From positions 128,001 to 192,000 of the forward strand of contig CAVSPA010000007.1 of assembly GCA_963729715.1 (NCBI GenBank): a stretch of 64,000 nucleotides of DNA, given 5' to 3'. Below the pieces are notes generated by a model. The model had not been told where the DNA came from and searched no databases. It worked only from the letters and a program-made list of their open reading frames with translations. Of this stretch, positions 1-64,000 are shown piece after piece. The DNA is from an uncultured delta proteobacterium (lineage in GTDB: Bacteria > Desulfobacterota > Syntrophia > Syntrophales > UBA2185). Position 1 is the stretch's first letter, and every line of letters starts with the position of its first letter. Both the position numbers and the translations under genes were made by a program.

Positions 1-2
1 TA

Positions 3-698
3 ATCCTGATTGCCGCTTCGTTCGCCATCAACTTCTACACACCCTGGTTCGATCTCCTGTACAAGAAGATAGGCATGGCCGTCTCCCTTGTCCCCGGCCA
101 ATCAATCAGGACGCGGATGCTCTGGAATGCATACACGTGGGTCCTTGTCAGCACGATCCTATCGGCCATCTTCATCAGGCCCAGCGGGAAGGCAGTAAAA
201 GAGACTCTCTCAAAATGGGTGAAACGCGCACCGAGACCAACCTATTCGGCAGCAATCTTTTTCGCCATCGCGTTTGTGATGAATAATTCGGGCACGCAGA
301 ATCTGGGGGCCGTCTGGAAGATTGTCGAACCTGCATCCAATATGATCTGGGTGCTGTCACAGGGTTCTGCCATGGCCTTCGGGACAATGTACCCCTTCAT
401 CAGCGGCTATCTCGGTCTTTTCGGAGGTTTTTTGAGTGGGAGCGAGGCATCGACGATTGCCATGTTCACAAAATACCATCTCCTGACTTCGAAGCTTCTT
501 AATGTTGACGCGCTGATCGTTACGGCAGTAACGGCCATAGGAGGGGGACTAGCCAGCGTCATTTCCCCGGCAAAACTGCAGAATGCGGCAGCGACCATAG
601 ATGCCCTGGGAATTGAGAGCCAGATCATCAAGACGGCTTTTGTCATATCCATTGTCATCACGCTGGCAGCATCTATCATAGCAATGCTGTTCGCCTGA
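3..698 (+). CDS. L-lactate permease family transporter, C-terminal part (5' end outside window)
   Basis: Frame is open from base 3. Hydrophobic helices with LctP-like motifs GGFLSGSEASTIAMF and GGGLASVISPAKL. Confidence 0.75.
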   Translation: MLIAASFAINFYTPWFDLLYKKIGMAVSLVPGQSIRTRMLWNAYTWVLVSTILSAIFIRPSGKAVKETLSKWVKRAPRPTYSAAIFFAIAFVMNNSGTQNLGAVWKIVEPASNMIWVLSQGSAMAFGTMYPFISGYLGLFGGFLSGSEASTIAMFTKYHLLTSKLLNVDALIVTAVTAIGGGLASVISPAKLQNAAATIDALGIESQIIKTAFVISIVITLAASIIAMLFA

Positions 699-734
699 GA
701 AGCTATTTTTATTATTTATGAAGTGGTCTGGAAA

Positions 735-1739
735 ATGCGTAGCGAGAACTTGAAAAATGGAAGCCTTAAATTATCGTGGGTGATTTTGTTCATGGTGATT
801 GTTTCTTGTGCCTCAGCAATTTCAAGTGAGGCCATCGCCCACCCCGGTGTCCCTGATGTCGGGCTAAGCACAAACCAAAGCACATGGGTATTCACTCAAC
901 CGCTCCAGTCCACTAATGTTAAATTTTGGATGCGCGTCCAGAGACAGGGAAATTTGAGCCGGTTTGGCACCTTCGACTACTATTTCAAAGTCCAGGTACT
1001 ACGTCCGGATGGAACGGATGTGTGGAATACCAGGTACGGCTTTGATGAGTGGGGATATTCGGAGCAGGAATTCAGCCTGCCCGCCCTTTTTTACGAGCGG
1101 AGCGCGAGCATATCAAACCCTTCCTTTGGCACATGGAAGATTAGAATTGCACTTGAAGAAAAAGATTCACGCAACGAAGTGTCGGCGAAAGAATATTCCT
1201 TCAATTTCGTTGATGGCAAGAACGCCTCAAATCAGCCACCGCTTGTACAGGCAGGCAAATCAGGCGACCCCTTCCCTGTTCGCCCGTTCAAGTATCAGCA
1301 CTGGGATTTGAAGGGATGGGGCGTAGGAATATACGATGAGGTAGTGACCGGCCAAGACTCCTACGACAAGCAAATCAAGGTGCGTGAATCGAGAAGAAGC
1401 TTTTCCGTGAAAGAAGTATCGAGTGCCTGGAACCAGGGACACGTATTCGGTCCATGGCTCACAGGGCCCAGCGTCTCAACGTACCGCAATAGTAATAATA
1501 ATCCGCTTTACCTCTTCGGCTATATACTTTATCGTCCAAATGGCGATGCTGACGGGAAGAACCCTCAGGCCCGGCAGAATTCATACTGCAATAACCCGGG
1601 GACTGTTGCTTTTCCTTTCGATCTGAGGCAGCCTGGCAACTGCCGCATCGAATATTTTATCCGTGATCGTGACAAGAATTATTGGGAGGAGGCATCGTGG
1701 GTTTCCATCGGCGGTATCTCGTTTGCGCTCACAGAATAA
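735..1739 (+). CDS. Secreted hypothetical protein, probably two tandem beta-sandwich domains
   Basis: N-terminal signal-like hydrophobic stretch. The two halves have parallel motifs (LRPDG/YRPNG, GTWKIRI/GNCRIEY, YSFNFVD/ISFALTE). Start is ATG 735 or GTG 723. Confidence 0.6.
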   Translation: MRSENLKNGSLKLSWVILFMVIVSCASAISSEAIAHPGVPDVGLSTNQSTWVFTQPLQSTNVKFWMRVQRQGNLSRFGTFDYYFKVQVLRPDGTDVWNTRYGFDEWGYSEQEFSLPALFYERSASISNPSFGTWKIRIALEEKDSRNEVSAKEYSFNFVDGKNASNQPPLVQAGKSGDPFPVRPFKYQHWDLKGWGVGIYDEVVTGQDSYDKQIKVRESRRSFSVKEVSSAWNQGHVFGPWLTGPSVSTYRNSNNNPLYLFGYILYRPNGDADGKNPQARQNSYCNNPGTVAFPFDLRQPGNCRIEYFIRDRDKNYWEEASWVSIGGISFALTE

Positions 1740-1829
1740 TGCAGGGCCGCCGTTCATGATAGCTATGATATTCGCCTGAGATTCTTTTTGCACAATCGTA
1801 AAATCTGACAAGAGACAGATAATTGAATC

Positions 1830-1953
1830 CGAGGAATTGCCTATAACAGCCTTGGCAACCACAATCAGGCGATAGAATATTTTAGAATAGCTTCAAGATT
1901 AGGTAGTAAAGCGTCTCAAGACTTTTTTAAGAAGGTCCGGAATTGATTGGTAG
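1830..1953 (+). pseudogene. C-terminal remnant of a TPR protein
   Basis: Translates RGIAYNSLGNHNQAIEYFRIASRLGSKASQDF (TPR consensus). Removing one T from the T6 run gives ...FLRRSGIDW*. No start codon. Confidence 0.6.
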
Positions 1954-2111
1954 CCTTCTTCCAAATGGCATTGATACCATTGTCTGAGCTGCGGCGCCCC
2001 CCTCAAATGCTCTGCCCACCCCAAAAATGTCGGTTACAACCAGTACTGCTCACTTCAATTCAAAACTGACCGTTGAGGACTTGTGAGTGACATGGAGTTT
2101 CTATAAAGAAG

Positions 2112-2828
2112 TTATTTGAAGAGCATCAGTAAACCGAGAAGCCCCATGAGGATAATCAATATGCTTCTGTAAGTCTCTTCCCTGATTCGTCCATAGAGAA
2201 ATGATCCAACCCATGTTCCAACGAGCAGGAGGGGAAGGGCTGCAAAGAAATACCAAAGAACCATGCCCGTAACGAGCCCACTTATGGCCTGGAAGATGAC
2301 TACCACAATGCCAGATATGAGAAAGAACCCTTGCAGCGTAACCTTGATCTGATCCTTGTTCCATGGCTGTAGTGACGTGTAAATGATCACGGGTGGACCG
2401 GAGGCGCTGATGGCGCCGCCCAGGCATCCCGCCATGAAGCCGAAGAGATATGCCCATACGGGCGCCGTGAAGCGGACAGCGGGTTTCAGAAGCAGGCTAT
2501 ATAAGGAGTAGGCGATAAGGACAGCGCCGACTGTCCACTGAATCAATTGTGTCTCGGTATGATTCAGAAACCACACCCCCGCCGGAGCGCCCGGTAGAGA
2601 GCCCAGACAGAGCGGGTATATCTTTTTCCAATCCCAGTGTTCGCGCAGTTGCACCAGGAGAAATATCGTCAGGGCCACTGCAAGAAGAGCGACTACCGGG
2701 ATGGCAGTCTTAATATCAAGAAAGAGCGCGAGAAGAGGCAGGGACAATAGGACCGAACCGAACCCTGAGAGTCCCTGAACGAATCCGGCGCAGAAGGCGA
2801 CGATGCCGAGATAGAGATAAATTTCCAT
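2112..2828 (-). CDS. Sulfite exporter TauE/SafE family membrane protein
   Basis: AGFVQGLSGFG and GAISASGPP motifs, about 8 TM helices. Confidence 0.85.
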   Translation of the reverse strand: MEIYLYLGIVAFCAGFVQGLSGFGSVLLSLPLLALFLDIKTAIPVVALLAVALTIFLLVQLREHWDWKKIYPLCLGSLPGAPAGVWFLNHTETQLIQWTVGAVLIAYSLYSLLLKPAVRFTAPVWAYLFGFMAGCLGGAISASGPPVIIYTSLQPWNKDQIKVTLQGFFLISGIVVVIFQAISGLVTGMVLWYFFAALPLLLVGTWVGSFLYGRIREETYRSILIILMGLLGLLMLFK

Positions 2829-3097
2829 GATTGCAGATCAAAAAATATTCTTAAAACATTCTCCTAAGATGTTCCCACCGAGAAGCGCGGCAAATATATC
2901 CACTGATTCCTCTGAATGCAAGCTTTCTCCTGCCCGTCACATCTTTCATCATCAGCAATAATCAAAACCGTAGAACTCTGATTTGGAATGTGGTAAAAAC
3001 CCTGTAACAAGTGATTTTGTTCTTTAATCTCTGCAGGAGTTTTATTTCAGCGGAGAAGAACTCTTCTTCATTCAGATAGAATCATGGAGACGACGAA

Positions 3098-4399
3098 ATG
3101 CAAGTTCCCGCACATCACGGCCGGAAGGTCGTCCTTGTTGACGGATGCCGCATCCCATTCCTTCGCGCCGGGACAGGCTACAGAGACCTCATGTCCTACG
3201 ACCTGGGAAGACTCGCCATCGCGGCCCTTGTTAAACGAACTCACGTCGAACCCGAAAAAATCGATCGCGTCATCATGGGAGCGGTCATCGCCAATCTCGC
3301 AACGACCAATGTCGCACGCGAGGCGGCACTCGGCGCCGGCCTGCCTGTGAGCATTCCCGCATTTACCGTCACCATGGCTTGCATATCCGCCAATCTGGCG
3401 ATAACAACCGGTGTAGACCTGATTCAGACGGGCCAGGCAGATATAGTCATCACCGGAGGAACGGAAAGCCTGTCCGATATTCCCATCTGTTACCGGAGGC
3501 CTATGAGAAAGAAACTCCTTGAGACCCAGAAATACAAGGGTCTCAAGGATTATCTGGAATTTCCAAAAGGCATAAGTATCAAAGACCTGCTGCCGGAGAT
3601 CCCGGCCATTGCCGAATTCTCCACGGGGCGAACGATGGGAGAAGATTGTGACCGTCTGGCCGCGCGCCTCTCTGTGACGAGGGAAGAGCAGGACAGTTAC
3701 GCTGTCCGCTCCCATCTAGCTGCTGCACGCGCCACCGCGGAGGGCATCTTGGAGGGCGAAGTAGAAACCGTGCTTGTGCCCCCTGATTTTCGGCCCGTAG
3801 ATAAAGACAACGGCTTCCGGGCTGACACGTCATTAGAAAAGATGGGCAGCCTGAAGCCGGCCTTCGTAAAAAAGTACGGGACGGTGACGGCGGGAAATGC
3901 TTCTTTTCTTACCGACGGGGCTGCTGTCTGCCTACTCATGGCTGAGGAAGTCGCCGCGGCGCTCGGCTATATGCCCAAGGCGAAAGTACGCGCCTATGCC
4001 TACACGGCGCAGGATCCTTTTGAGGAACTTCTCTTGGGGCCCGCTTATGCGACGCCAAAATGCCTCGCAATGGCAGGTCTCCGGCTTCAGGACATAGACG
4101 TCTTCGAATTTCATGAGGCATTCGCGGGACAGATCCTAGCGAATTTGAAATGTCTTGTATCAGATGAATTTGCCCGAGAGAAACTCGGCCGATCCGAAAG
4201 AGTAGGAGAAGTCCCTCTCGAAAAATTCAACACGCTCGGTGGTTCACTTTCCCTGGGGCATCCCTTCGGAGCTACGGGGGCAAGGCTAATCACAACGGCG
4301 GCCAATCGCCTCATTCGAGAAGATGGTACCTTCGCACTTGTCGCCTCCTGCGCCGCAGGAGCCACGGGTAACGCAATTATCCTGGAACGAAAGAATTAA
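3098..4399 (+). CDS. fadI: 3-ketoacyl-CoA thiolase, FadI/trifunctional-enzyme beta type
   Basis: MACISAN (catalytic Cys), HEAFAGQ, GGSLSLGHPFGATG, CAAG. Adjacent to fadJ. Confidence 0.9.
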   Translation: MQVPAHHGRKVVLVDGCRIPFLRAGTGYRDLMSYDLGRLAIAALVKRTHVEPEKIDRVIMGAVIANLATTNVAREAALGAGLPVSIPAFTVTMACISANLAITTGVDLIQTGQADIVITGGTESLSDIPICYRRPMRKKLLETQKYKGLKDYLEFPKGISIKDLLPEIPAIAEFSTGRTMGEDCDRLAARLSVTREEQDSYAVRSHLAAARATAEGILEGEVETVLVPPDFRPVDKDNGFRADTSLEKMGSLKPAFVKKYGTVTAGNASFLTDGAAVCLLMAEEVAAALGYMPKAKVRAYAYTAQDPFEELLLGPAYATPKCLAMAGLRLQDIDVFEFHEAFAGQILANLKCLVSDEFAREKLGRSERVGEVPLEKFNTLGGSLSLGHPFGATGARLITTAANRLIREDGTFALVASCAAGATGNAIILERKN

Positions 4400-4411
4400 A
4401 AATATGCGGAG

Positions 4412-6538
4412 ATGGCAATGTCCTACGCAGAGATTGAGAAAGTAAACGGCGTGGCAATCGTCTGGATGGATCAGCCGGGCGAGAAGGTCAATAAGATCTC
4501 CGTCGACCTCGTGGATGAATTCAAGACAATGCTTGACAGCCTCGAAGGCGACAAAGCTGTCAGAGCGATCGTGCTTATCAGCCGAAAACCGGATAACTTT
4601 ATCGCCGGCGCGGATATCGAGAAATTCAAGGACATGACAAGTGCGCGAGACGCGGAGATGCTCAGCCGCCAGGCACACGCGCTCCTAAACCGGCTGGCGG
4701 CTTTTCCTAAACCCATTGTGGCCGCTATCCACGGGGCGACTCTGGGGGGTGGTCTGGAGGTGGCGCTGGCCTGTCATTACCGCATCGCCGATGACGATCC
4801 CAAAACCATACTTGCCCTCCCGGAAGTCAAGTTGGGTCTCCTCCCCGGAGGCGGCGGCACACAGCGGCTTCCCCGTATCGTTGGACTGCAGGCCGCTCTC
4901 GACATGATGCTCACGGGAAAAAATATCTATCCCCGCCAGGCAAAGAACATGGGGCTCGTGGATGATCTTATCCATCCTTATGGACTTCTTGAAGCGGCGA
5001 AAAAGGCCGCCCTTAAACTGGCCGATCAACCTCTTTCGCGCAAAAAGAAGCAGCCCCTTTTCGCGGAACTGTTGGAGAGCACCTCCCTCACCCGCAACAT
5101 AGTCTACAAGAAGGCAGTGGAACTCGTGCAGAAACAGACATGGGGAAATTATCCGGCGCCCGTGAAGATCATTGAGTGTGTAAAAGCCGGAATGGAAAAA
5201 GGTCTGTCGGCAGGCATGGAGGCGGAAACAGAAAAATTCGGCGAACTCGTTGTGAGTCCGCAGTCCCGTGAACTGATACAGATATTTCTCAGCATGACGG
5301 CCATGAAAAAAAATCCTCTCAAAGAAATGGTGCGTCCTGTCAGGAAGATCGGCATTCTGGGTGCGGGACTCATGGGAGCAGGGATCGCCAATGTCAGCGC
5401 CACAAGCGGCATGGTGGTTCTTCTCAAGGACGTAAGCTTCGATGCCCTTGGGCAGGGAGAGAAAGCGATCTGGCAGGACCTCGAAGGAAAGGTGAAAAAG
5501 AAGGCCCTGTCGCCATTTCAGCGGGATGTGACATTCAGCCGGATTGCAGGGACGACTGACTACCGGGGTTTCGAGAAGGCCGACTTGATCATTGAGGCCG
5601 TATTCGAAGATATGGAACTCAAGAAAAAAATACTCGCAGAGGCCGAGGCATATTTGAAGGAAGATGCCGTCTTTGCCAGCAACACATCATCGCTTCCCAT
5701 CTCGGGCATCGCTGCGGCGGCAAGACGCCCGGAACGGGTCATCGGGATGCATTACTTCTCGCCTGTTCCGAGGATGCCGCTTCTCGAAATCATCGTGACG
5801 GGAAAAACGGCGGACTGGGTAAAGGCAACGGCGCACAATGTCGGCATCAGACAAGGCAAGACGGTCATCATGGTCAACGATGGTCCCGGCTTTTATACGA
5901 CACGTATCCTCGCGCCTTTATTGAACGAGGCATTGGAAGTTCTTAACGAAGGGGGAGACGTCAAAGAAATCGATAAGGCCATGCGCCAATTCGGCTATCC
6001 GGTGGGACCCATCGCGCTTCTCGACGAGGTCGGGATCGATGTGGGAGCCCATGTCTCAAAGGTCCTGGGCTCGCTTTTCGCTCTCCGGGGCGCTCAGCCG
6101 AATACAGTCATGGAAAGGCTATTCCAGGCCGGTTATAAGGGCCGGAAAAATAACCGCGGCTTCTATCTCTACGGCGATCGATCAGGAAAAGTGAAGAAGA
6201 GCGTTAACGAAGAGATCTATAAGTTCTTCGACGGAACCAAGCGAAAGAAGTTTGATAATCAGGAAATCCAGAACCGGCTCTCCCTTGCCATGATAAATGA
6301 AGCAGCCCTCTGCCTCCAGGAAGGCATTCTGCAATCACCGCGGGACGGCGATATCGGCGCCGTTTTCGGCCTGGGCTTTCCTCCTTTTCTCGGGGGACCT
6401 TTCCGCTACATAGACAGCCTGGGTCTCACTAAAATTCTTTCCCTTATGGAAGAACTGGAAAAGCAGCACGGGCCGCGCTTTACACCGGCCCCGATTCTCC
6501 GTGACCGCAACGCGAAGAATCAGAGGTTCTATGCATAG
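4412..6538 (+). CDS. fadJ: Fatty acid oxidation complex alpha subunit (enoyl-CoA hydratase/3-hydroxyacyl-CoA dehydrogenase)
   Basis: FIAGADI, GGGLE, LPEVKLGLLPGGGGTQRLPR, GAGLMGAGIA, SNTSSLPI, GMHYFSPV. Confidence 0.92.
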   Translation: MAMSYAEIEKVNGVAIVWMDQPGEKVNKISVDLVDEFKTMLDSLEGDKAVRAIVLISRKPDNFIAGADIEKFKDMTSARDAEMLSRQAHALLNRLAAFPKPIVAAIHGATLGGGLEVALACHYRIADDDPKTILALPEVKLGLLPGGGGTQRLPRIVGLQAALDMMLTGKNIYPRQAKNMGLVDDLIHPYGLLEAAKKAALKLADQPLSRKKKQPLFAELLESTSLTRNIVYKKAVELVQKQTWGNYPAPVKIIECVKAGMEKGLSAGMEAETEKFGELVVSPQSRELIQIFLSMTAMKKNPLKEMVRPVRKIGILGAGLMGAGIANVSATSGMVVLLKDVSFDALGQGEKAIWQDLEGKVKKKALSPFQRDVTFSRIAGTTDYRGFEKADLIIEAVFEDMELKKKILAEAEAYLKEDAVFASNTSSLPISGIAAAARRPERVIGMHYFSPVPRMPLLEIIVTGKTADWVKATAHNVGIRQGKTVIMVNDGPGFYTTRILAPLLNEALEVLNEGGDVKEIDKAMRQFGYPVGPIALLDEVGIDVGAHVSKVLGSLFALRGAQPNTVMERLFQAGYKGRKNNRGFYLYGDRSGKVKKSVNEEIYKFFDGTKRKKFDNQEIQNRLSLAMINEAALCLQEGILQSPRDGDIGAVFGLGFPPFLGGPFRYIDSLGLTKILSLMEELEKQHGPRFTPAPILRDRNAKNQRFYA

Positions 6539-6583
6539 CGCCTTCAGGTGCGCTATTTAAGCAGGACTGAAGTCCTGCACTAC
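6535..6583. repeat. GTAG-type REP-like palindrome with a degenerate inverted partner hairpin
   Basis: Minus strand 6583-6561 reads GTAG-TGCAGGACTTCAGTCCTGC. A second hairpin ATAGCGC...GCGCTAT lies at 6535-6556. Confidence 0.5.
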
Positions 6584-6609
6584 ATAAAAATATGAAAGGT
6601 CTTATGACA

Positions 6610-6727
6610 TTGAAGCTTTCCGCAGTGAACTGCGGAGAATCTCCGATCCTAAAGGAATAATAATGTTTCCCATTCGCTCCCTTACCCCGCAGCAAGCTGC
6701 GGGGAATGCGCTCGCTGCCGGATTCAA
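6610..6727 (+). mobile_element. Miniature (MITE-like) element, long two-hairpin form, 118 bp
   Basis: Bounded by TTGAA...TTCAA with two CCGCAG-N-CTGCGG hairpins. Ends match copies at 17779, 22787 and 52133. Confidence 0.7.
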
Positions 6728-8516
6728 AAATTTTAATCAGGTTCTGCTCAACAGTTTTTCGCGGTATGAGAAGGACCCGGCGTCGATGTTCAAATCCGCC
6801 GGTAGCTACAAGACAATAGACTACGGTGAACTGCAGGATATCTGTTTCCGCGTCGCTTCCGCCTTGATGAAGAGAGGTCTTCGGCACGGCGACAGGATAG
6901 CCATCTTTTCACGGAACCGCATGGAATGGGCCGAGGCCGATGCGGGCGCGCTCTTGGCAGGCGCCATCAACTCTGCCATTTACTCCTCCTCCCTTCCCGA
7001 GGAGGCTGCCTTTATCATTCAAGACCTGGAGGCCTCCTTTCTTTTTGTAGAGGATGATGCGCAGCTCCAAAAAATCCTTGCCGTGAGAAAAGACATCCCG
7101 AGCGTCAAAGGCGTCTTCGTCTTCTCCGAACCGTTTGCCGCGAGCGATTCCTCGTGGGTCTTTCCCTTTTCGGTTCTCCTGCAGGAGGACGCTTCACCTA
7201 AGGCAGTTCGCAGAATTCATGAACTCACCGAAAAAATCAACGGTGAGGACGGCATGTGCATCATCTACACGAGCGGGACGACGGGCAACCCGAAAGGCGT
7301 CGTCCTCACACATAATAATTATGTCAGAACACTGGAAATGCTGATTGAACACGTAGGAGATATAAGCAAGCTTAAACGGAACATCAGTTTCCTCCCCCTG
7401 GCCCACGCGATGGAGCGTTTCGGCGGATATTACCTGATCCTCTATACGGGAGGCTGTATCTGCTACGCGGAGGGCCTCGACACCGTCGTAGAAAATTTCC
7501 GGGAGGTAAAACCAAATTACTTCATCGCTGTCCCCCGCGTCTTTGAGAAGATTCATGCCAGAATCATGCAAGGCGTGCGCTCGGCTTCTCCCATAAGAAG
7601 AGCGATCTTCTCTTGGGCTCTCAGTGTGGGAAAGAAAGCGGGGCATCTCAGGATGCTCGGAGAGCCACTTCCGTGGCACGTAAATATTATTCATCGCCTT
7701 GCCGATGCACTCCTCTTTAAAAAAGTGAAGGGCATCTTCGGAGGCGAACTGATTTTCTCCGTATCCGGCGGAGCACCGCTCAGCAAAGAGGTGGCAGAGT
7801 TCTTCGCTGCGATGGATATCCTGATCCTCGAAGGATGGGGTGCCACGGAAGCGACGACCCCTTCCACTCTTAACAGTCCCCATGACTACCGCTTCGGCAC
7901 GGTGGGAAAGCCCCTACCACGAGTCGAGGTGCGTGTTGCCGAAGACGGCGAGCTGGAAGTGAAGGGTCCCAATATCTTCAAGGAATACTGGCGGAACACG
8001 GAGGAAACAAATGCCACCTTCACACCCGATGGATTTTACCGGACAGGCGACATCGGAGAAATAAATAAAGAGGGGCGCGTAATCATTACAGATCGAAAGA
8101 AGGAACTCATCATCACGTCAGGTGGAAAGAATATCGCATCGGCTCCCATCGTGAATCTGCTCTCAAGCGGCAGGTATATCGAGATGGCCTATGTCCACGG
8201 CGACCGCCGGAATTACCTGACGGCGCTTCTTGTACTGGATCAAAATGCTGTGCAAGCGATGGCCGAATATAAAGGATTCAAAGACGACCTGGCTTGGCCG
8301 GAATTGGTTAAGCATCCCCAGGTCGTCGAAAGAATTCAAAAAGAGGTGGACGCGGCGAACGAACAGCTCCCCCGATACATGCAGATCAAGTATTACCGCA
8401 TACTCCCCGCGCCTTTCTCCATCGAAGGCAGTGAAATGACCCCAACCATGAAATTGAAAAAAAGGGTCATCGAAGAAAAATATAGAGACATTCTTGATAG
8501 CATGTATCGGGAATAA
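6663..8516 (+). CDS. Long-chain fatty acid--CoA ligase (AMP-binding)
   Basis: IIYTSGTTGNPKG, GWGATE, YRTGDIG, ITDRKKELI, TPTMKLKK. The first ~20 codons come from the inserted element. Confidence 0.92.
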   Translation: MFPIRSLTPQQAAGNALAAGFKNFNQVLLNSFSRYEKDPASMFKSAGSYKTIDYGELQDICFRVASALMKRGLRHGDRIAIFSRNRMEWAEADAGALLAGAINSAIYSSSLPEEAAFIIQDLEASFLFVEDDAQLQKILAVRKDIPSVKGVFVFSEPFAASDSSWVFPFSVLLQEDASPKAVRRIHELTEKINGEDGMCIIYTSGTTGNPKGVVLTHNNYVRTLEMLIEHVGDISKLKRNISFLPLAHAMERFGGYYLILYTGGCICYAEGLDTVVENFREVKPNYFIAVPRVFEKIHARIMQGVRSASPIRRAIFSWALSVGKKAGHLRMLGEPLPWHVNIIHRLADALLFKKVKGIFGGELIFSVSGGAPLSKEVAEFFAAMDILILEGWGATEATTPSTLNSPHDYRFGTVGKPLPRVEVRVAEDGELEVKGPNIFKEYWRNTEETNATFTPDGFYRTGDIGEINKEGRVIITDRKKELIITSGGKNIASAPIVNLLSSGRYIEMAYVHGDRRNYLTALLVLDQNAVQAMAEYKGFKDDLAWPELVKHPQVVERIQKEVDAANEQLPRYMQIKYYRILPAPFSIEGSEMTPTMKLKKRVIEEKYRDILDSMYRE

Positions 8517-8556
8517 TGAAAGTCTGAGACGGCAGGGAAATAAAAAAGGAGTGTTT

Positions 8557-10131
8557 ATGAAATCGCTATATTTCACGGCGGATCATGAAATATTCAGGCG
8601 TATGGTGCGGCAATTCGTTGAAAAAGAAGTCACCCCACACGCGGAGGAATGGGAGAAGAATCGAGCCATTCCCCGCGCCATCTGGAACAGGATGGGGGAA
8701 CTGGGTTTTTTCGGCATCAATTACCCAGAAAAATATGGCGGAACGGCGACAGACTTTTTTTATTCCGTTGTCCTCCTCGAAGAACTGCCCCGCTCCACCA
8801 TGGGTGGCTTCGCTGCCGCCGTAAGCGTTCATGCCTATATGGCGGCGGAATATGTACACCGCTTCGGAAGCGAAGAGTTGAAAGAGAATTATCTCGTCCC
8901 CGCGATTTCAGGAAAAAAGATCGGCGCCCTGGCCATCACGGAACCGAACACGGGCTCGGACGTGGCGGCCATCAGGACCAAAGCCGTGAGACAAGGTGAC
9001 GATTACATCATTAACGGATCAAAGACCTTCATCACTAATGGCGTATTCGGAAATTTCGTCTTGGTAGCAGCAAAAACAGACGCTGAAGCCGGCGTGGGCG
9101 GAATCAGTCTGATTCTCGTGGATCGTGATACACCGGGATTTTCCGCACGGCAACTACACAAGATCGGCTGGCACTGTTCCGATACGGGGGAGCTCACCTT
9201 CGAAGATGTCCGCGTACCAGTCACAAACCTGATAGGCGAAGAAAACAGGGCGTTCTATTACATCATGGAATGCTTTCAACTGGAGCGCTTGGTCGGAGCC
9301 ATCGGCTCTATCAGCGGCGCCTTTCTCGGCCTGGAATCGACCCTCGCATATATCAAAGAGAGACAGGCCTTCAATAGACCCCTGGCGAAGTTTCAGGCGA
9401 TACGGCACACGCTGGCGGACTTGCAGACGGAGCTGGAAGCGGCCCGGCAGCTCACTTATTACACGGCATGGCTTCACAGTCAGGGCGAGACTGCTGCCCA
9501 TTTCTCGTCCATGGCCAAATTGCTCACGAGCGAGCTTGCCAAGAAAACCGCTGACGTGTGTCTCCAGTTCTTCGGTGGCTATGGCTATATGGACGAATAC
9601 CCCATCTCCAGGATGTACCGCGATGCAAGGGTAGGAACGATCGTTGGCGGCACCTCCGAGATCATGAGGGAGATCATCGCCCGTATCATGATCGATCAGG
9701 TGGGTTACCAGCCTGTTTCCGAAAGACTGGAAAAGGAGCAGAAAACAAATACTAAGCAAGCTACGCCCACATCGGTGAAAGAAGAAAGGGTCGTCCCCTT
9801 GCCAAAGACGGCGGCGGAAATCCTTCAAACCTTGCCTGAACGATTTATGCCCGAAACTGCCGGTGACTGGGAAACGGTATTTCATTTTGACATCTCCGGA
9901 ACCGAAGGCGGGCAGTTTACGGTAAACATCGCGAAAGGCAAATGCAGCGTCGAGGCCGGATTCAAGGGTGAGGCAAAATGTACCGTAAATGTTGCGGACA
10001 AGACCTACTGCGATATTGAATTGGGTAAGATGAAACCGGAATGGGCCTTCATGACGGGAGAGATCCGGATGTCCGATATGGCGGAGATTATGCGATTCAC
10101 TAAAATGTTTCGGAGACTTCCGAAGGGGTGA
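8557..10131 (+). CDS. Acyl-CoA dehydrogenase fused to a C-terminal SCP2 (sterol carrier) domain
   Basis: ALAITEPNTGSDV, NGSKTFITNG, QFFGGYGY, RDARVGTIVGGTSEIMR. C-terminal FDISGTEGGQF...AFMTGEIR is SCP2-like. RBS AAGGAG before ATG 8557. Confidence 0.88.
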   Translation: MKSLYFTADHEIFRRMVRQFVEKEVTPHAEEWEKNRAIPRAIWNRMGELGFFGINYPEKYGGTATDFFYSVVLLEELPRSTMGGFAAAVSVHAYMAAEYVHRFGSEELKENYLVPAISGKKIGALAITEPNTGSDVAAIRTKAVRQGDDYIINGSKTFITNGVFGNFVLVAAKTDAEAGVGGISLILVDRDTPGFSARQLHKIGWHCSDTGELTFEDVRVPVTNLIGEENRAFYYIMECFQLERLVGAIGSISGAFLGLESTLAYIKERQAFNRPLAKFQAIRHTLADLQTELEAARQLTYYTAWLHSQGETAAHFSSMAKLLTSELAKKTADVCLQFFGGYGYMDEYPISRMYRDARVGTIVGGTSEIMREIIARIMIDQVGYQPVSERLEKEQKTNTKQATPTSVKEERVVPLPKTAAEILQTLPERFMPETAGDWETVFHFDISGTEGGQFTVNIAKGKCSVEAGFKGEAKCTVNVADKTYCDIELGKMKPEWAFMTGEIRMSDMAEIMRFTKMFRRLPKG

Positions 10132-10206
10132 GGCAATAGCGGGCTTAAATGACAAATGGTCTTGCTGCGAGTAGAGACCGAACTTGATGTGGGGTGAAAT
10201 GTCAAG

Positions 10207-11736
10207 GTGAAGGCAGGGAGCGCATTCCAGGAGAAGAGGATCGGGGGAGAGATGACCGCCTTCCTCGCCCTTTTTCTCGACAACCTCGGTGTCCTCATCT
10301 TCATGAGCTCTATTCTCATATTCACGTTCAACTATCCAGCAGATATCATCCTGACACGCATGATTCCCGGTACAGCCATAGGGGTCTTCTTCGGCGATAT
10401 TGTCTATTCTTATTTAGCAATCCGCCTGCAAAAGAGAACGGGCCGCAGAGATGTTACGGCCATGCCGCTCGGTCTCGATACGCCCTCTTCCATCGGCCTC
10501 ACTTATGCCGTTCTCGGCCCCGCCTACATCGTCACACGCGATGCAGAACTCACCTGGCAGATCGGCATGGCCACCCTCTTCATGATTGGAGTCGTCAAGG
10601 TCATAACCTCTTTTTGCGGCGCCTGGGCGCAGCGCGTCATACCGACGGCCGGACTACTGGGGTCCATCGCCGGCGTGGGTCTTTTGCTCCTCGGCTTTCT
10701 GCCTCTCATCGAAATCTTCAACGAGGTAGTTGTCGGTGTCGTGGCTATGGGAATTATTTTTGCCGTCCTCCTCGGGAAGATGAATTTCCCTGGCAGAGTA
10801 TCCGGCGTGTTGATCGCCGTCCTTCTCGGCACTGCCATCCATTTTATTCTCGGATACAGCGGACATCTTCCGGAATTCAAGGAGCCATCTTTTGAGATGT
10901 CCCTGTGTCTCCCGGTTATTTCCGTCGATTTCCTCAAGACTCTGCCGCAGAGCATTCAGTATCTTCCCGTCGCCATTCCCTTCGGCATCATGACAATTAT
11001 CGGCGGCATCAATAATACAGAGAGCGCCCGTCTCGCGGGTGATGACTACCGCATGAGAGATATCCTGTTGACCGAGGCGTTCACCTCTCTGATCGCGTCT
11101 TTCTTCGGCGGTGTGGCTCAGACCACACCGTATATCGGACATCCGGCATACAAGAAGATGGGCGCTACCCACTGGTATACGCTCCTTACCGCCGGCGCCA
11201 TCGGCATCGGTTCAGTAATCGGTCTCTTATCAATGATAGTGGGCATCATCCCCCGTGCCGTACTGGCCCCGATCTTCATCTTCATCGGTTTTGAGATCGT
11301 CCATCAAGCCTACAAAGAGGCGCCGGAAGCGCATTCCCCGGCTATCAGCCTGAGCTTCATGCCGGTCGTTGCCAACCTTGTGATAATAATTCTCGGCCAG
11401 TTTCTGGGCGCCATGGCCATCACACCCGACAAGCTCCCCATGCGTTTACAAATCATGTATCAAAGCCTCACCGTGCTCAGCAATGGTTTTATCCTCACAG
11501 CGCTCCTATGGGGAAGCATGCTGGCCTTTCTGATCGACCGCAAGCCGCGGCTTGCCGCCCTTTGTACATTTACCTGTGCGTTCTTTACTCTCTTTGGTGT
11601 CATCCATTCTGTGTCGCCCACAGGCGAGGTGTACCTGCCCTGGACGGTTGCATCACACGCGCATTACACAATCGCCTTTGCCTATATCCTCCTATCCGGA
11701 ATCCTTTTGACCTTCACAAGAAAGACGAATCGGTAA
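10207..11736 (+). CDS. Xanthine/uracil/vitamin C permease-like (NCS2/AzgA-related) membrane transporter
   Basis: More than 12 TM segments. TAMPLGLDTPS, NNTESARLAGDDY and TTPYIGHPAYKKMG motifs. Start uncertain. Confidence 0.7.
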   Translation: MKAGSAFQEKRIGGEMTAFLALFLDNLGVLIFMSSILIFTFNYPADIILTRMIPGTAIGVFFGDIVYSYLAIRLQKRTGRRDVTAMPLGLDTPSSIGLTYAVLGPAYIVTRDAELTWQIGMATLFMIGVVKVITSFCGAWAQRVIPTAGLLGSIAGVGLLLLGFLPLIEIFNEVVVGVVAMGIIFAVLLGKMNFPGRVSGVLIAVLLGTAIHFILGYSGHLPEFKEPSFEMSLCLPVISVDFLKTLPQSIQYLPVAIPFGIMTIIGGINNTESARLAGDDYRMRDILLTEAFTSLIASFFGGVAQTTPYIGHPAYKKMGATHWYTLLTAGAIGIGSVIGLLSMIVGIIPRAVLAPIFIFIGFEIVHQAYKEAPEAHSPAISLSFMPVVANLVIIILGQFLGAMAITPDKLPMRLQIMYQSLTVLSNGFILTALLWGSMLAFLIDRKPRLAALCTFTCAFFTLFGVIHSVSPTGEVYLPWTVASHAHYTIAFAYILLSGILLTFTRKTNR

Positions 11737-12045
11737 AGAATTTTTTCTTCGCCCCTTTTCCAACAAAAATCTTTTGGGGCATCTATTAAATAAAATTCTT
11801 GAGGTGCCGGTAAGAACCAGAGAAAGGTCAAGGCCGGATTTTGTATAATAATTGCCGTCATATGTAGACCTCACAACCCCTTAGCGGCACCCACCAAAAA
11901 CATTTTCTCAGCAAAAAGGATTTTGTGCCCGGCATCACATTTTTTTATTTGATCATGCGGTAGATTGCATCCAAATAGTGATTCACAAAAATCTCGTGTG
12001 AGAAAAATTGCACTTTTTCATGTCGTCTTTGAAGAAAGGATATTC

Positions 12046-12894
12046 ATGCCTGACTACAGAAGATTGAAAATATACTGCCAAAGAGCCATCACGCCAGTCA
12101 CTATAATGTTTATCCCCCACGACAATCCCCGAAGGGCACTGAATTTAAATATTCCGGCTATTGGTCTTTTTGTATCGGTTATTTGCAGTCTTGTCGGCGC
12201 CGTTTACCTTGCCTCCATGATTCCCGATGCTATCAAATACCAAGGTATGGAAAAACAACTCCTTGATTATTCAAGAAAAGTTTGTGATTTCAACGCCACG
12301 CTATTGTCTTTGAAAAAAGCGGAAAATGAACTACATCAGTTGCTATCCCACGGTTCCAGAGAAAAGATCTTGGAAAAAGTTGATACATCGGACATAGGGT
12401 CGTTCGACATCAATCAGATTCAGGAGCAGATCGAAACTTCCATTGAGACCGTCAGCGCTATCAAGGATTATCTGCGGTCCGAGAAGGATCTCTATCTCGC
12501 CACCCCCAAGGGTTTTCCCGTTGAGGGATCAATCTCTTCTCCTTATGGCAGTAGAATCAATCCGATTTCGCAACGTCCTGAATTTCACCGCGGCCTTGAT
12601 ATTTCCGCTGACGCGGGTACTCCCGTCAGGGCGACAGCGGATGGGGTTGTCGTCTTTTCCGGTTATAACACAGGCGGAGGCAACGTTGTTGTGATTGCCC
12701 ATGGCCATCATTTTTCGACTTATTATGCGCACAACCGGAAGAACGCGGCACAAGTGGGCCAGAAGGTCAAGCGGGGAAACGTCATCGGATATGTCGGTTC
12801 GACCGGTTCTGCTACAGGAAACCACGTTCATTATGAAGTCTGGCACAAGGGAAAAAGTGAAAATCCAAACTACTATACAAAGGGGAGGTCGTGA
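12046..12894 (+). CDS. M23 family metallopeptidase with N-terminal TM and coiled coil
   Basis: HRGLD, YAH and HVHYEV zinc-ligand motifs. RBS AAGGA before ATG 12046. Confidence 0.9.
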   Translation: MPDYRRLKIYCQRAITPVTIMFIPHDNPRRALNLNIPAIGLFVSVICSLVGAVYLASMIPDAIKYQGMEKQLLDYSRKVCDFNATLLSLKKAENELHQLLSHGSREKILEKVDTSDIGSFDINQIQEQIETSIETVSAIKDYLRSEKDLYLATPKGFPVEGSISSPYGSRINPISQRPEFHRGLDISADAGTPVRATADGVVVFSGYNTGGGNVVVIAHGHHFSTYYAHNRKNAAQVGQKVKRGNVIGYVGSTGSATGNHVHYEVWHKGKSENPNYYTKGRS

Positions 12895-13286
12895 TGTTTA
12901 CCACCAGAAAGTCGGATAGACTCGAGCTCATGATTAGGGAAAGTTCCAAAATTACGGGGTATATCGAATCTGCAGGAACGATCCTTATCGAAGGAACTAT
13001 CATAGGCAACATGCATGGCAATAAAGTCATCCTTGGCGAAAAATCCTACGTCAAGGGCGATATCTCGGCCAACAATATCTCCATAGCCGGTAAGATCGAA
13101 GGTCAGTTGAAGGGAAAAGAAAGCATCGAAGTCAAGGCAACGGGGCATATCTCCGGGGATATGGTGACAAAACACCTCTCCATGATGAAGGGCGCAATAT
13201 TTAACGGTATGTCCAGCATGGATGATGCAGGGCAGGATCAAATGGAAGAGACCGATAAAAAGGTTATCGAGTTTGCGGCAAAGTAA
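12891..13286 (+). CDS. Bactofilin (polymer-forming cytoskeletal protein)
   Basis: Repeating beta-helix pattern (IEGTIIG, VKGDISA, IAGKIEG, ISGDM, GAIFNG). Overlaps the M23 gene stop. Confidence 0.88.
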   Translation: MMFTTRKSDRLELMIRESSKITGYIESAGTILIEGTIIGNMHGNKVILGEKSYVKGDISANNISIAGKIEGQLKGKESIEVKATGHISGDMVTKHLSMMKGAIFNGMSSMDDAGQDQMEETDKKVIEFAAK

Positions 13287-13529
13287 CGATGACCGTTCTG
13301 TACAAAGAAGAGATGTGGCCATTCCCCGTCTTTTCGCCCGGCAAATTGACAATGACAAATCTCATTTAGTCCTTCCTGCCGGGTTCTGACTTTTTCCAGT
13401 AAAACATTACAACTCCATCTCAAAGTGTGGTAGAATTTTTAAGGATGCTGTTCGATACGGACGGGAGCACTGTGTCCATTTTGAGGCCTGTCTGAAAAGC
13501 CATCCGGCACAATGTAATGGAGTAACGCT

Positions 13530-14360
13530 GTGATTATCGGGGAATTGGCGGGCTTTATTTTTGCAGGAGCCGCTGTTGCGGGATTTATCGGATCCATCAC
13601 CGGACTGGGCGGCGGCGTGGTTCTTGTGCCCTTCCTTGCCCTGGGACTGGGTGTTGATATGCACTATGCAATCGGCGCGTCACTGGTCTCCGTGATTGCC
13701 ACTTCGTCGGGAGCGGCCGTTGCCTATATCCGTGAAGGCTATGCGAACATCCGTGCAGGGATGTTTCTGGAAGTGGCAACCGTGTTGGGGGCAACGTTCG
13801 GAGCTTTTCTAACTACCCGGGTGACAACGGGAGCGATCGCCGTTGTCTTCGGGATCGCATTGCTGTTTTCTCTCATACCATTCCGAGCCCGCGACAAAAA
13901 AAAGGGGGATTCGATAGATCCTTTAGCAGCATGGTTGAGGTTTGACGCAAGTTATCCCACGTCTACCGGTATGCGGGAATATCACGTACATCGCGTGCCC
14001 CTTGGCTTCTTCATCATGGCCGTTGCCGGGTCGCTCTCCGGATTACTGGGAATCGGCTCAGGCGCGACGAAGGTGCTCGCTATGGACCGCGCCATGGGGT
14101 TCCCGTTTAAGGTGTCGACTACGACCAGCAACTTTATGATCGGTGTCACTGCCGCAGCCAGCGCCGGTATTTACTTGAGTCAGGGCTATATTGATCCGGG
14201 CCTAACCATGCCGACGATGTTAGGGACTCTCGCCGGAGCGCTGCTCGGGACGCGGGTATTGATTGGTACGGAAACGCGGATATTGCGATGGGTCTTCGGC
14301 GTCGTGATCCTGGCCCTCGGGGTGGAGATGATCTTTAACGGATTAACAGGAAGACTGTGA
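13530..14360 (+). CDS. Sulfite exporter TauE/SafE family protein
   Basis: GSITGLGGG, SVIATSSGA, SGLLGIGSG, STTTSNFMIGVTA. Confidence 0.88.
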   Translation: MIIGELAGFIFAGAAVAGFIGSITGLGGGVVLVPFLALGLGVDMHYAIGASLVSVIATSSGAAVAYIREGYANIRAGMFLEVATVLGATFGAFLTTRVTTGAIAVVFGIALLFSLIPFRARDKKKGDSIDPLAAWLRFDASYPTSTGMREYHVHRVPLGFFIMAVAGSLSGLLGIGSGATKVLAMDRAMGFPFKVSTTTSNFMIGVTAAASAGIYLSQGYIDPGLTMPTMLGTLAGALLGTRVLIGTETRILRWVFGVVILALGVEMIFNGLTGRL

Positions 14361-14361
14361 T

Positions 14362-14745
14362 ATGCAGCCGGAGCGAAATTACTGGACCGATGAGCGCATT
14401 GAGAAGGTAGTCAGCCTGCTGCTTCGCATCGGGGTTGTCGGCGCCGCGGCGATTGTCCTGCTGGGTGGCGTTCTGTATCTCTTCCAGTACGCCTTGACCG
14501 CTCCCCATTATGAGGTCTTTCAGGGTGAGCCTCCCCGTTTATGCACAGTGAGCGGCATTATTGCGACTGCGCTCACCCTTGAAAGTTCGGGCATCATTCA
14601 ACTCGGGCTGCTGCTCCTCATCGTGACGCCGATTGCCCGGGTCGTTTTTTCCGTGGTAGCCTTCGGTATGCAACGTGACCGTCTCTACGTGAGCGTAACC
14701 ATCATCGTGCTTATCGTACTCCTTTATAACCTGCTTCCGGGATGA
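14362..14745 (+). CDS. DUF1634 family membrane protein
   Basis: LLRIGV...IIQLGLLLLIVTPIARV motif, the usual partner of this TauE subfamily. Confidence 0.8.
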   Translation: MQPERNYWTDERIEKVVSLLLRIGVVGAAAIVLLGGVLYLFQYALTAPHYEVFQGEPPRLCTVSGIIATALTLESSGIIQLGLLLLIVTPIARVVFSVVAFGMQRDRLYVSVTIIVLIVLLYNLLPG

Positions 14746-14920
14746 ACAGTCCGCGGCTCAATAAATCCTCGTATAAATTAGTATGCAGGGTCTGCTTAAG
14801 AAGACGGGCCTAAGAAACGACTCTATTAATGGACCGATGCGGCCTGACAATCAAGAAGACAAGGCTCGCAACTGAAGGGATTGTTCAATGCTGACATTCT
14901 TGAACCATGGAGCAAAAATG

Positions 14921-14948
14921 AAAAAGGGGGCACGTACGGCCCCCTTTT
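14921..14948. terminator. Bidirectional intrinsic terminator
   Basis: AAAAAGGGGGC-acgtacg-GCCCCCTTTT between convergent genes. Confidence 0.7.
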
Positions 14949-15006
14949 AAAAGAAAAGATTAAATTGTCTGATTCAGCCTTTTTCTTTTCAGTAGTGATA
15001 GTTTTT

Positions 15007-17424
15007 TTACTTGTCGAATTTATCGACCGGAATCCGCATCGCGTAGAAGGATCTCCAGACAAAGACCACAGCAATGAGAAAGAATACGACGCCTACGATT
15101 CCGGCGCTTTCTCTCATCCCCGGGGCTATGGCCATTTCCATTGCCAGAAGCCCGAACAGTGTCGTGAATTTTATGATCGGGTTCAAAGCGACCGAAGAGG
15201 TATCCTTGAAGGGATCGCCGACGGTGTCGCCGATAACCGCTGCCGCATGCAAAGGTGTTCCCCTTTCTTTCAGATCAACTTCAACGACCTTCTTGGCGTT
15301 GTCCCAACATCCGCCTGCATTGGCCATGAAAAGCGCCTGGAAGAGACCGAATACCGCAATCGAGATCAGGTAGCTGATAAAGAAGGATGCAGGCTCGGGT
15401 CCGGAAACCGGAGCGGAGAAAAACGCGAAGGCCAGGGCAAAAGAAAAGATCGCAATAAATATGTTGAACATACCCTTCTGTGCATACTGTGTGCAAATCT
15501 TCACGACCTCCTTTGAGTTGTCGATGGAGGCGCTCAGACTGGCTTCGTCGTCAAGATTGATGTTCTTCTTGATATACTGGACTGCTCTGTAAGCGCCAGT
15601 GGTGACAGCCTGGGTGGATGCACCTGTGAACCAGTAAATAACGGATCCGCCACAGAGGAAGCCGAGCAGCGTGTAAGGATTAAGCAGGTTCAAGATCATC
15701 TCCGGCTGAATTCCGAGGGCCTTACGGAGCAGAAGGATCAGGGAGAAAATCATGGTCGTGGCCCCCACGACGGCCGTACCGATCAGAACCGGCTTGGCGG
15801 TTGCCTTGAAGGTGTTTCCGCAACTGTCATTCTCTTCCAGGTAGTGCTTGGCTACGTCCATCCGGGGCTTGAATCCGAACTCTTTTTCAATTTCTTGTTC
15901 AATATTCGGGATAGTCTCAATCAAAGACAGCTCATAGATGGACTGTGCATTATCCGTAACCGGGCCATAACTGTCGACCGCTATTGTAACAGGCCCCATG
16001 CCGAGGAAACCGAAAGCCACAAGACCGAACGCGAAGACCGACGAATATTCCATAAAGTGGTTAAGGCCGAATGTGCTCGTATAGTAAGCGGCAAACATCA
16101 GGGCTGCTATGGAAATGCCGATCCAGAAGGCGCTGAAGTTACCGGCGACAAATCCGGAAAGGATATCGAGAGAGGGTCCGCCTTCTCGCGCTGCCGTGAC
16201 CACTTCGGCACAGTGAGAGGATTTCGAGCTCGTGAATACTTTAACAAGCTCCGGAATCAGCGCCGCCGCGAGCGTACCGCAGCTGATAATAATCGAAAGC
16301 TTGAACCACAGGTTATCCGCGAGATGACCAAGCTGCCATTTACTGATGGCGAAGGTCACAAAGATCGAAATAATCGATGTAATCCAGACGAGCGATGTCA
16401 GAGAGGCCTCGAAGTTGACCTTCTCCTTATCCCCCATGATCGCTGTCGAGACGACCCCGTTGATAAAGTAAGAGACGATGGAGGTGATGATCATCAAGAT
16501 GCGCATAACGAAGATCCAGACAAGCAGTTCTGCCTGATACTGGGGGAAAGCAGCGAGGACGATGAAGCTGATCAGGGCAACGCCGGTAACACCGTAGGTT
16601 TCGAAACCGTCGGCCGTAGGTCCGACACTGTCACCCGCATTGTCTCCGGTACAGTCGGCGATGACGCCCGGGTTTCTCGGGTCGTCCTCTTTGATGGTAA
16701 AGACGATCTTCATGAGGTCCGAACCGATGTCGGCTATCTTCGTGAAGATACCGCCGCAGATACGCAGCGCGCTTGCGCCCAGAGACTCCCCAATCGCGAA
16801 TCCGATGAAGGATGCGCCGGCCACGTCGCGGGGCATGAAGACCAGAATGATGAGCATCATGATGAGTTCGACGCAAACCAAAAGTACGCCGATGCTCATG
16901 CCAGCGGTGAGTGGAATATTAAGCAGTTTGATCGGCTTGCCTTCAAGGGACGCGAAAGCCATTCGGCTATTGGCAAGGGTATTCATCCGGATGCCGAACC
17001 AGGCGACCCCGTATGAGCCTAAGATACCCACAACGGACCAGGCGAGGATAATAAGCACGCCGTTCATACCCATATGTTGAAGAGCGCCGAAGTAGTAAAT
17101 GATGCAGGCACCGATAAACACTTCCAGAACGATCAGCAGCTTGCCCTGCTGAAGAAGATACGTCTTGCATGTCTGGAAAATGATCTCAGAGATATCCAGC
17201 ATGGATTTGTGGGCCGGAAGCGCTTTGACCTTGGTATATTGATAAAGGCCGAAACCCATCCCGGCAAAGCAGATCAGAAATCCGATCATCAGGAGGTTGT
17301 TTTGGGACGAAGTTAATTCAGGAATGTTTAACTCCGCTTCGCTTGCAAGTATAGGCGTTGCAAAAAGAATCAAAAGGACGGCTAAGATACTTGCTTGGAA
17401 AAACTTTTTTTTCGTAAACATCAC
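15007..17424 (-). CDS. hppA: Membrane-bound proton-translocating pyrophosphatase, predicted K+-independent
   Basis: GGIFTKIADIGSDL, EDDPRNPGVIADCTGDNAGD, DSYGPVTDNA, GNTFKAT, GDTVGDPFKDT. Confidence 0.92.
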   Translation of the reverse strand: MMFTKKKFFQASILAVLLILFATPILASEAELNIPELTSSQNNLLMIGFLICFAGMGFGLYQYTKVKALPAHKSMLDISEIIFQTCKTYLLQQGKLLIVLEVFIGACIIYYFGALQHMGMNGVLIILAWSVVGILGSYGVAWFGIRMNTLANSRMAFASLEGKPIKLLNIPLTAGMSIGVLLVCVELIMMLIILVFMPRDVAGASFIGFAIGESLGASALRICGGIFTKIADIGSDLMKIVFTIKEDDPRNPGVIADCTGDNAGDSVGPTADGFETYGVTGVALISFIVLAAFPQYQAELLVWIFVMRILMIITSIVSYFINGVVSTAIMGDKEKVNFEASLTSLVWITSIISIFVTFAISKWQLGHLADNLWFKLSIIISCGTLAAALIPELVKVFTSSKSSHCAEVVTAAREGGPSLDILSGFVAGNFSAFWIGISIAALMFAAYYTSTFGLNHFMEYSSVFAFGLVAFGFLGMGPVTIAVDSYGPVTDNAQSIYELSLIETIPNIEQEIEKEFGFKPRMDVAKHYLEENDSCGNTFKATAKPVLIGTAVVGATTMIFSLILLLRKALGIQPEMILNLLNPYTLLGFLCGGSVIYWFTGASTQAVTTGAYRAVQYIKKNINLDDEASLSASIDNSKEVVKICTQYAQKGMFNIFIAIFSFALAFAFFSAPVSGPEPASFFISYLISIAVFGLFQALFMANAGGCWDNAKKVVEVDLKERGTPLHAAAVIGDTVGDPFKDTSSVALNPIIKFTTLFGLLAMEMAIAPGMRESAGIVGVVFFLIAVVFVWRSFYAMRIPVDKFDK

Positions 17425-17778
17425 TTGTTGTCTCCTTCTTTAGATATATTATTTCTTGCGCAATGATTTACCAGAAAATAACCCCAGGACAAAACCTTGC
17501 GCGAGTTAGCACAGCCCCCATCTCTTGTCAATACTTTTGTGAACTTCCTCTTCTAAGAACATGATAACATGGGAAGAAATGCAAACTTCGCGCACCCTCA
17601 TTTGTCATGTCAATTATTTACCCTTGGAACTCTTGCCCGCGTCCGCAATTGTTTCATAAACTCATTAAAATCGATGACATTTGCGCTTACCTGCGGCTTT
17701 TTTTCATGATTAACCTTCAATTGATTAAGATTAGCAGAAGGGCAGATTCAAGAGGTGAAAACCAAATGACCCTGGCAA

Positions 17779-17829
17779 TTGAAGCTCTCCGCAGCAAGCG
17801 AAGGTGTTTGCGCCCGCTACCGAATTCAT
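17779..17829 (+). repeat. Short (51 bp) copy of the TTGAA miniature element
   Basis: TTGAAGCTCTCCGCAGCAAGC...GCGCCCGCTACCGAATTCAT. Confidence 0.65.
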
Positions 17830-17975
17830 ACGAAACCTTTTCTCAGCAAGGGAACTTCTTATGAGATCATCATGAAATAATTTGTTGCTATGGCAGGGGA
17901 AATTTCGTTTCTTGCGAAAGCACGAAGCCGGATGCAGGTGTGTATCTATTAAGCCGGCGACAGTTCTTTAAGTTT

Positions 17976-18941
17976 CTATTTCAGTCTTGATGACGGGAGC
18001 CACTCGTCGACGACTTTTTCGACAACATTGTACGGATTCAGCTTGTGGTTCATGATCTCTTCCACCATCTGTTCTATCCTGCTGTTTTTCGCGAGGCGCT
18101 CACGGATGATACGGAAAAGTTCATGGTGAATCATCTGCAGGGTCTCCTCGCGTATGCGATTGCGACGCTTCTCCATAAGCTTGCCGCTCTGTTCGAGATA
18201 TACGCGGTGCGCTGTAATAGCTTCCAGAAGTTCCTCCTCGCCTTTCCCTTCCACAGCCACAGTCTGGATCACCGGCGGCACCCATGCACGGTCCTTTATG
18301 CTTGCATCTTGGTCGACACGAAACCGTACTTCGGAGAAGAGTTGGTCAGCTCCGGGCTGGTCGTACTTGTTGATCACATAGATGTCTGCAATTTCCATGA
18401 TCCCGGCCTTCATGCTCTGAATTACATCGCCCAGGCCGGGCACCAGGACGACGCACGTAGTATCTGCCACGCGCATGACATCGACCTCGTCCTGCCCTAC
18501 ACCAACTGTCTCGATTATGACAAAATCCTTCCCCCCTGCATCCAGTACTTTGACGGCGCCGCGGGTAAACTGGGCCAGCCCTCCCAGATAGCCACGGGTT
18601 GCCATGCTGCGCATGAAAACCCCTCCGTCCTCACTGTGACGTGTCATCCGGATCCGGTCTCCAAGCAGGGCTCCTCCCGTGAAAGGACTCGAAGGATCGA
18701 CTGCCACAATTCCTACAGTAAGATTTTTGCTGCGCAGATGCCAGGTCACACCGTCAGTAAGGGTGCTCTTCCCAGTCCCGGGAGAACCGGTGATTCCCAG
18801 AACATAGGCATTTCCCGTGTGAGGATAAATTTTCTCCATGCAGGGACGCGCCCGCTCATCTTCGTTTTCAAGCCAGGTGATCACGCGGGCCATGGCGAGC
18901 GGCGAGCCTTCGAGGATTTCTGCTACATAATCAATATCCAT
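17976..18941 (-). CDS. meaB: Acyl-CoA mutase-associated GTPase MeaB
   Basis: GITGSPGTGKST, VDPSSPFTGGALLGDRIRM, IETVGVGQ, NKYD. Confidence 0.93.
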   Translation of the reverse strand: MDIDYVAEILEGSPLAMARVITWLENEDERARPCMEKIYPHTGNAYVLGITGSPGTGKSTLTDGVTWHLRSKNLTVGIVAVDPSSPFTGGALLGDRIRMTRHSEDGGVFMRSMATRGYLGGLAQFTRGAVKVLDAGGKDFVIIETVGVGQDEVDVMRVADTTCVVLVPGLGDVIQSMKAGIMEIADIYVINKYDQPGADQLFSEVRFRVDQDASIKDRAWVPPVIQTVAVEGKGEEELLEAITAHRVYLEQSGKLMEKRRNRIREETLQMIHHELFRIIRERLAKNSRIEQMVEEIMNHKLNPYNVVEKVVDEWLPSSRLK

Positions 18942-19102
18942 ATTCTATCTATTCGCTCCTGCAGACTGATGCATCTGTGAACCACAGGAGCATTAAACCG
19001 GCAGTCTGATTGTATTTCAATAGCACAGGGGAGACAACATGAAGTCTCCCCTGTACCTTCCTCGGCTGTTCGGAAGCAAAAAATCTTGCCCAACACTTGT
19101 TA

Positions 19103-19504
19103 TTATTTGGCCTTGACGTTTGCTTTAATGAAACCGACGATCGCATCCGTTGATGTTCCCGGTCCAAAGATTTCAGCTATGCCTGCCTTCTTCAGAGTTG
19201 GGATATCTTCCAAGGGGATGATGCCGCCCCCGACAACCAAAACGTTGCCAAGCTTCTTGGCCTTCAGCAGCTCGACCACCCTTGGAAAGAAATAGTTATG
19301 GACTCCCGAAAGACTGCTCAGACCGACAACGTCAGCATCCTCCTGCAGCGCCGCCTCGACAATCATTTCCGGTGTCTGCCTTAATCCGGTGTAGACGACT
19401 TCCATACCGGCCTCAGCAAAGATACGGGACAGGAGTTTGGCCCCCCGATCATGGCCATCCAGCCCGGGTTTTGCAACGATAATTTTTATCTTTTTTTCTG
19501 CCAT
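19103..19504 (-). CDS. Cobalamin-binding small subunit of acyl-CoA mutase
   Basis: [10 protein letters not shown] (DxHxxG), GLSSLSG, GGGIIP. Confidence 0.93.
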
Positions 19505-19523
19505 TGTAAGTCACCTCCACGCA

Positions 19524-21203
19524 TCATGAAATAAATTCCTTGGGTCGATACTGCCCGAAAATCTCGCGCCACACGTCACAAACTTCGCCGACGGTAGCCC
19601 CGGCCTTTACTGCCTCAATAACGGTCGGCATCACGTTCGTATCCGTCTTGGAAACCTCTCGAAGCTTGTCCAGGGCTTTCTGCCAGGCGTCCTTGTTGCG
19701 CTTGGCTCGCCATTGCTTCAGTTCCGCAGCCTTTTCCTCGCCAACCTTCATGTCCACCCTGAGGAGGTCAGTTACAGGGGGCTCCTCCATGGTATACTTG
19801 TTGACCCCTACGTATGCCCGTTCTTTGGAGTCAATCTCCTTCTGGAAACGGTATGCGCTGTTCTGAATTTCCTTCTGGATGAATCCCTGCTCGATGGCAG
19901 TCAGGGTTCCACCCATGGCGTCTATCTTCTTGATGTAGTCGTTAATCTCCGCTTCGATCTTATCGGTCAGGTACTCGACGTAATAAGAACCGGCAAGCGG
20001 ATCAACAGTAACGCAGGCGCCGCTTTCCTCGGCGACAATCTGCTGTGTACGGAGAGCCACGGTCACTGCGCCCTGGGTGGGGAGACACAGTGCTTCGTCG
20101 TACGAATTGGTGTGAAGAGACTGGCATCCGCCGAGCACTGCGGCGAACGTCTGTAAGCCGACCCTGACGATGTTGTTGAGAGGCTGCTGCGCCGTGAGGG
20201 TAACGCCGCCGGTCTGCACATGATATCTCAACATCATGGAGCGGGGGTCCTTTGCCTTAAATCTATCTTTCATGATCTTGGCCCAGACGCGTCTTCCTGC
20301 CCTGAATTTGGCGACCTCTTCGAGGACATCGGTAAAGGAATTGAAGAAGAAGGAAAGACGTGGCGCAAAATCGTCCACCGCTATACCTCTTGCTGCACAG
20401 GCATCAGCGTATGCGATTCCATCGGCGATGGTAAAGGCCATTTCCTGGGCGGCAGTGGAGCCTGATTCACGGATATGGTACCCGCTGATGCTTATGCTGT
20501 TCCAGCGGGGAACTTGTTTCTGGCAGAACTCGATCAGATCAACGGTGAGACGCATGGTCGGCTTTGGGGGATAGATATACTGACCGCGGCAGATGATTTC
20601 CTTCAACACGTCGTTCTGTATGGTTCCACCCAGTTTGTCATACGTGACGCCTTGTTCTTCCGCAACGGACACGTACATGGCAAGCAGCACGGTGGCCGCG
20701 GCATTGACCGTCATGGACGTCGTGACCTTATCGAGAGGAATCTTGTCAAAAAGTATACGCATATCGCCAATATGGTCGATGGCTGCACCAACCTTTCCCA
20801 CCTCGCCCATGGACAGGGGATGATCGCTGTCATAACCCGCCTGCGTGGGAAGATGGAAGGCGACGCTCAGTCCGGTCTGCCCCTGACCCAAGAGGTAGCG
20901 GTAGCGGGCATTCGTTTCCTTGGCGCTGCCGAACCCAGCGTACTGGCGCATGGTCCAGAACCTGCCCCGATACATATTGGGCTGAACTCCCCGTGTATAT
21001 GGATATTCACCGGGATAGCCGAGGTCTCCATCGTAATTCAGTCCCGCAACTTCCGCCGGGGTGTAGACGCATTCGACAGGGATGCCGGACCAGGTGCTTA
21101 AAGCCTTCTTTTCAGGGGCTTTGCTCAAGGTCTTCGCCAGGGTCCCTTCCGACCATTTCTTCTTCCCGGCTTTGATCTTTTCCAAATCCTTCTCGTTAAA
21201 CAT
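19524..21203 (-). CDS. B12-dependent acyl-CoA mutase large subunit (methylmalonyl-CoA mutase family)
   Basis: YPYTRG, WTMRQYAGF, QNDVLKE, SISGYHIRE, QSLHTNSYDE, DPLAGSY. Confidence 0.92.
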   Translation of the reverse strand: MFNEKDLEKIKAGKKKWSEGTLAKTLSKAPEKKALSTWSGIPVECVYTPAEVAGLNYDGDLGYPGEYPYTRGVQPNMYRGRFWTMRQYAGFGSAKETNARYRYLLGQGQTGLSVAFHLPTQAGYDSDHPLSMGEVGKVGAAIDHIGDMRILFDKIPLDKVTTSMTVNAAATVLLAMYVSVAEEQGVTYDKLGGTIQNDVLKEIICRGQYIYPPKPTMRLTVDLIEFCQKQVPRWNSISISGYHIRESGSTAAQEMAFTIADGIAYADACAARGIAVDDFAPRLSFFFNSFTDVLEEVAKFRAGRRVWAKIMKDRFKAKDPRSMMLRYHVQTGGVTLTAQQPLNNIVRVGLQTFAAVLGGCQSLHTNSYDEALCLPTQGAVTVALRTQQIVAEESGACVTVDPLAGSYYVEYLTDKIEAEINDYIKKIDAMGGTLTAIEQGFIQKEIQNSAYRFQKEIDSKERAYVGVNKYTMEEPPVTDLLRVDMKVGEEKAAELKQWRAKRNKDAWQKALDKLREVSKTDTNVMPTVIEAVKAGATVGEVCDVWREIFGQYRPKEFIS

Positions 21204-21363
21204 AGTCTACCTCCTAAAGATGATATCAATAGGAAATCCTTGAATAAAAACCCATCCGCTAGATGTTAATACATAAAGTGTTTATAAATTGCTGTCATTT
21301 CGGCACTTACTGCCGTTATTCAAGGGTTTCAATATTGGTGGGCAAATTGGTTTTTCGCGTGCC

Positions 21364-21402
21364 TTCCTATCATTGAAAACGGTTTCTGTCAACCATTTTC
21401 TG
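21364..21402 (-). promoter_or_regulatory. Sigma70-type promoter with CAGAAAAT upstream element
   Basis: Minus strand CAGAAAATGG-TTGACA-17 nt-TAGGAA, with TG preceding the -10. Confidence 0.55.
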
Positions 21403-21446
21403 ATAGAAAGTTGCAGATTTATCCTTGTGGATTAGGTTAGAAAGGC

Positions 21447-21495
21447 AACATCGTAAAAAGTCCCGTTGGCAAAGATGGCAACTTTTTACGATGTT
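21447..21495. repeat. Perfect 15-bp inverted repeat (terminator or miniature element)
   Basis: AACATCGTAAAAAGT-19 nt-ACTTTTTACGATGTT just downstream of the ABM gene. Confidence 0.55.
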
Positions 21496-21522
21496 ATAAA
21501 TTGCGGGGCAGATGAAGACTGA

Positions 21523-21816
21523 TCAGTCCTCATAATCCTCGGTAAAAACACGCACCTTCCTCTCGGCGGTGATGAGGGGCTCAATCATATCCTCCACTGA
21601 CAAACGCTGTCTTGCATTTTGCCATAGTTTCCAAGCGTCCATGGTGGTCCATGTGCTGATGACGAGAAAGAGTGAAGGATCATCCGCTGCCCGGAGCGTC
21701 TCGCCGGTGATGTAGCCCAGCTGCCGCAGTGCCGCCATCCTCAATTCACGCAACACGTCCCGAAGCTGTTTTTCCTTACCGGGCTGGCATTTTCTTTCAA
21801 TCATTACTCTTATCAT
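21523..21816 (-). CDS. Antibiotic biosynthesis monooxygenase (ABM) domain protein
   Basis: GYITGETL...FLVISTW...AWKLW dimeric alpha-beta barrel pattern. RBS GGAGG. Confidence 0.8.
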   Translation of the reverse strand: MIRVMIERKCQPGKEKQLRDVLRELRMAALRQLGYITGETLRAADDPSLFLVISTWTTMDAWKLWQNARQRLSVEDMIEPLITAERKVRVFTEDYED

Positions 21817-22040
21817 GTTGCACCTCCCATTTGATGTAATCTCTTTTTCTTGCAGTCAATTCAAAGCTAAATACGAACAGATACTTTCCGCACCATTATA
21901 TAAAATGATGAGATAATTTAATGGATTAGTCAAGACAAATATGGACAGGATATCTTAAGAAAAATACATGAAAAATTATGATGGACTGTGAATATCTGGG
22001 GTGGGGTTTGCCGAATGTGCTCCTGGTCAGGAAGTGTGAC

Positions 22041-22760
22041 CTAGAGGGTACTTGTAATCGTCATCTTTCGAGCTAACTTGTGTCTAACCCAAAGTCTTCC
22101 GGCAGCTACAACCCCTATGGTAAAGAATGCCTCCACACAGTACGTAAAAACGTTCGAGGGTTTCAACAATTCAATGACAAAGGGATCGGTCACCATCATC
22201 TCGCCTCCCACCTGCCCCAGAACCGCAGCGCCGATATATATGATTAGCGAATATTTATCCATGAGCAGGACAAGCAGGGTACTAGCAAACATTACGATCG
22301 GGATACTAAGGCCCAGACCGAATATAAGAAGAAAAAAATTGCCTTTGGAAGCCGCGGCAACAGCCAGAACATTATCAAGGGACATAGTGACATCGGCAAC
22401 GATGATGATCCAGATAGCATGCCATAGAGTCTTTGCTTCTTTCTGAAATTTGTCTTCCGGAACCCCTTCGATGAGAAGTTTTATGGCAATCCAGATTATG
22501 ACGCCACCGCCTATAAGCTTGACATATTGAATCTGCAGAAGCATGGCCGCAAAGAAAGTCAGAACCACTCGGAGAACGATCGCCGCTCCGACCCCGAAGG
22601 CAATTCCTTTCATCCGTTGCTTCCCCGGCAGTGACTTCACTGCCATGGCTATGACAAAGGCATTGTCGCCCGAAAGAACGAGATTTACTAATATGATACT
22701 GAGAAATCCGATGAGAAAATCCCAGGTAAAATGAATCTGCCCAAGTACCCCTAAATCCAT
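22041..22760 (-). CDS. TerC family membrane protein (YjbE-like)
   Basis: LSGDNAFVIAMA and ADVTMSLDNVLAVA. Confidence 0.9.
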   Translation of the reverse strand: MDLGVLGQIHFTWDFLIGFLSIILVNLVLSGDNAFVIAMAVKSLPGKQRMKGIAFGVGAAIVLRVVLTFFAAMLLQIQYVKLIGGGVIIWIAIKLLIEGVPEDKFQKEAKTLWHAIWIIIVADVTMSLDNVLAVAAASKGNFFLLIFGLGLSIPIVMFASTLLVLLMDKYSLIIYIGAAVLGQVGGEMMVTDPFVIELLKPSNVFTYCVEAFFTIGVVAAGRLWVRHKLARKMTITSTL

Positions 22761-22786
22761 ACCATTCCCTTCACGATGTCATGTAT

Positions 22787-22837
22787 TTGAAGCTCTCCCC
22801 AACAAGCTATGGGGAATGTGCTCGCTACCGAATTCAG
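22787..22837 (+). repeat. Short (51 bp) copy of the TTGAA miniature element
   Basis: TTGAAGCTCTCCCCAACAAGCTATGGGGAATGTGCTCGCTACCGAATTCAG. Confidence 0.65.
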
Positions 22838-22934
22838 ATTGCCACAGTTTCCTTGGGAAGCCTGTTCCCCCGTAAGCTGGGAGCGCCGATACTCGGCGCC
22901 CGCGGTGGAAATTTTCCCACCCCCCTGCGAACGT

Positions 22935-22966
22935 AAAAAGGCGCCCCGGTTTACCCGGGGCGCCTT
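22935..22966 (-). terminator. Intrinsic terminator
   Basis: AAGGCGCCCCGG...CCGGGGCGCCTT stem followed by a T-run on the minus strand. Confidence 0.75.
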
Positions 22967-23005
22967 AACCATTACATTACAGTTCCCAAAATCACAACTC
23001 GGAAA

Positions 23006-23131
23006 CTAACAAACCTTCTTCTCGGGCACCTTCGTCATGACGATAATCGCGCATGCAATGGCACAGACAACGGCGCCGCAGATAAACGGAATGTAGTACG
23101 TACCAGTCGAATCCTTCAACCAGCCGCCCAC
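23006..23131 (-). pseudogene. Last TM helix of an MFS transporter (remnant)
   Basis: [41 protein letters not shown] matches the MFS loop GxxxDxxGxY plus TM12. Confidence 0.6.
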
Positions 23132-23164
23132 CCTAAGCCATTTGTATTGTTCCACCAATCCGAC

Positions 23165-23752
23165 TTATGCCTTCTTCTTGACCAAGGGGCCGCCCACGGG
23201 CCACACATTTTTTCCGTACAACTGCAGAAAGATCACATGGCCCATCATGTACAATGCGAGCAGGGCGCAAATAACCAGATCGACAGCGGTGATGAACAAT
23301 ACCTCCTTCATGCCGGCCAGAAATACCAGATCAAGGCCGATAAATCCAAGCAACAGTGTCAGGAATGTCAAAAACATTGCCATGTGGATCGCGAACGAAC
23401 CGATAAAAAAGATCACTGTTATAACCGTAAAAACAAACAGAAAACATCCGACATCCGTCCCTGTAATCTTAAGAGGAGCTCCGATCGACGTGCCGGGTAC
23501 GCCCTGCAAATCCATGATCAGAAGGATACATGAGAAAGCGATCCAGAATGCGCCATATGTTGCAAATGCACTATACCCGAAGTTATTTCCTGTCTTGAAC
23601 TCCTGGAGCCCCGCGATCAACTGGGTAGTGCCACCAAAAAATAAAGCGCAGCAAAAGATAACCCCGCTTCCACACAAGCCAAGGTTATGTAGCTGGAGCA
23701 ATAACGTGGTTACACCGAAACCTGCCAAACCAACAACGGCGGGATTTGCCAT
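23165..23752 (-). CDS. satP: Acetate uptake channel SatP (GPR1/FUN34/YaaH family)
   Basis: ANPAVVGLAGFG and SAFATYGAFW signatures. Confidence 0.88.
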   Translation of the reverse strand: MANPAVVGLAGFGVTTLLLQLHNLGLCGSGVIFCCALFFGGTTQLIAGLQEFKTGNNFGYSAFATYGAFWIAFSCILLIMDLQGVPGTSIGAPLKITGTDVGCFLFVFTVITVIFFIGSFAIHMAMFLTFLTLLLGFIGLDLVFLAGMKEVLFITAVDLVICALLALYMMGHVIFLQLYGKNVWPVGGPLVKKKA

Positions 23753-24033
23753 AATGAACCTCCTTTTTTAGTTTTAGTAATAAATAATGAATATGACTCT
23801 TTCTCTTCCCGTTCACCACAAAACACCTCAGTTATCCCTGTCTTTACTTCCCCCCTTTCAACAATTAAATAAAGTAAACAATAATGACTCCCGATCAATA
23901 GCCATTGCCAACGACGTGATATTTTTCCCGGTTATTACACCATTGCGCAATGACTTCTTTCGCCGTTTATAAAAAATGCCTTACTTTAAATGTCCCTTCC
24001 TACCCTCCTTTCTTTACGGATTTTAAAAATAAA

Positions 24034-24570
24034 TTATTTCTTGATAGCCCTCTTTAAGAAGTAGCCTTCCGCGTCAATTACATCCCGGAGCAGATGCATA
24101 TCCTCTTCTGTCGGTTCTGCCATTTCCGGCACTTTGGGAGGAATGATCAATTCAAATTCTATCATATCCTGAATCTGCTGCAGTCTAAAACCGGGTCTGA
24201 CTTCCAAGAGCTTCATTCTCTTGGTCTTCTCGTCGAAGCCGAACAGAGCCTGCTGCGTGGTTACCCTGTAAGGGCCGGAAACCATAACACCCGCTTTCTC
24301 CCTATAGTCTAAAGAACCATCTCCGTATCCGACACTCGTAATAAAATCTAGCTGTTTGGCAAACCTTCTCTTCTCTAGGACCATGATGGCTATGGTTTTC
24401 CCGCAGTTAGCAGCCATAGCTCCGGCGCCGCCGCTCCCTGGGAAGCGGATGTCGGGCTTGTTGTAGTAACTTCCTTCGATGGTGGAACTGATATTGCCAT
24501 ACATGTCAATCTGCGCGCCTCCGATGAAGGCATAGTCTGCATATCCTCTTGAGTTTGCCTCCGGTTTCAA
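24034..24570 (-). pseudogene. 5'-truncated CoA-transferase beta subunit (GctB/CatJ-like)
   Basis: AFIGGAQIDMYGNI and FPGSGGA motifs. Lacks the N-terminal ~90 aa, including the catalytic Glu, present in the intact paralog at 53111-53878. Confidence 0.75.
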
Positions 24571-24853
24571 TTCTTTTTCCGCAACTCGTGCTTTCTGTTG
24601 CTTTCCCTGGTCGAGATGTCTTGAATTTTGTGTTCCGTGCCGGAAACACCGACCATAATTTATTTAGCTTTAACCTCCCATAGGGACCAAATATTTTTTA
24701 CAAGCAAGCGATAGACATGTACGGTGATTTTTTTCTTTTTGAGTTGTGATTGCAACATCGTCATAAAAAAGTTCGTAACTTGATTTAGATTGTGCAATAG
24801 AGATATTGGCAACTGATATTGTCAATAGTGGTGGATTACGTTAAAGTGACGCG

Positions 24854-24892
24854 GTTTTACCATTTCAAGAGACCGATGTCAATTATTTTCTG
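24854..24892 (-). promoter_or_regulatory. Sigma70-type promoter with CAGAAAAT upstream element
   Basis: Minus strand CAGAAAATAA-TTGACA-17 nt-TAAAAC, TG-extended. Confidence 0.55.
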
Positions 24893-25090
24893 GCATTGGT
24901 CTTGAACTTCTCCGATATGCCGGAAGGTCATGCAAGGCATATGCTGCATAGCATGCGGTGCAGTAACTCTGTATCTTTTCCATGTGCCTGCGGGCTTTAC
25001 TTTTCCAAAGCCAACAAATTTATCATTGTAATAAGCGCAAAAACCGATTAAGTAAAAAAGAGGTCACTTTAGAGAGGTTTTATTCGGCGG

Positions 25091-25525
25091 ATGGATGATG
25101 AAAATAAAATTCTGGAAGATATGCAAGCCATCCTGCGCGAAAAGGCCAGGGAGATTTATCCAGAAAAAGTATTTGATTACGGAACGAATCCTGAAAATTA
25201 TGGTGCCATAGACAGTCCTGACGGCTATGCGGAAAAGTCCGACGAATGCGGCAGGGACATAAAAATGTTTCTTCGCGTGCGACACGGGAAAGTCGAGGAG
25301 TCAAGGTTCACTGCCGAAGGGTGCATATTTACCGTTGCCGCCTGCAATGCGGCGGCAGAGATGTCGAGAGGAAGAACAATCCGTGAATGTCTCAAGATCA
25401 ACAGGAGCTCGATCTCCGAGCATCTGGGAGGTCTGCCTCACGACCATAGCCACTGTGCCCTGCTGGCGGCCCTTCTTTTCCAAAAGGCACTGAGAAGCTA
25501 TATGGAAAAGAACAATAAACTATAG
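25091..25525 (+). CDS. NifU/IscU N-terminal-like Fe-S scaffold protein
   Basis: NPENYG, ECGRDI, EGC and LGGLP...HCA (three Cys ligands). Confidence 0.8.
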   Translation: MDDENKILEDMQAILREKAREIYPEKVFDYGTNPENYGAIDSPDGYAEKSDECGRDIKMFLRVRHGKVEESRFTAEGCIFTVAACNAAAEMSRGRTIRECLKINRSSISEHLGGLPHDHSHCALLAALLFQKALRSYMEKNNKL

Positions 25526-25641
25526 ATGTTCCAATCAATAAACAATTTGATGCAGATTAAGACAATATGGCAGTGCCGAGTTCCTTTATGTCCGGGCGCC
25601 GCGCATGATATATAATCAAAAAATGAATGGAGTGATAATCT

Positions 25642-26610
25642 TTGGATAAAGCAACTATTCCCGATCATGTATATGATATAGTGATCATTGGCGGAGGGCC
25701 GGCCGGTTTGACGGCAGGCATTTATGCAACGAGGGCCAGCCTCAGGACTCTGCTGATAGAAGGCGCCTCTTCCGTAAGCCAGATTATCGTTACGGATATA
25801 ATAGAGAACTATCCGGGTATGCCCGAAGGTATCGGCGGCTTTGAACTTGTTGAACGATTTAAGAAACAGGCTCTCCAATTCGGCATGGAGATGACATCAG
25901 AGGACGTCATCGGCATCGCAAAGACCCGCTGGGGCGATACGGAAGGGTGGAAGGTAACATCAGCGGGGAAAGACTATGAGGCGCTTGCCGTTATTGTAGC
26001 AACGGGGGCGTACTGGCGCAAACTGGGAGTCAGGGGGGAAGACGTTTTTATAGGCAAGGGAGTCTCGTACTGTGCAACCTGCGACGGTCCCATTTACAGG
26101 AACAGGGATGTTGTGGTCGTAGGAGGCGGAGATGCTGCCGTTAAGGAAGCTATCTTTCTCACCAAATTCGCCAGGAAGGTCACGATCGTTCATCGCCGCA
26201 ACCGACTGCGGGCGGTAAAGGTCCTTGAGAAGAGGGCCCTTGCCAACAGCAAAATTGAATTCGCCTGGAATTCAGTGGTTGAGGAAATATCGGGAGGAAA
26301 CGTAGTTGAGAAAGTGAAAATCAGAGACGTTAAGTCACCAGATATCGGAAGAGAGATATCCGCCCAGGGGGTGTTTATATTTATCGGCCTGACTCCAAAA
26401 ACGGATATGGTTCGCGGCATCGTGGATCTCGACGATGGCGGATATATTATTGTGGATGCAGATATGCAGACTTCGACAACGGGTATATTTGCCGCAGGTG
26501 ACTGTATAAGAAAAGGTCTTCGCCAGATAATTACAGCATGTGGAGATGGGGCAACTGCGGCAGCTTCCGCTCAGCACTATGTAGAGGAGTTGAAAGGTGA
26601 ATCTTATTAG
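25642..26610 (+). CDS. trxB: Thioredoxin-disulfide reductase
   Basis: GGGPAG, GVSYCATCDG, VVGGGD, IFAAGD. Confidence 0.93.
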   Translation: MDKATIPDHVYDIVIIGGGPAGLTAGIYATRASLRTLLIEGASSVSQIIVTDIIENYPGMPEGIGGFELVERFKKQALQFGMEMTSEDVIGIAKTRWGDTEGWKVTSAGKDYEALAVIVATGAYWRKLGVRGEDVFIGKGVSYCATCDGPIYRNRDVVVVGGGDAAVKEAIFLTKFARKVTIVHRRNRLRAVKVLEKRALANSKIEFAWNSVVEEISGGNVVEKVKIRDVKSPDIGREISAQGVFIFIGLTPKTDMVRGIVDLDDGGYIIVDADMQTSTTGIFAAGDCIRKGLRQIITACGDGATAAASAQHYVEELKGESY

Positions 26611-27448
26611 CTGGCAGCATCTTCCCGAGCACATGAGTCCGATTATCTTTGAGATCGGTTCCTTTCAGATTCGCTATTACAGTCTCATGTATCTTATCGC
26701 ATTTTTCTTGACCTATATCCTCGTCTCTTACCGGATAAAACATGAGGATTATAAGTATTCGGCAGAGACAATTCAGGACTTCTTCATCTGGGCCATCACG
26801 GGACTCATAGTCGGCGCAAGGTTCGGTTATGTCCTCTTTTACAATCTTGCCCATTACGTAAAACATCCCCTTGAGATTATCCTCCCTTTCGATTTCTCCC
26901 ACGGCATGCAGTACGTTGGTATCAGCGGCATGTCCTACCACGGGGGCGCGATCGGCGTCCTCATAGCGTCGGTTATTTTTTGCCGTAAACATAAGATAGA
27001 CTTCTGGCGGTTTGCCGAGTTATTCTGCCCTGCCATCCCTCTCGGATATACCTTTGGCAGAATCGGTAATTTCATCAATGGCGAGCTTTACGGCAGGATT
27101 ACCACGATGCCGTGGGGCATGTATTTTCCGCTGGATTTGACCCACCAGCTGCGTCACCCTTCCCAGCTCTACGAGGCTCTTTTTGAGGGGGTCTTTCTCT
27201 TCATCGTCCTCTGGAGCGTCAGAAAGAAAAGTCCCTTTGACGGCTTCATCTTTGCCCTGTATATTTTCGGGTACGGGTTGGTTCGCTTTATCATCGAGTT
27301 TTTCCGCGAGCCGGATTCGCAACTGGGTCTCTTCGGAGGAATCCTGAGCATGGGACAGATGCTCTGTATCCTGATGATGCTTGCCGGCGTTTGTATCTAT
27401 TTTCTCGCCCGGAAACGAAAGACAGGGGCACGTTTAAGACCGGCGTAA
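26597..27448 (+). CDS. lgt: Prolipoprotein diacylglyceryl transferase
   Basis: GARFGYVLFY, GMSYHGG, GRIGNFINGELYGR, HPSQLYE, RFIIEFFREPD. Confidence 0.95.
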   Translation: MNLISWQHLPEHMSPIIFEIGSFQIRYYSLMYLIAFFLTYILVSYRIKHEDYKYSAETIQDFFIWAITGLIVGARFGYVLFYNLAHYVKHPLEIILPFDFSHGMQYVGISGMSYHGGAIGVLIASVIFCRKHKIDFWRFAELFCPAIPLGYTFGRIGNFINGELYGRITTMPWGMYFPLDLTHQLRHPSQLYEALFEGVFLFIVLWSVRKKSPFDGFIFALYIFGYGLVRFIIEFFREPDSQLGLFGGILSMGQMLCILMMLAGVCIYFLARKRKTGARLRPA

Positions 27449-27478
27449 ACAGGATAACTGTCTACGGAGCTCCAGCTT

Positions 27479-28270
27479 ATGGCACATGAAATTACTCTGC
27501 GCAGTCCCCTTAGTTCACAATTAAAATTATGGAACAAGCTATACCAGGCCAAGTATCGCCATAAGGAAGGACTCTTTCTCGCTGAAGGCTATAAAGTCGT
27601 CCAGGGATTGCTCAACAGCAAATGGAAAACCGGCGCAATTCTGGTGATGAAGAGAAAAAGCCCCGATTGGCACGCTTTTCTTTCCACCATTCCGCAAGGA
27701 ATCGACGTCTATGGACTGTCGGAAAGGGAATGGGATGCACTAAGTCAGGATAAAGAGCCGGAGGGTGTCATGGCAGTCGCAGCCATGCCTGCGCACGCTG
27801 ACATCAACACAGTGCTGGCGCACAGTTCGGGTCATATTCTCCTGCTGTATCAAATAGGCAATCCCAACAATCTCGGCGCTGTGGTACGAGCCGCACACTG
27901 GTTCGGTATAGAAACAATAATACTCAGCACCGGCTCAGCAGATTTCACAAATCCCAAGGTCGTGCGATCCGCCATGGGAACTCTTTTCCATATGCGCATG
28001 ATACAGGATGTCAATTTTTCTGAAACCCTGCCGGTAATAAAAGAACATTTTTTTCTCGTAGGCTCTCATATAAGAAAGGGTGTAGCACCGCACGCGTGCA
28101 AACAAAGAACGGCCCTCCTCTTGGGCAGCGAAAGTCATGGATTGCCGGAAGCCTTGCTTCCTTTGGCTGATGAGCTGTGGCATATCCCTGGTCTCGGAAT
28201 AGCGGATTCCCTGAGCCTGCCTCAGGCAGCGGCAATCATGATGTATGAATGCGCCAAACAGAATGCATGA
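27479..28270 (+). CDS. TrmH/SpoU family RNA methyltransferase
   Basis: NPNNLGAVVRAA, KVVRSAMG, LGSESHGL. Confidence 0.9.
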   Translation: MAHEITLRSPLSSQLKLWNKLYQAKYRHKEGLFLAEGYKVVQGLLNSKWKTGAILVMKRKSPDWHAFLSTIPQGIDVYGLSEREWDALSQDKEPEGVMAVAAMPAHADINTVLAHSSGHILLLYQIGNPNNLGAVVRAAHWFGIETIILSTGSADFTNPKVVRSAMGTLFHMRMIQDVNFSETLPVIKEHFFLVGSHIRKGVAPHACKQRTALLLGSESHGLPEALLPLADELWHIPGLGIADSLSLPQAAAIMMYECAKQNA

Positions 28271-28611
28271 TGCAGGAATCAAAGGCGGATGAAATGGAAT
28301 CCTACATTCAAGTGGTGACAACAACAGAAAAAAAAGAAGACGCAGAGAAAATTGCCGCGTGCCTCGTTGAGAAGAGGCTTGCGGCCTGCGTGCAGATAGC
28401 AGGGCCCATAAGCAGTCTCTACCGCTGGAAGGGGAAGATCGAAAGAGCCCAAGAGTGGCAATGCTGGATAAAAAGCAAAGAGGTTCTTTACAAAGAAATT
28501 GAGAAAGCCATCAAATCTGTTCATCCTTACGAAGTACCGGAAATCATCGCTATGCCGATTGTTGCAGGGAGTCGTGACTATCTGGCATGGCTTGAAAGCG
28601 AAGTCACCTGA
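28267..28611 (+). CDS. cutA: Divalent-cation tolerance protein CutA
   Basis: RLAACVQ, SLYRWKG, HPYEVPEII. Confidence 0.92.
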   Translation: MMQESKADEMESYIQVVTTTEKKEDAEKIAACLVEKRLAACVQIAGPISSLYRWKGKIERAQEWQCWIKSKEVLYKEIEKAIKSVHPYEVPEIIAMPIVAGSRDYLAWLESEVT

Positions 28612-28671
28612 ATAACAAAAGGGAAACGGCTGGTGTATGAAACCGTTTTAAAAAATATGTGTGATAAATAA

Positions 28672-29691
28672 ATGGCCATATTACTTGCAGGCGACATCGG
28701 CGGAACAAATACCCGCCTCGGAATTTTCTCAAGAGAAAAAGGGATGCGTTCGCCTCTAACAGCGGCGGACTTTCGTAGCGGAGAGTTCCCTGATTTCATA
28801 ACCATCGTGCGGGAATTTCTCAAAGGCCTCAATATCAGACCGAATGCTGCCTGCTTCGGTGTAGCGGGACCGGTCATGAAAGGCGTAGCCAAGATTACCA
28901 ACCTGCCGTGGATCATCGATAAAAATAAGCTCGGCAAAGAACTGAGCATACCATTTGTCAGACTTCTGAATGATCTTGAGGCTATTGCTTACGCCGTGCC
29001 TCTCCTGGAGCCGTCGGATCTGAATACCCTCAACCAAGGCAGTCCCGTTTCCGGAGGAAGCGTCGCTGTCGTTGCCCCGGGCACAGGTCTCGGAGAGGCG
29101 TTTCTGACGTGGGACGGAACACGATACAGCAGTCACCCCTCAGAGGGAGGCCATGTAGATTTTGCTCCAAGCGATGATCTCGAGATGGAGCTCTTGATCT
29201 ACCTTCAGGAGAAACTCGGCCATGTCAGTTATGAAAGCGTTTGTTCAGGGCCGGGAATATTAAATATATATTGTTTTCTGCGTGAGAAATGCTATGCTGA
29301 GGAGTCATCCTGGCTGTCGGACAGGGTGGCGGGGGTAAATGACCCTGTGCCGGTCATCATGGAGTGCGCTTTGGATGGCGTTTACCGTTCTCGTCTCTGT
29401 GTCATGACTCTTGACCTTTTTGTGTCCATCCTCGGAGCAGAAGCAGGTAATATGGCCCTCAAAGTGATGGCCACGAACGGTATTTATTTAGGGGGAGGTA
29501 TTCCTCGCCGCGTACTGCCATTTCTCGGAAATGGACGGTTTATGAAATCATTCCGCAACAAAGGACGCATGTCTGACCTGGTTTCGCAAATACCGGTCTT
29601 CGTCATTGTTAATCCTCGAATTGCCCTTGTGGGTGCAGCAGGTTGCGGTTTTGAACATTATCAAGACCCCAATGTGACATACGGGAGGTGA
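28672..29691 (+). CDS. glk: Glucokinase
   Basis: GDIGGTN, ITNLPW, LLNDLEA, PGTGLG, SEGGH. Confidence 0.92.
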   Translation: MAILLAGDIGGTNTRLGIFSREKGMRSPLTAADFRSGEFPDFITIVREFLKGLNIRPNAACFGVAGPVMKGVAKITNLPWIIDKNKLGKELSIPFVRLLNDLEAIAYAVPLLEPSDLNTLNQGSPVSGGSVAVVAPGTGLGEAFLTWDGTRYSSHPSEGGHVDFAPSDDLEMELLIYLQEKLGHVSYESVCSGPGILNIYCFLREKCYAEESSWLSDRVAGVNDPVPVIMECALDGVYRSRLCVMTLDLFVSILGAEAGNMALKVMATNGIYLGGGIPRRVLPFLGNGRFMKSFRNKGRMSDLVSQIPVFVIVNPRIALVGAAGCGFEHYQDPNVTYGR

Positions 29692-29694
29692 ATA

Positions 29695-30342
29695 GTGTAT
29701 ATGAGAGCGTTATGTATTTTCACACTGGTGTTTTGTTTGGCGATTTCAGGCTGTGCGGGGCTGGATCTTTCCGGTAGAAACACAACGGAGGAATTGCAAA
29801 GGTCCAAGGCATCCATAGCCCAGCTCAACGAGCAGGTGGCAGCGGTGAATAAGGAGCTGACTTTGTTGAAGTCAGAGGTGCAAGAGATGAAAGAGGCGGA
29901 AGCTGCCGCTAAGGAAAGTCCCGTCGCCGGCGAGACAGGGACCTCCAAAGAGAAAGAGGCCGCTGTTTCCGCGACAAGCAAGAAAGAACAGGTCAAGGAA
30001 GTCGATATCTCCAAAAGAGATGAGATAAAGAAATCAGCCGATGAAAAACAGGCGGTGGAAGGAAAAGCGACAAGCCTCAAAAGCCTCAAGGTCAAAGTGT
30101 TAAGTGGAAACGGCAAATTACCTACCGCGAGACAAATGTCGAAGAGACTTATCGGGATGGGTTACAGGGTTGCAGACATAGGGAAAGCAAACAGGACGGA
30201 TTACACGGTAAACACGATCTATTTTGCTCCAGACTATAAGACGGAAGCACAGCGGTTGGCGGCCCGGTTGGGAGGCAAGACCATCGCCAAGCCTCTGACA
30301 TGGTCGTCGGTTTTTCATATCATTGTTGTTGCGGTACCATGA
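29695..30342 (+). CDS. Lipoprotein with coiled coil and LytR C-terminal domain
   Basis: Lipobox ISGC. C-terminal VKVLSGNG...GKAN...TIYF...AQRLA is LytR_C-like. Confidence 0.7.
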   Translation: MYMRALCIFTLVFCLAISGCAGLDLSGRNTTEELQRSKASIAQLNEQVAAVNKELTLLKSEVQEMKEAEAAAKESPVAGETGTSKEKEAAVSATSKKEQVKEVDISKRDEIKKSADEKQAVEGKATSLKSLKVKVLSGNGKLPTARQMSKRLIGMGYRVADIGKANRTDYTVNTIYFAPDYKTEAQRLAARLGGKTIAKPLTWSSVFHIIVVAVP

Positions 30343-30429
30343 AATTCATAATTAGAGGTTGATGCATCAAACCTACAGAGTGGATACTCACGTTGTATCG
30401 CTTGCGGTAATTAGAGGAGGTAAATAGAG

Positions 30430-30642
30430 GTGAAGTACGGTGAGATCCAAAAAATGGCAAAGAACATGGGGATCAATACATATCAGATGAAAAAGAATGA
30501 GATGATCCTGGCAATTCAGAGGGCGGAAAATAATATCGAATGTTTTGGCACGGTCAGGGTGGAATATTGTCAGGAACTTTCATGCCTGTGGAGGGAAGAT
30601 TGCGTATCTCTGAATAAAAGCAGCCAGAGCAGTTGGTCCTAA
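30430..30642 (+). CDS. Small conserved Cys-containing protein (SAP/Rho-N-like helix-extension-helix)
   Basis: KKNEMILAIQRAENNIECFGT...CQELSCLWREDC. Good RBS. Confidence 0.7.
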   Translation: MKYGEIQKMAKNMGINTYQMKKNEMILAIQRAENNIECFGTVRVEYCQELSCLWREDCVSLNKSSQSSWS

Positions 30643-30716
30643 TGCTAATCTTCGTATTGCCTCGAGTTTTTAATAGTTTTGATCAAGCTAATCCACGTTT
30701 TAAGAAATGACCTTGC

Positions 30717-31580
30717 CTATTGGAGACGGGAAAGCGTTGCTACGGCTGCTTTTTCGCCTTCCCTTATTAGATCGATGGCCTGAGAAAAACTTGACCAGTG
30801 CAGGTTTTTTACGAAAGGTCGAATAACAATATCCGCACCCAGCAACTCATATTCTTCCAGTTTGGCGGATGTTATTTCAGAGGCTCTGTTGGTGATATCT
30901 TTGACGGTAGCCAAGTCTTCATGAGTCGGCATGCCGCGGTCCACGGCCACGGCAATTACTAGGTCGACCCCTTCTTTCCTGACAACGTTAACGGGCACCA
31001 TACTTATTATGCCGCCATCTGAAAGGAGCCTCTCCCCTTCCTTCACGGGTTCAACAGCTCCGGGAACAGCGCTGCTTGCCGTCACGGCCTCCCTGAGAGA
31101 CCCGTCGGAAAAAACTATTTCTTCTCCGGTAATCAGATCTGTCGCCACGGCACGAAATCTAATACGGGTATCCTCAATAAGTATGTCCGGAATAAAATAG
31201 TCAATCATGGATTGGAAAACATCTTTTGAAAGTATGCCGGGTTTGAATAGCATCTGAATGATATAAAACTGATTTCTCAAAAAAATTTCGATCTTTTGCG
31301 CCAGACTTTCCTGTTCCCCGCCATAAATATCTGCCATTGCCTTAAAAACCGAAGATTGAAATTCTGCGCTCGAGACATAGGTCAGGACTTTTTTCTCGAG
31401 CTCTTCAGGTGAAACGCCACACGCATAAGACCCTCCCACGACGGCGCCAATGCTGGTCCCGGCGATAACATCAATAGGAATACCTTCTTTTTCAAATACC
31501 TTTAATACACCGATATGGCTGAGCCCACGAGCCCCACCGCCTCCAAGTGCGAGACCGATGCGTTTCTCAAATAATTTCAT
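30717..31580 (-). CDS. Patatin-like phospholipase
   Basis: GGGGARG, GTSIG (GxSxG), DGG. Confidence 0.92.
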   Translation of the reverse strand: MKLFEKRIGLALGGGGARGLSHIGVLKVFEKEGIPIDVIAGTSIGAVVGGSYACGVSPEELEKKVLTYVSSAEFQSSVFKAMADIYGGEQESLAQKIEIFLRNQFYIIQMLFKPGILSKDVFQSMIDYFIPDILIEDTRIRFRAVATDLITGEEIVFSDGSLREAVTASSAVPGAVEPVKEGERLLSDGGIISMVPVNVVRKEGVDLVIAVAVDRGMPTHEDLATVKDITNRASEITSAKLEEYELLGADIVIRPFVKNLHWSSFSQAIDLIREGEKAAVATLSRLQ

Positions 31581-31590
31581 GATCGGTATT

Positions 31591-31716
31591 CTATTTTGCT
31601 TTATGCGCCGGTTTTGACTTTCCCTGCTCTTTTGCTCTAAGCTTCAAATTCTTCTTGCGTCTTCGCCGCCTTCGGTCAAGTTCCTTTTTACGCTCGATTT
31701 TCTTGTGTCCGCCCAT
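31591..31716 (-). CDS. 41-aa highly basic small protein (DUF6800-like)
   Basis: AGGAGG RBS then MGGHKKIERKKELDRRRRRRKKNLKLRAKEQGKSKPAHKAK*. Below the ORF-track cutoff. Confidence 0.7.
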   Translation of the reverse strand: MGGHKKIERKKELDRRRRRRKKNLKLRAKEQGKSKPAHKAK

Positions 31717-31844
31717 GGTGCCTCCTTCTCTTTATTAGGATGAAGTTGTAATCGTGGTGAGGATAGGGGAAGAAAGGCTGTCTGTCAAGTGTTAAGGATA
31801 TTTACTTGAATGGAGATTATTTCTTTGGTCTTTTTTCTGAACTT

Positions 31845-32561
31845 CTACTTCTTCTGATTGTCGTCCGGTTTCTCAGGTGTTTCCGGTATTCCGTGTTTGC
31901 TTTTCAGCGCTTCCAGCCATTTATCCCGGTAGAAATAGGCAATCACGGCCAGAAAGCAGCTCGCGCCGGCAATGAACAGGAGTTCGATATATTGACTGTT
32001 ACGGGCACAACTGCCGCTCACGGAGAGCAAGATAGTACCGAGTAAACGTCCCACTGTCGAAATGCCCAGGAAATGCCACGTCTTCATGTGGCTCATACCC
32101 ATTATGTAGCATAGATAGTCTTTCGGAAAACCGGGGATCAGAAACAAAAGGAAAGAAACGAAGAGACCGCGGTGCTCCAGAAAGTAATCGTACTTTTCAA
32201 TTACCGCGGGCTTCACCGCCTTTTCCACAAGGGGCAAACCAAAGAACCTGGCCAGTGCAAAGGCGATCCAGGAACCGATGGTAAGACCAATGGTGGAATA
32301 AACCGTACCCAGGCAGGCGCCGTAGATATATCCGCCGATAAGACCGGTTACTTCGCCGGGTATCGGGGCTGCTACCACCTGCAGGATCTGAAGGCCAATG
32401 AAGATGAGTTCATCATACGGATGAAAGGACTCAATGAGCGTGATCATTCTTCGCTGACTCGCGAAGTATATATACAGGTCGTAGTGGAGAAAGAGATAGG
32501 TGGAGAGAATTATGAATACGAGAAGGATTAAGACTCTGAGGACAAGACGTCCGTTCATCAA
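31845..32561 (-). CDS. TVP38/TMEM64 (DedA/VTT domain) membrane protein
   Basis: LQVVAAPIPGE and FLIPGFPKD motifs. Confidence 0.88.
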   Translation of the reverse strand: MMNGRLVLRVLILLVFIILSTYLFLHYDLYIYFASQRRMITLIESFHPYDELIFIGLQILQVVAAPIPGEVTGLIGGYIYGACLGTVYSTIGLTIGSWIAFALARFFGLPLVEKAVKPAVIEKYDYFLEHRGLFVSFLLFLIPGFPKDYLCYIMGMSHMKTWHFLGISTVGRLLGTILLSVSGSCARNSQYIELLFIAGASCFLAVIAYFYRDKWLEALKSKHGIPETPEKPDDNQKK

Positions 32562-32580
32562 AGGGATCCGGTGAGGTTGT

Positions 32581-32781
32581 TCATTCCTTCTTATCTTCTA
32601 TCTTCTTGCCTTCGGAAGAATTTCCCGGCTTCTCGTCCGGCTCCGCCATCGCCTTCTTGAAGCCTTTGATGGCCTTGCCGATGGAGCTTCCCAGTTCAGG
32701 AAGTTTTCCCGGCCCGAAGATAATCAGAACGATCACCAATATCACCAGAAGATGCATTGGTTGAAATAGACCCTCAAACAT
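32581..32781 (-). CDS. tatA: Twin-arginine translocase subunit TatA/E
   Basis: IIFGPGKLPELGSSIGKAIKGFKK. Confidence 0.93.
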   Translation of the reverse strand: MFEGLFQPMHLLVILVIVLIIFGPGKLPELGSSIGKAIKGFKKAMAEPDEKPGNSSEGKKIEDKKE

Positions 32782-32944
32782 GGTCTTGGCCTCCTAATTC
32801 GGTTTAAATGATCCTATTGGGGAATCCTGGCCACGGTAGCGAATAGAAACAATAGGTTGCTATCTATGCTCACACTTTTCATTGGATGTCCAGAGTTATT
32901 CACTGGTGCGGATAAACGGCCCGACGTGTGCCGTGAGCCCTGGC

Positions 32945-33625
32945 TCATTTGCGGAGGGATCCTGAGCTTAGCCTTTGAAGTTCTTCGTCTATTGCCTCTA
33001 TCTCTTTGGGATCCTGCGAATGGTCTCTCAAGGTAGTCAAATAAGCTAGGGCTGATTCCCTATCTCCGAGATTCCGCTTTAAAGCTGCAGGCAGTATCTT
33101 TACGATCGGAGGGGCAGAGGGCGAATGTGCAGCCTTCAGTGCGTAGTGATACGCAAGGTCGTTATCCTTAAATTTGATTTTCGCCACATATGAGACCTGC
33201 CAGGGAAGCTTCCAGTCATCGGGAAATTTGTCCTGCGCTTCTTCTAAGTAATTGAAGATCAATCGTCCATCGGAATCTGTCCTGTAGCTCATATGATAGA
33301 CGGCAAAGAAAAAAGGACCTTTGTTGTAAGGATCGAGCCTCGTGATCACACGCATGTAAGACAACAGACCCCTGTAGTCCCACTCATAACAATCAGCGGG
33401 GACGGCAGGAAGAAGGTAGAGGGAGAGGAGTAGGCTCGCGAATCTATCCTGATCAAGGGATATAAACTTCATCCAGGAAAGATTCAGTTTGGGAACCACC
33501 TTGTACTGATTTTTTGTTTCACCGCCCCTCCATCCCACATCCACAAGAAAGGCATGAAGAGCCAAGAGGATCAGAAGCGCACACGGCACAAGAATTTTTT
33601 TGAAAATGTCCTTTCTCGCAGACAT
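32945..33625 (-). CDS. Membrane-anchored TPR-like protein (PilG/Xap-like partner of the ABC transporter)
   Basis: N-terminal TM, ITRLDPY, FPDDWKLP, AHSPSAP helical repeats. Translationally coupled to the ABC permease. Confidence 0.55.
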   Translation of the reverse strand: MSARKDIFKKILVPCALLILLALHAFLVDVGWRGGETKNQYKVVPKLNLSWMKFISLDQDRFASLLLSLYLLPAVPADCYEWDYRGLLSYMRVITRLDPYNKGPFFFAVYHMSYRTDSDGRLIFNYLEEAQDKFPDDWKLPWQVSYVAKIKFKDNDLAYHYALKAAHSPSAPPIVKILPAALKRNLGDRESALAYLTTLRDHSQDPKEIEAIDEELQRLSSGSLRK

Positions 33626-34393
33626 TTAAAAATCCCTCTTCCTGATATCGATGACAATTACAAGAAAGAGAATGGCAAGATAAAGGACGGCATAGCCAGC
33701 TGGAAAAAGGATATCGGTCCAGGAGACCGGCCCCTGTTCCAGTACAGCCGCCTGCGCGCTAAAGAGGCTGAGAGAAGGAAAGAGATAATAGAAAATCTTG
33801 AGGGCGGGAACCCAAGCGGAAGCCATATGGGTCCCGATGTCAACCATCTTTTTTGTGCTGTGTCCTATTATATAAAAACCGGCGACCCCGAGAAGGGAAG
33901 ACGGAAGGGATCGCAATCCAAGCGTAATAGTGAGGGCAGCCATAATCATTACCAGTTGTTCAAAAAGACAGAGAATGTAATGAACGGCAAGGGGTTTTGC
34001 AGGCCCCACCCCCAGTATGAGAGCGCCTGCAAAAAAGATAGTAATTATTCCTGCGGAAATCAGGGAAAAGGCCATGAATTTGCCAAGAATATATTCATGC
34101 CTTGCTAATGGTTTCGTAATCACCATGTAAATTGCATTTGAATCAATCTCACGATGCATTGAACTTACGACAAGGAGGACAATAAAAACAGCAGCGGCCA
34201 AGGCAGTAAGGGCAATGTATGACCGGTTAAAGGCTTCTGCTCCGGCGACTATACTGGTTTCTCTCATAAAGAAGGTAAAGGCAATTACGAAGAGCATTAA
34301 TGGTACGAATCCCCAGACTAGTCTGTCCCTCCTTGCCTCTTGCAGAGTGTAGATGGCCACGATGCCTATTCTGCTCATAGGAGAACCGCCCAT
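33626..34393 (-). CDS. ABC-2 type permease (PilI-like)
   Basis: EIDSNAIYMVITKPLARHEYILGKF motif, 6 TM, ends RKRDF. Confidence 0.82.
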   Translation of the reverse strand: MGGSPMSRIGIVAIYTLQEARRDRLVWGFVPLMLFVIAFTFFMRETSIVAGAEAFNRSYIALTALAAAVFIVLLVVSSMHREIDSNAIYMVITKPLARHEYILGKFMAFSLISAGIITIFFAGALILGVGPAKPLAVHYILCLFEQLVMIMAALTITLGLRSLPSSLLGVAGFYIIGHSTKKMVDIGTHMASAWVPALKIFYYLFPSLSLFSAQAAVLEQGPVSWTDILFPAGYAVLYLAILFLVIVIDIRKRDF

Positions 34394-34396
34394 TTT

Positions 34397-35116
34397 TTAT
34401 TGCGCCCGGTGTGAATGGATAACGTAAAGAAATGCATCCTCGAGGGTACAACCGCCATATGACCTCAATTCTTCCGGCTTGCCGTCGAAGAGCTTCCTCC
34501 CTTCATGCATGATAACCAATCTGTCGGCTACTTCTTCAAGGTCCGTCAATATGTGTGAAGAAAAAAAGAGTGTCTTGCCTTTTTTATGAAGCGTGCCGAA
34601 TGCGTCTTTAACAACGGCCCGCGCTTCCGGATCGAGTCCGCTCAAGGGTTCGTCGAGGATGACGATTTCTGTATCCGGCAGCATGGCCGCAAGCAAGCCG
34701 AGTTTCTGACTCATGCCCTTTGAATAGGTTCTTATCGGCCGTGACAATACATTCACTTGCAGTTCAAGTGTGTCGGCGAAATCGTCAATCTCGCTATGAT
34801 TCAAACTCCCGCCGCAAAGGCGCATCATGTAAGAAACAAAGTCATACCCAGTGAGATAAAGAGGCGGGGAAAAATCCTCGGGCAGAAAAGACGTGCTTAA
34901 TCTCGCCATCCTGTCAGTGGCTGCCAGGTCATTTATCCGCACATCTCCATCGAAGTTGATAATAAGCCCGACAATTGTTTTCAAGAGCGTAGTTTTCCCT
35001 GCGCCATTAAGACCTACGAGGCCGACAGATTCGCCGGTCGGGATGTTCAGGTTGATATCCGAAAGGGCTTCCGTCTTTCCGTAAAATTTGGATAAATTTT
35101 TAATTGTTATGGACAT
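34397..35116 (-). CDS. ABC transporter ATP-binding protein (PilH-like)
   Basis: GLNGAGKTT, YSKGM, ILDEPLSGLDP, SSH. Confidence 0.9.
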   Translation of the reverse strand: MSITIKNLSKFYGKTEALSDINLNIPTGESVGLVGLNGAGKTTLLKTIVGLIINFDGDVRINDLAATDRMARLSTSFLPEDFSPPLYLTGYDFVSYMMRLCGGSLNHSEIDDFADTLELQVNVLSRPIRTYSKGMSQKLGLLAAMLPDTEIVILDEPLSGLDPEARAVVKDAFGTLHKKGKTLFFSSHILTDLEEVADRLVIMHEGRKLFDGKPEELRSYGGCTLEDAFLYVIHSHRAQ

Positions 35117-35328
35117 AATTGAAATTAGTCAGGCGGGATAGAGTGTTTCCTGTTCTTCATCCATTCACACATGTGAACCGCATTTTTATGTAAAAAAGTT
35201 GGCCTTGTCAAGTTTTTGTAATTCTAATCTTCTTGTCTTGCCGTTTATGTTAGTATATAAACTCTGAAACTGAAAAGTTTACTTCCTTATTTGTTATTTC
35301 GGAATCAATTCACCAGGAGAGATATAAA

Positions 35329-37380
35329 ATGGCCGACGATAAATCATTTGAAGAAAAATGCATAAACACAATACGCTTTCTCGCTGCCGATGCTGTGGAA
35401 AAGGCCAAATCTGGGCATCCCGGAATGCCCATGGGTGCGGCGGCAATGGCCTACACACTCTGGATGCGACATTTGAAACACAATCCTGCCAACCCCATGT
35501 GGAGCGACCGGGACCGCTTTGTTCTTTCCGCAGGGCATGCCTCGATGCTTCTCTATGCCATGTTGCATCTGACTGGCTATGATCTTTCCCTCTCCGACCT
35601 TCAGTCATTTCGCCAGTGGGAGAGCAAAACACCCGGCCACCCGGAACGCCACTGTGCGTGCGGCGTCGAGGTAACCACAGGCCCCCTCGGTCAGGGCCTC
35701 AGCAACGCCGTCGGTATGGCTCTTGCGGAAGCGCACCTTGCAGCGAGATATAATCGACCCGGCCATAAGATCGTCGACCACTTCACATACGTCTTTGCGA
35801 GCGATGGCGATCTCATGGAGGGCGTCACTTCTGAGGCATGTTCGCTGGCCGGGCATCTCGGCCTCGGAAAGCTCGTGGTCCTCTATGACGACAACCGCAT
35901 TTCTCTTGCCGGAACGACATCACTCACTTTTACCGAAGATGCGGGAAAGCGGTTCAAGGCATATGGCTGGCACGTCCTCCATGTGGAAGATGGGAATGAT
36001 GTTTCCGCAATTGATCGTGCCGTAAGGAAGGTAAAGACTCAAAAGTCGCGCCCTTCGATTATTTTCGTTCGGACCACGATAGGTTATGGTGCACCCCACA
36101 AACAGGGAACATTTGAAGCCCACGGTTCACCCCTCGGGGGAGAGGAGCTCCTGGCAGCCAAGAAGGCCTTAGGCTGGCCTGCGGAGCTTGCCTTTTACAT
36201 CCCTGATGATGTCCTCACCTTCTACCGCAAATCTATGGACCGCGGTCGTTCGCGGGGGAATAAATGGAAACGATCTTTCAAAAAATATGGCGCAGAATTC
36301 CCCGACCTGTCCGCTGAATTCCTGCGCATCATGAAAGGAGAACTCCCCGAAGGTTGGGAAGCAAAGCTGCCCGTATATCCGGAGGGCTCCAAGGATGTGG
36401 CAACGCGCAAGGCATCGGAGAGCGTCATGCAGAGTCTCGCCCCAGTCCTGCCGGAACTCATGGGAGGGTCGGCAGACCTCAACCCTTCGACCTTCACCTG
36501 GCTCAAGGGGTTCGGCGATTTTCAGAAGCCCGACGGTCCGGCAGACAGGCAAGGCGCTGTCGGCACTGAGTGGAATTACGCAGGACGCAATATTCATTTC
36601 GGCGTGCGCGAGCATGCCATGGGCGCCATTGCTTCCGGCATGGCGATCCACGGTGGGTTCATTCCGTATACAGCCACGTTCCTCACCTTCTCCGATTACA
36701 TGCGTCCGCCCATGCGTCTGGCCGCCCTTATGGGCCTGCGGGTCATCTACGTCTTTACGCATGACAGCATCGGCCTCGGCGAAGACGGGCCCACGCATCA
36801 GCCTATCGAGCATGTGATGAATCTGCGCGCCGTGCCGAATATGACTGTGATCCGTCCTGCCGACGCAGGCGAGGCAGTCGAGGCATGGAAGGCCGCGCTT
36901 CTCAAGGATGACGGCCCTACGACGCTGATATTTACACGCCAGAATCTCCCTGTACTCAACAGAACCGAGCTGTCACCCGCCGCCGGTCTCCAGCGCGGCG
37001 GCTATATCCTCTGGGAATCCGCTCCTGGTAATCCGGATGTCATTCTGATCGGAACCGGGTCGGAAGTACCGATCGCGCTCGAAGCGGGAAGAAGACTATC
37101 GTCCGAGGGTCTTCGGGTAAGGGTCGTGTCTCTCCCGAGCTGGAGGATGTTCGATCGTCAACCGTCTGAATACCGCAATCATGTGCTGCCTCCGGACGTC
37201 AAAGTCAGAGTCGCCGTGGAGGCCGGAATAAAACTTGGCTGGGAGCACTACGTGGGACTCGGTGGCGCAGTCGTGGGAATGGACAGCTTCGGCGCCAGCG
37301 CTCCGTATAAGGTTCTCTACGAAAAATTCGGTATCACCGCAGAGCACGTTGCTCAGGCTGCAAAGGCATTAATGAAGTGA
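35329..37380 (+). CDS. tkt: Transketolase
   Basis: [49 protein letters not shown]. Confidence 0.96.
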
Positions 37381-37507
37381 AGCCTTCCGCGCGGGCCTTT
37401 GTCCGTGAGCCCGCCGCACTCCGGGACACCCTTTCCCGGACCGGATGCACGGACATAAATGTGAACGCTGATCTTATTTTTGCATTGGTATTTGAGAGGT
37501 TTCCCAT

Positions 37508-38389
37508 ATGATAATGCTGCGCCGCTGCCGTTTGATCTTCCTCCTCGTATTGCCCGTTATTTTGCTCGGCATCGCCTGGCCCTCGGCGGGTTATTCATCG
37601 ACACTCTATGAGCGGTCGCTACAGAAACTGGAAGAAAATCTTAAAACTGCGCCTCCCGATGATTTTATGTTCGTCGTTATGGGGGACAGCAGGGACAGTG
37701 ACGAGATATTCAAGAAAATACTCACTGCCGCAGCCAAACTGAAGCCGCTTTTCATCCTGCACGGAGGAGATACGGTCTTCACGGGCAGGGGAAAAAAGTT
37801 TAACCGCTTTCTCGACATCGTGGAGAGCACATTGCAGGACACGCCGATCTTTGTGGTCATCGGCAACCATGAACTGACGAACAACATCAACAGTCCGCAC
37901 GGCAAACAAATGTTCCAGGAGAAGATCGGCCCGCTGAATTATGCTTTGGATTTGAAGAAGCTGAGCATGCGGATTGTCGCCCTCGACGACTCAGTGTATG
38001 AGCTGATTCCGACACAGCTGCAATACCTCGAGGATCAACTAACGGCAAAGAGGAAATATAAATTTGTAATTATGCATATACCGCCGGAAACACAGAAATG
38101 GCAGCACAACCACTGTTTTATAAAAGGGGCAGACAGGCTCAAACAGATCATGGCGGAGAAAAAGGTCTCAGTCGCTTTTTTCAGCCACCTTCATATCTAC
38201 GCTCAGGATGAGGTGAAGGGCGTGAAATACATAATCACCGGGGGCGCGGCGGCGCCTCTCTATATGAGTGTTCCCTTCGGCGAGCATTCATATCATTTCA
38301 TTGTCGTCAGAGTGAAGGACGGCAAGGTATCAACAGAAGTCATTCGCATTAACTCGGATGTTGAGGAAAGTCCTTTGTCCATGGAATAA
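37508..38389 (+). CDS. Exported calcineurin-like metallophosphoesterase
   Basis: Signal peptide. GDSR, GGD, GNHE, MHIP and SHLH motifs. Confidence 0.85.
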
Positions 38390-38403
38390 AGGGAACGTCA
38401 TTT

Positions 38404-40518
38404 ATGTCCAGCTCGGAAGATGCATCCGGAAATATTCCCAACCGTCTGATTAATGAGAAGAGCCCATATCTTCTCCAGCACGCCTACAATCCCGTTGACT
38501 GGTACCCATGGTGCGCGGAGGCATTCGATAAGGCCCGTACAGAGGATAAACCCGTTTTTCTCTCCATAGGGTATTCGACCTGCCACTGGTGCCACGTCAT
38601 GGCCCATGAATCTTTTGAAGATCCGGAAATCGCAAGACTCCTCAATGAGGTTTTCGTCTGCATCAAGGTCGATCGTGAAGAGCGGCCGGACATCGACAAG
38701 GTTTACATGAACGCCTGTCAGATGATGACGGGAGCCGTAGGGTGGCCGCTCACCATTATGATGACGCCCGACAGGCAACCTTTTTTCGCTGCCACCTATA
38801 TTCCGAGGGAAAGCGGTTTCGGCAGGATCGGACTGCTCGACATGATCCCGAGGATCAAGGAGATATGGAAAGAACGTCATCATGACATTTTGAAATCGGC
38901 AGATGAGATAGCATCCTCCATGCGGCAAAAGACAACGGGGACGCCGGGCGGAGCGTTGTCGAAAGATACTATCCGTAAGGCATACGAAGGGCTCGCGGGG
39001 CTCTATGATGACAAATATGGAGGATTCGGCCAGGCGCCTAAATTTCCCATTTCCCACCAGCTGCTCTTTCTTATGCGTTACTGGAACTGGAGCGGTGAAA
39101 CGAAGGTGTTGGAGATGGTTGTAAAGACGCTTCATGCCATGCGCTCCGGTGGTATTTATGATCATGTCGGCTTCGGCTTCCACCGGTACAGCACCGATAA
39201 ACGATGGCTCGTACCCCATTTTGAAAAGATGCTCTATGACCAGGCATTGCTGGCCATGGCATATACGGAGGCGTACCAGGCGACGGGAGACGAATTCTTC
39301 AAGAGAACGGCATGTGAAATATTCACTTATGTACTCAGAGATATGAAGGCGCGGTCAGGCGCTTTCTACTCGGCAGAGGATGCGGACAGCGAGGGCGAAG
39401 AGGGGAAATTCTACTTCTGGACACAAAACGAGATCAGAAGGTTGCTGGGACCAGCCGAAGCGAAACTGGTAATGAAGGTGTTTGAGGTGGATAAGGCGGG
39501 GAATTTTGTCGATCCACAAACGGAAGAAAGAACGGGCCAGAATATTCTTCACATGAAGAAGCCCGCCCACGAACTTGCTTCATCTCTCGGGATTTCCGAA
39601 GATACGCTGCGCAAGAGGCTCTCTGCCGCAAGGCTTGCGCTGTTTTCAGCCCGTGACAGGCGCGTCCGTCCCTACAAAGATGATAAGATACTCACGGACT
39701 GGAACGGCCTCATGATAGCTGCCCTGGCAAAAGGGGCGCAGGTCTTTATGGACAAGGTTTACCTTACGGCGGCGCAAAAAGCCGTCAGGTTCATCATGGA
39801 TAATATGCGCGAAATCGATGGAAGGCTTTTTCATAGGCACCGCGAGGGAGAGTCTGCCATCATGGCCAATCTCGATGATTATGCCTTTTTGATCTGGGGA
39901 CTGATAGAGTGTTACGAGGCGTCATTTGATGCTTCATTTCTGAAGACGGCATTGAGGCTGCAGGCGGACTTAACGAAACACTTCTGGGACAGGGAACATG
40001 GCGGCTACTATTTCACGCCCGATGACGGTGAAGACCTGATCGTCCGCGATAAAGAGAGCTATGACGGCGCCATTCCCTCGGGAAACTCGGTGGCCATGTT
40101 AAATCTCGTCCGTCTTTCCAGACTGACGGGAAACATAGAGTTGGAAGCACAGTCCGTGGAGATCAGCCGCACACTTGCGGCTTCAGTCGGACGCGTGCCC
40201 GTGGGTCATACCCAGTTTATGGTGGCTCTCGGCTTTTTGCTCTACCCCTCTTATGAAATCGTGATTGCCGGCAGACCCGAAGCGGACGATACGGAGCAAA
40301 TGTTGCGCGGGCTGAGAGAGCATTTTTCCCCCAACGCAGTTATTATTCTCAGGTCTGCCGATGATGAATCCTCTGATATAATCAACATGGCGCCTTTTAC
40401 GAAAGACCTTAAACCCATAAAGAATAAGGCCACGGCCTATGTCTGCGCCAATTTTGCATGTCACAGCCCGACGACCGACGTGGCCGAGATGCTCAGGCTC
40501 TTGGCCATACAGGAATAA
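38404..40518 (+). CDS. Thioredoxin-domain protein YyaL/SSP411 family
   Basis: [39 protein letters not shown]. Confidence 0.92.
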
Positions 40519-40560
40519 TATTCTGACAGGTTGTTCTTCTTTGCAGGACCGGAGGTTTGA

Positions 40561-40953
40561 ATGACTAATACATCGGAAAGAAAAATAATAAGCACTCCCA
40601 ATGCCCCAAAAGCAATCGGCCCTTATGCGCAGGCAGTAAGGTACGGCGATCTGCTGTTTGTTTCGGGGATGATTCCCATTGATCCCAAGACGGGTGAATT
40701 ATTAACGGGGAATTTCGCGGCCGAGGTGACGTTGGTTCTCGAAAATCTCAAGGCCGTAGTTGAGGCAAGCGGCATGAGCCTGAAGAATGTCCTGAAAACA
40801 TCAGTCTTCCTCAAAGACCTCGCACTCTTCGGAAAATTCAACGATATCTACACAAGATATTTCGGCGACGTCCTCCCCGCGCGGGAGACTATTCAAGTGG
40901 CCCAATTGCCGAGGGATGCGTCAATTGAGATTTCCATAATCTGCGGGAAGTGA
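40561..40953 (+). CDS. RidA family reactive imine deaminase
   Basis: APKAIGPYAQA and PARETIQVAQLP. Confidence 0.9.
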   Translation: MTNTSERKIISTPNAPKAIGPYAQAVRYGDLLFVSGMIPIDPKTGELLTGNFAAEVTLVLENLKAVVEASGMSLKNVLKTSVFLKDLALFGKFNDIYTRYFGDVLPARETIQVAQLPRDASIEISIICGK

Positions 40954-40986
40954 CAAAGGCAAAATACAGTTCGTAAGATCTTACCA

Positions 40987-41874
40987 ATGGCAAAGAGATT
41001 AAAAGATTTGATCAGGGCATTGCCACAGTTCTTCGCTTTCCTGTTCAGGGTAATGCGCGGCTTCAGACAGAACCAAGGCATGCTGCTCTCCGGCGCCATT
41101 GCCTTTTACACCCTTCTCTCGATCGCTCCCCTGTCGATACTCACCCTGATTGTTCTTTCGCATTTTGTACAAGAGGAGCAATTGTTCCTCACCTTGTCGA
41201 CATACCTGGAGATGGCGATGCCGGGATACGCTTCCACGCTGATAGAACAGGTGCGGACATTTTTTGCACACCGCAAAGTAATCGGAGTTATCGGTATTCT
41301 TATCATGTTGTTTTTTAGCTCCGCTGCCTTTACGGTGCTTGAGAATGCGATCTCGGTAATATTTCACCACCGCATCAAGATCCAGCGCCGCCACTTTATC
41401 ATCTCCGCCATCATTCCTTACGTATACATCCTCTTAATCGGACTCGGCATATTCTTTGTGTCATTCTTTGCGGGCGCATTTGAGGCCATAGAAAGCAGGC
41501 ACTTCATACTCTTGGGATGGAATTGGAGCTTTGAAGGCACGTCGAGGATTGTATTCTATTGGTCAGGGTTGATTGGCGAAGTGCTCATGTTTACATCTCT
41601 ATATCTCGTCATGCCTGTTGGACGGATAACTTTCCGCCACGCACTCCTGGGAGGATTGGCCGCCACGATCCTTTGGGAGATAACCCGTCGCATCGTCGTC
41701 TGGTATTATAAATCAGTATCCTTCGTAAATATAATTTACGGCTCCCTGGCCTCAACAGTAGTATTTCTTCTCAGTGTGGAGGCAGCAGCGATAATCCTGC
41801 TCTTGGGAGCCCAGGTTATTGCAGAGCTCGAAAGCAAACCTGATGATATTAAGGAAGACCATTTCCGGTTTTGA
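40987..41874 (+). CDS. YihY/virulence factor BrkB family membrane protein
   Basis: AIAFYTLLSIAP, IYGSLAS, LLGAQV. Confidence 0.85.
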   Translation: MAKRLKDLIRALPQFFAFLFRVMRGFRQNQGMLLSGAIAFYTLLSIAPLSILTLIVLSHFVQEEQLFLTLSTYLEMAMPGYASTLIEQVRTFFAHRKVIGVIGILIMLFFSSAAFTVLENAISVIFHHRIKIQRRHFIISAIIPYVYILLIGLGIFFVSFFAGAFEAIESRHFILLGWNWSFEGTSRIVFYWSGLIGEVLMFTSLYLVMPVGRITFRHALLGGLAATILWEITRRIVVWYYKSVSFVNIIYGSLASTVVFLLSVEAAAIILLLGAQVIAELESKPDDIKEDHFRF

Positions 41875-41903
41875 GAAGGCCCTTATCGCAAGGAGGCCCA
41901 CAT

Positions 41904-42308
41904 ATGAAGACAATAAAGTTTGCCATCATTCTCTCAATGCTGATTTCCTTACTGACCTTTATCACATCGTGCGCGTCAGTAACACGAGGCACCATTAGCT
42001 CGACAACGAGTTACGAGCGAGTATTCAACGCGTGCATCGAGAGCGCGAGTGACGTTAAGTTCATGGTCTATGACAGCAACATGGAAGCAGGATTTATCTA
42101 TGCCGTATATCCAGGGACACTGGGCGGCATGGTTCAAATGAATATCAACGTCACCAAGGCGGCAGGGGAGATAAAGGTTACGATTGCAGTCGCGCTGCCG
42201 CCGGACGTGGTCGGGAGTTCCAAGTCGACTGTAAATGATTTTGCCAAGGCGCTTAAAAGAAGAATCCCCGATGTGAAGGTTGAATCAATAGAACAGAAAT
42301 ATTCTTAA
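41904..42308 (+). CDS. Hypothetical lipoprotein
   Basis: AGGAGG RBS and lipobox ITSC. Confidence 0.65.
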   Translation: MKTIKFAIILSMLISLLTFITSCASVTRGTISSTTSYERVFNACIESASDVKFMVYDSNMEAGFIYAVYPGTLGGMVQMNINVTKAAGEIKVTIAVALPPDVVGSSKSTVNDFAKALKRRIPDVKVESIEQKYS

Positions 42309-42690
42309 AATAGAAGACCTATGAAAGGGTCCGATGCCATCGAATCGATCGGACCCGAAAGCAAGGCCGAAGATAAGGGCAAGGAGCATTTCAGATTTTA
42401 GGAAGCGCCGTTATTGTAACGGCCTATGACAATTGCTTCTTAGCTTCTTAGAAAATTCTAATTGGGACTGATTCCTTCCTTGTTTATCCACAAATCGTTA
42501 ACCTTGTTGAAGATGCAAGACTTGAACCCATAATCATTGATATTCTGTCCAAAATAAAAGTGATATAAGTATGTAATTGAAATGCTGTGGAACGGCCGTG
42601 AAGCAGACGGCTAACGGATAAAAAACGTAAACTATAGAGAAAAACCGGTCGGTTGACCATTATACAATAGTTAGATTCGAAGAGCAGCAT

Positions 42691-42987
42691 ATGGAATTCA
42701 CTTTTACATTTATCCGACTATTATTTTTAGGCATCTATTTGACCGCACCGTTGATTCTGGTTTTATGTTTGTTTATTGTCGTCCTCGGTATAATAGTCGT
42801 TCGCATTGAAGGTTGGTCTAAATTTGACGCGGTATATTGGTCATTAATAATCGCGCTGACGGTTGGCTTCGGTGACATTCGACCTTTAAAGAGGCATTCA
42901 AAAATGTTAGCAATAGTAATTACATCGGCAGGAGTTATGTTCTCTGGATTACAGGATATTCAAATAATGAGAGAAATAACCAAATAG
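42691..42987 (+). CDS. Two-TM potassium channel family protein, possibly C-terminally shortened
   Basis: DAVYW...LTVGFGD selectivity filter. The second TM is short. Confidence 0.7.
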   Translation: MEFTFTFIRLLFLGIYLTAPLILVLCLFIVVLGIIVVRIEGWSKFDAVYWSLIIALTVGFGDIRPLKRHSKMLAIVITSAGVMFSGLQDIQIMREITK

Positions 42988-43353
42988 AATCGTATAACAT
43001 TTGCATTCACCAGCCGGCAAGAATGCGCGGCGGCTTAAGGGGCGAGTTCAATCGCGTAGCTCTGATGCAGGTCTTCTAATCACTTTCAAATCGTAATTCA
43101 CATCATTTCTTTTAGTTCCGCATGCTTGACTTGTAGTCAACTAATTATCATTTCTTCTTTCCTAAAGTCTTGATTTTTCTATTTTACCATTTTGTGTTAT
43201 ATTACAGCTAGAAACAAACTAAAATGGCCCCCATAGGAGCCCTCATAACAGTAGAACTCAAACGATGAATGCGGAACATGTGCTAGAGTCAGATCAGTCG
43301 ATCACAAGGTTGAATAGAGCGTTCGGGAATGTGGATAGGGGGGAATAGGGATC

Positions 43354-43554
43354 ATGAAATGTAACGTGGGGCGAACCGATAGAATATTCAGGATCATCTT
43401 AGGGGTCGTCATCATCTTGGCGGGTATCTATTTCAAAAGCTGGTGGGGCGCTGTTGGCCTTCTTCCTATCGTGACCGGTTCTATCAGATGGTGTCCGGCA
43501 TACGTTCCATTTGGATGGTCAACATGTAAAGAAGTAAAAGACAAGTTAGATTAA
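43354..43554 (+). CDS. DUF2892 (YgaP-like) membrane protein
   Basis: NVGRTDRIFR...WCPAYVPFGWSTC. Confidence 0.85.
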   Translation: MKCNVGRTDRIFRIILGVVIILAGIYFKSWWGAVGLLPIVTGSIRWCPAYVPFGWSTCKEVKDKLD

Positions 43555-43580
43555 CTTGCTGTCGCTAAGGGGGAATCAAA

Positions 43581-43922
43581 ATGGCCTATGATTCATTAGT
43601 CGTTCTATGGACAAGCGGAGATAAGGAAGTAGCTACAAAGATGGTGTTCATGTATACATTAAATGCCAAAAAGAAAAATTGGTGGAATGGTGTCACCTTG
43701 ATCGTTTGGGGGCCCTCTGCAAAGCTGCTGAGTGAAGATCCTGAGTTGCAAAAGAAGATAGCAGACATGAAGAACGAAGGAATTAAATTGGAAGCCTGTA
43801 AGGCTTGTGCAGATCAATATGGCGTTTCAGGCGTTCTTGAAAACCTCGGGATTGAAGTAAAATATATGGGGGGTCCTTTAACAGATTACATCAAAGGAGA
43901 GCATCATATATTGACCTTTTAA
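43581..43922 (+). CDS. DsrE family protein
   Basis: LIVWGPS...EACKACAD. Confidence 0.82.
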   Translation: MAYDSLVVLWTSGDKEVATKMVFMYTLNAKKKNWWNGVTLIVWGPSAKLLSEDPELQKKIADMKNEGIKLEACKACADQYGVSGVLENLGIEVKYMGGPLTDYIKGEHHILTF

Positions 43923-44290
43923 GCGGGGGAGGAAGGCCATATTGGAGCATGACCTGCCTCTTAATCATGATCCAATTCGACACTGTGAATTAATGCGAAT
44001 AAAAGGAGAGTTGCAATTAAAAAGATTCTTTTCAACTTGGCCGCTGTCACCTTGTTATCTTCCTGTGGGAGAGGATATCCCTACGACTCAATGGGTGGTC
44101 CGGGTGGCGGCTGGGTAGGAATGAAACATGCCTGCCATTTGAATCACCTTCTTTTCTTATTGACGCACCACTTCTCTGCACGCATATTATAGTAGGTGTG
44201 TCATACGGAAGAAATTAATGACAAAAGGGGATTTGTGACACAGCCTCCGAGTTTGGGATAACATTTCGCAGAAAGCACGTTCAGGAAAAT

Positions 44291-45460
44291 ATGGAAAAGG
44301 AAACCTCAAAACCTACAGCCCGGAAGATCATGATGGAATTTGCCCGTCTCACCGGACTGTCATCGTCGAAGGAAAAGCCGCGCCGCTACTTATGGACAGA
44401 TGCGTTTGCCGTCTGCAATTTCCTCACCCTGTACAAGCAGACGAGTGATGAGCGCTACAAGGAGCTTGCCCTCCGCCTCGTCGATCAGGTTCACAACATC
44501 CTCGGACGGCGCCGTGAAGAAGACACATGGATAGGCTGGATCAGCGGTCTTTCCGAGGAAGAGGGAAAACTGCACCCCACGAGCGGCGGGTTGAGAATCG
44601 GCAAGGGAATGAACGAGCGCGGACGCGACGAATCTTACGACGAACAGTTGGAGTGGGACCGCGACGGACAATACTACCATTACCTGACGAAGTGGATGCA
44701 TGCCCTCGCTCGCGTAAGCCGGGTTACGGGAGATTCCATTTACGCGAGATGGGCAATTGAGCTTGCGAAAGCGGTGCATTCCAAGTTTACCTATATTCCG
44801 CTGGCGGGTGGACAGAAACGCATGTACTGGAAGATGAGCATCGACCTGTCCTATCCTCTCGTGTCTTCGATGGGGCATCACGATCCACTCGACGGTCTCG
44901 TCACCTACCTGGAGATCCAGGCGGCGGTGGAAGGTTCCAAGAAATCGAAGGAGCTCGACCTCAGCAAGGAGATCAAAGACATGGCCGATACATGCGAGGG
45001 GAAGAGCTGGGCAACAGATGATCCCCTCGGCATGGGCGAACTCTTGAGCACGGCGTACAAACTGGCCCAGTTGATGACTGACACGGATTCTGAGCAGGAA
45101 GAACTTCTGAATGACCTCCTCGATTCTTCCATCACGGGCTTGCGATTGTTTGAAAGAAGGAATCAATTGAAACTCCCCTCAGAGTGCCGCCTCGCATTCC
45201 GGGAGCTCGGTTTGTCCATCGGCCTGCACGCGATCGAGAGACTGCCGGAGCTGATCAAGCAGTCTCCGCGCTTCAGTGCGAACCCCCGTCTGCAATCACA
45301 GATGAAAGACCTGATGCGCTACGTACCTCTCAGCAACGTGATCGAGGCATATTGGCTTGACGACGCGAACAGACAGGCTGCAGGGTGGACGGGGCATCTT
45401 GATATAAACATGGTGATGCTGGCAACGAGTCTCGCTCCCGAAGGGTATATCTCGTTCTAA
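44291..45460 (+). CDS. Conserved hypothetical all-helical protein
   Basis: 389-aa ORF with strong-looking motifs RRYLWTDAF, DGQYYHYLTKW, RLAFRELG, HLDINMVM. Function not recognised. Confidence 0.7.
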   Translation: MEKETSKPTARKIMMEFARLTGLSSSKEKPRRYLWTDAFAVCNFLTLYKQTSDERYKELALRLVDQVHNILGRRREEDTWIGWISGLSEEEGKLHPTSGGLRIGKGMNERGRDESYDEQLEWDRDGQYYHYLTKWMHALARVSRVTGDSIYARWAIELAKAVHSKFTYIPLAGGQKRMYWKMSIDLSYPLVSSMGHHDPLDGLVTYLEIQAAVEGSKKSKELDLSKEIKDMADTCEGKSWATDDPLGMGELLSTAYKLAQLMTDTDSEQEELLNDLLDSSITGLRLFERRNQLKLPSECRLAFRELGLSIGLHAIERLPELIKQSPRFSANPRLQSQMKDLMRYVPLSNVIEAYWLDDANRQAAGWTGHLDINMVMLATSLAPEGYISF

Positions 45461-45631
45461 TTTGTTCTTCCACTTTTGTTATCTCAGCTTTGACCCCTAA
45501 TCCTTACAATACACAGATATAGTTAAGGGCCAGCATCGATTATCCGACTGGATCTTTGTGATGGTTTCAGCACCCCATCTTTGTCAGCAGCAATAGCAAT
45601 GACAAATACGCATTACGACAGAGTTTCCGGC

Positions 45632-45667
45632 GGGGTATATGACCCCCAGTGGGGGTAATATTACCCG
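45632..45667 (+). promoter_or_regulatory. Tandem enhancer (UAS) sites, GGGG-N7-CCCC type
   Basis: GGGGTATATGACCCC (45632) and GGGTAATATTACCCG (45653), 21 bp apart and 63 bp upstream of the sigma54 box. Confidence 0.6.
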
Positions 45668-45730
45668 TAAACAGTGACAAGAACGTTTCTTAAATTTCAT
45701 ATCTCGTTAAGATCATTTAACAAAAACATA

Positions 45731-45746
45731 TGGCATCAGTATTGCT
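45731..45746 (+). promoter_or_regulatory. Sigma54 (-24/-12) promoter of the hydrogenase operon
   Basis: TGGCAT-CAGTA-TTGCT matches TGGCAC-N5-TTGCW. Confidence 0.8.
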
Positions 45747-45903
45747 AATTGTTAAGTTTACATTCTGATCGGCGGATCGCATCCTCCATACCGTGTCATC
45801 CTAATCGCAAGGATGTCATTTCACTTCACTCGAAATGACAGAATGGCAGATAACTCGGGGAAGCGATCTCTAGGTGCGGAAAAAAATATGAGGAGGGATC
45901 ACC

Positions 45904-47703
45904 ATGTGGAAGACCACTATCCAGGGAGAGGCGTCTGTGGAGCCTGCCATCAAGCAGTGTCTCGCACCGTGCCAGGAGCGATGTCCCATCAACGAGGATA
46001 TCCAACGCACAAACGTCCTCATCTCCTTGCTGCCGGAGGATATCGAGCAGGCCAAAGAGGGCCTGATACAGATCGGGGATTATCTTTTTGAAAATAACCC
46101 TCTCTTCCCCGTGTGCGGCTATGTCTGCGGTATATGCGAACTGGGTTGTAATTACCAGAGCAAGGGGGGGTCCATCAGAAGAAGGCTCTTGAAGCGGTTT
46201 GTATCTGATTATTTTTTAAATCACCTCGATGAGAAAAAAGAATACGACGTCGTTAAGGACAAGGGAAACGTGGCCGTCATCGGCGGGGGCCCGGGCGGGC
46301 TGATGTGCGCCTTTCACCTCGGCAGAAAAGGCTACAGAGTGACTATCTTCGAGGCCTCGGGCAGACTCGGAGGAGCGCTCTGGCTGATCCCTCATTATCG
46401 CCTCCCCAAGATAGTACTGCAGAGGGTCATAGAAAACATGCTGCGGGTGGCCGGTGTGGAAGTAAAATACAATTCGAGGATCGGCGAGGGGAATCTCACC
46501 CTCGATAAACTAAGGAAGGACGGCTACAAGGCGGTGTTCATCGCTAAAGGGACGCCCACACCGAGGGTACTCACCTTTGGTCGGGAGATGGTGGAGAACC
46601 AGGATTTGGATGGCGTCATGTATGGGCAAACTTTTCTCTATGAGGTGAGTCGAGGCATCCTCGTGAAAGATTACCTGGGCGAAAAGAAGGTTATCGTCAT
46701 TGGCGGCGGCAACGTGGCCTTTGATGCGGCACGATCAGCCAAGAGGTTGGGTGGAGATGTTACACTGGTGGCCCTCGAAAATGAGGACAAGTCCTCAAAG
46801 GACGGTATTCCCGCAGACCACGAGGAAATCCGGGGCGCCTGGGAAGAAGGCATAAGGATCACCTACTCTCGCGGTGTAAGTAAAATATTGGGCGAAGAAG
46901 GAAGATTCACTGGTATTGTCTCTCCTAAATGCACGGGCGTCTTCGATAAGGAGGGCAGGTTCAATCCGGAATTCGACACCGGCGACACCGTCACCATGAA
47001 CGGCGATGCCCTTATCATCACCGTCGGCCAAGGGCCGGATCGGGCGTTTCTTCAAGGAGAGGGCCTATTGGATGAAAATGGGCGGCTGGCTGTGGATCCA
47101 CTCACCCTCCAGAGCAGCAACAAAGAATGGGTTTTCGTCGGCGGCGACGTGCGAAGGGTAGGCTTTATGGTGGATGCTATGAGGGAAGGCCAGGAGGCCG
47201 CCGAGTCCATTGAGCGTTACCTCAAGGGAATCGATATCAGGGCTGGCAGGAAAAAAGAATTTGAGGCATTCGATATACCGGCCCTAAAGGATGAAGACTA
47301 CAGGTCTGAGCCCGAAGTAGTATGGATACCGGCAGAGAAGCGCGTACACTTCCAGATGTTTGAGAAAGGCTTCACCCTCAAAGAAGCCATCGAGGAAGCG
47401 AGGCGCTGTCTCTGCTGCGGCCCCTGCGTGTCGTGCAAGGCATGTATATCCATCGGTATGCAGGACGAACTGCCGTCTGTTGTTGTTCATGAGCACCTCT
47501 GCAGCGGATGCGGGATATGTGTATCGTCCTGCCATTACGGCGCGGCCTATCTCAAGGAGCAGGTCGGCCACCTTGTATCCGCAACCGACATATTCAGATG
47601 CAAGGCCTGCGGTATGTGCGTATCAGCCTGCCCGGCCGGCGCCAGAGAACTGATCGGCTCCGACATGGAAGAACGTATCGCCGAGGTCTATGCCTCGCTT
47701 TAA
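45904..47703 (+). CDS. GltD/NfnB(SudA)-like FAD/NAD(P)H oxidoreductase with C-terminal ferredoxin domain
   Basis: N-terminal Cys clusters PCQERCP and CGYVCGICELGC, GGGPGG, GGGNVAFDAAR, GGD, EARRCLCCGPCVSCKAC and two CxxCxxCxxxC motifs. Confidence 0.85.
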   Translation: MWKTTIQGEASVEPAIKQCLAPCQERCPINEDIQRTNVLISLLPEDIEQAKEGLIQIGDYLFENNPLFPVCGYVCGICELGCNYQSKGGSIRRRLLKRFVSDYFLNHLDEKKEYDVVKDKGNVAVIGGGPGGLMCAFHLGRKGYRVTIFEASGRLGGALWLIPHYRLPKIVLQRVIENMLRVAGVEVKYNSRIGEGNLTLDKLRKDGYKAVFIAKGTPTPRVLTFGREMVENQDLDGVMYGQTFLYEVSRGILVKDYLGEKKVIVIGGGNVAFDAARSAKRLGGDVTLVALENEDKSSKDGIPADHEEIRGAWEEGIRITYSRGVSKILGEEGRFTGIVSPKCTGVFDKEGRFNPEFDTGDTVTMNGDALIITVGQGPDRAFLQGEGLLDENGRLAVDPLTLQSSNKEWVFVGGDVRRVGFMVDAMREGQEAAESIERYLKGIDIRAGRKKEFEAFDIPALKDEDYRSEPEVVWIPAEKRVHFQMFEKGFTLKEAIEEARRCLCCGPCVSCKACISIGMQDELPSVVVHEHLCSGCGICVSSCHYGAAYLKEQVGHLVSATDIFRCKACGMCVSACPAGARELIGSDMEERIAEVYASL

Positions 47704-47744
47704 GGATAAATATCCTGGAAATCAGAATAGCGGGAGTAGCAAAA

Positions 47745-48371
47745 ATGGGAACATCCAAATTGACAATCACGCATCCTGAGATTTCACACACTTCTCTGAA
47801 TGCATACTTATCGCGTAGAGCCCCCGAAAGGGTGAAATTACGGATAGCTATCCTGCAGGGTGTCATGGACAGAGTGCCCATAAATCACCTGAGTCGGCGG
47901 CGCAAGATGTCCCGGCAGGGTATCTATAATCTTGTTGACCGCATAAACAGAGAAGGTTTGCGGGGTATCGAGGATCAACATCTCGGTCGCCCCGGCAAAC
48001 TGACGGCAGACATCGCTGAAGATCTGAAAGAGACATTAATCCATTCACCGCTGGATCAGGGGTACGCGCAGCTACGCTGGGACAACTCGCTCGTAAGAAG
48101 GTATCTGAGAGAGAGGCACGGGATCGACATAGGCCGCGCTCAACTCATTAACTGGCTGCACGCGATCGGCACCCCTGTGAAACTGGCCCGGAAGAAGTAT
48201 GAGAAGGCAGCTTCCGAAAGAAGAAGATCATTCGTTGATTATCTGAATCAGCTGGCAGATAGGATCACCCTCTTGGGGGATGAAGCAGGCGCTCAATTAG
48301 ACGTAGAGCTTATTGCCCAGTGGGCGCCGGAAGGATGCCCACCACATTTGTTCACGGGCAGCATACGGTGA
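47745..48371 (+). CDS. IS630-family transposase-derived helix-turn-helix protein lacking most of the DDE domain
   Basis: SRQGIYNLVDRINREGLRGI, GRPGKL, SPLDQGY..RW, LHAIG, LLGDEAG, QWAPEG then stop. RBS GGGAG before ATG 47745. Confidence 0.75.
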   Translation: MGTSKLTITHPEISHTSLNAYLSRRAPERVKLRIAILQGVMDRVPINHLSRRRKMSRQGIYNLVDRINREGLRGIEDQHLGRPGKLTADIAEDLKETLIHSPLDQGYAQLRWDNSLVRRYLRERHGIDIGRAQLINWLHAIGTPVKLARKKYEKAASERRRSFVDYLNQLADRITLLGDEAGAQLDVELIAQWAPEGCPPHLFTGSIR

Positions 48372-48444
48372 CATGATAATCTCAAGGGAAATGCGAGTAT
48401 TCTGATGAATGGGTATTATGAAAATAGTGCACGAGGAGGACGAT

Positions 48445-48840
48445 ATGAAGGAGTTTACCCCCAAGCTTGTATGCTTCTCCTGTAAGTTCGGGTGGGGCTA
48501 TTTGAATGGCAATGGCTATGCGAAGAAGCTGAAGAACGTTATCCCCGTGGCTTGCAGCGGCAAGGTGGATGCCACACATATCATCGATGCTTTCAAGGAA
48601 GGGGCGGACGGCGTGTTAATACTGGGCTGCGCCGACAAGGAATGTCATTTTCAGACCGGCAACTACCAGGCGAGAAAGAGGGTCCTTCTATTGAAGAAAA
48701 CGCTTAAAGAATTCGGCATCGCGCCCGGCCGACTCAAGATAGCCCTCAGTCTCGACCCGGAAGGCACGAAGATCCCCGTCTTCATCGAGGAGATGAAAAA
48801 AGAGGTTGAGAGTTTGGGACCTCTTTCCATCAGGGCGTGA
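48445..48840 (+). CDS. mvhD: Hydrogenase iron-sulfur subunit MvhD/FlpD
   Basis: FSC, VACSGKVD, AFKEGADGVLILGC..KECHFQTGN. RBS GAGGAGG. Confidence 0.85.
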   Translation: MKEFTPKLVCFSCKFGWGYLNGNGYAKKLKNVIPVACSGKVDATHIIDAFKEGADGVLILGCADKECHFQTGNYQARKRVLLLKKTLKEFGIAPGRLKIALSLDPEGTKIPVFIEEMKKEVESLGPLSIRA

Positions 48841-48925
48841 ATCGGCGACTGATGATGAAACATTCGAAAATATTCTTTTTGTGTCATTCCGAAGCGCGAA
48901 GCAACGAGGAAGATTGGAGGATAAT

Positions 48926-49903
48926 ATGGCAGAGAAACCCAAGGTGGCAATTTACTGGCTCGCATCCTGCGCAGGCTGCGATGAGGCCATAGTGGATCTG
49001 AACGAAGTTATTCTGACGGTCGCCGATGCCGTGGATATTGTGCTATGGCCTGTTGCCCTAGACTTCAAGTATGAAAGCATCCGCAAGATGAAAAAGGGAG
49101 AGATAGCCCTTTCCATCCTTCACGGGTCTGTGCGTAATTCCGAGCAGGAAGAGATGGCCAAGCTCCTCCGGGAAAAATCGCAGCTCGTGCTGGCTTTCGG
49201 CGCTTGTGCCTGCTTCGGGGGCACGGCGGGACTGGCGAACTTCATTTCAAAAAAGGATATCTTCGACTGGGTCTACCAAGACGCGCCGACAGTAGTGAAC
49301 CCGAACAATAACAGGCCTCAGACGGAAACGAAAGTCAACGGAAACAAGCTGACTCTTCCAGATTTTTTCGACCGGGTTTATCCCCTCCACGATATCATCC
49401 ATGTAGACTATTACCTGCCCGGATGCCCCCCGCCACCGGAACTTATAGCAAACGCGGTCTTCGCCGTCCTCGAAGACAAGCTTCCTCCGCGAGGCGCGAC
49501 ACTCGCACCTACCAAGCCTCTGTGCGACACATGTCCACGGAACAAATCCAAGCCGCTCAAGATGGAGATATCGGAGTTCAAGAGGATACACGAGATTGAA
49601 GCGAAGGATGACCAGTGTTTTCTCGCACAGGGCGTCCTCTGTATAGGGCCTGCGATCCGTTCAGGGTGCGGAGAAACATGCATCAGAACCAATGTTCCCT
49701 GCAGGGGTTGCTTCGGTCCTGTCGACGGTGTGGATGATGCAGGCGCGAGATTCATCTCCGGATTGGCATCGCTCATCGGCGCAGAAAGCGAGGCGGAAGC
49801 TGAAAAAAGCATCGCAGGGATTGCCGACCTGGCAGGTTACTGTTACCGCTTCAGTCTCCCGAGGGCGTCGCTCAACAGAAAGAGCAAGAATAAGGAGAAA
49901 TAA
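48926..49903 (+). CDS. mvhG: F420-non-reducing [NiFe]-hydrogenase small subunit
   Basis: ASCAGC, GACACFGG, LPGCPP, LCDTC, CFLAQGVLCIGP, CRGCFGP. Confidence 0.88.
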   Translation: MAEKPKVAIYWLASCAGCDEAIVDLNEVILTVADAVDIVLWPVALDFKYESIRKMKKGEIALSILHGSVRNSEQEEMAKLLREKSQLVLAFGACACFGGTAGLANFISKKDIFDWVYQDAPTVVNPNNNRPQTETKVNGNKLTLPDFFDRVYPLHDIIHVDYYLPGCPPPPELIANAVFAVLEDKLPPRGATLAPTKPLCDTCPRNKSKPLKMEISEFKRIHEIEAKDDQCFLAQGVLCIGPAIRSGCGETCIRTNVPCRGCFGPVDGVDDAGARFISGLASLIGAESEAEAEKSIAGIADLAGYCYRFSLPRASLNRKSKNKEK

Positions 49904-49905
49904 CC

Positions 49906-51366
49906 ATGGCACGAAAGATAACGATAGACCCGATAACCAGGCTTGAAGGACACGGCAAGATAGAGTTGCTTCTCGATGATCAGGGGAACGTAAAGGATGC
50001 CTACTGGCAGGTGGCCGAGTTGCGCGGGTTTGAGCGCTTCTGTCTCGGCAGACCCGCGGAAGAAATGCCGAGGATCGTGCCCAACATATGCGGAGTGTGT
50101 CCTTCGGCGCACCACATGGCCGCCACCAAGGCCCTCGACGACCTCTACAGTGTCGAGCCCACACCGGCGGCAAGACTGATCAGGGAACTCGAATTCAACG
50201 CCTTCTATATCGAGGACCACTACATCCACTTCTTCTTCCTCGCGGCGCCCGATTTCGTCGTCGGCCCGCACGCCGACCCGAAAGAGCGAAACATCCTCGG
50301 CGTTATCGGCAAGGTGGGCAAGGAAATAGGACTCAAGGTAATTGAAGTGAGAAAGAGAAACCGGGACATCATCCGGCACATCTTCACCAAGGCGCCGCAC
50401 CCAGAAGGCGGGCTGCCCGGCGGCGTACCGAGGGGATTTACCGAGCAGGACAGGAAATGGGTCAAGGACACCGCCGTCTTTTCTCTCGACTTCGCCAAGT
50501 TCGCGATCCAGCTCTTCAAGGACGTAGTTCTCAAGAATAAGTCCTACGTGGATCTCATCCTGAACGATGCCTATAAGCTCAAGACTTACTACATGGCCCT
50601 TGTGGATGAAAACGACAAGTCAGTCTTTTATGACGGGCAAGTCAAGGTCATCGATCCTGAAGGCAAAGAATACGTGAGATTCCACCCCCGCGACTACGAT
50701 CAGTATATCGGTGAATGGGTGGAGCCGTGGACATACATCAGGCTCAACCACTTAAGACAGCTTGGCTGGCATGGGCTCAAGGAAGGCAACGGCACATCGC
50801 TGTACCGCGTCGCACCGCTCGCCAGGCTCAACGTAGCCGCCGCCATGCAGACCCCGCTTGCGCAGAAAGAAGCGGAGATCATGTTCGATACTCTGGGAGG
50901 CAAGCCCGCCCATCATACGCTCGCCACGCACTGGGCGCGGCTCATCTGCGCGCTTCAGGCTGCGGAAAATAATGTGCTCATCGCGGATGAACCTCTGCTT
51001 ACCAGCAAGGATATCAGAAACATGAACCTCAAGCTCAAAAACAAGGGCGTGGGCTGTGTGGAGGCGCCGCGTGGAACCCTTTTTCATCATTATGAGACGG
51101 ATGACGAAGGCATACTGACGAAGGTCAACCTCATCGTGGCTACGCAGAATAATGCCGCCCCCATCTGCCTGTCTGTAAAGAAGGCCGCCCAGGAATTCGT
51201 CCATGGGCCGGATGTGAAGGAAGGTTTCCTGAACATGGTAGAGATGGCATTTCGGGCCTATGATCCCTGTCTCTCCTGCGCGACACACTCTCTGCCCGGC
51301 ACGATGCCGCTCCAAGTTAAGATCAGGGATCACGCGGGCAGAGTGATAAGGGAAATAAGCCGCTGA
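49906..51366 (+). CDS. mvhA: [NiFe]-hydrogenase large subunit, group 3c (MvhA type)
   Basis: TRLEGH, ELRGFERFC, ICGVC, EAPRGTLFHHY, AFRAYDPCLSCATH plus a cleavable C-terminal extension. Confidence 0.9.
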   Translation: MARKITIDPITRLEGHGKIELLLDDQGNVKDAYWQVAELRGFERFCLGRPAEEMPRIVPNICGVCPSAHHMAATKALDDLYSVEPTPAARLIRELEFNAFYIEDHYIHFFFLAAPDFVVGPHADPKERNILGVIGKVGKEIGLKVIEVRKRNRDIIRHIFTKAPHPEGGLPGGVPRGFTEQDRKWVKDTAVFSLDFAKFAIQLFKDVVLKNKSYVDLILNDAYKLKTYYMALVDENDKSVFYDGQVKVIDPEGKEYVRFHPRDYDQYIGEWVEPWTYIRLNHLRQLGWHGLKEGNGTSLYRVAPLARLNVAAAMQTPLAQKEAEIMFDTLGGKPAHHTLATHWARLICALQAAENNVLIADEPLLTSKDIRNMNLKLKNKGVGCVEAPRGTLFHHYETDDEGILTKVNLIVATQNNAAPICLSVKKAAQEFVHGPDVKEGFLNMVEMAFRAYDPCLSCATHSLPGTMPLQVKIRDHAGRVIREISR

Positions 51367-51438
51367 TAGATGGCAGGCTTGGAAGAATGTATATGTCATC
51401 CCTTCACGAAGAAGGGACGTCGGAGGATGGAATTAACA

Positions 51439-51924
51439 ATGAAGACGCTTATCCTCGGCATGGGCAATCCCATACTGTCGGATGACGGTGTGGGGTTGGT
51501 CCTTGCGGAAAGGCTCCGGAATAAAATTCACGGGGCGGATGTCGCAGCAAGCGCCATCATCGGCCTTTCCCTCTTCGATTTAATCATGGGCTACGATACT
51601 CTCTTCATCATTGATGCAATGACCACGAAAGAAGGACAAGTGGGAGGACTCAAGAAGATCGGCGCGGATGACCGCTGCGGCACGCTGCATCTCTTTTCTT
51701 CACACGGCTTCAATATCTTTGATCTTATGGAACTCGGCCTGCAATGCGGTTTTGAGATGCCCTGTCTTGCCGCTGTCTACGGTGTCGAAATAGGTAGTGA
51801 GGTAGCCTTCGATGAGAGTCTTTCGCAGGGGCTCCATGAAAAAATTCCCGCCATAGCCGCAGAGCTTATCGATGATATGACGGCAATCCAGCGATCACTA
51901 TCCGCCGCTGCGGCGACCAGTTGA
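51439..51924 (+). CDS. Hydrogenase maturation protease
   Basis: LGMGNPILSDDGVG, IIDA, SSHG. Start 51427 or 51439. Confidence 0.9.
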   Translation: MKTLILGMGNPILSDDGVGLVLAERLRNKIHGADVAASAIIGLSLFDLIMGYDTLFIIDAMTTKEGQVGGLKKIGADDRCGTLHLFSSHGFNIFDLMELGLQCGFEMPCLAAVYGVEIGSEVAFDESLSQGLHEKIPAIAAELIDDMTAIQRSLSAAAATS

Positions 51925-52094
51925 TCCTGTGTATCGTAAATTTCTCCCTCGCGAGATAGCAAGATTTCTCACGCCTTCCTATGAATTGATTAGGATTAAG
52001 ACTTCGATTATTCCCTGGATCTCACGGCATGCGGTGGCGCAGTCTCCCTTGCAGCGCCTGCAGCAGGCGATTGATTGAGGAGTTCTCCATACAC

Positions 52095-52127
52095 AAAGAG
52101 CGGTGTTCGAGAAAGCACCGCTCTCTT
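52095..52127. repeat. Hairpin; inverted copy of the hairpin at 53047-53080
   Basis: AGAGCGGTGTT-N7-GCACCGCTCT. Confidence 0.6.
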
Positions 52128-52132
52128 GGTTA

Positions 52133-52152
52133 TTGAATTCGGTAGCGAGCGC
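52133..52152 (-). repeat. Right end only of the TTGAA miniature element, inverted
   Basis: TTGAATTCGGTAGCGAGCGC is the reverse complement of GCGCTCGCTACCGAATTCAA. Confidence 0.6.
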
Positions 52153-52253
52153 CGCCTATTGGGAACGTTGTTATTTGTAATGTATTTTCCTGATGGAAGG
52201 TGAGAGATCTTATGATGGGGAGATGGGGACGTCCCCATCTCTTTTCCTGCGCC

Positions 52254-52823
52254 TTAGAGGACACTGATGACGGGCTCTGGTTTTGGCGTCAACGTTTCCT
52301 CGTTGGCAAAATCACAAAACGCGAGATCCGTCACCGGACTTCCGAAATGAGAAAATTCCTTCTTCAGCATATCGATAAACATCTTGACGGTTATCGAAAA
52401 GCAAAAGCAGGAGGAATAATCGTAGGATTTGGTGTGTCTGGAAACATCAATGATTATGGCCTTCAGGAGTTGCCTCGAGAGCACATCACTGTTGTGATTC
52501 ATGATGAGCCCGATCATGCTGAGGGCCATCACTTTTATATGATAGCTGATCGCTCCTCCCCTTTCCTTTCTGTAATCCGGATGATCAACAAGATATGCCC
52601 TGCCTTCCAGAAAGGTTATATTGGGGGAAACATCATGGAGAGATTTCCTTTTATAACAGCTATCAAACACAGGCAGGAGAGGTGAATAGACGGCCTTTCC
52701 ATATCCGCCGAAGCCGGAAATGTCAATCCCTGCATGATAGTGCCGATACTTGAGGTATCTTTCCTCCATTTTATTGCGGCTGTCATTTTGCAAGTTTGCC
52801 GCTATTATCTTTTGTTGCATCAT
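52254..52823 (-). CDS. Hypothetical protein
   Basis: Open frame, with ATG at 52823 after AGGTGG. A hairpin (GAGATGGGGAC/GTCCCCATCTC) follows the stop. Confidence 0.5.
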   Translation of the reverse strand: MMQQKIIAANLQNDSRNKMEERYLKYRHYHAGIDISGFGGYGKAVYSPLLPVFDSCYKRKSLHDVSPNITFLEGRAYLVDHPDYRKERGGAISYHIKVMALSMIGLIMNHNSDVLSRQLLKAIIIDVSRHTKSYDYSSCFCFSITVKMFIDMLKKEFSHFGSPVTDLAFCDFANEETLTPKPEPVISVL

Positions 52824-53046
52824 ACCACCTGCAGGATATTCGACGATACGTGGCCGGCATCGTGAGTCACCAGTATAGAGACCGTTTGTTGCAGTCCAAT
52901 CCATTCTTCTCGCGTTTTGCGCACGCATTTCCTGCAACGCGCGCAAGCCGCCGGTACGCTTTTTAAAGAGAGGGAATAATTGCTGATGCTGAAATGGCCT
53001 CTTTGTGAGGACCTCAATCAGATGCTTATCAGGTAAATCTTCCCAA

Positions 53047-53080
53047 AAGAGAGCGGTGCAAGAAGAAACACCGCTCTCTT
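53047..53080 (-). terminator. Intrinsic terminator of the CoA-transferase operon
   Basis: AAGAGAGCGGTG...CACCGCTCTCTT stem 30 bp past the stop codon. Confidence 0.65.
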
Positions 53081-53110
53081 ACGTTATTATATGTTTTGCC
53101 TTCTCTACAA

Positions 53111-53878
53111 CTATCCGAGGTAGAAACCGGTCGGGTCAATGCCTCTGAGCACCTTGACCTCCTGGTCCGTCGGCGAAGTAGTTTCGGCCACCTTAGGCGA
53201 TACCTTGAGATCCCATGCGCAGTTGGCCTTGATTCTGTCCACCGACTGGCCGGGGAAGTACTCCGCCAGGTACATCTCCTTCGTTTTTTGATCGAACCTG
53301 TAGACACCCATGGTGCTGACCACACAGTCCGGTCCCCCACCGATCATCCCGCACTTCTCGCGTTCGCCGGGGCCGCCCAGGTAGCCGGGCGTCGTAATAT
53401 AGTCCACTTTATCGACGAACTTCTTGGCGTCCTGGGGCATGATGGCAAGGACCCTTTTGCCCGACGTAGCCATGTCGTTTGCTCCCCCGCTTCCGGCAAA
53501 GTAGGTCCAGCTTTCCTTCTTGGCCCAGTTTCCTACACCTGACGAATTGATGTTCCCGTATTTGTCGATCTGAGCGCCGCCGATGAAGGCAACGTCACAC
53601 TCGCCGCGCTGCAGCGCGGCCATAGTGGCCAGCATGCCGAACGTCTGATCGGCCCCGGTGAAAAGAGCCGGGTCATCAACGGTGATCCCCAGGGCCAAAG
53701 GAGCCGTCGCCCGAATAGCGCCGCCCTCGGTGAACATGATCATGTTGGGAGCGTGGGTCGCCATTGCATATGCCGCCACAACGATCGGCAGGCCTACTCC
53801 TACGAAGACGACCTCCCCGTCTTTAATTTCCTTGGCGCAACGGATTGTCATAAGTTCTGTTAGTTTATAGTCAGCCAT
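53111..53878 (-). CDS. CoA-transferase beta subunit (GctB/CatJ-like)
   Basis: VFVGVGLP, catalytic FTEGG, FIGGAQIDKYGNIN, GSGGAND. Confidence 0.88.
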   Translation of the reverse strand: MADYKLTELMTIRCAKEIKDGEVVFVGVGLPIVVAAYAMATHAPNMIMFTEGGAIRATAPLALGITVDDPALFTGADQTFGMLATMAALQRGECDVAFIGGAQIDKYGNINSSGVGNWAKKESWTYFAGSGGANDMATSGKRVLAIMPQDAKKFVDKVDYITTPGYLGGPGEREKCGMIGGGPDCVVSTMGVYRFDQKTKEMYLAEYFPGQSVDRIKANCAWDLKVSPKVAETTSPTDQEVKVLRGIDPTGFYLG

Positions 53879-53880
53879 AG

Positions 53881-54915
53881 TTACTTCCCCCCTTTCTTAG
53901 CGGCAAGTGCCTCTTCGTAAGCCTTCAGCCGGTCATCAGTATACATCGGCACACCCTTCCAGACCGCCGGATCATGGTAACCATAGTCGACACCCAGTTT
54001 TGGGCTCGGCTTAAAACCGAGAACGGGTTTCAAACGGTCCAGTCCTGCCTGGCCAAATTTCGATTTATATTTTTCGATGTAAGCGGCATGGTCTTTACAA
54101 CCGTATACCCACTCATCTAAGAATTTAGGAAGCAGTTCTGCGTGCCGCTCATATCTGCCCTGATACTGGCTGAAGCGAATATCCAGACCATAGTAGCCGC
54201 GGCAAGCCGAAGGATGGGCGCCATACGGACAGTGGACGACGGCCAGGGTCTTGAAGTAGGGTACAATCACGCGGTCAGGATCGCTTCTGACCACTTCGGG
54301 CTCCACAATCTCCTCGGCCGTAACGATTACGCCTCGCTTTGATCCCATGGCGCCAAACTCGTCGGTGACGCCGCGTGATCCATAGGAGACTACATTGCCG
54401 AGACGATCGGCCTTCTGTGCGTGGATTATTGCCACGTCGGCACGCCATGCGCGCACAACGGTGATCTTCTCGCCGGTGAACGGATCTTCAATGACCTTGA
54501 GATCCGTTGTGTTGAATTTAAGCATATCCGTGCCGATATTCCCCCGGATAGGCATGAAGGGAATGCCGAGAAAACCTGACATCATGGCGGTCGTAGCTCC
54601 GAAGTTGGAGATGTCATACCTCTTGAGCTTGCCTTCATTGAAGGCCCTGCGAATGGCATAGGGGGCCTTCACGTACCAGTTCATGATCCAGGCAGTGTGA
54701 ATCTCCGAAACACACCCGGCACCCACCATGATATCCAGCCCCCCCACGTCCGTCGAGGATTCGATGGTGGTGAGGTTCTTCTTCTTCTGTCTGATGATTT
54801 CGTGAGTCAGGGCCATGGGGACCATGATCTGGAAGCCCCCATAGTAAATAGTATCGCCGTCCTTGATGAACTTTGATACTGCATCCTTGAGCGTCATCCT
54901 TTTGTCGAGATCCAT
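53881..54915 (-). CDS. CoA-transferase alpha subunit (GctA/CatI-like)
   Basis: PMALTHEIIRQ, GIPFMP, DPFTG, DVAIIHAQKADRLGN, PYGAHPS. Confidence 0.88.
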   Translation of the reverse strand: MDLDKRMTLKDAVSKFIKDGDTIYYGGFQIMVPMALTHEIIRQKKKNLTTIESSTDVGGLDIMVGAGCVSEIHTAWIMNWYVKAPYAIRRAFNEGKLKRYDISNFGATTAMMSGFLGIPFMPIRGNIGTDMLKFNTTDLKVIEDPFTGEKITVVRAWRADVAIIHAQKADRLGNVVSYGSRGVTDEFGAMGSKRGVIVTAEEIVEPEVVRSDPDRVIVPYFKTLAVVHCPYGAHPSACRGYYGLDIRFSQYQGRYERHAELLPKFLDEWVYGCKDHAAYIEKYKSKFGQAGLDRLKPVLGFKPSPKLGVDYGYHDPAVWKGVPMYTDDRLKAYEEALAAKKGGK

Positions 54916-54966
54916 GTAATCCTCCTTTGTAATTAGTAATAGAGATGAATTAATAATGCCAACAAT

Positions 54967-55207
54967 TCACGGAAAGCAGCTCATACCTCCTTCCTCGGGC
55001 TTCACAAACCCCCGCTCAATGCGTCTCTCATAACATTGACGGCATAGAATAATAGACGCGGATATTTCCACAACCAGTGCCATAGAGCTTAAGAGAAAAC
55101 TGCATTCAGGACAACTCTGCAGCATGCACCTCTCGCACAACCTGAAGCTCACCTCAGGCTGGCCGCATTCATCGCAGTCACGGGGAAAGATGGGAATAGT
55201 TCTTCAT
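54967..55207 (-). pseudogene. Four-CxxC zinc-binding protein with a 1-nt frameshift after the start codon
   Basis: One frame carries CDEC, CERC, CPEC and CRQC. The ATG at 55207 is out of frame by one base (241 bp span). Confidence 0.5.
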
Positions 55208-55360
55208 TCCGTGAGCTTTTTCTCTTTTTTTAAAGTAAGTAATGGTGTAGCAACAAGGTAAAGTGGGCAGTAGAATAACCAGATTAAGGTCGAGAAATAG
55301 AGCACCTCGCACGCCAGATTTATCCGGTTTTCGAAAGACCCCCTATCAATAGAGGGGTTC

Positions 55361-55400
55361 TCTCTACCAAAAGTTGATCCGTTATGTCAACTATTTTCTG
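55361..55400 (-). promoter_or_regulatory. Sigma70-type promoter with CAGAAAAT upstream element
   Basis: Minus strand CAGAAAATAG-TTGACA-18 nt-TAGAGA, TG-extended. Confidence 0.5.
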
Positions 55401-55714
55401 AGCCCGGGAAGAAATTTCTTTATAAGAATTTTTTCTGAACAGGGCTTAATAATGGGCATATATTGCAGCTGTTACAGCGATATTTCTCGCGGGGTACATG
55501 CAAGAGAAGCAACTCGATAACGCGCTTGCCCAAAGCGTCGGATCAAATCGATGTCACCTTACATAGCGGCAATAGCGGTCAAATATATTTCAGATATTAG
55601 GGGAATATGATCGAGCAGGCAGAGGGTAGGGGATAGGATTGATGGAGCTGCGTCTCTGGCTTATGAAGATCAAGCACTCGCTGCAAGCCGCAAGATCCAC
55701 AACTCATCGCCTTG

Positions 55715-55936
55715 CTAAATAGTGTTTTTCTCGCTGAGCCAGGGTCTCGTATTGTCGAGGAGATAATCTGCGACGTTTTCATATATGCAGTCCCGGCAGA
55801 TATGGACAAGCAACATGCTCTTGATTTGCCGGAATATCAGGAGTACATCTGTGTCCTTATGACAGACAAAACATCGGCCCGGCATGTCTTCTTCGTGAAA
55901 CTGGTAATCTCTTGCGTCGTCGTATTTTGTTGGCAT
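55715..55936 (-). CDS. Small zinc-ribbon-like hypothetical protein
   Basis: CFVC...HICRDC, 73 aa. Confidence 0.6.
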   Translation of the reverse strand: MPTKYDDARDYQFHEEDMPGRCFVCHKDTDVLLIFRQIKSMLLVHICRDCIYENVADYLLDNTRPWLSEKNTI

Positions 55937-55987
55937 GTTGTTAGTTGTATAATGCTCTTTAGAAATAAGAAAACTTCTCGAGGCGCT

Positions 55988-57118
55988 TCATGATAGAGCC
56001 TCAGGAAGTTTCTCCACCCTCGGATGGGGGACGGGGAATTTCAATATACATGTTGTGCCTTCACCTTCTTTCGATGTGGCCCTTATTTCCCCGCCATGGG
56101 AATCCATGATCTTCTTACAAAAAGTCAATCCGAGACCAGACCCTTTGTGGCGTTCTTCCTTGCCCCCTGCTCTGAAAAACGGCTCAAAGATAAAGGGGAG
56201 CTTGTCCTCGGGAATGCCAATTCCTGTATCCGAAATGTCCACAATAACATAGTACTCATCGTTCCGGGCAGAAACAGATATTTTGCCGCCATCCTGCGTA
56301 TATTTTGTTGCATTGCCTATGATATTGATGAATACCCTGACCAAACTTTCCTCATCACCGACAATTTGGAATAAATTCTCCGGAACATTTACCTCAAATG
56401 TAATTCCTCTTTCGTTACAAATAGGCATCATTTCCTCGGCGCTGCGGAAAATTACGTCTGATAACCTCAAGGGCTCTTTCTTTTGTGCAAAGGTACCGTT
56501 TTCTATCCGGCTGAGATCCAGCCAGTGTTCAATCAATTCTTCAAGCTTCTGGACGCGAGCGCTGCATCTCTCAATAAGGTCCGAGACGTCTTTATCGAAG
56601 CGATCACCTGTGACCGCTTTCAGAGATTCCATGCATTGTCTGATGACGACCAGAGGGGAACGCATTTCGTGGCTCACGAACGTAATGAAATGCCTCTCCA
56701 TCCGCTCCTTTTCTTCCCTTAATACTCTTGTCTCTATCCTGAGGTTGCGGTGCTCAAGACCTCGTCTGGCCACAGCCCTCAACTGGTCAGGACTGAACGG
56801 TTTCGGGAGATAGTCGTAGGCCCCTTTCTGTATGGCTTCTACGGCAGAGACTATGGTTGCATAGCCGGTAATCATGATAAGAATGACGTCAGGTATATCC
56901 CTGGAGAGGATCTCAATTATTTCCATGCCCGATATACCCGGCATTTTAAGATCCACAAAGGCTATGTACGGTTTATTCTCCCTCGCGATCTTGATGCCTT
57001 CGACCCCTTCCCCCGCAGTCAAGACGGCATACCCCGACCTTTCCAGCGTCTGCCTGCATCCATCCCGCAGGGATTCCTCATCATCGATGATCAAAATGAG
57101 AGGTTTCTGAGCATTCAT
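55988..57118 (-). CDS. Hybrid receiver-histidine kinase (REC-HisKA-HATPase)
   Basis: IIDDE, VDLKMPG, SHEMRSPL, NATKYT, DTGIG, GSGLGL. Confidence 0.92.
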   Translation of the reverse strand: MNAQKPLILIIDDEESLRDGCRQTLERSGYAVLTAGEGVEGIKIARENKPYIAFVDLKMPGISGMEIIEILSRDIPDVILIMITGYATIVSAVEAIQKGAYDYLPKPFSPDQLRAVARRGLEHRNLRIETRVLREEKERMERHFITFVSHEMRSPLVVIRQCMESLKAVTGDRFDKDVSDLIERCSARVQKLEELIEHWLDLSRIENGTFAQKKEPLRLSDVIFRSAEEMMPICNERGITFEVNVPENLFQIVGDEESLVRVFINIIGNATKYTQDGGKISVSARNDEYYVIVDISDTGIGIPEDKLPFIFEPFFRAGGKEERHKGSGLGLTFCKKIMDSHGGEIRATSKEGEGTTCILKFPVPHPRVEKLPEALS

Positions 57119-57126
57119 TTTGCTAA

Positions 57127-57513
57127 TTACTTGCCCAGCGCCTGGGCAATATATCCAAGGAGGTCATCAGCCTTGACCGGTTTATGCAGTACCTTGTTCA
57201 CCTTGGGAAACTCGGCCGGCGGTTCGAACGACTGGTACGGGCCCTGCAAGTCCACAGCGCTCAACATGAATAGCGGCGTATCCTTCCCGGTATCTGTGGC
57301 ACGGATTTTTTTCAGTACTGAGAAGCCTTCACCCCATGTCTCCATCATCATATCGATAATGGCAAGGTCTGGGGTCACGGATTTCCACATCTCAACTCCG
57401 CTCTTGCCGTCTTCTGCTAAGAACACCTCGTACCCGCCCTTTTCAAGAATCAGTTTGGTGGCGAATAGAAAATCTTTGTCATCGTCTATCAAGAGAATCT
57501 TTTTCTTTGTCAT
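57127..57513 (-). CDS. Single-domain response regulator
   Basis: LIDDD, IDMMM, LSA, KPV. Confidence 0.9.
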   Translation of the reverse strand: MTKKKILLIDDDKDFLFATKLILEKGGYEVFLAEDGKSGVEMWKSVTPDLAIIDMMMETWGEGFSVLKKIRATDTGKDTPLFMLSAVDLQGPYQSFEPPAEFPKVNKVLHKPVKADDLLGYIAQALGK

Positions 57514-57552
57514 CGTTCATTACCTCCATTCTTGATTTTTGTAATTAATATG

Positions 57553-57568
57553 AGCAAGGATGATGCCA
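57553..57568 (-). promoter_or_regulatory. Sigma54 (-24/-12) promoter
   Basis: Minus strand TGGCAT-CATCC-TTGCT. Confidence 0.8.
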
Positions 57569-57573
57569 GATTG

Positions 57574-57586
57574 TAACTTATTGATT
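57574..57586 (-). promoter_or_regulatory. IHF binding site
   Basis: AATCAATAAGTTA matches WATCAANNNNTTR and lies between the UAS and the sigma54 box. Confidence 0.65.
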
Positions 57587-57631
57587 TATAAAGAAGAAAT
57601 ATGGAGAGTAGTAGGAAAGGCGGACATTTGA

Positions 57632-57667
57632 GGGGCGAAACTCCCCCTCCCTGAGGCGGATAACCCC
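57632..57667 (-). promoter_or_regulatory. Tandem enhancer (UAS) sites, GGGG-N7-CCCC type
   Basis: GGGGCGAAACTCCCC (57632) and GAGGCGGATAACCCC (57653), 21 bp apart and 63 bp from the sigma54 box. Confidence 0.6.
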
Positions 57668-57684
57668 TTGCGGCAATGTTTTTT

Positions 57685-59040
57685 CTAACGATGCTCCATC
57701 TTTATACCGTAATTGCGCATTTTTATCCGGAGAGTCTTCCTGTCAATACCGAGGAATTTTGCCGTCTTGTTGATCTGGAAGTGAAAGTGGTTGAGGGCCT
57801 TTAGTATGTGTTCCTTTTCCACATCTATCAGAGTCATCCTGCCGGTGGAAGAATCCACCACAGGGGCTTTTGCGTGATCTTCCTGACCATAGTAAAATAT
57901 ATCAGACAGGTTAACGACCTCATGGTCGCACAGCACACACAGACGCTCGACGATGTTCTTTAGTTCCCGGATATTACCGGGCCATCTGTATGATACGAGC
58001 GACTTCTTCGCCTCTTCCGAAAATGATCGCACCTTGCTTTCGTACTTCGTTATGAATATATTAAGGTAATGGTGGGCTATGGGGAGGATGTCGGCTTTAT
58101 GTTCTCTCAGTGGTTTTATGGGGAGAGGCACGACGGAAAGCCTGTAAAATAGATCCTCCCTGAACCTCCCCGCTTCGATTTCTGCGCGGATATCCTTATT
58201 CGTTGCAGCAATCAGCCTGACATCTATCCGTTCCGGTGACGATCTGCCAACCTTGGGCACCTCCTGTTCCTGAATTACCCTAAGCAGTTTCGCTTGGATG
58301 TTGAGGTTGATGTTGGAAATCTCGTCAAGAAATAATGTTCCCTTATCTGCCATCTGGAAACGGCCCTCACGCGACTCCGTAGCGCCGCTGAATGCCCCTT
58401 TGACATGTCCGAATAATTCACTCTCCATGAGGGTCTCTACCAGAGAGGAACAATCGACGGGAATGAAGGGTTGATTGGCTCTCTTGCTGAGATTGTGGAT
58501 GGTGCGCGCCACAAGTTCTTTTCCCGTACCGCTTTCTCCTGTGATGAGGACGGTACTGTCGGTTTGTGCTATCCGGTTGATGGATTCCTTAAGCTCTTTC
58601 ATATAGTCGCTCGTGCCGAATAGCAGGGACAGTCTCTTATCCGCATTGCCCTCGTCCCGCTTGAGGGCATCCTCGACAACGCGATTCAGATCGGCTGCGG
58701 AATAGGGCTTCGTCAGGAAATTGAAGGCGCCCTGCCTCATTGCCTCAACGGCAATGGAGATGCTGCCATAGCCGGTGATAACAATGATTCTTGCGGAGAT
58801 GTTTCTTTCGACTTTCAGCTTTGCGAGAATCTCCAGTCCATCCATCTTGGGCATCCGGATATCCAACAGGATCACATCATAGATATCCTTGAGGGCCATC
58901 TCAAGCCCCCGAGGCGCATCTCCCGTGCATGCCACCTGGTACCCCTTGCGCGACAGCACTTGTGTGCACGCATCCCGCATGGATTCCTCGTCATCAATAA
59001 TCAGAATCTTCTTATTTTTCGAAGTCACTGTTTCCGTCAC
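57685..59040 (-). CDS. Sigma54-dependent NtrC-family response regulator
   Basis: REC domain, [46 protein letters not shown], Fis HTH. Confidence 0.95.
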
Positions 59041-59091
59041 CCTTCTTATTTTATAGAATTAACTGTAAAACACATCTTCGTCCATGCCACT

Positions 59092-61065
59092 TTATCTGCC
59101 CGGATATGCGGGAAGGGAGATAATGAAAGTCGCTCCCTTTCCGGGCCTGCTTTCCGCATCGATGATGCCATTGTGCTTCCTGATGATGCCATAAACTATG
59201 GGAAGTCCAAGGCCCGTCCCTTGGCCGGGTTCCTTTGTTGTAAAGAAAGGTTCGAAAATATGTGGGAAATCTTTTTCTTCTATTCCTTTGCCGGTGTCTG
59301 CGATCAGGATCTTCACTGAATTGTCGGCACCCTGCATAGTGGTAATCGTTAACGTCCCTCCGCCTTTCATGGCATCGGCGGCATTGATGAAGAGATTCAG
59401 AAATACGTCTTCCAGCCTGGACTTGTCGCCCATGACTTCAGGAAGGTTTTCTGCGAGATGGGTGTTTATTTCTATGCCGTGGAACATTACCTGGTCCTTT
59501 ACCAGACTGAGGGAACTCTCAATGACGCCGTTTATATGGAAAGGCAGCATCTCGCCTGTCGGCGTCCGGGCAAAGTCAAGCAGGCTCTCGACGATCCTCT
59601 TTGACCTGTTCGTCTGGTAAATTATCTTCTGCATATTTTCCCTTGCAGGAGAATCTTCCGGAATATCTTCGAGAACGAGGTTGCTGTAAAGGAGTATACC
59701 GCCCAGCGGGTTGTTTATCTCGTGGGCCACACCTGCCGCCATTTCACCCAGTGCCGTGAGCTTCTCCGTCCTGGCCAGTTGCTGATGAGCCCTGTGAAGC
59801 ATTTCATTGTGATTCTTTAGGGATTTCGACATATAATTGAACGCCTCATCAAGCATGTCAAATCCAGACATTTTGTCAGGCGATAATTTATAATCGAGAT
59901 TGCCGGCGGCTATAGACTCCGCGGCCTCCTTCAGCATGCGTATGCGTTTTATTATGGTGTCCCCCAGTCTAAATGAGATGATAAAGGCGATGATCATGCC
60001 GAGAGATGTAATACCCAGGTTGATCCAGATGGTATTCCATTTTATGTCTCTGTACTTTGCCTCCAGAATGCCCACATAGAGCGCCCCTATGAGCTTCTTC
60101 TCTATGTCGTAGATGGGGGTATAGGTGGTTATGTACCAGTCATTAACTACGAATGCCCTGCCGACCCAGTCTTTGCCTTCCACTATGACCCTGTCATATA
60201 CTTCCTTGGACAACATAGTGCCGACGGCCCTCTCGTTGTCTTTCGTCATAACGTTGGTGGATATTCTCACCCCACCCTGAAATATGGTTGCCACACCCAT
60301 TTCACGGCCCTTATACTTTTCACCCTGGTATACGGTTTCCTTTATCTTGTCCACAATCTCATAGTCCTTGTTAAGGAGAACCCCTCCGATTATAGCGCCG
60401 ATTAATCTCTTACTCCCATCAAGAATAGGATATGCTGCCATCATTACCATGCCGCGGGAGAGTCGCTTCTCACTCGATTCAAAAGAGAGAGGAGTTTTTA
60501 TGATTTCTATCCCGACCCGCCCGGCAAGATTAGGGTTTTCCCTGATGATATCATCGATGGGTATGAGTTCCGAAGATGCCTGCGTAGATTTCTTTTCTAT
60601 GCAGTTTTTCACAACTGGCTCCCAGAGCATACTGTCTCCCCTTATTTTCGGGTTCGCCGCCCTGTAGAGGACACGCCCTTGGGCATCGACGACCAAAAGG
60701 ATATCGAGGAACACGTCACCGTCCTGGGCCTGCGTCCCTCCCTCATGCCGGATTAAGCCTTTCAGGTTCTCCATTTTGGGGATGTCATGGCTGGCTATCG
60801 TTGTATGCAGGTTTACCGCTTCTGCCGCAAATTCAATCTGGGAAGTTATCTTTTCCAGCGTCACTCTGTAGATTAGTTTTGCTGTATTGATGTCTTGTCT
60901 GACCCGGTTTTGCACTTCGTCTATTGTACTCTTATTAATTGTCCATATGCCGATGACGGTGGCTGTGAGCCCGGTGATACATGTTGCAATCAGGAATCCC
61001 ACTATCAGGCGGCGCCGGAGATCGAGCTTGAAAAGTTGACTCACCAGCCTGTCGACAAATTTCAT
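59092..61065 (-). CDS. Membrane sensor histidine kinase (Cache + HAMP)
   Basis: Two TM helices, periplasmic ATIFQGGVRISTNV...YTPIYD Cache domain, AHEINNPL, NAADAM, GTGLGL. Confidence 0.93.
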   Translation of the reverse strand: MKFVDRLVSQLFKLDLRRRLIVGFLIATCITGLTATVIGIWTINKSTIDEVQNRVRQDINTAKLIYRVTLEKITSQIEFAAEAVNLHTTIASHDIPKMENLKGLIRHEGGTQAQDGDVFLDILLVVDAQGRVLYRAANPKIRGDSMLWEPVVKNCIEKKSTQASSELIPIDDIIRENPNLAGRVGIEIIKTPLSFESSEKRLSRGMVMMAAYPILDGSKRLIGAIIGGVLLNKDYEIVDKIKETVYQGEKYKGREMGVATIFQGGVRISTNVMTKDNERAVGTMLSKEVYDRVIVEGKDWVGRAFVVNDWYITTYTPIYDIEKKLIGALYVGILEAKYRDIKWNTIWINLGITSLGMIIAFIISFRLGDTIIKRIRMLKEAAESIAAGNLDYKLSPDKMSGFDMLDEAFNYMSKSLKNHNEMLHRAHQQLARTEKLTALGEMAAGVAHEINNPLGGILLYSNLVLEDIPEDSPARENMQKIIYQTNRSKRIVESLLDFARTPTGEMLPFHINGVIESSLSLVKDQVMFHGIEINTHLAENLPEVMGDKSRLEDVFLNLFINAADAMKGGGTLTITTMQGADNSVKILIADTGKGIEEKDFPHIFEPFFTTKEPGQGTGLGLPIVYGIIRKHNGIIDAESRPGKGATFIISLPAYPGR

Positions 61066-61268
61066 CGTGTATTCCTCAGTGTCCTACTGCAGTAATGTTG
61101 CTAACCTGATGAAATTATATCACGACATAAATATTATGACAATCAGTCTGATGATAAGCATTTCGCCCGTTGAGAGTTGATATATTTTTTCTGTTTTATT
61201 ATTATTTTTTTTCAACTAAGATATCTCACGCGGCCTCTAAATACTTTTTTATTTAATGGGGTGAGCAT

Positions 61269-62135
61269 TTGCTGCCAACAGAGAGTTTATCCATACACGC
61301 AATCAATTATGAAATCCCCATCAGGGTCGGAGCTTTCGCGGCCATTTTTATCTGCATGTTCGCCTTTGAGCTGCTCTCGCCACGCCGCAGACTTACTACG
61401 TCGAAGATGTTCAGGTGGTTCAATAATCTTTCCATGCACGTGCTAAACACCGTCATGGTCAGGGGGCTGTTCCCAGTCATTCCGATAACCGTGGCCATTC
61501 TTGCCGCCGAGAAGGGCTGGGGGCTCATCAATTTCTATCACCTGCTCCCATGGTCCGCGATCATTATCGGCGCTGTCTCCCTCGATTTCGTCATCTATCT
61601 ACAACACGTCGCATTTCATACTGTACCCATATGCTGGCGCCTGCATATGGTACACCATACAGACATGGACATTGACATGACGACAGGGGTGCGTTTCCAT
61701 CCCGTGGAAATAATTCTCTCCATGTTCATCAAAATGGCCGCCGTAATCTTATTGGGAGCGCCTCCTCTTGCGGTCCTGATATTCGAAGTGGCCTTGAACG
61801 GCGGCTCTATCTTCACTCACGGCAATGTTTACATCCCCGGCCCCGTGGATAAGGCGCTCCGGGTATTTTTTGTGACCCCCGATATGCATCGCGTGCATCA
61901 CTCCGTCATCATGCGTGAGACGAACACCAACTTCGGCTTCAACCTGTCATGGTGGGACCGCATTATGGGAACCTATCAGGACCAGCCATCGGCAGGGCAT
62001 GAAGAGATGACGATCGGTCTCGGTTATTTCCGTGACGAAAAGAAGCTCTCGCTTCTGTGGCTCCTCTTCCTGCCGCTTACAAGAAAGAAGATAAGGAATC
62101 TCATCAACCCTGTGAGACAAGAGAAAGATTTATGA
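61269..62135 (+). CDS. Sterol desaturase / fatty acid hydroxylase family protein
   Basis: His boxes QHVAFH, LHMVHH, FTH and MHRVHHS. Start (TTG) uncertain. Confidence 0.88.
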   Translation: MLPTESLSIHAINYEIPIRVGAFAAIFICMFAFELLSPRRRLTTSKMFRWFNNLSMHVLNTVMVRGLFPVIPITVAILAAEKGWGLINFYHLLPWSAIIIGAVSLDFVIYLQHVAFHTVPICWRLHMVHHTDMDIDMTTGVRFHPVEIILSMFIKMAAVILLGAPPLAVLIFEVALNGGSIFTHGNVYIPGPVDKALRVFFVTPDMHRVHHSVIMRETNTNFGFNLSWWDRIMGTYQDQPSAGHEEMTIGLGYFRDEKKLSLLWLLFLPLTRKKIRNLINPVRQEKDL

Positions 62136-62812
62136 GTGTGAAAGCGAAAGACAGATGCCTGATCATGTTTGTCAGGTTTCCCGATCAAGGTCTGGTAAAA
62201 TCGAGACTCGCAAAAGACCTCGGTGCGGAGGCGGCGAAAAACCTCTACCGCTGCTTCGTGGAAGATCTATTGGAGAGGTTTTCAGGAAAATATTACAGCT
62301 TCCGCCTCGCATTTCATCCCCCGGAGAAAGAACGCGAGATGAAAGAAATGCTGGGCGATAAATTTTCTTACATCCCGCAGGCGGGAGATGATCTCGGTGA
62401 GAGAATGAAACTTGCCTTTTTAAGATGTTTCTCGGAAGGGGCTCGGTCCGTTGTTTTAATCGGGAGCGATATTCCAGACCTGCCGGCACGGATCGTTGAT
62501 GAGGCATTTCGCGCCCTCGATGAAAAAGACGCAGTAATCGGCCCTGCTGCCGACGGTGGTTATTACCTGATCGGATTCAAGCGGGACACTGTCATCGGGA
62601 ACGTCTTTCCTGGGATCCACTGGGGAACTGATGCGGTCTTCCGAAAGACCATGGAGATTTTGCACGAAGCCGGGACGCTCGTGCACGTGCTTCCCGTGTG
62701 GCGGGACATCGACAGATACGAAGACATAGCGGCCCTCATCAAAAACAGTAAGGATACAGGATTTACGAACTCCAGGACTATGCTGTATCTAAAGACCATA
62801 GACCTTGCATAA
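62132..62812 (+). CDS. DUF2064 / TIGR04282-type glycosyltransferase-like protein
   Basis: VKSRLA, QAGDDLGERM, IGSDIP, GPAADGGYYLIG, DID. Confidence 0.85.
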   Translation: MSVKAKDRCLIMFVRFPDQGLVKSRLAKDLGAEAAKNLYRCFVEDLLERFSGKYYSFRLAFHPPEKEREMKEMLGDKFSYIPQAGDDLGERMKLAFLRCFSEGARSVVLIGSDIPDLPARIVDEAFRALDEKDAVIGPAADGGYYLIGFKRDTVIGNVFPGIHWGTDAVFRKTMEILHEAGTLVHVLPVWRDIDRYEDIAALIKNSKDTGFTNSRTMLYLKTIDLA

Positions 62813-62818
62813 TATCTC

Positions 62819-63505
62819 ATGATGCCGAAATTTTCTTTCATCATCCCTGTATGGAACGAAGATGCGATCATCGCCCGCACGGTTGAGCATGTCCGTGCTC
62901 TCGGCGCCTCCGGCGGCACGGAAATAATTGTCGTCGATGGAGACCCGGCGGGGATAACGATCAAGGTTGCCCATCAGGCGGGTGTGAAAACTGCAATCTC
63001 GGAGACAGGGCGCGGAAAGCAAATGAATCTCGGGGCGGCCCTTGCGGAAGGCGAGATCCTGATTTTTCTCCATGCCGATACCCTCCTTCCCTCCAATGCC
63101 CTCAAGCTCATACAAACGGCAATGGATGACAGCTCCTTCGTGGCCGGGGCATTCGATTTGGCAATCGCTTCAGAGAGGCCGGTATTCAGATTGATTGAGA
63201 AGGCGGCATCCATCCGGTCGCGCCTGACGAGGATACCGTACGGGGATCAGGCGATCTTCATGAGGAAGAGAAATTTCCAGGACCTCGGCGGCTTCAGGAA
63301 CATCCCCATCATGGAAGATGTGGAGATCATGCAGAGGATCAAGAAACGGAAAGGAAAGATATGCATCCTGCGAGAGGCCGTGAGCACTTCCCCACGGCGG
63401 TGGGAGAAAGGGGGCATCGTCTACACGACCATCAGGAACTGGCTTCTTCTTTCTCTTTACCTGTGCGGCGTCAAACCGGAAAGCCTCGTCCGTTTCTACC
63501 GATAG
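62819..63505 (+). CDS. GT2 glycosyltransferase, TIGR04283 type
   Basis: IIPVWNE, GRGKQMNLGA, FLHADT, PYGDQAIF, PIMED, TSPRRW. Confidence 0.88.
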   Translation: MMPKFSFIIPVWNEDAIIARTVEHVRALGASGGTEIIVVDGDPAGITIKVAHQAGVKTAISETGRGKQMNLGAALAEGEILIFLHADTLLPSNALKLIQTAMDDSSFVAGAFDLAIASERPVFRLIEKAASIRSRLTRIPYGDQAIFMRKRNFQDLGGFRNIPIMEDVEIMQRIKKRKGKICILREAVSTSPRRWEKGGIVYTTIRNWLLLSLYLCGVKPESLVRFYR

Positions 63506-63543
63506 GCCGAAGTCTTCAACTGTTCCGCCCTGCACCCTGTTCC

Positions 63544-64000
63544 CTACCTGCGGTCGAAGTTCTTTCCAACACTCCAAGCCTTGCCCGCGTTTTCACCAAT
63601 CTTCCAGAAATTGTTGTCGGGCATGGTCAGTGTGAAAGGACTGATCTTCCTGATGTCGGGCTTGCCATCCGTAAGATAACGCTCCTCAGTGTATGTCCCC
63701 ATTATCTCACCGATGAAGAGGCTGTTTGTCGGCAGATCCACAGTATTGACGAGCCTGCATTCCATGGAGAGCGGGCACTCCCTGATCATGGGGGCGCCGG
63801 GAAGTTCACCGTAAAAAACATCGAACACCTTCGACTTGTCGGTCTTCTCACCCGATACGATGCCGCAGTAATCGACCTTCTCGAGGAGATCAATGCCCGG
63901 AACATTCACGCTGAAGGCCTTGTTCTTTTCGATGCCTGCGTTTGTGTAATGAGATCTTCCGAGGGCAACGGCCATCATGGGCGGTTTGAAGTTCACCCGC
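63544..64000 (-). CDS. Flavin reductase family protein (flavoredoxin-like), 5' end outside window
   Basis: FSVNVP, DYCGIVSG, APMIRECPLSMECRL, FIGEI. Confidence 0.85.
   Translation of the reverse strand, partial: RVNFKPPMMAVALGRSHYTNAGIEKNKAFSVNVPGIDLLEKVDYCGIVSGEKTDKSKVFDVFYGELPGAPMIRECPLSMECRLVNTVDLPTNSLFIGEIMGTYTEERYLTDGKPDIRKISPFTLTMPDNNFWKIGENAGKAWSVGKNFDRR

What the first reader, a model, noticed from the sequence alone, without database searches (positions are those of the whole stretch)
45904..51924. Mvh-type [NiFe]-hydrogenase paired with an NfnB/GltD-ferredoxin fusion instead of HdrABC: candidate new electron-bifurcating or NAD(P)-linked hydrogenase
Seen: one operon encodes a GltD/NfnB-like flavoprotein with a C-terminal 2x[4Fe-4S] ferredoxin domain, followed by mvhD, mvhG, mvhA and a maturation protease. 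No hdrA, hdrB or hdrC lies in the window. Established: group 3c MvhAGD normally docks via MvhD onto HdrA, and NfnB carries the bifurcating FAD of NfnAB. Inference: the first protein replaces HdrA, with its ferredoxin tail as the MvhD docking site, coupling H2 to NAD(P)H and possibly ferredoxin. This would suit a syntrophic fatty-acid oxidiser that must dispose of electrons as H2.
Basis: partly seen in the sequence, partly recalled or inferred. Interest (0 to 1): 0.78.

Follow-up and report, generated by a model that had tools for sequence, protein, structure and literature searches.

The report
Mvh hydrogenase with NADH-flavoprotein partner
An uncultured anaerobic bacterium carries genes for a methanogen-style nickel-iron hydrogenase whose usual partner is replaced by an iron-sulfur flavoprotein, so it most likely swaps electrons between hydrogen and NADH without splitting them, and the same gene set also holds a tamed transposon gene that nobody has studied.

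Summary
The operon is real. A whole 599-aa GltD-like flavoprotein (FP) precedes mvhD in 76 of 76, mvhG in 72 of 72 and mvhA in 69 of 69 related loci with room. It is naturally fused to MvhD in 56 near-full-length proteins, and its tail matches best the HdrA C-terminal domain. So it most likely replaces HdrA. Bifurcation is not supported: FP has the StnC-type lysine instead of NfnB Glu126, lacks Arg333 and has no nfnA; loss of the NADP-binding arginine pair points to NAD(H). Best reading: a soluble, non-bifurcating H2:NAD+ oxidoreductase (about 0.6). It lacks most of the DDE domain, is under purifying selection and persists after the hydrogenase genes are lost. A conserved sigma-54-type promoter lies upstream. 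This scan found the same cassette before in other genomes; the notes shown to me do not mention the fusions, the promoter or the tamed transposase. No complex prediction was available and nothing is shown biochemically. Verdict: new variant of a known kind, interest 0.55.

The parts
45632..45667 (.). Two tandem imperfect palindromes, putative upstream activator sites for a sigma-54 activator
   Evidence: Located; aligned and conserved in close relatives; a second copy with the same promoter lies on genome contig C5. Function inferred.
45731..45746 (+). Sigma-54-type -24/-12 promoter site (TGGCATCAGTATTGCT)
   Evidence: Pattern found upstream of FP in 22 of 25 loci at 71% or more identity and 1 of 53 more distant loci; 0.46 expected from shuffles over all 78. 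rpoN present. Consensus recalled; function inferred.
45904..47703 (+). FP: 599-aa circularly permuted GltD/StnC-type FAD, [4Fe-4S] flavoprotein with an HdrA-like C-terminal 2x[4Fe-4S] domain
   Evidence: Pfam/NCBIfam; PDB sequence hits; 120 homologues, 119 of them 590-615 aa; model pLDDT 74, top fold matches NfnA/StnC.
47745..48371 (+). Domesticated IS630-derived helix-turn-helix gene, 208 aa, truncated shortly after the first acidic residue of the DDE domain
   Evidence: HTH_32 over cut-off, IS630 model under cut-off; dN/dS 0.11-0.25; no terminal inverted repeats; own clade apart from DDE-bearing copies.
48445..48840 (+). mvhD, [2Fe-2S] connector subunit; four ligand cysteines kept, Cys16 of HdrA-linked MvhD lost
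48926..49903 (+). mvhG, 325-aa small subunit with the long C-terminal cysteine region of MvhG (Hox-type small subunit of this genome is 187 aa)
49906..51366 (+). mvhA, [NiFe] large subunit with intact L1 and L2 cysteine motifs and C-terminal extension
51439..51924 (+). Hydrogenase maturation protease
   Evidence: TIGR00072 over cut-off.
52097..52124 (+). Terminator-like hairpin after the operon
   Evidence: Strongest stem of 9 sites found, 5.6 expected by chance; weak evidence.
55988..61065 (-). Two-component cluster with a sigma-54 (NtrC-type) response regulator, candidate activator of the operon
   Evidence: Pfam; the activator orthologue lies within 10 kb of FP in 10 of 80 loci, all among the 25 closest. 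Link inferred.

Best explanation
The operon encodes a soluble, reversible, non-bifurcating H2:NAD+ oxidoreductase made of MvhA, MvhG, MvhD and FP. H2 is split at the [NiFe] site of MvhA. Electrons run in one line through MvhG, MvhD and the HdrA-derived ferredoxin tail of FP, then through a three-cysteine bridging centre and two StnC-type clusters to FAD, which exchanges a hydride with NAD(H). In effect the input arm of Mvh-Hdr is kept, and the bifurcating HdrA core is replaced by a pyridine-nucleotide module. Shown here: genes, order, conservation, fusions, residues, trees. Inferred: the complex, the order of clusters, NAD over NADP, absence of bifurcation, and direction in the cell. Transcription is probably sigma-54-dependent, and in this family a tamed IS630 DNA-binding protein is co-transcribed (inferred).
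For: FP is whole: 119 of 120 best homologues are 590-615 aa, and the genome's HdrL is complete, with its own mvhD. Order FP-D-G-A holds in 76 of 76, 72 of 72 and 69 of 69 loci, with 50 nt or less between FP and mvhD in 68 of 76. FP and this MvhA occur in the same 8 of 22 family genomes. 56 of 66 proteins join more than 500 residues of FP to MvhD in one chain, and 6 of 6 fused loci fetched are followed by mvhG-mvhA. The tail profile scores 60.1 bits on the HdrA C-terminal domain against 34.1 for the best MvhB domain; that HdrA domain forms the mobile arm with MvhDGA (PMC13580544). FP-linked MvhA form one clade (0.996) among Hdr-linked MvhA. Against bifurcation: Lys97 at NfnL Glu126 (116 of 120), Asp305 at Arg333 (119 of 120), no long NfnB N-terminus, nfnA-like gene in 1 of 80 loci and far off. 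These are the marks of non-bifurcating StnC/NfnA and Fnor proteins (PMC10482914, PMC12018979, PMC12221290). Top fold matches are NfnA/StnC. MvhD Cys16 is lost in 74 of 74 FP-linked and 6 of 6 fused copies. For NAD: the Arg324/Arg325 pair of NfnL is replaced by Leu291/Glu292 (Glu in 120 of 120).
Against: No biochemistry, expression data or complex model. The second Rossmann motif is GxGxxA in 120 of 120, which two papers read as NADP-type, and three fused relatives keep the arginine pair. Arg166 (NfnL Arg201) is invariant, though StnC has it too. MvhD keeps its four ligand cysteines and FP has an unexplained invariant Cys508/511/514 triad, so a side branch is possible. Hdr-type genes do lie beside some copies: hdrCBA starts 128 nt after the protease in 1 of 6 fused loci (L190), an hdrA pair lies about 1.7 kb past the protease in L035, and an HdrD-like gene lies upstream on the same strand in L038, L069 and L071. 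The genome also has a Hox-type hydrogenase, so an NAD-linked enzyme would be partly redundant. Fold Z-scores of StnC-type and NfnL-type chains differ little (35-33 against 32).
Confidence: 0.6

Rival explanations
1. The complex bifurcates or branches: H2 reduces NAD(P)+ and ferredoxin together, with the FP flavin or the MvhD [2Fe-2S] and Cys508-514 centre as the branch point.
For: Arg166 at the bifurcation arginine is invariant. MvhD keeps its cluster ligands. FP has more clusters than a plain diaphorase needs. The host shows no RnfC over cut-off and no [FeFe] hydrogenase, so other ferredoxin links would be useful.
Against: Lys instead of Glu126, Asp instead of Arg333, no NfnA partner to give a second branch. 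No HydB/NuoF-type module in the operon. The homologous StnC and NfnA flavins do not bifurcate.
Confidence: 0.14
2. Same linear enzyme, but specific for NADP(H): a biosynthetic H2:NADP+ reductase.
For: GxGxxA in 120 of 120 and invariant Arg221 at NfnL Arg253. All solved close homologues use NADPH. Three fused relatives keep the arginine pair.
Against: Glu292 in 120 of 120 sits where NfnL has Arg325; Arg382 is kept in only 44 of 120. Reading an acidic residue there as NAD-type is recalled general knowledge, not tested for this family.
Confidence: 0.13
3. FP-MvhDGA is only the input arm of a larger complex completed in trans by HdrA, HdrBC or HdrD-like proteins, as in HdrL-Mvh systems, with DsrC or another disulfide as second acceptor.
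For: The genome has hdrA, hdrL, CCG-domain genes and dsrA. Hdr-type genes lie beside a few copies. The sister MvhA lineage is HdrL-linked.
Against: hdrA lies within 10 kb in only 3 of 80 loci; in two it is on the other strand with its own mvhD. The genome's Hdr clusters have their own mvhD. FP already supplies the HdrA-type tail, and this MvhD has lost Cys16, which lies on the path to the HdrA flavin.
Confidence: 0.09
4. FP is a co-regulated but separate enzyme (for example a ferredoxin:NAD(P)+ reductase) or a fragment of an HdrL, and forms no complex with Mvh.
For: Stand-alone GltD-like Fnor enzymes exist. FP has the GltD part plus tail of HdrL.
Against: Uniform length, strict order, joint loss and fusion to MvhD.
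Confidence: 0.04

Closest known systems
MvhADG-HdrABC, [NiFe] group 3c (PDB 5ODC, 9SW2, 9SFI)
   Same: MvhA, MvhG, MvhD and an HdrA-type C-terminal 2x[4Fe-4S] domain; MvhA nests among HdrA-linked MvhA.
   Different: No HdrA bifurcating core, HdrB or HdrC in the operon; a GltD/StnC-type module instead; MvhD lacks Cys16.
HdrL (type III HdrA with inserted GltD domain) with mvhD or mvhADG (PMC2702500, PMC5947623, PMC12054007)
   Same: GltD-like NAD(P)H domain, the same lysine-type cluster, a CxxCxxC half motif after the GltD domain, a C-terminal ferredoxin domain followed by mvhD. The sister MvhA lineage is HdrL-linked.
   Different: HdrL keeps the HdrA N-terminal and FAD domains (1100-1500 aa); FP has neither. 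The GltD-domain tree did not place FP next to a particular HdrL, so descent by deletion is not shown.
StnC / NfnA module of StnABC and NfnABC (PDB 8OH5, 9N5U, 9BOV)
   Same: Permuted GltD fold, lysine at the proximal cluster, conserved arginine; best sequence and fold matches.
   Different: StnC binds NADPH and feeds a HydBC-type bifurcating core through a NuoG domain; FP lacks both and has an acidic residue at the 2'-phosphate site.
NfnB (NfnL) of NfnAB (PDB 5JCA, 4YLF)
   Same: Same fold, about 32% identity, Arg201 kept.
   Different: Glu126, Arg333, the arginine pair, the long N-terminus and the upstream nfnA are all missing. The genome has a separate true NfnB next to an NfnA-containing gene.
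HoxFUYH, [NiFe] group 3d NAD-reducing hydrogenase (PDB 5XF9) and NiFe-HydABCSL (PDB 7T2R)
   Same: Probably the same net reaction as Hox; 7T2R is the top sequence hit of MvhA (363 bits against 340 for 5ODC).
   Different: Hox uses a NuoF-type FMN module and a one-cluster small subunit (recalled); here FAD in a GltD fold, long MvhG and MvhD. Hox-type large subunits fall outside the clade.
IS630 family transposase (active relatives in L115, L123, L137)
   Same: 48-58% identity over the DNA-binding region.
   Different: Most of the DDE domain and the terminal repeats are gone; one fixed site per genome; purifying selection.

Membership tests
[NiFe] group 3c (Mvh) hydrogenase | Large subunit with L1/L2 cysteine motifs, grouping with Mvh rather than Hox large subunits | tested here: met
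   Motifs intact; clade nested among 18 HdrA-linked and 1 HdrL-linked MvhA, none of 13 Hox-type inside. Top PDB hit is however 7T2R, and VhuA is under cut-off.
[NiFe] group 3c (Mvh) hydrogenase | MvhG and MvhD subunits encoded beside mvhA | tested here: met
[NiFe] group 3c (Mvh) hydrogenase | Formal HydDB class | not testable with these tools
   HydDB is not on hand.
Bifurcating MvhADG-HdrABC | HdrA with bifurcating FAD domain, HdrB and HdrC as partners | tested here: not met
   None in the window; hdrA within 10 kb in 3 of 80 loci. Hdr genes elsewhere in the genome have their own mvhD. Partnership in trans is not excluded.
NfnB (NfnL), bifurcating | Glu126 ligand of the proximal cluster | tested here: not met
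   Lys in 116 of 120, Glu in 4.
NfnB (NfnL), bifurcating | Arg201 near FAD N5 | tested here: met
   Arg166 in 120 of 120; also present in non-bifurcating StnC.
NfnB (NfnL), bifurcating | Arg333, extended N-terminus and upstream nfnA (criteria of PMC12221290) | tested here: not met
   Asp305 in 119 of 120; the N-terminal cysteine segment is permuted to residues 480-505; nfnA-like gene in 1 of 80 loci, about 9.6 kb away.
HdrL / type III HdrA | GltD domain inserted in an HdrA that keeps its N-terminal and FAD domains | tested here: not met
   FP aligns only with the GltD insert and the C-terminal ferredoxin domain.
StnC/NfnA-type GltD module | Permuted GltD fold with lysine at the proximal cluster | tested here: met
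   model aligns with 8oh5_C over residues 17-505, Z 32.9, rmsd 3.6, 429 aligned.
StnC/NfnA-type GltD module | NADPH specificity and NuoG domain | tested here: not met
   No NuoG domain; arginine pair replaced. Specificity itself was not measured.
Electron-bifurcating enzymes | Coupled reduction of a low- and a high-potential acceptor | not testable with these tools
   Needs an assay.
IS630 insertion sequence | Complete DDE domain | tested here: not met
   DDE_3 found in the active relative L115 but not in the window ORF.
IS630 insertion sequence | Terminal inverted repeats | tested here: not met
   30-34 nt repeats in L123 and L137; none around the window ORF.
IS630 insertion sequence | N-terminal helix-turn-helix region of IS630 type | tested here: met

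The most novel reading that the evidence does not exclude
FP-MvhDGA is a third, separately assembled design of soluble H2:NAD oxidoreductase, built from the Mvh-Hdr input arm plus a StnC-type flavin module, and it has a second exit: the retained MvhD [2Fe-2S] or the three-cysteine centre passes electrons to ferredoxin, giving H2-driven coupling of NAD and ferredoxin with neither an HdrA flavin nor a HydBC core. In this family the operon has also captured an IS630 DNA-binding domain as a host regulator.
Probability: 0.14. Interest if true: 0.85.

Novelty: new variant of a known kind. Interest (0 to 1): 0.55.

Why it matters
Genome surveys that see mvhADG usually infer H2-driven, Hdr-linked bifurcation. 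This clade sits in uncultured Desulfobacterota, Dehalococcoidia, Acidobacteriota and others, and would instead link H2 directly to NADH, which changes energy budgets drawn for sediment and peat anaerobes. The host has no [FeFe] hydrogenase match, so this may be one of its routes for NADH-H2 exchange. A fused FP-MvhD is listed for the cultured Syntrophorhabdus aromaticivorans, which makes the idea testable. It is also a natural cut-down of the Mvh-Hdr arm, useful for asking what MvhD does without HdrA. The IS630-derived gene is a well-supported bacterial case of transposase domestication.

Tried and rejected
Split HdrA/HdrL fragment: rejected. Direct descent from a particular HdrL: the GltD-domain trees (154 and 161 sequences; 12 of 166 dropped as too short) did not resolve it. 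The single-chain model has pLDDT under 50 at residues 1-21, 76-91 and 502-519, so it says nothing on cluster ligands. Expression: no RNA holder listed among 9 runs; four DNA runs gave only short pieces. Sigma-70 scan: 4 sites against 5.6 by chance. The HTH gene as a dedicated hydrogenase regulator: weakened, since it stays when the hydrogenase genes are gone and is missing from 71 of the 76 loci where FP and mvhD are both seen. The HTH gene as a decaying IS: rejected. MvhD His68 as a marker: absent in 71 of 71 parsed FP-linked copies but also in 6 of 16 HdrA-linked ones, so weak. Rank correlations of identities between subunits (0.60-0.76) are not used as evidence because kin are not independent. 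Atlas searches added nothing beyond Pfam. Literature: ten searches showed no paper on this cassette or on a bacterial IS630-derived regulator; the id I tried for the 2011 sulfate-reducer comparative review was not held. Syntrophobacter fumaroxidans Mvh1 is described with an FAD/NAD-binding subunit; I could not check whether it is this family.
Full report
1. What is there. On the + strand lie a 599-aa flavoprotein (FP, 45904-47703), a 208-aa ORF (47745-48371), mvhD (48445-48840), mvhG (48926-49903), mvhA (49906-51366) and a maturation protease (51439-51924). FP has Fer4_20, Pyr_redox_2 and a C-terminal 2x[4Fe-4S] domain. The genome's own HdrA, HdrC, HdrD-like and NfnA proteins find nothing in the window. 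The closest named relatives of FP come from Syntrophales genomes.

2. FP is whole and tied to Mvh. Of the best 120 of 7010 homologues (65-97% identity), 119 are 590-615 aa. In the best 80 of 208 genome loci, FP is followed by mvhD in 76 of 76, mvhG in 72 of 72 and mvhA in 69 of 69 loci with enough sequence; 68 of 76 have 50 nt or less between FP and mvhD. In the host family, FP and this MvhA are found in the same 8 of 22 genomes. The genome has a complete 1124-aa HdrL and further hdrA genes, each cluster with its own mvhD, a true NfnB, a Hox-type and a group 1 hydrogenase. hdrA lies within 10 kb of FP in 3 of 80 loci, an HdrD-like gene in 5 and an nfnA-like gene in 1. Some of these are on the same strand and close (L035, L038, L069, L071) and count against a clean 'no Hdr' picture.

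3. Evidence for contact with MvhD. A search of cluster representatives returned FP relatives with a C-terminal MvhD domain. A follow-up search gave 66 proteins; all match both FP and MvhD, and 56 match more than 500 residues of FP. One cluster holds a protein named for Syntrophorhabdus aromaticivorans; I did not see its gene context. In 6 of 6 genomes with a fused gene, mvhG and mvhA follow at once; in one of them hdrCBA follows the protease, and in one Flx-like genes precede FP. A profile of the FP tail scores 60.1 bits on the C-terminal domain of HdrA and 34.1 on the best MvhB domain. [quoted passage not shown] All 18 parsed of 21 MvhD from Hdr-type loci show the cysteine (one was mis-registered by the script and read by eye).

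4. The hydrogenase. MvhA has intact L1 and L2 motifs. In a FastTree tree of 106 large subunits, 71 (65 FP-linked, 5 from fused loci, 1 at a contig end) form a clade with support 0.996. Its sister is an HdrL-linked MvhA (1.0), it is nested among 18 HdrA-linked ones, and none of 13 Hox-type sequences falls inside (the node that separates Hox shows only 0.35 after re-rooting). MvhG and MvhD trees agree in outline with weaker support. The top PDB hit is the NiFe-HydABCSL large subunit, just ahead of MvhA. I file it as Mvh-type (group 3c by ancestry); HydDB could not be run.

5. Bifurcation and nucleotide. Counting residues along the alignments with 5JCA, 8OH5 and 9N5U: NfnL Glu126 is Lys97 (116 of 120; Glu in 4), as in StnC Lys170 and NfnA Lys165; Arg201 is kept (120 of 120); Arg333 is Asp305 (119 of 120); the N-terminal segment with Cys42/45 is moved behind the FAD domain (residues 480-505). 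StnC and NfnA flavins do not bifurcate (PMC10482914, passages and section 8; PMC12018979, passages). PMC12221290 (outline and sections 5, 14, 16, 17) names a long N-terminus, Arg333 and an upstream nfnA as marks of NfnB; FP has none. The model (pLDDT 74, pTM 0.70) matches NfnA/StnC first (Z 35.1-32.9) and NfnL just behind (Z 32.0, rmsd 3.1, 400 aligned); the gap is small. For the nucleotide, NfnL Arg324/Arg325 are Leu291/Glu292 (Glu in 120 of 120) and Arg382 is kept in 44 of 120, which points to NAD (general rule recalled). Against this, the motif is GxGxxA in 120 of 120, read as NADP-type in PMC12054007 and PMC7483475 (passages). Twenty cysteines are invariant or nearly so. They fit two StnC-type clusters, two tail clusters and a spare Cys508/511/514 triad that matches the half ferredoxin motif after the GltD insert of HdrL. 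Its fourth ligand is unexplained.

6. How it most likely works. H2 to [NiFe] to MvhG to MvhD and the FP tail, then the bridging centre, two clusters, FAD and NAD+, in one line and reversible. At the low H2 pressures of syntrophy, NADH alone can drive H2 formation, as recalled for ferredoxin-independent [FeFe] enzymes of syntrophs; at higher H2 the enzyme would make NADH. The host has 27 acyl-CoA dehydrogenase matches, dsrA over cut-off, no [FeFe] hydrogenase match and no RnfC over cut-off (completeness 100%, contamination 6.5%), so both directions are plausible.

7. The inserted gene. The 208-aa ORF is 48-58% identical to active IS630 transposases that have a DDE domain and 30-34 nt terminal repeats. 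The window copy ends shortly after the first acidic residue of that domain and has no such repeats. It sits between FP and mvhD in 5 of the 80 loci, all Syntrophales, and matches in 11 of 21 other family genomes, 9 of them near full length. dN/dS is 0.11-0.25 over 15 pairs (FP 0.03-0.08, protease 0.07-0.27), with dS of the same order as its neighbours. In three genus relatives and in metagenome loci it stays at the same site while FP, mvhDGA and the protease are gone, still at dN/dS 0.11-0.33. 32 copies without DDE form a clade (0.987) that holds none of 20 DDE-bearing copies. It is therefore a domesticated DNA-binding protein. A regulator is the likely role (inference), but not one tied to the hydrogenase.

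8. Promoter. A sigma-54-type site (45731-45746) and two tandem palindromes (45632-45667) lie upstream. The site occurs in 22 of the 25 closest loci and 1 of 53 distant ones, 0.46 expected, and directly before the HTH gene in the five hydrogenase-less loci checked. An NtrC-type regulator lies at 57685-59040 and within 10 kb of FP in 10 of 80 loci; rpoN is present.

9. Literature and novelty. Ten searches showed no study of this cassette. Nearest in print: HdrL (PMC2702500, PMC5947623, passages), type III HdrA beside mvhADG with a proposed NADH link (PMC12054007, passages), and an S. fumaroxidans Mvh1 with an FAD/NAD-binding subunit (PMC5947623, PMC8691401, PMC10787695, passages), which I could not compare. 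Passages of PMC5736913, PMC6085437, PMC5606693 and PMC10579272 added only background. The library lacks most subscription papers, and I read no supplements; genome papers on Syntrophorhabdus and the 2011 sulfate-reducer review (recalled, not seen) may mention it. Earlier notes of this scan describe the same cassette in other genomes and reach the same reading; a word search found no note on the domesticated gene. All parts are known folds and the likely reaction is that of Hox, so this is a new variant of a known kind. Interest 0.55; 0.85 if it proves to branch electrons to ferredoxin (probability about 0.14).

Noticed in passing
window 47745-48371; L162-L164, L098, L101, L106: The IS630-derived HTH gene stays at the same genomic site in relatives that have lost FP, mvhDGA and the protease on both sides of it, directly behind the sigma-54 site in the five checked; dN/dS 0.11-0.33 there. 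Its target is unknown.
   Followed up: yes
G000:C5 about 90157-91800, minus strand: A second copy of the sigma-54 site and palindromes precedes a small operon; its orthologues in L002 are an RsbRD_N-like protein and two cyclic-nucleotide-binding proteins, there lying 5-7 kb from FP. Probably the same regulon.
   Followed up: partly
L185 (G590:C200:5228-9998): A fused FP-MvhD is paired with MvhG and MvhA that group with an HdrA-linked operon (L228), not with the FP clade: the FP-MvhD module seems exchangeable between Mvh lineages.
   Followed up: partly
P0174, P0380, P0381: Fused relatives whose middle part carries the arginine pair typical of NADP binding: a possible natural NADP-type variant.
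   Followed up: partly
P0171: FP relative fused to a C-terminal response-regulator receiver domain, as earlier notes of this scan described.
   Followed up: partly
P0188, P0197, P0214, P0229, P0232, P0233: Other, more distant GltD-ferredoxin-MvhD fusions (35-40% identity to FP) fall elsewhere in the tree, so the architecture may have arisen more than once. Their gene context was not seen.
   Followed up: no
P0327, P0330, P0338, P0349: Proteins of about 250 aa with only the FP tail plus MvhD; real split forms or gene-calling artefacts.
   Followed up: no
G000:C5 185236-195326 (L152): 2-oxoacid:ferredoxin oxidoreductase genes followed by hdrL, mvhD, an HdrD-like gene and an hdrA-mvhD fusion broken by one in-frame stop, possibly selenocysteine.
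   Followed up: partly
G000:C11 28498-36224 (L158): NuoE, a NuoF-GltD fusion, a NuoG/NfnA-like fusion and a true NfnB in one cluster: an unusual Nfn/Bfu hybrid.
   Followed up: no
G000:C7 498710-500879: dsrA over cut-off in a Syntrophales-like genome, so the host may reduce sulfite.
   Followed up: no
L030, L039, L041, L042, L044, L046, L050, L051, L062, L064, L080: In these loci, mostly Dehalococcoidia, a Hox-like hydrogenase operon with a NuoF-GltD fusion lies next to the FP-mvh operon.
   Followed up: no
window 44291-45460: 389-aa protein with a weak, under-cut-off GH127-like match, kept at this site in the genus; not part of the operon.
   Followed up: no
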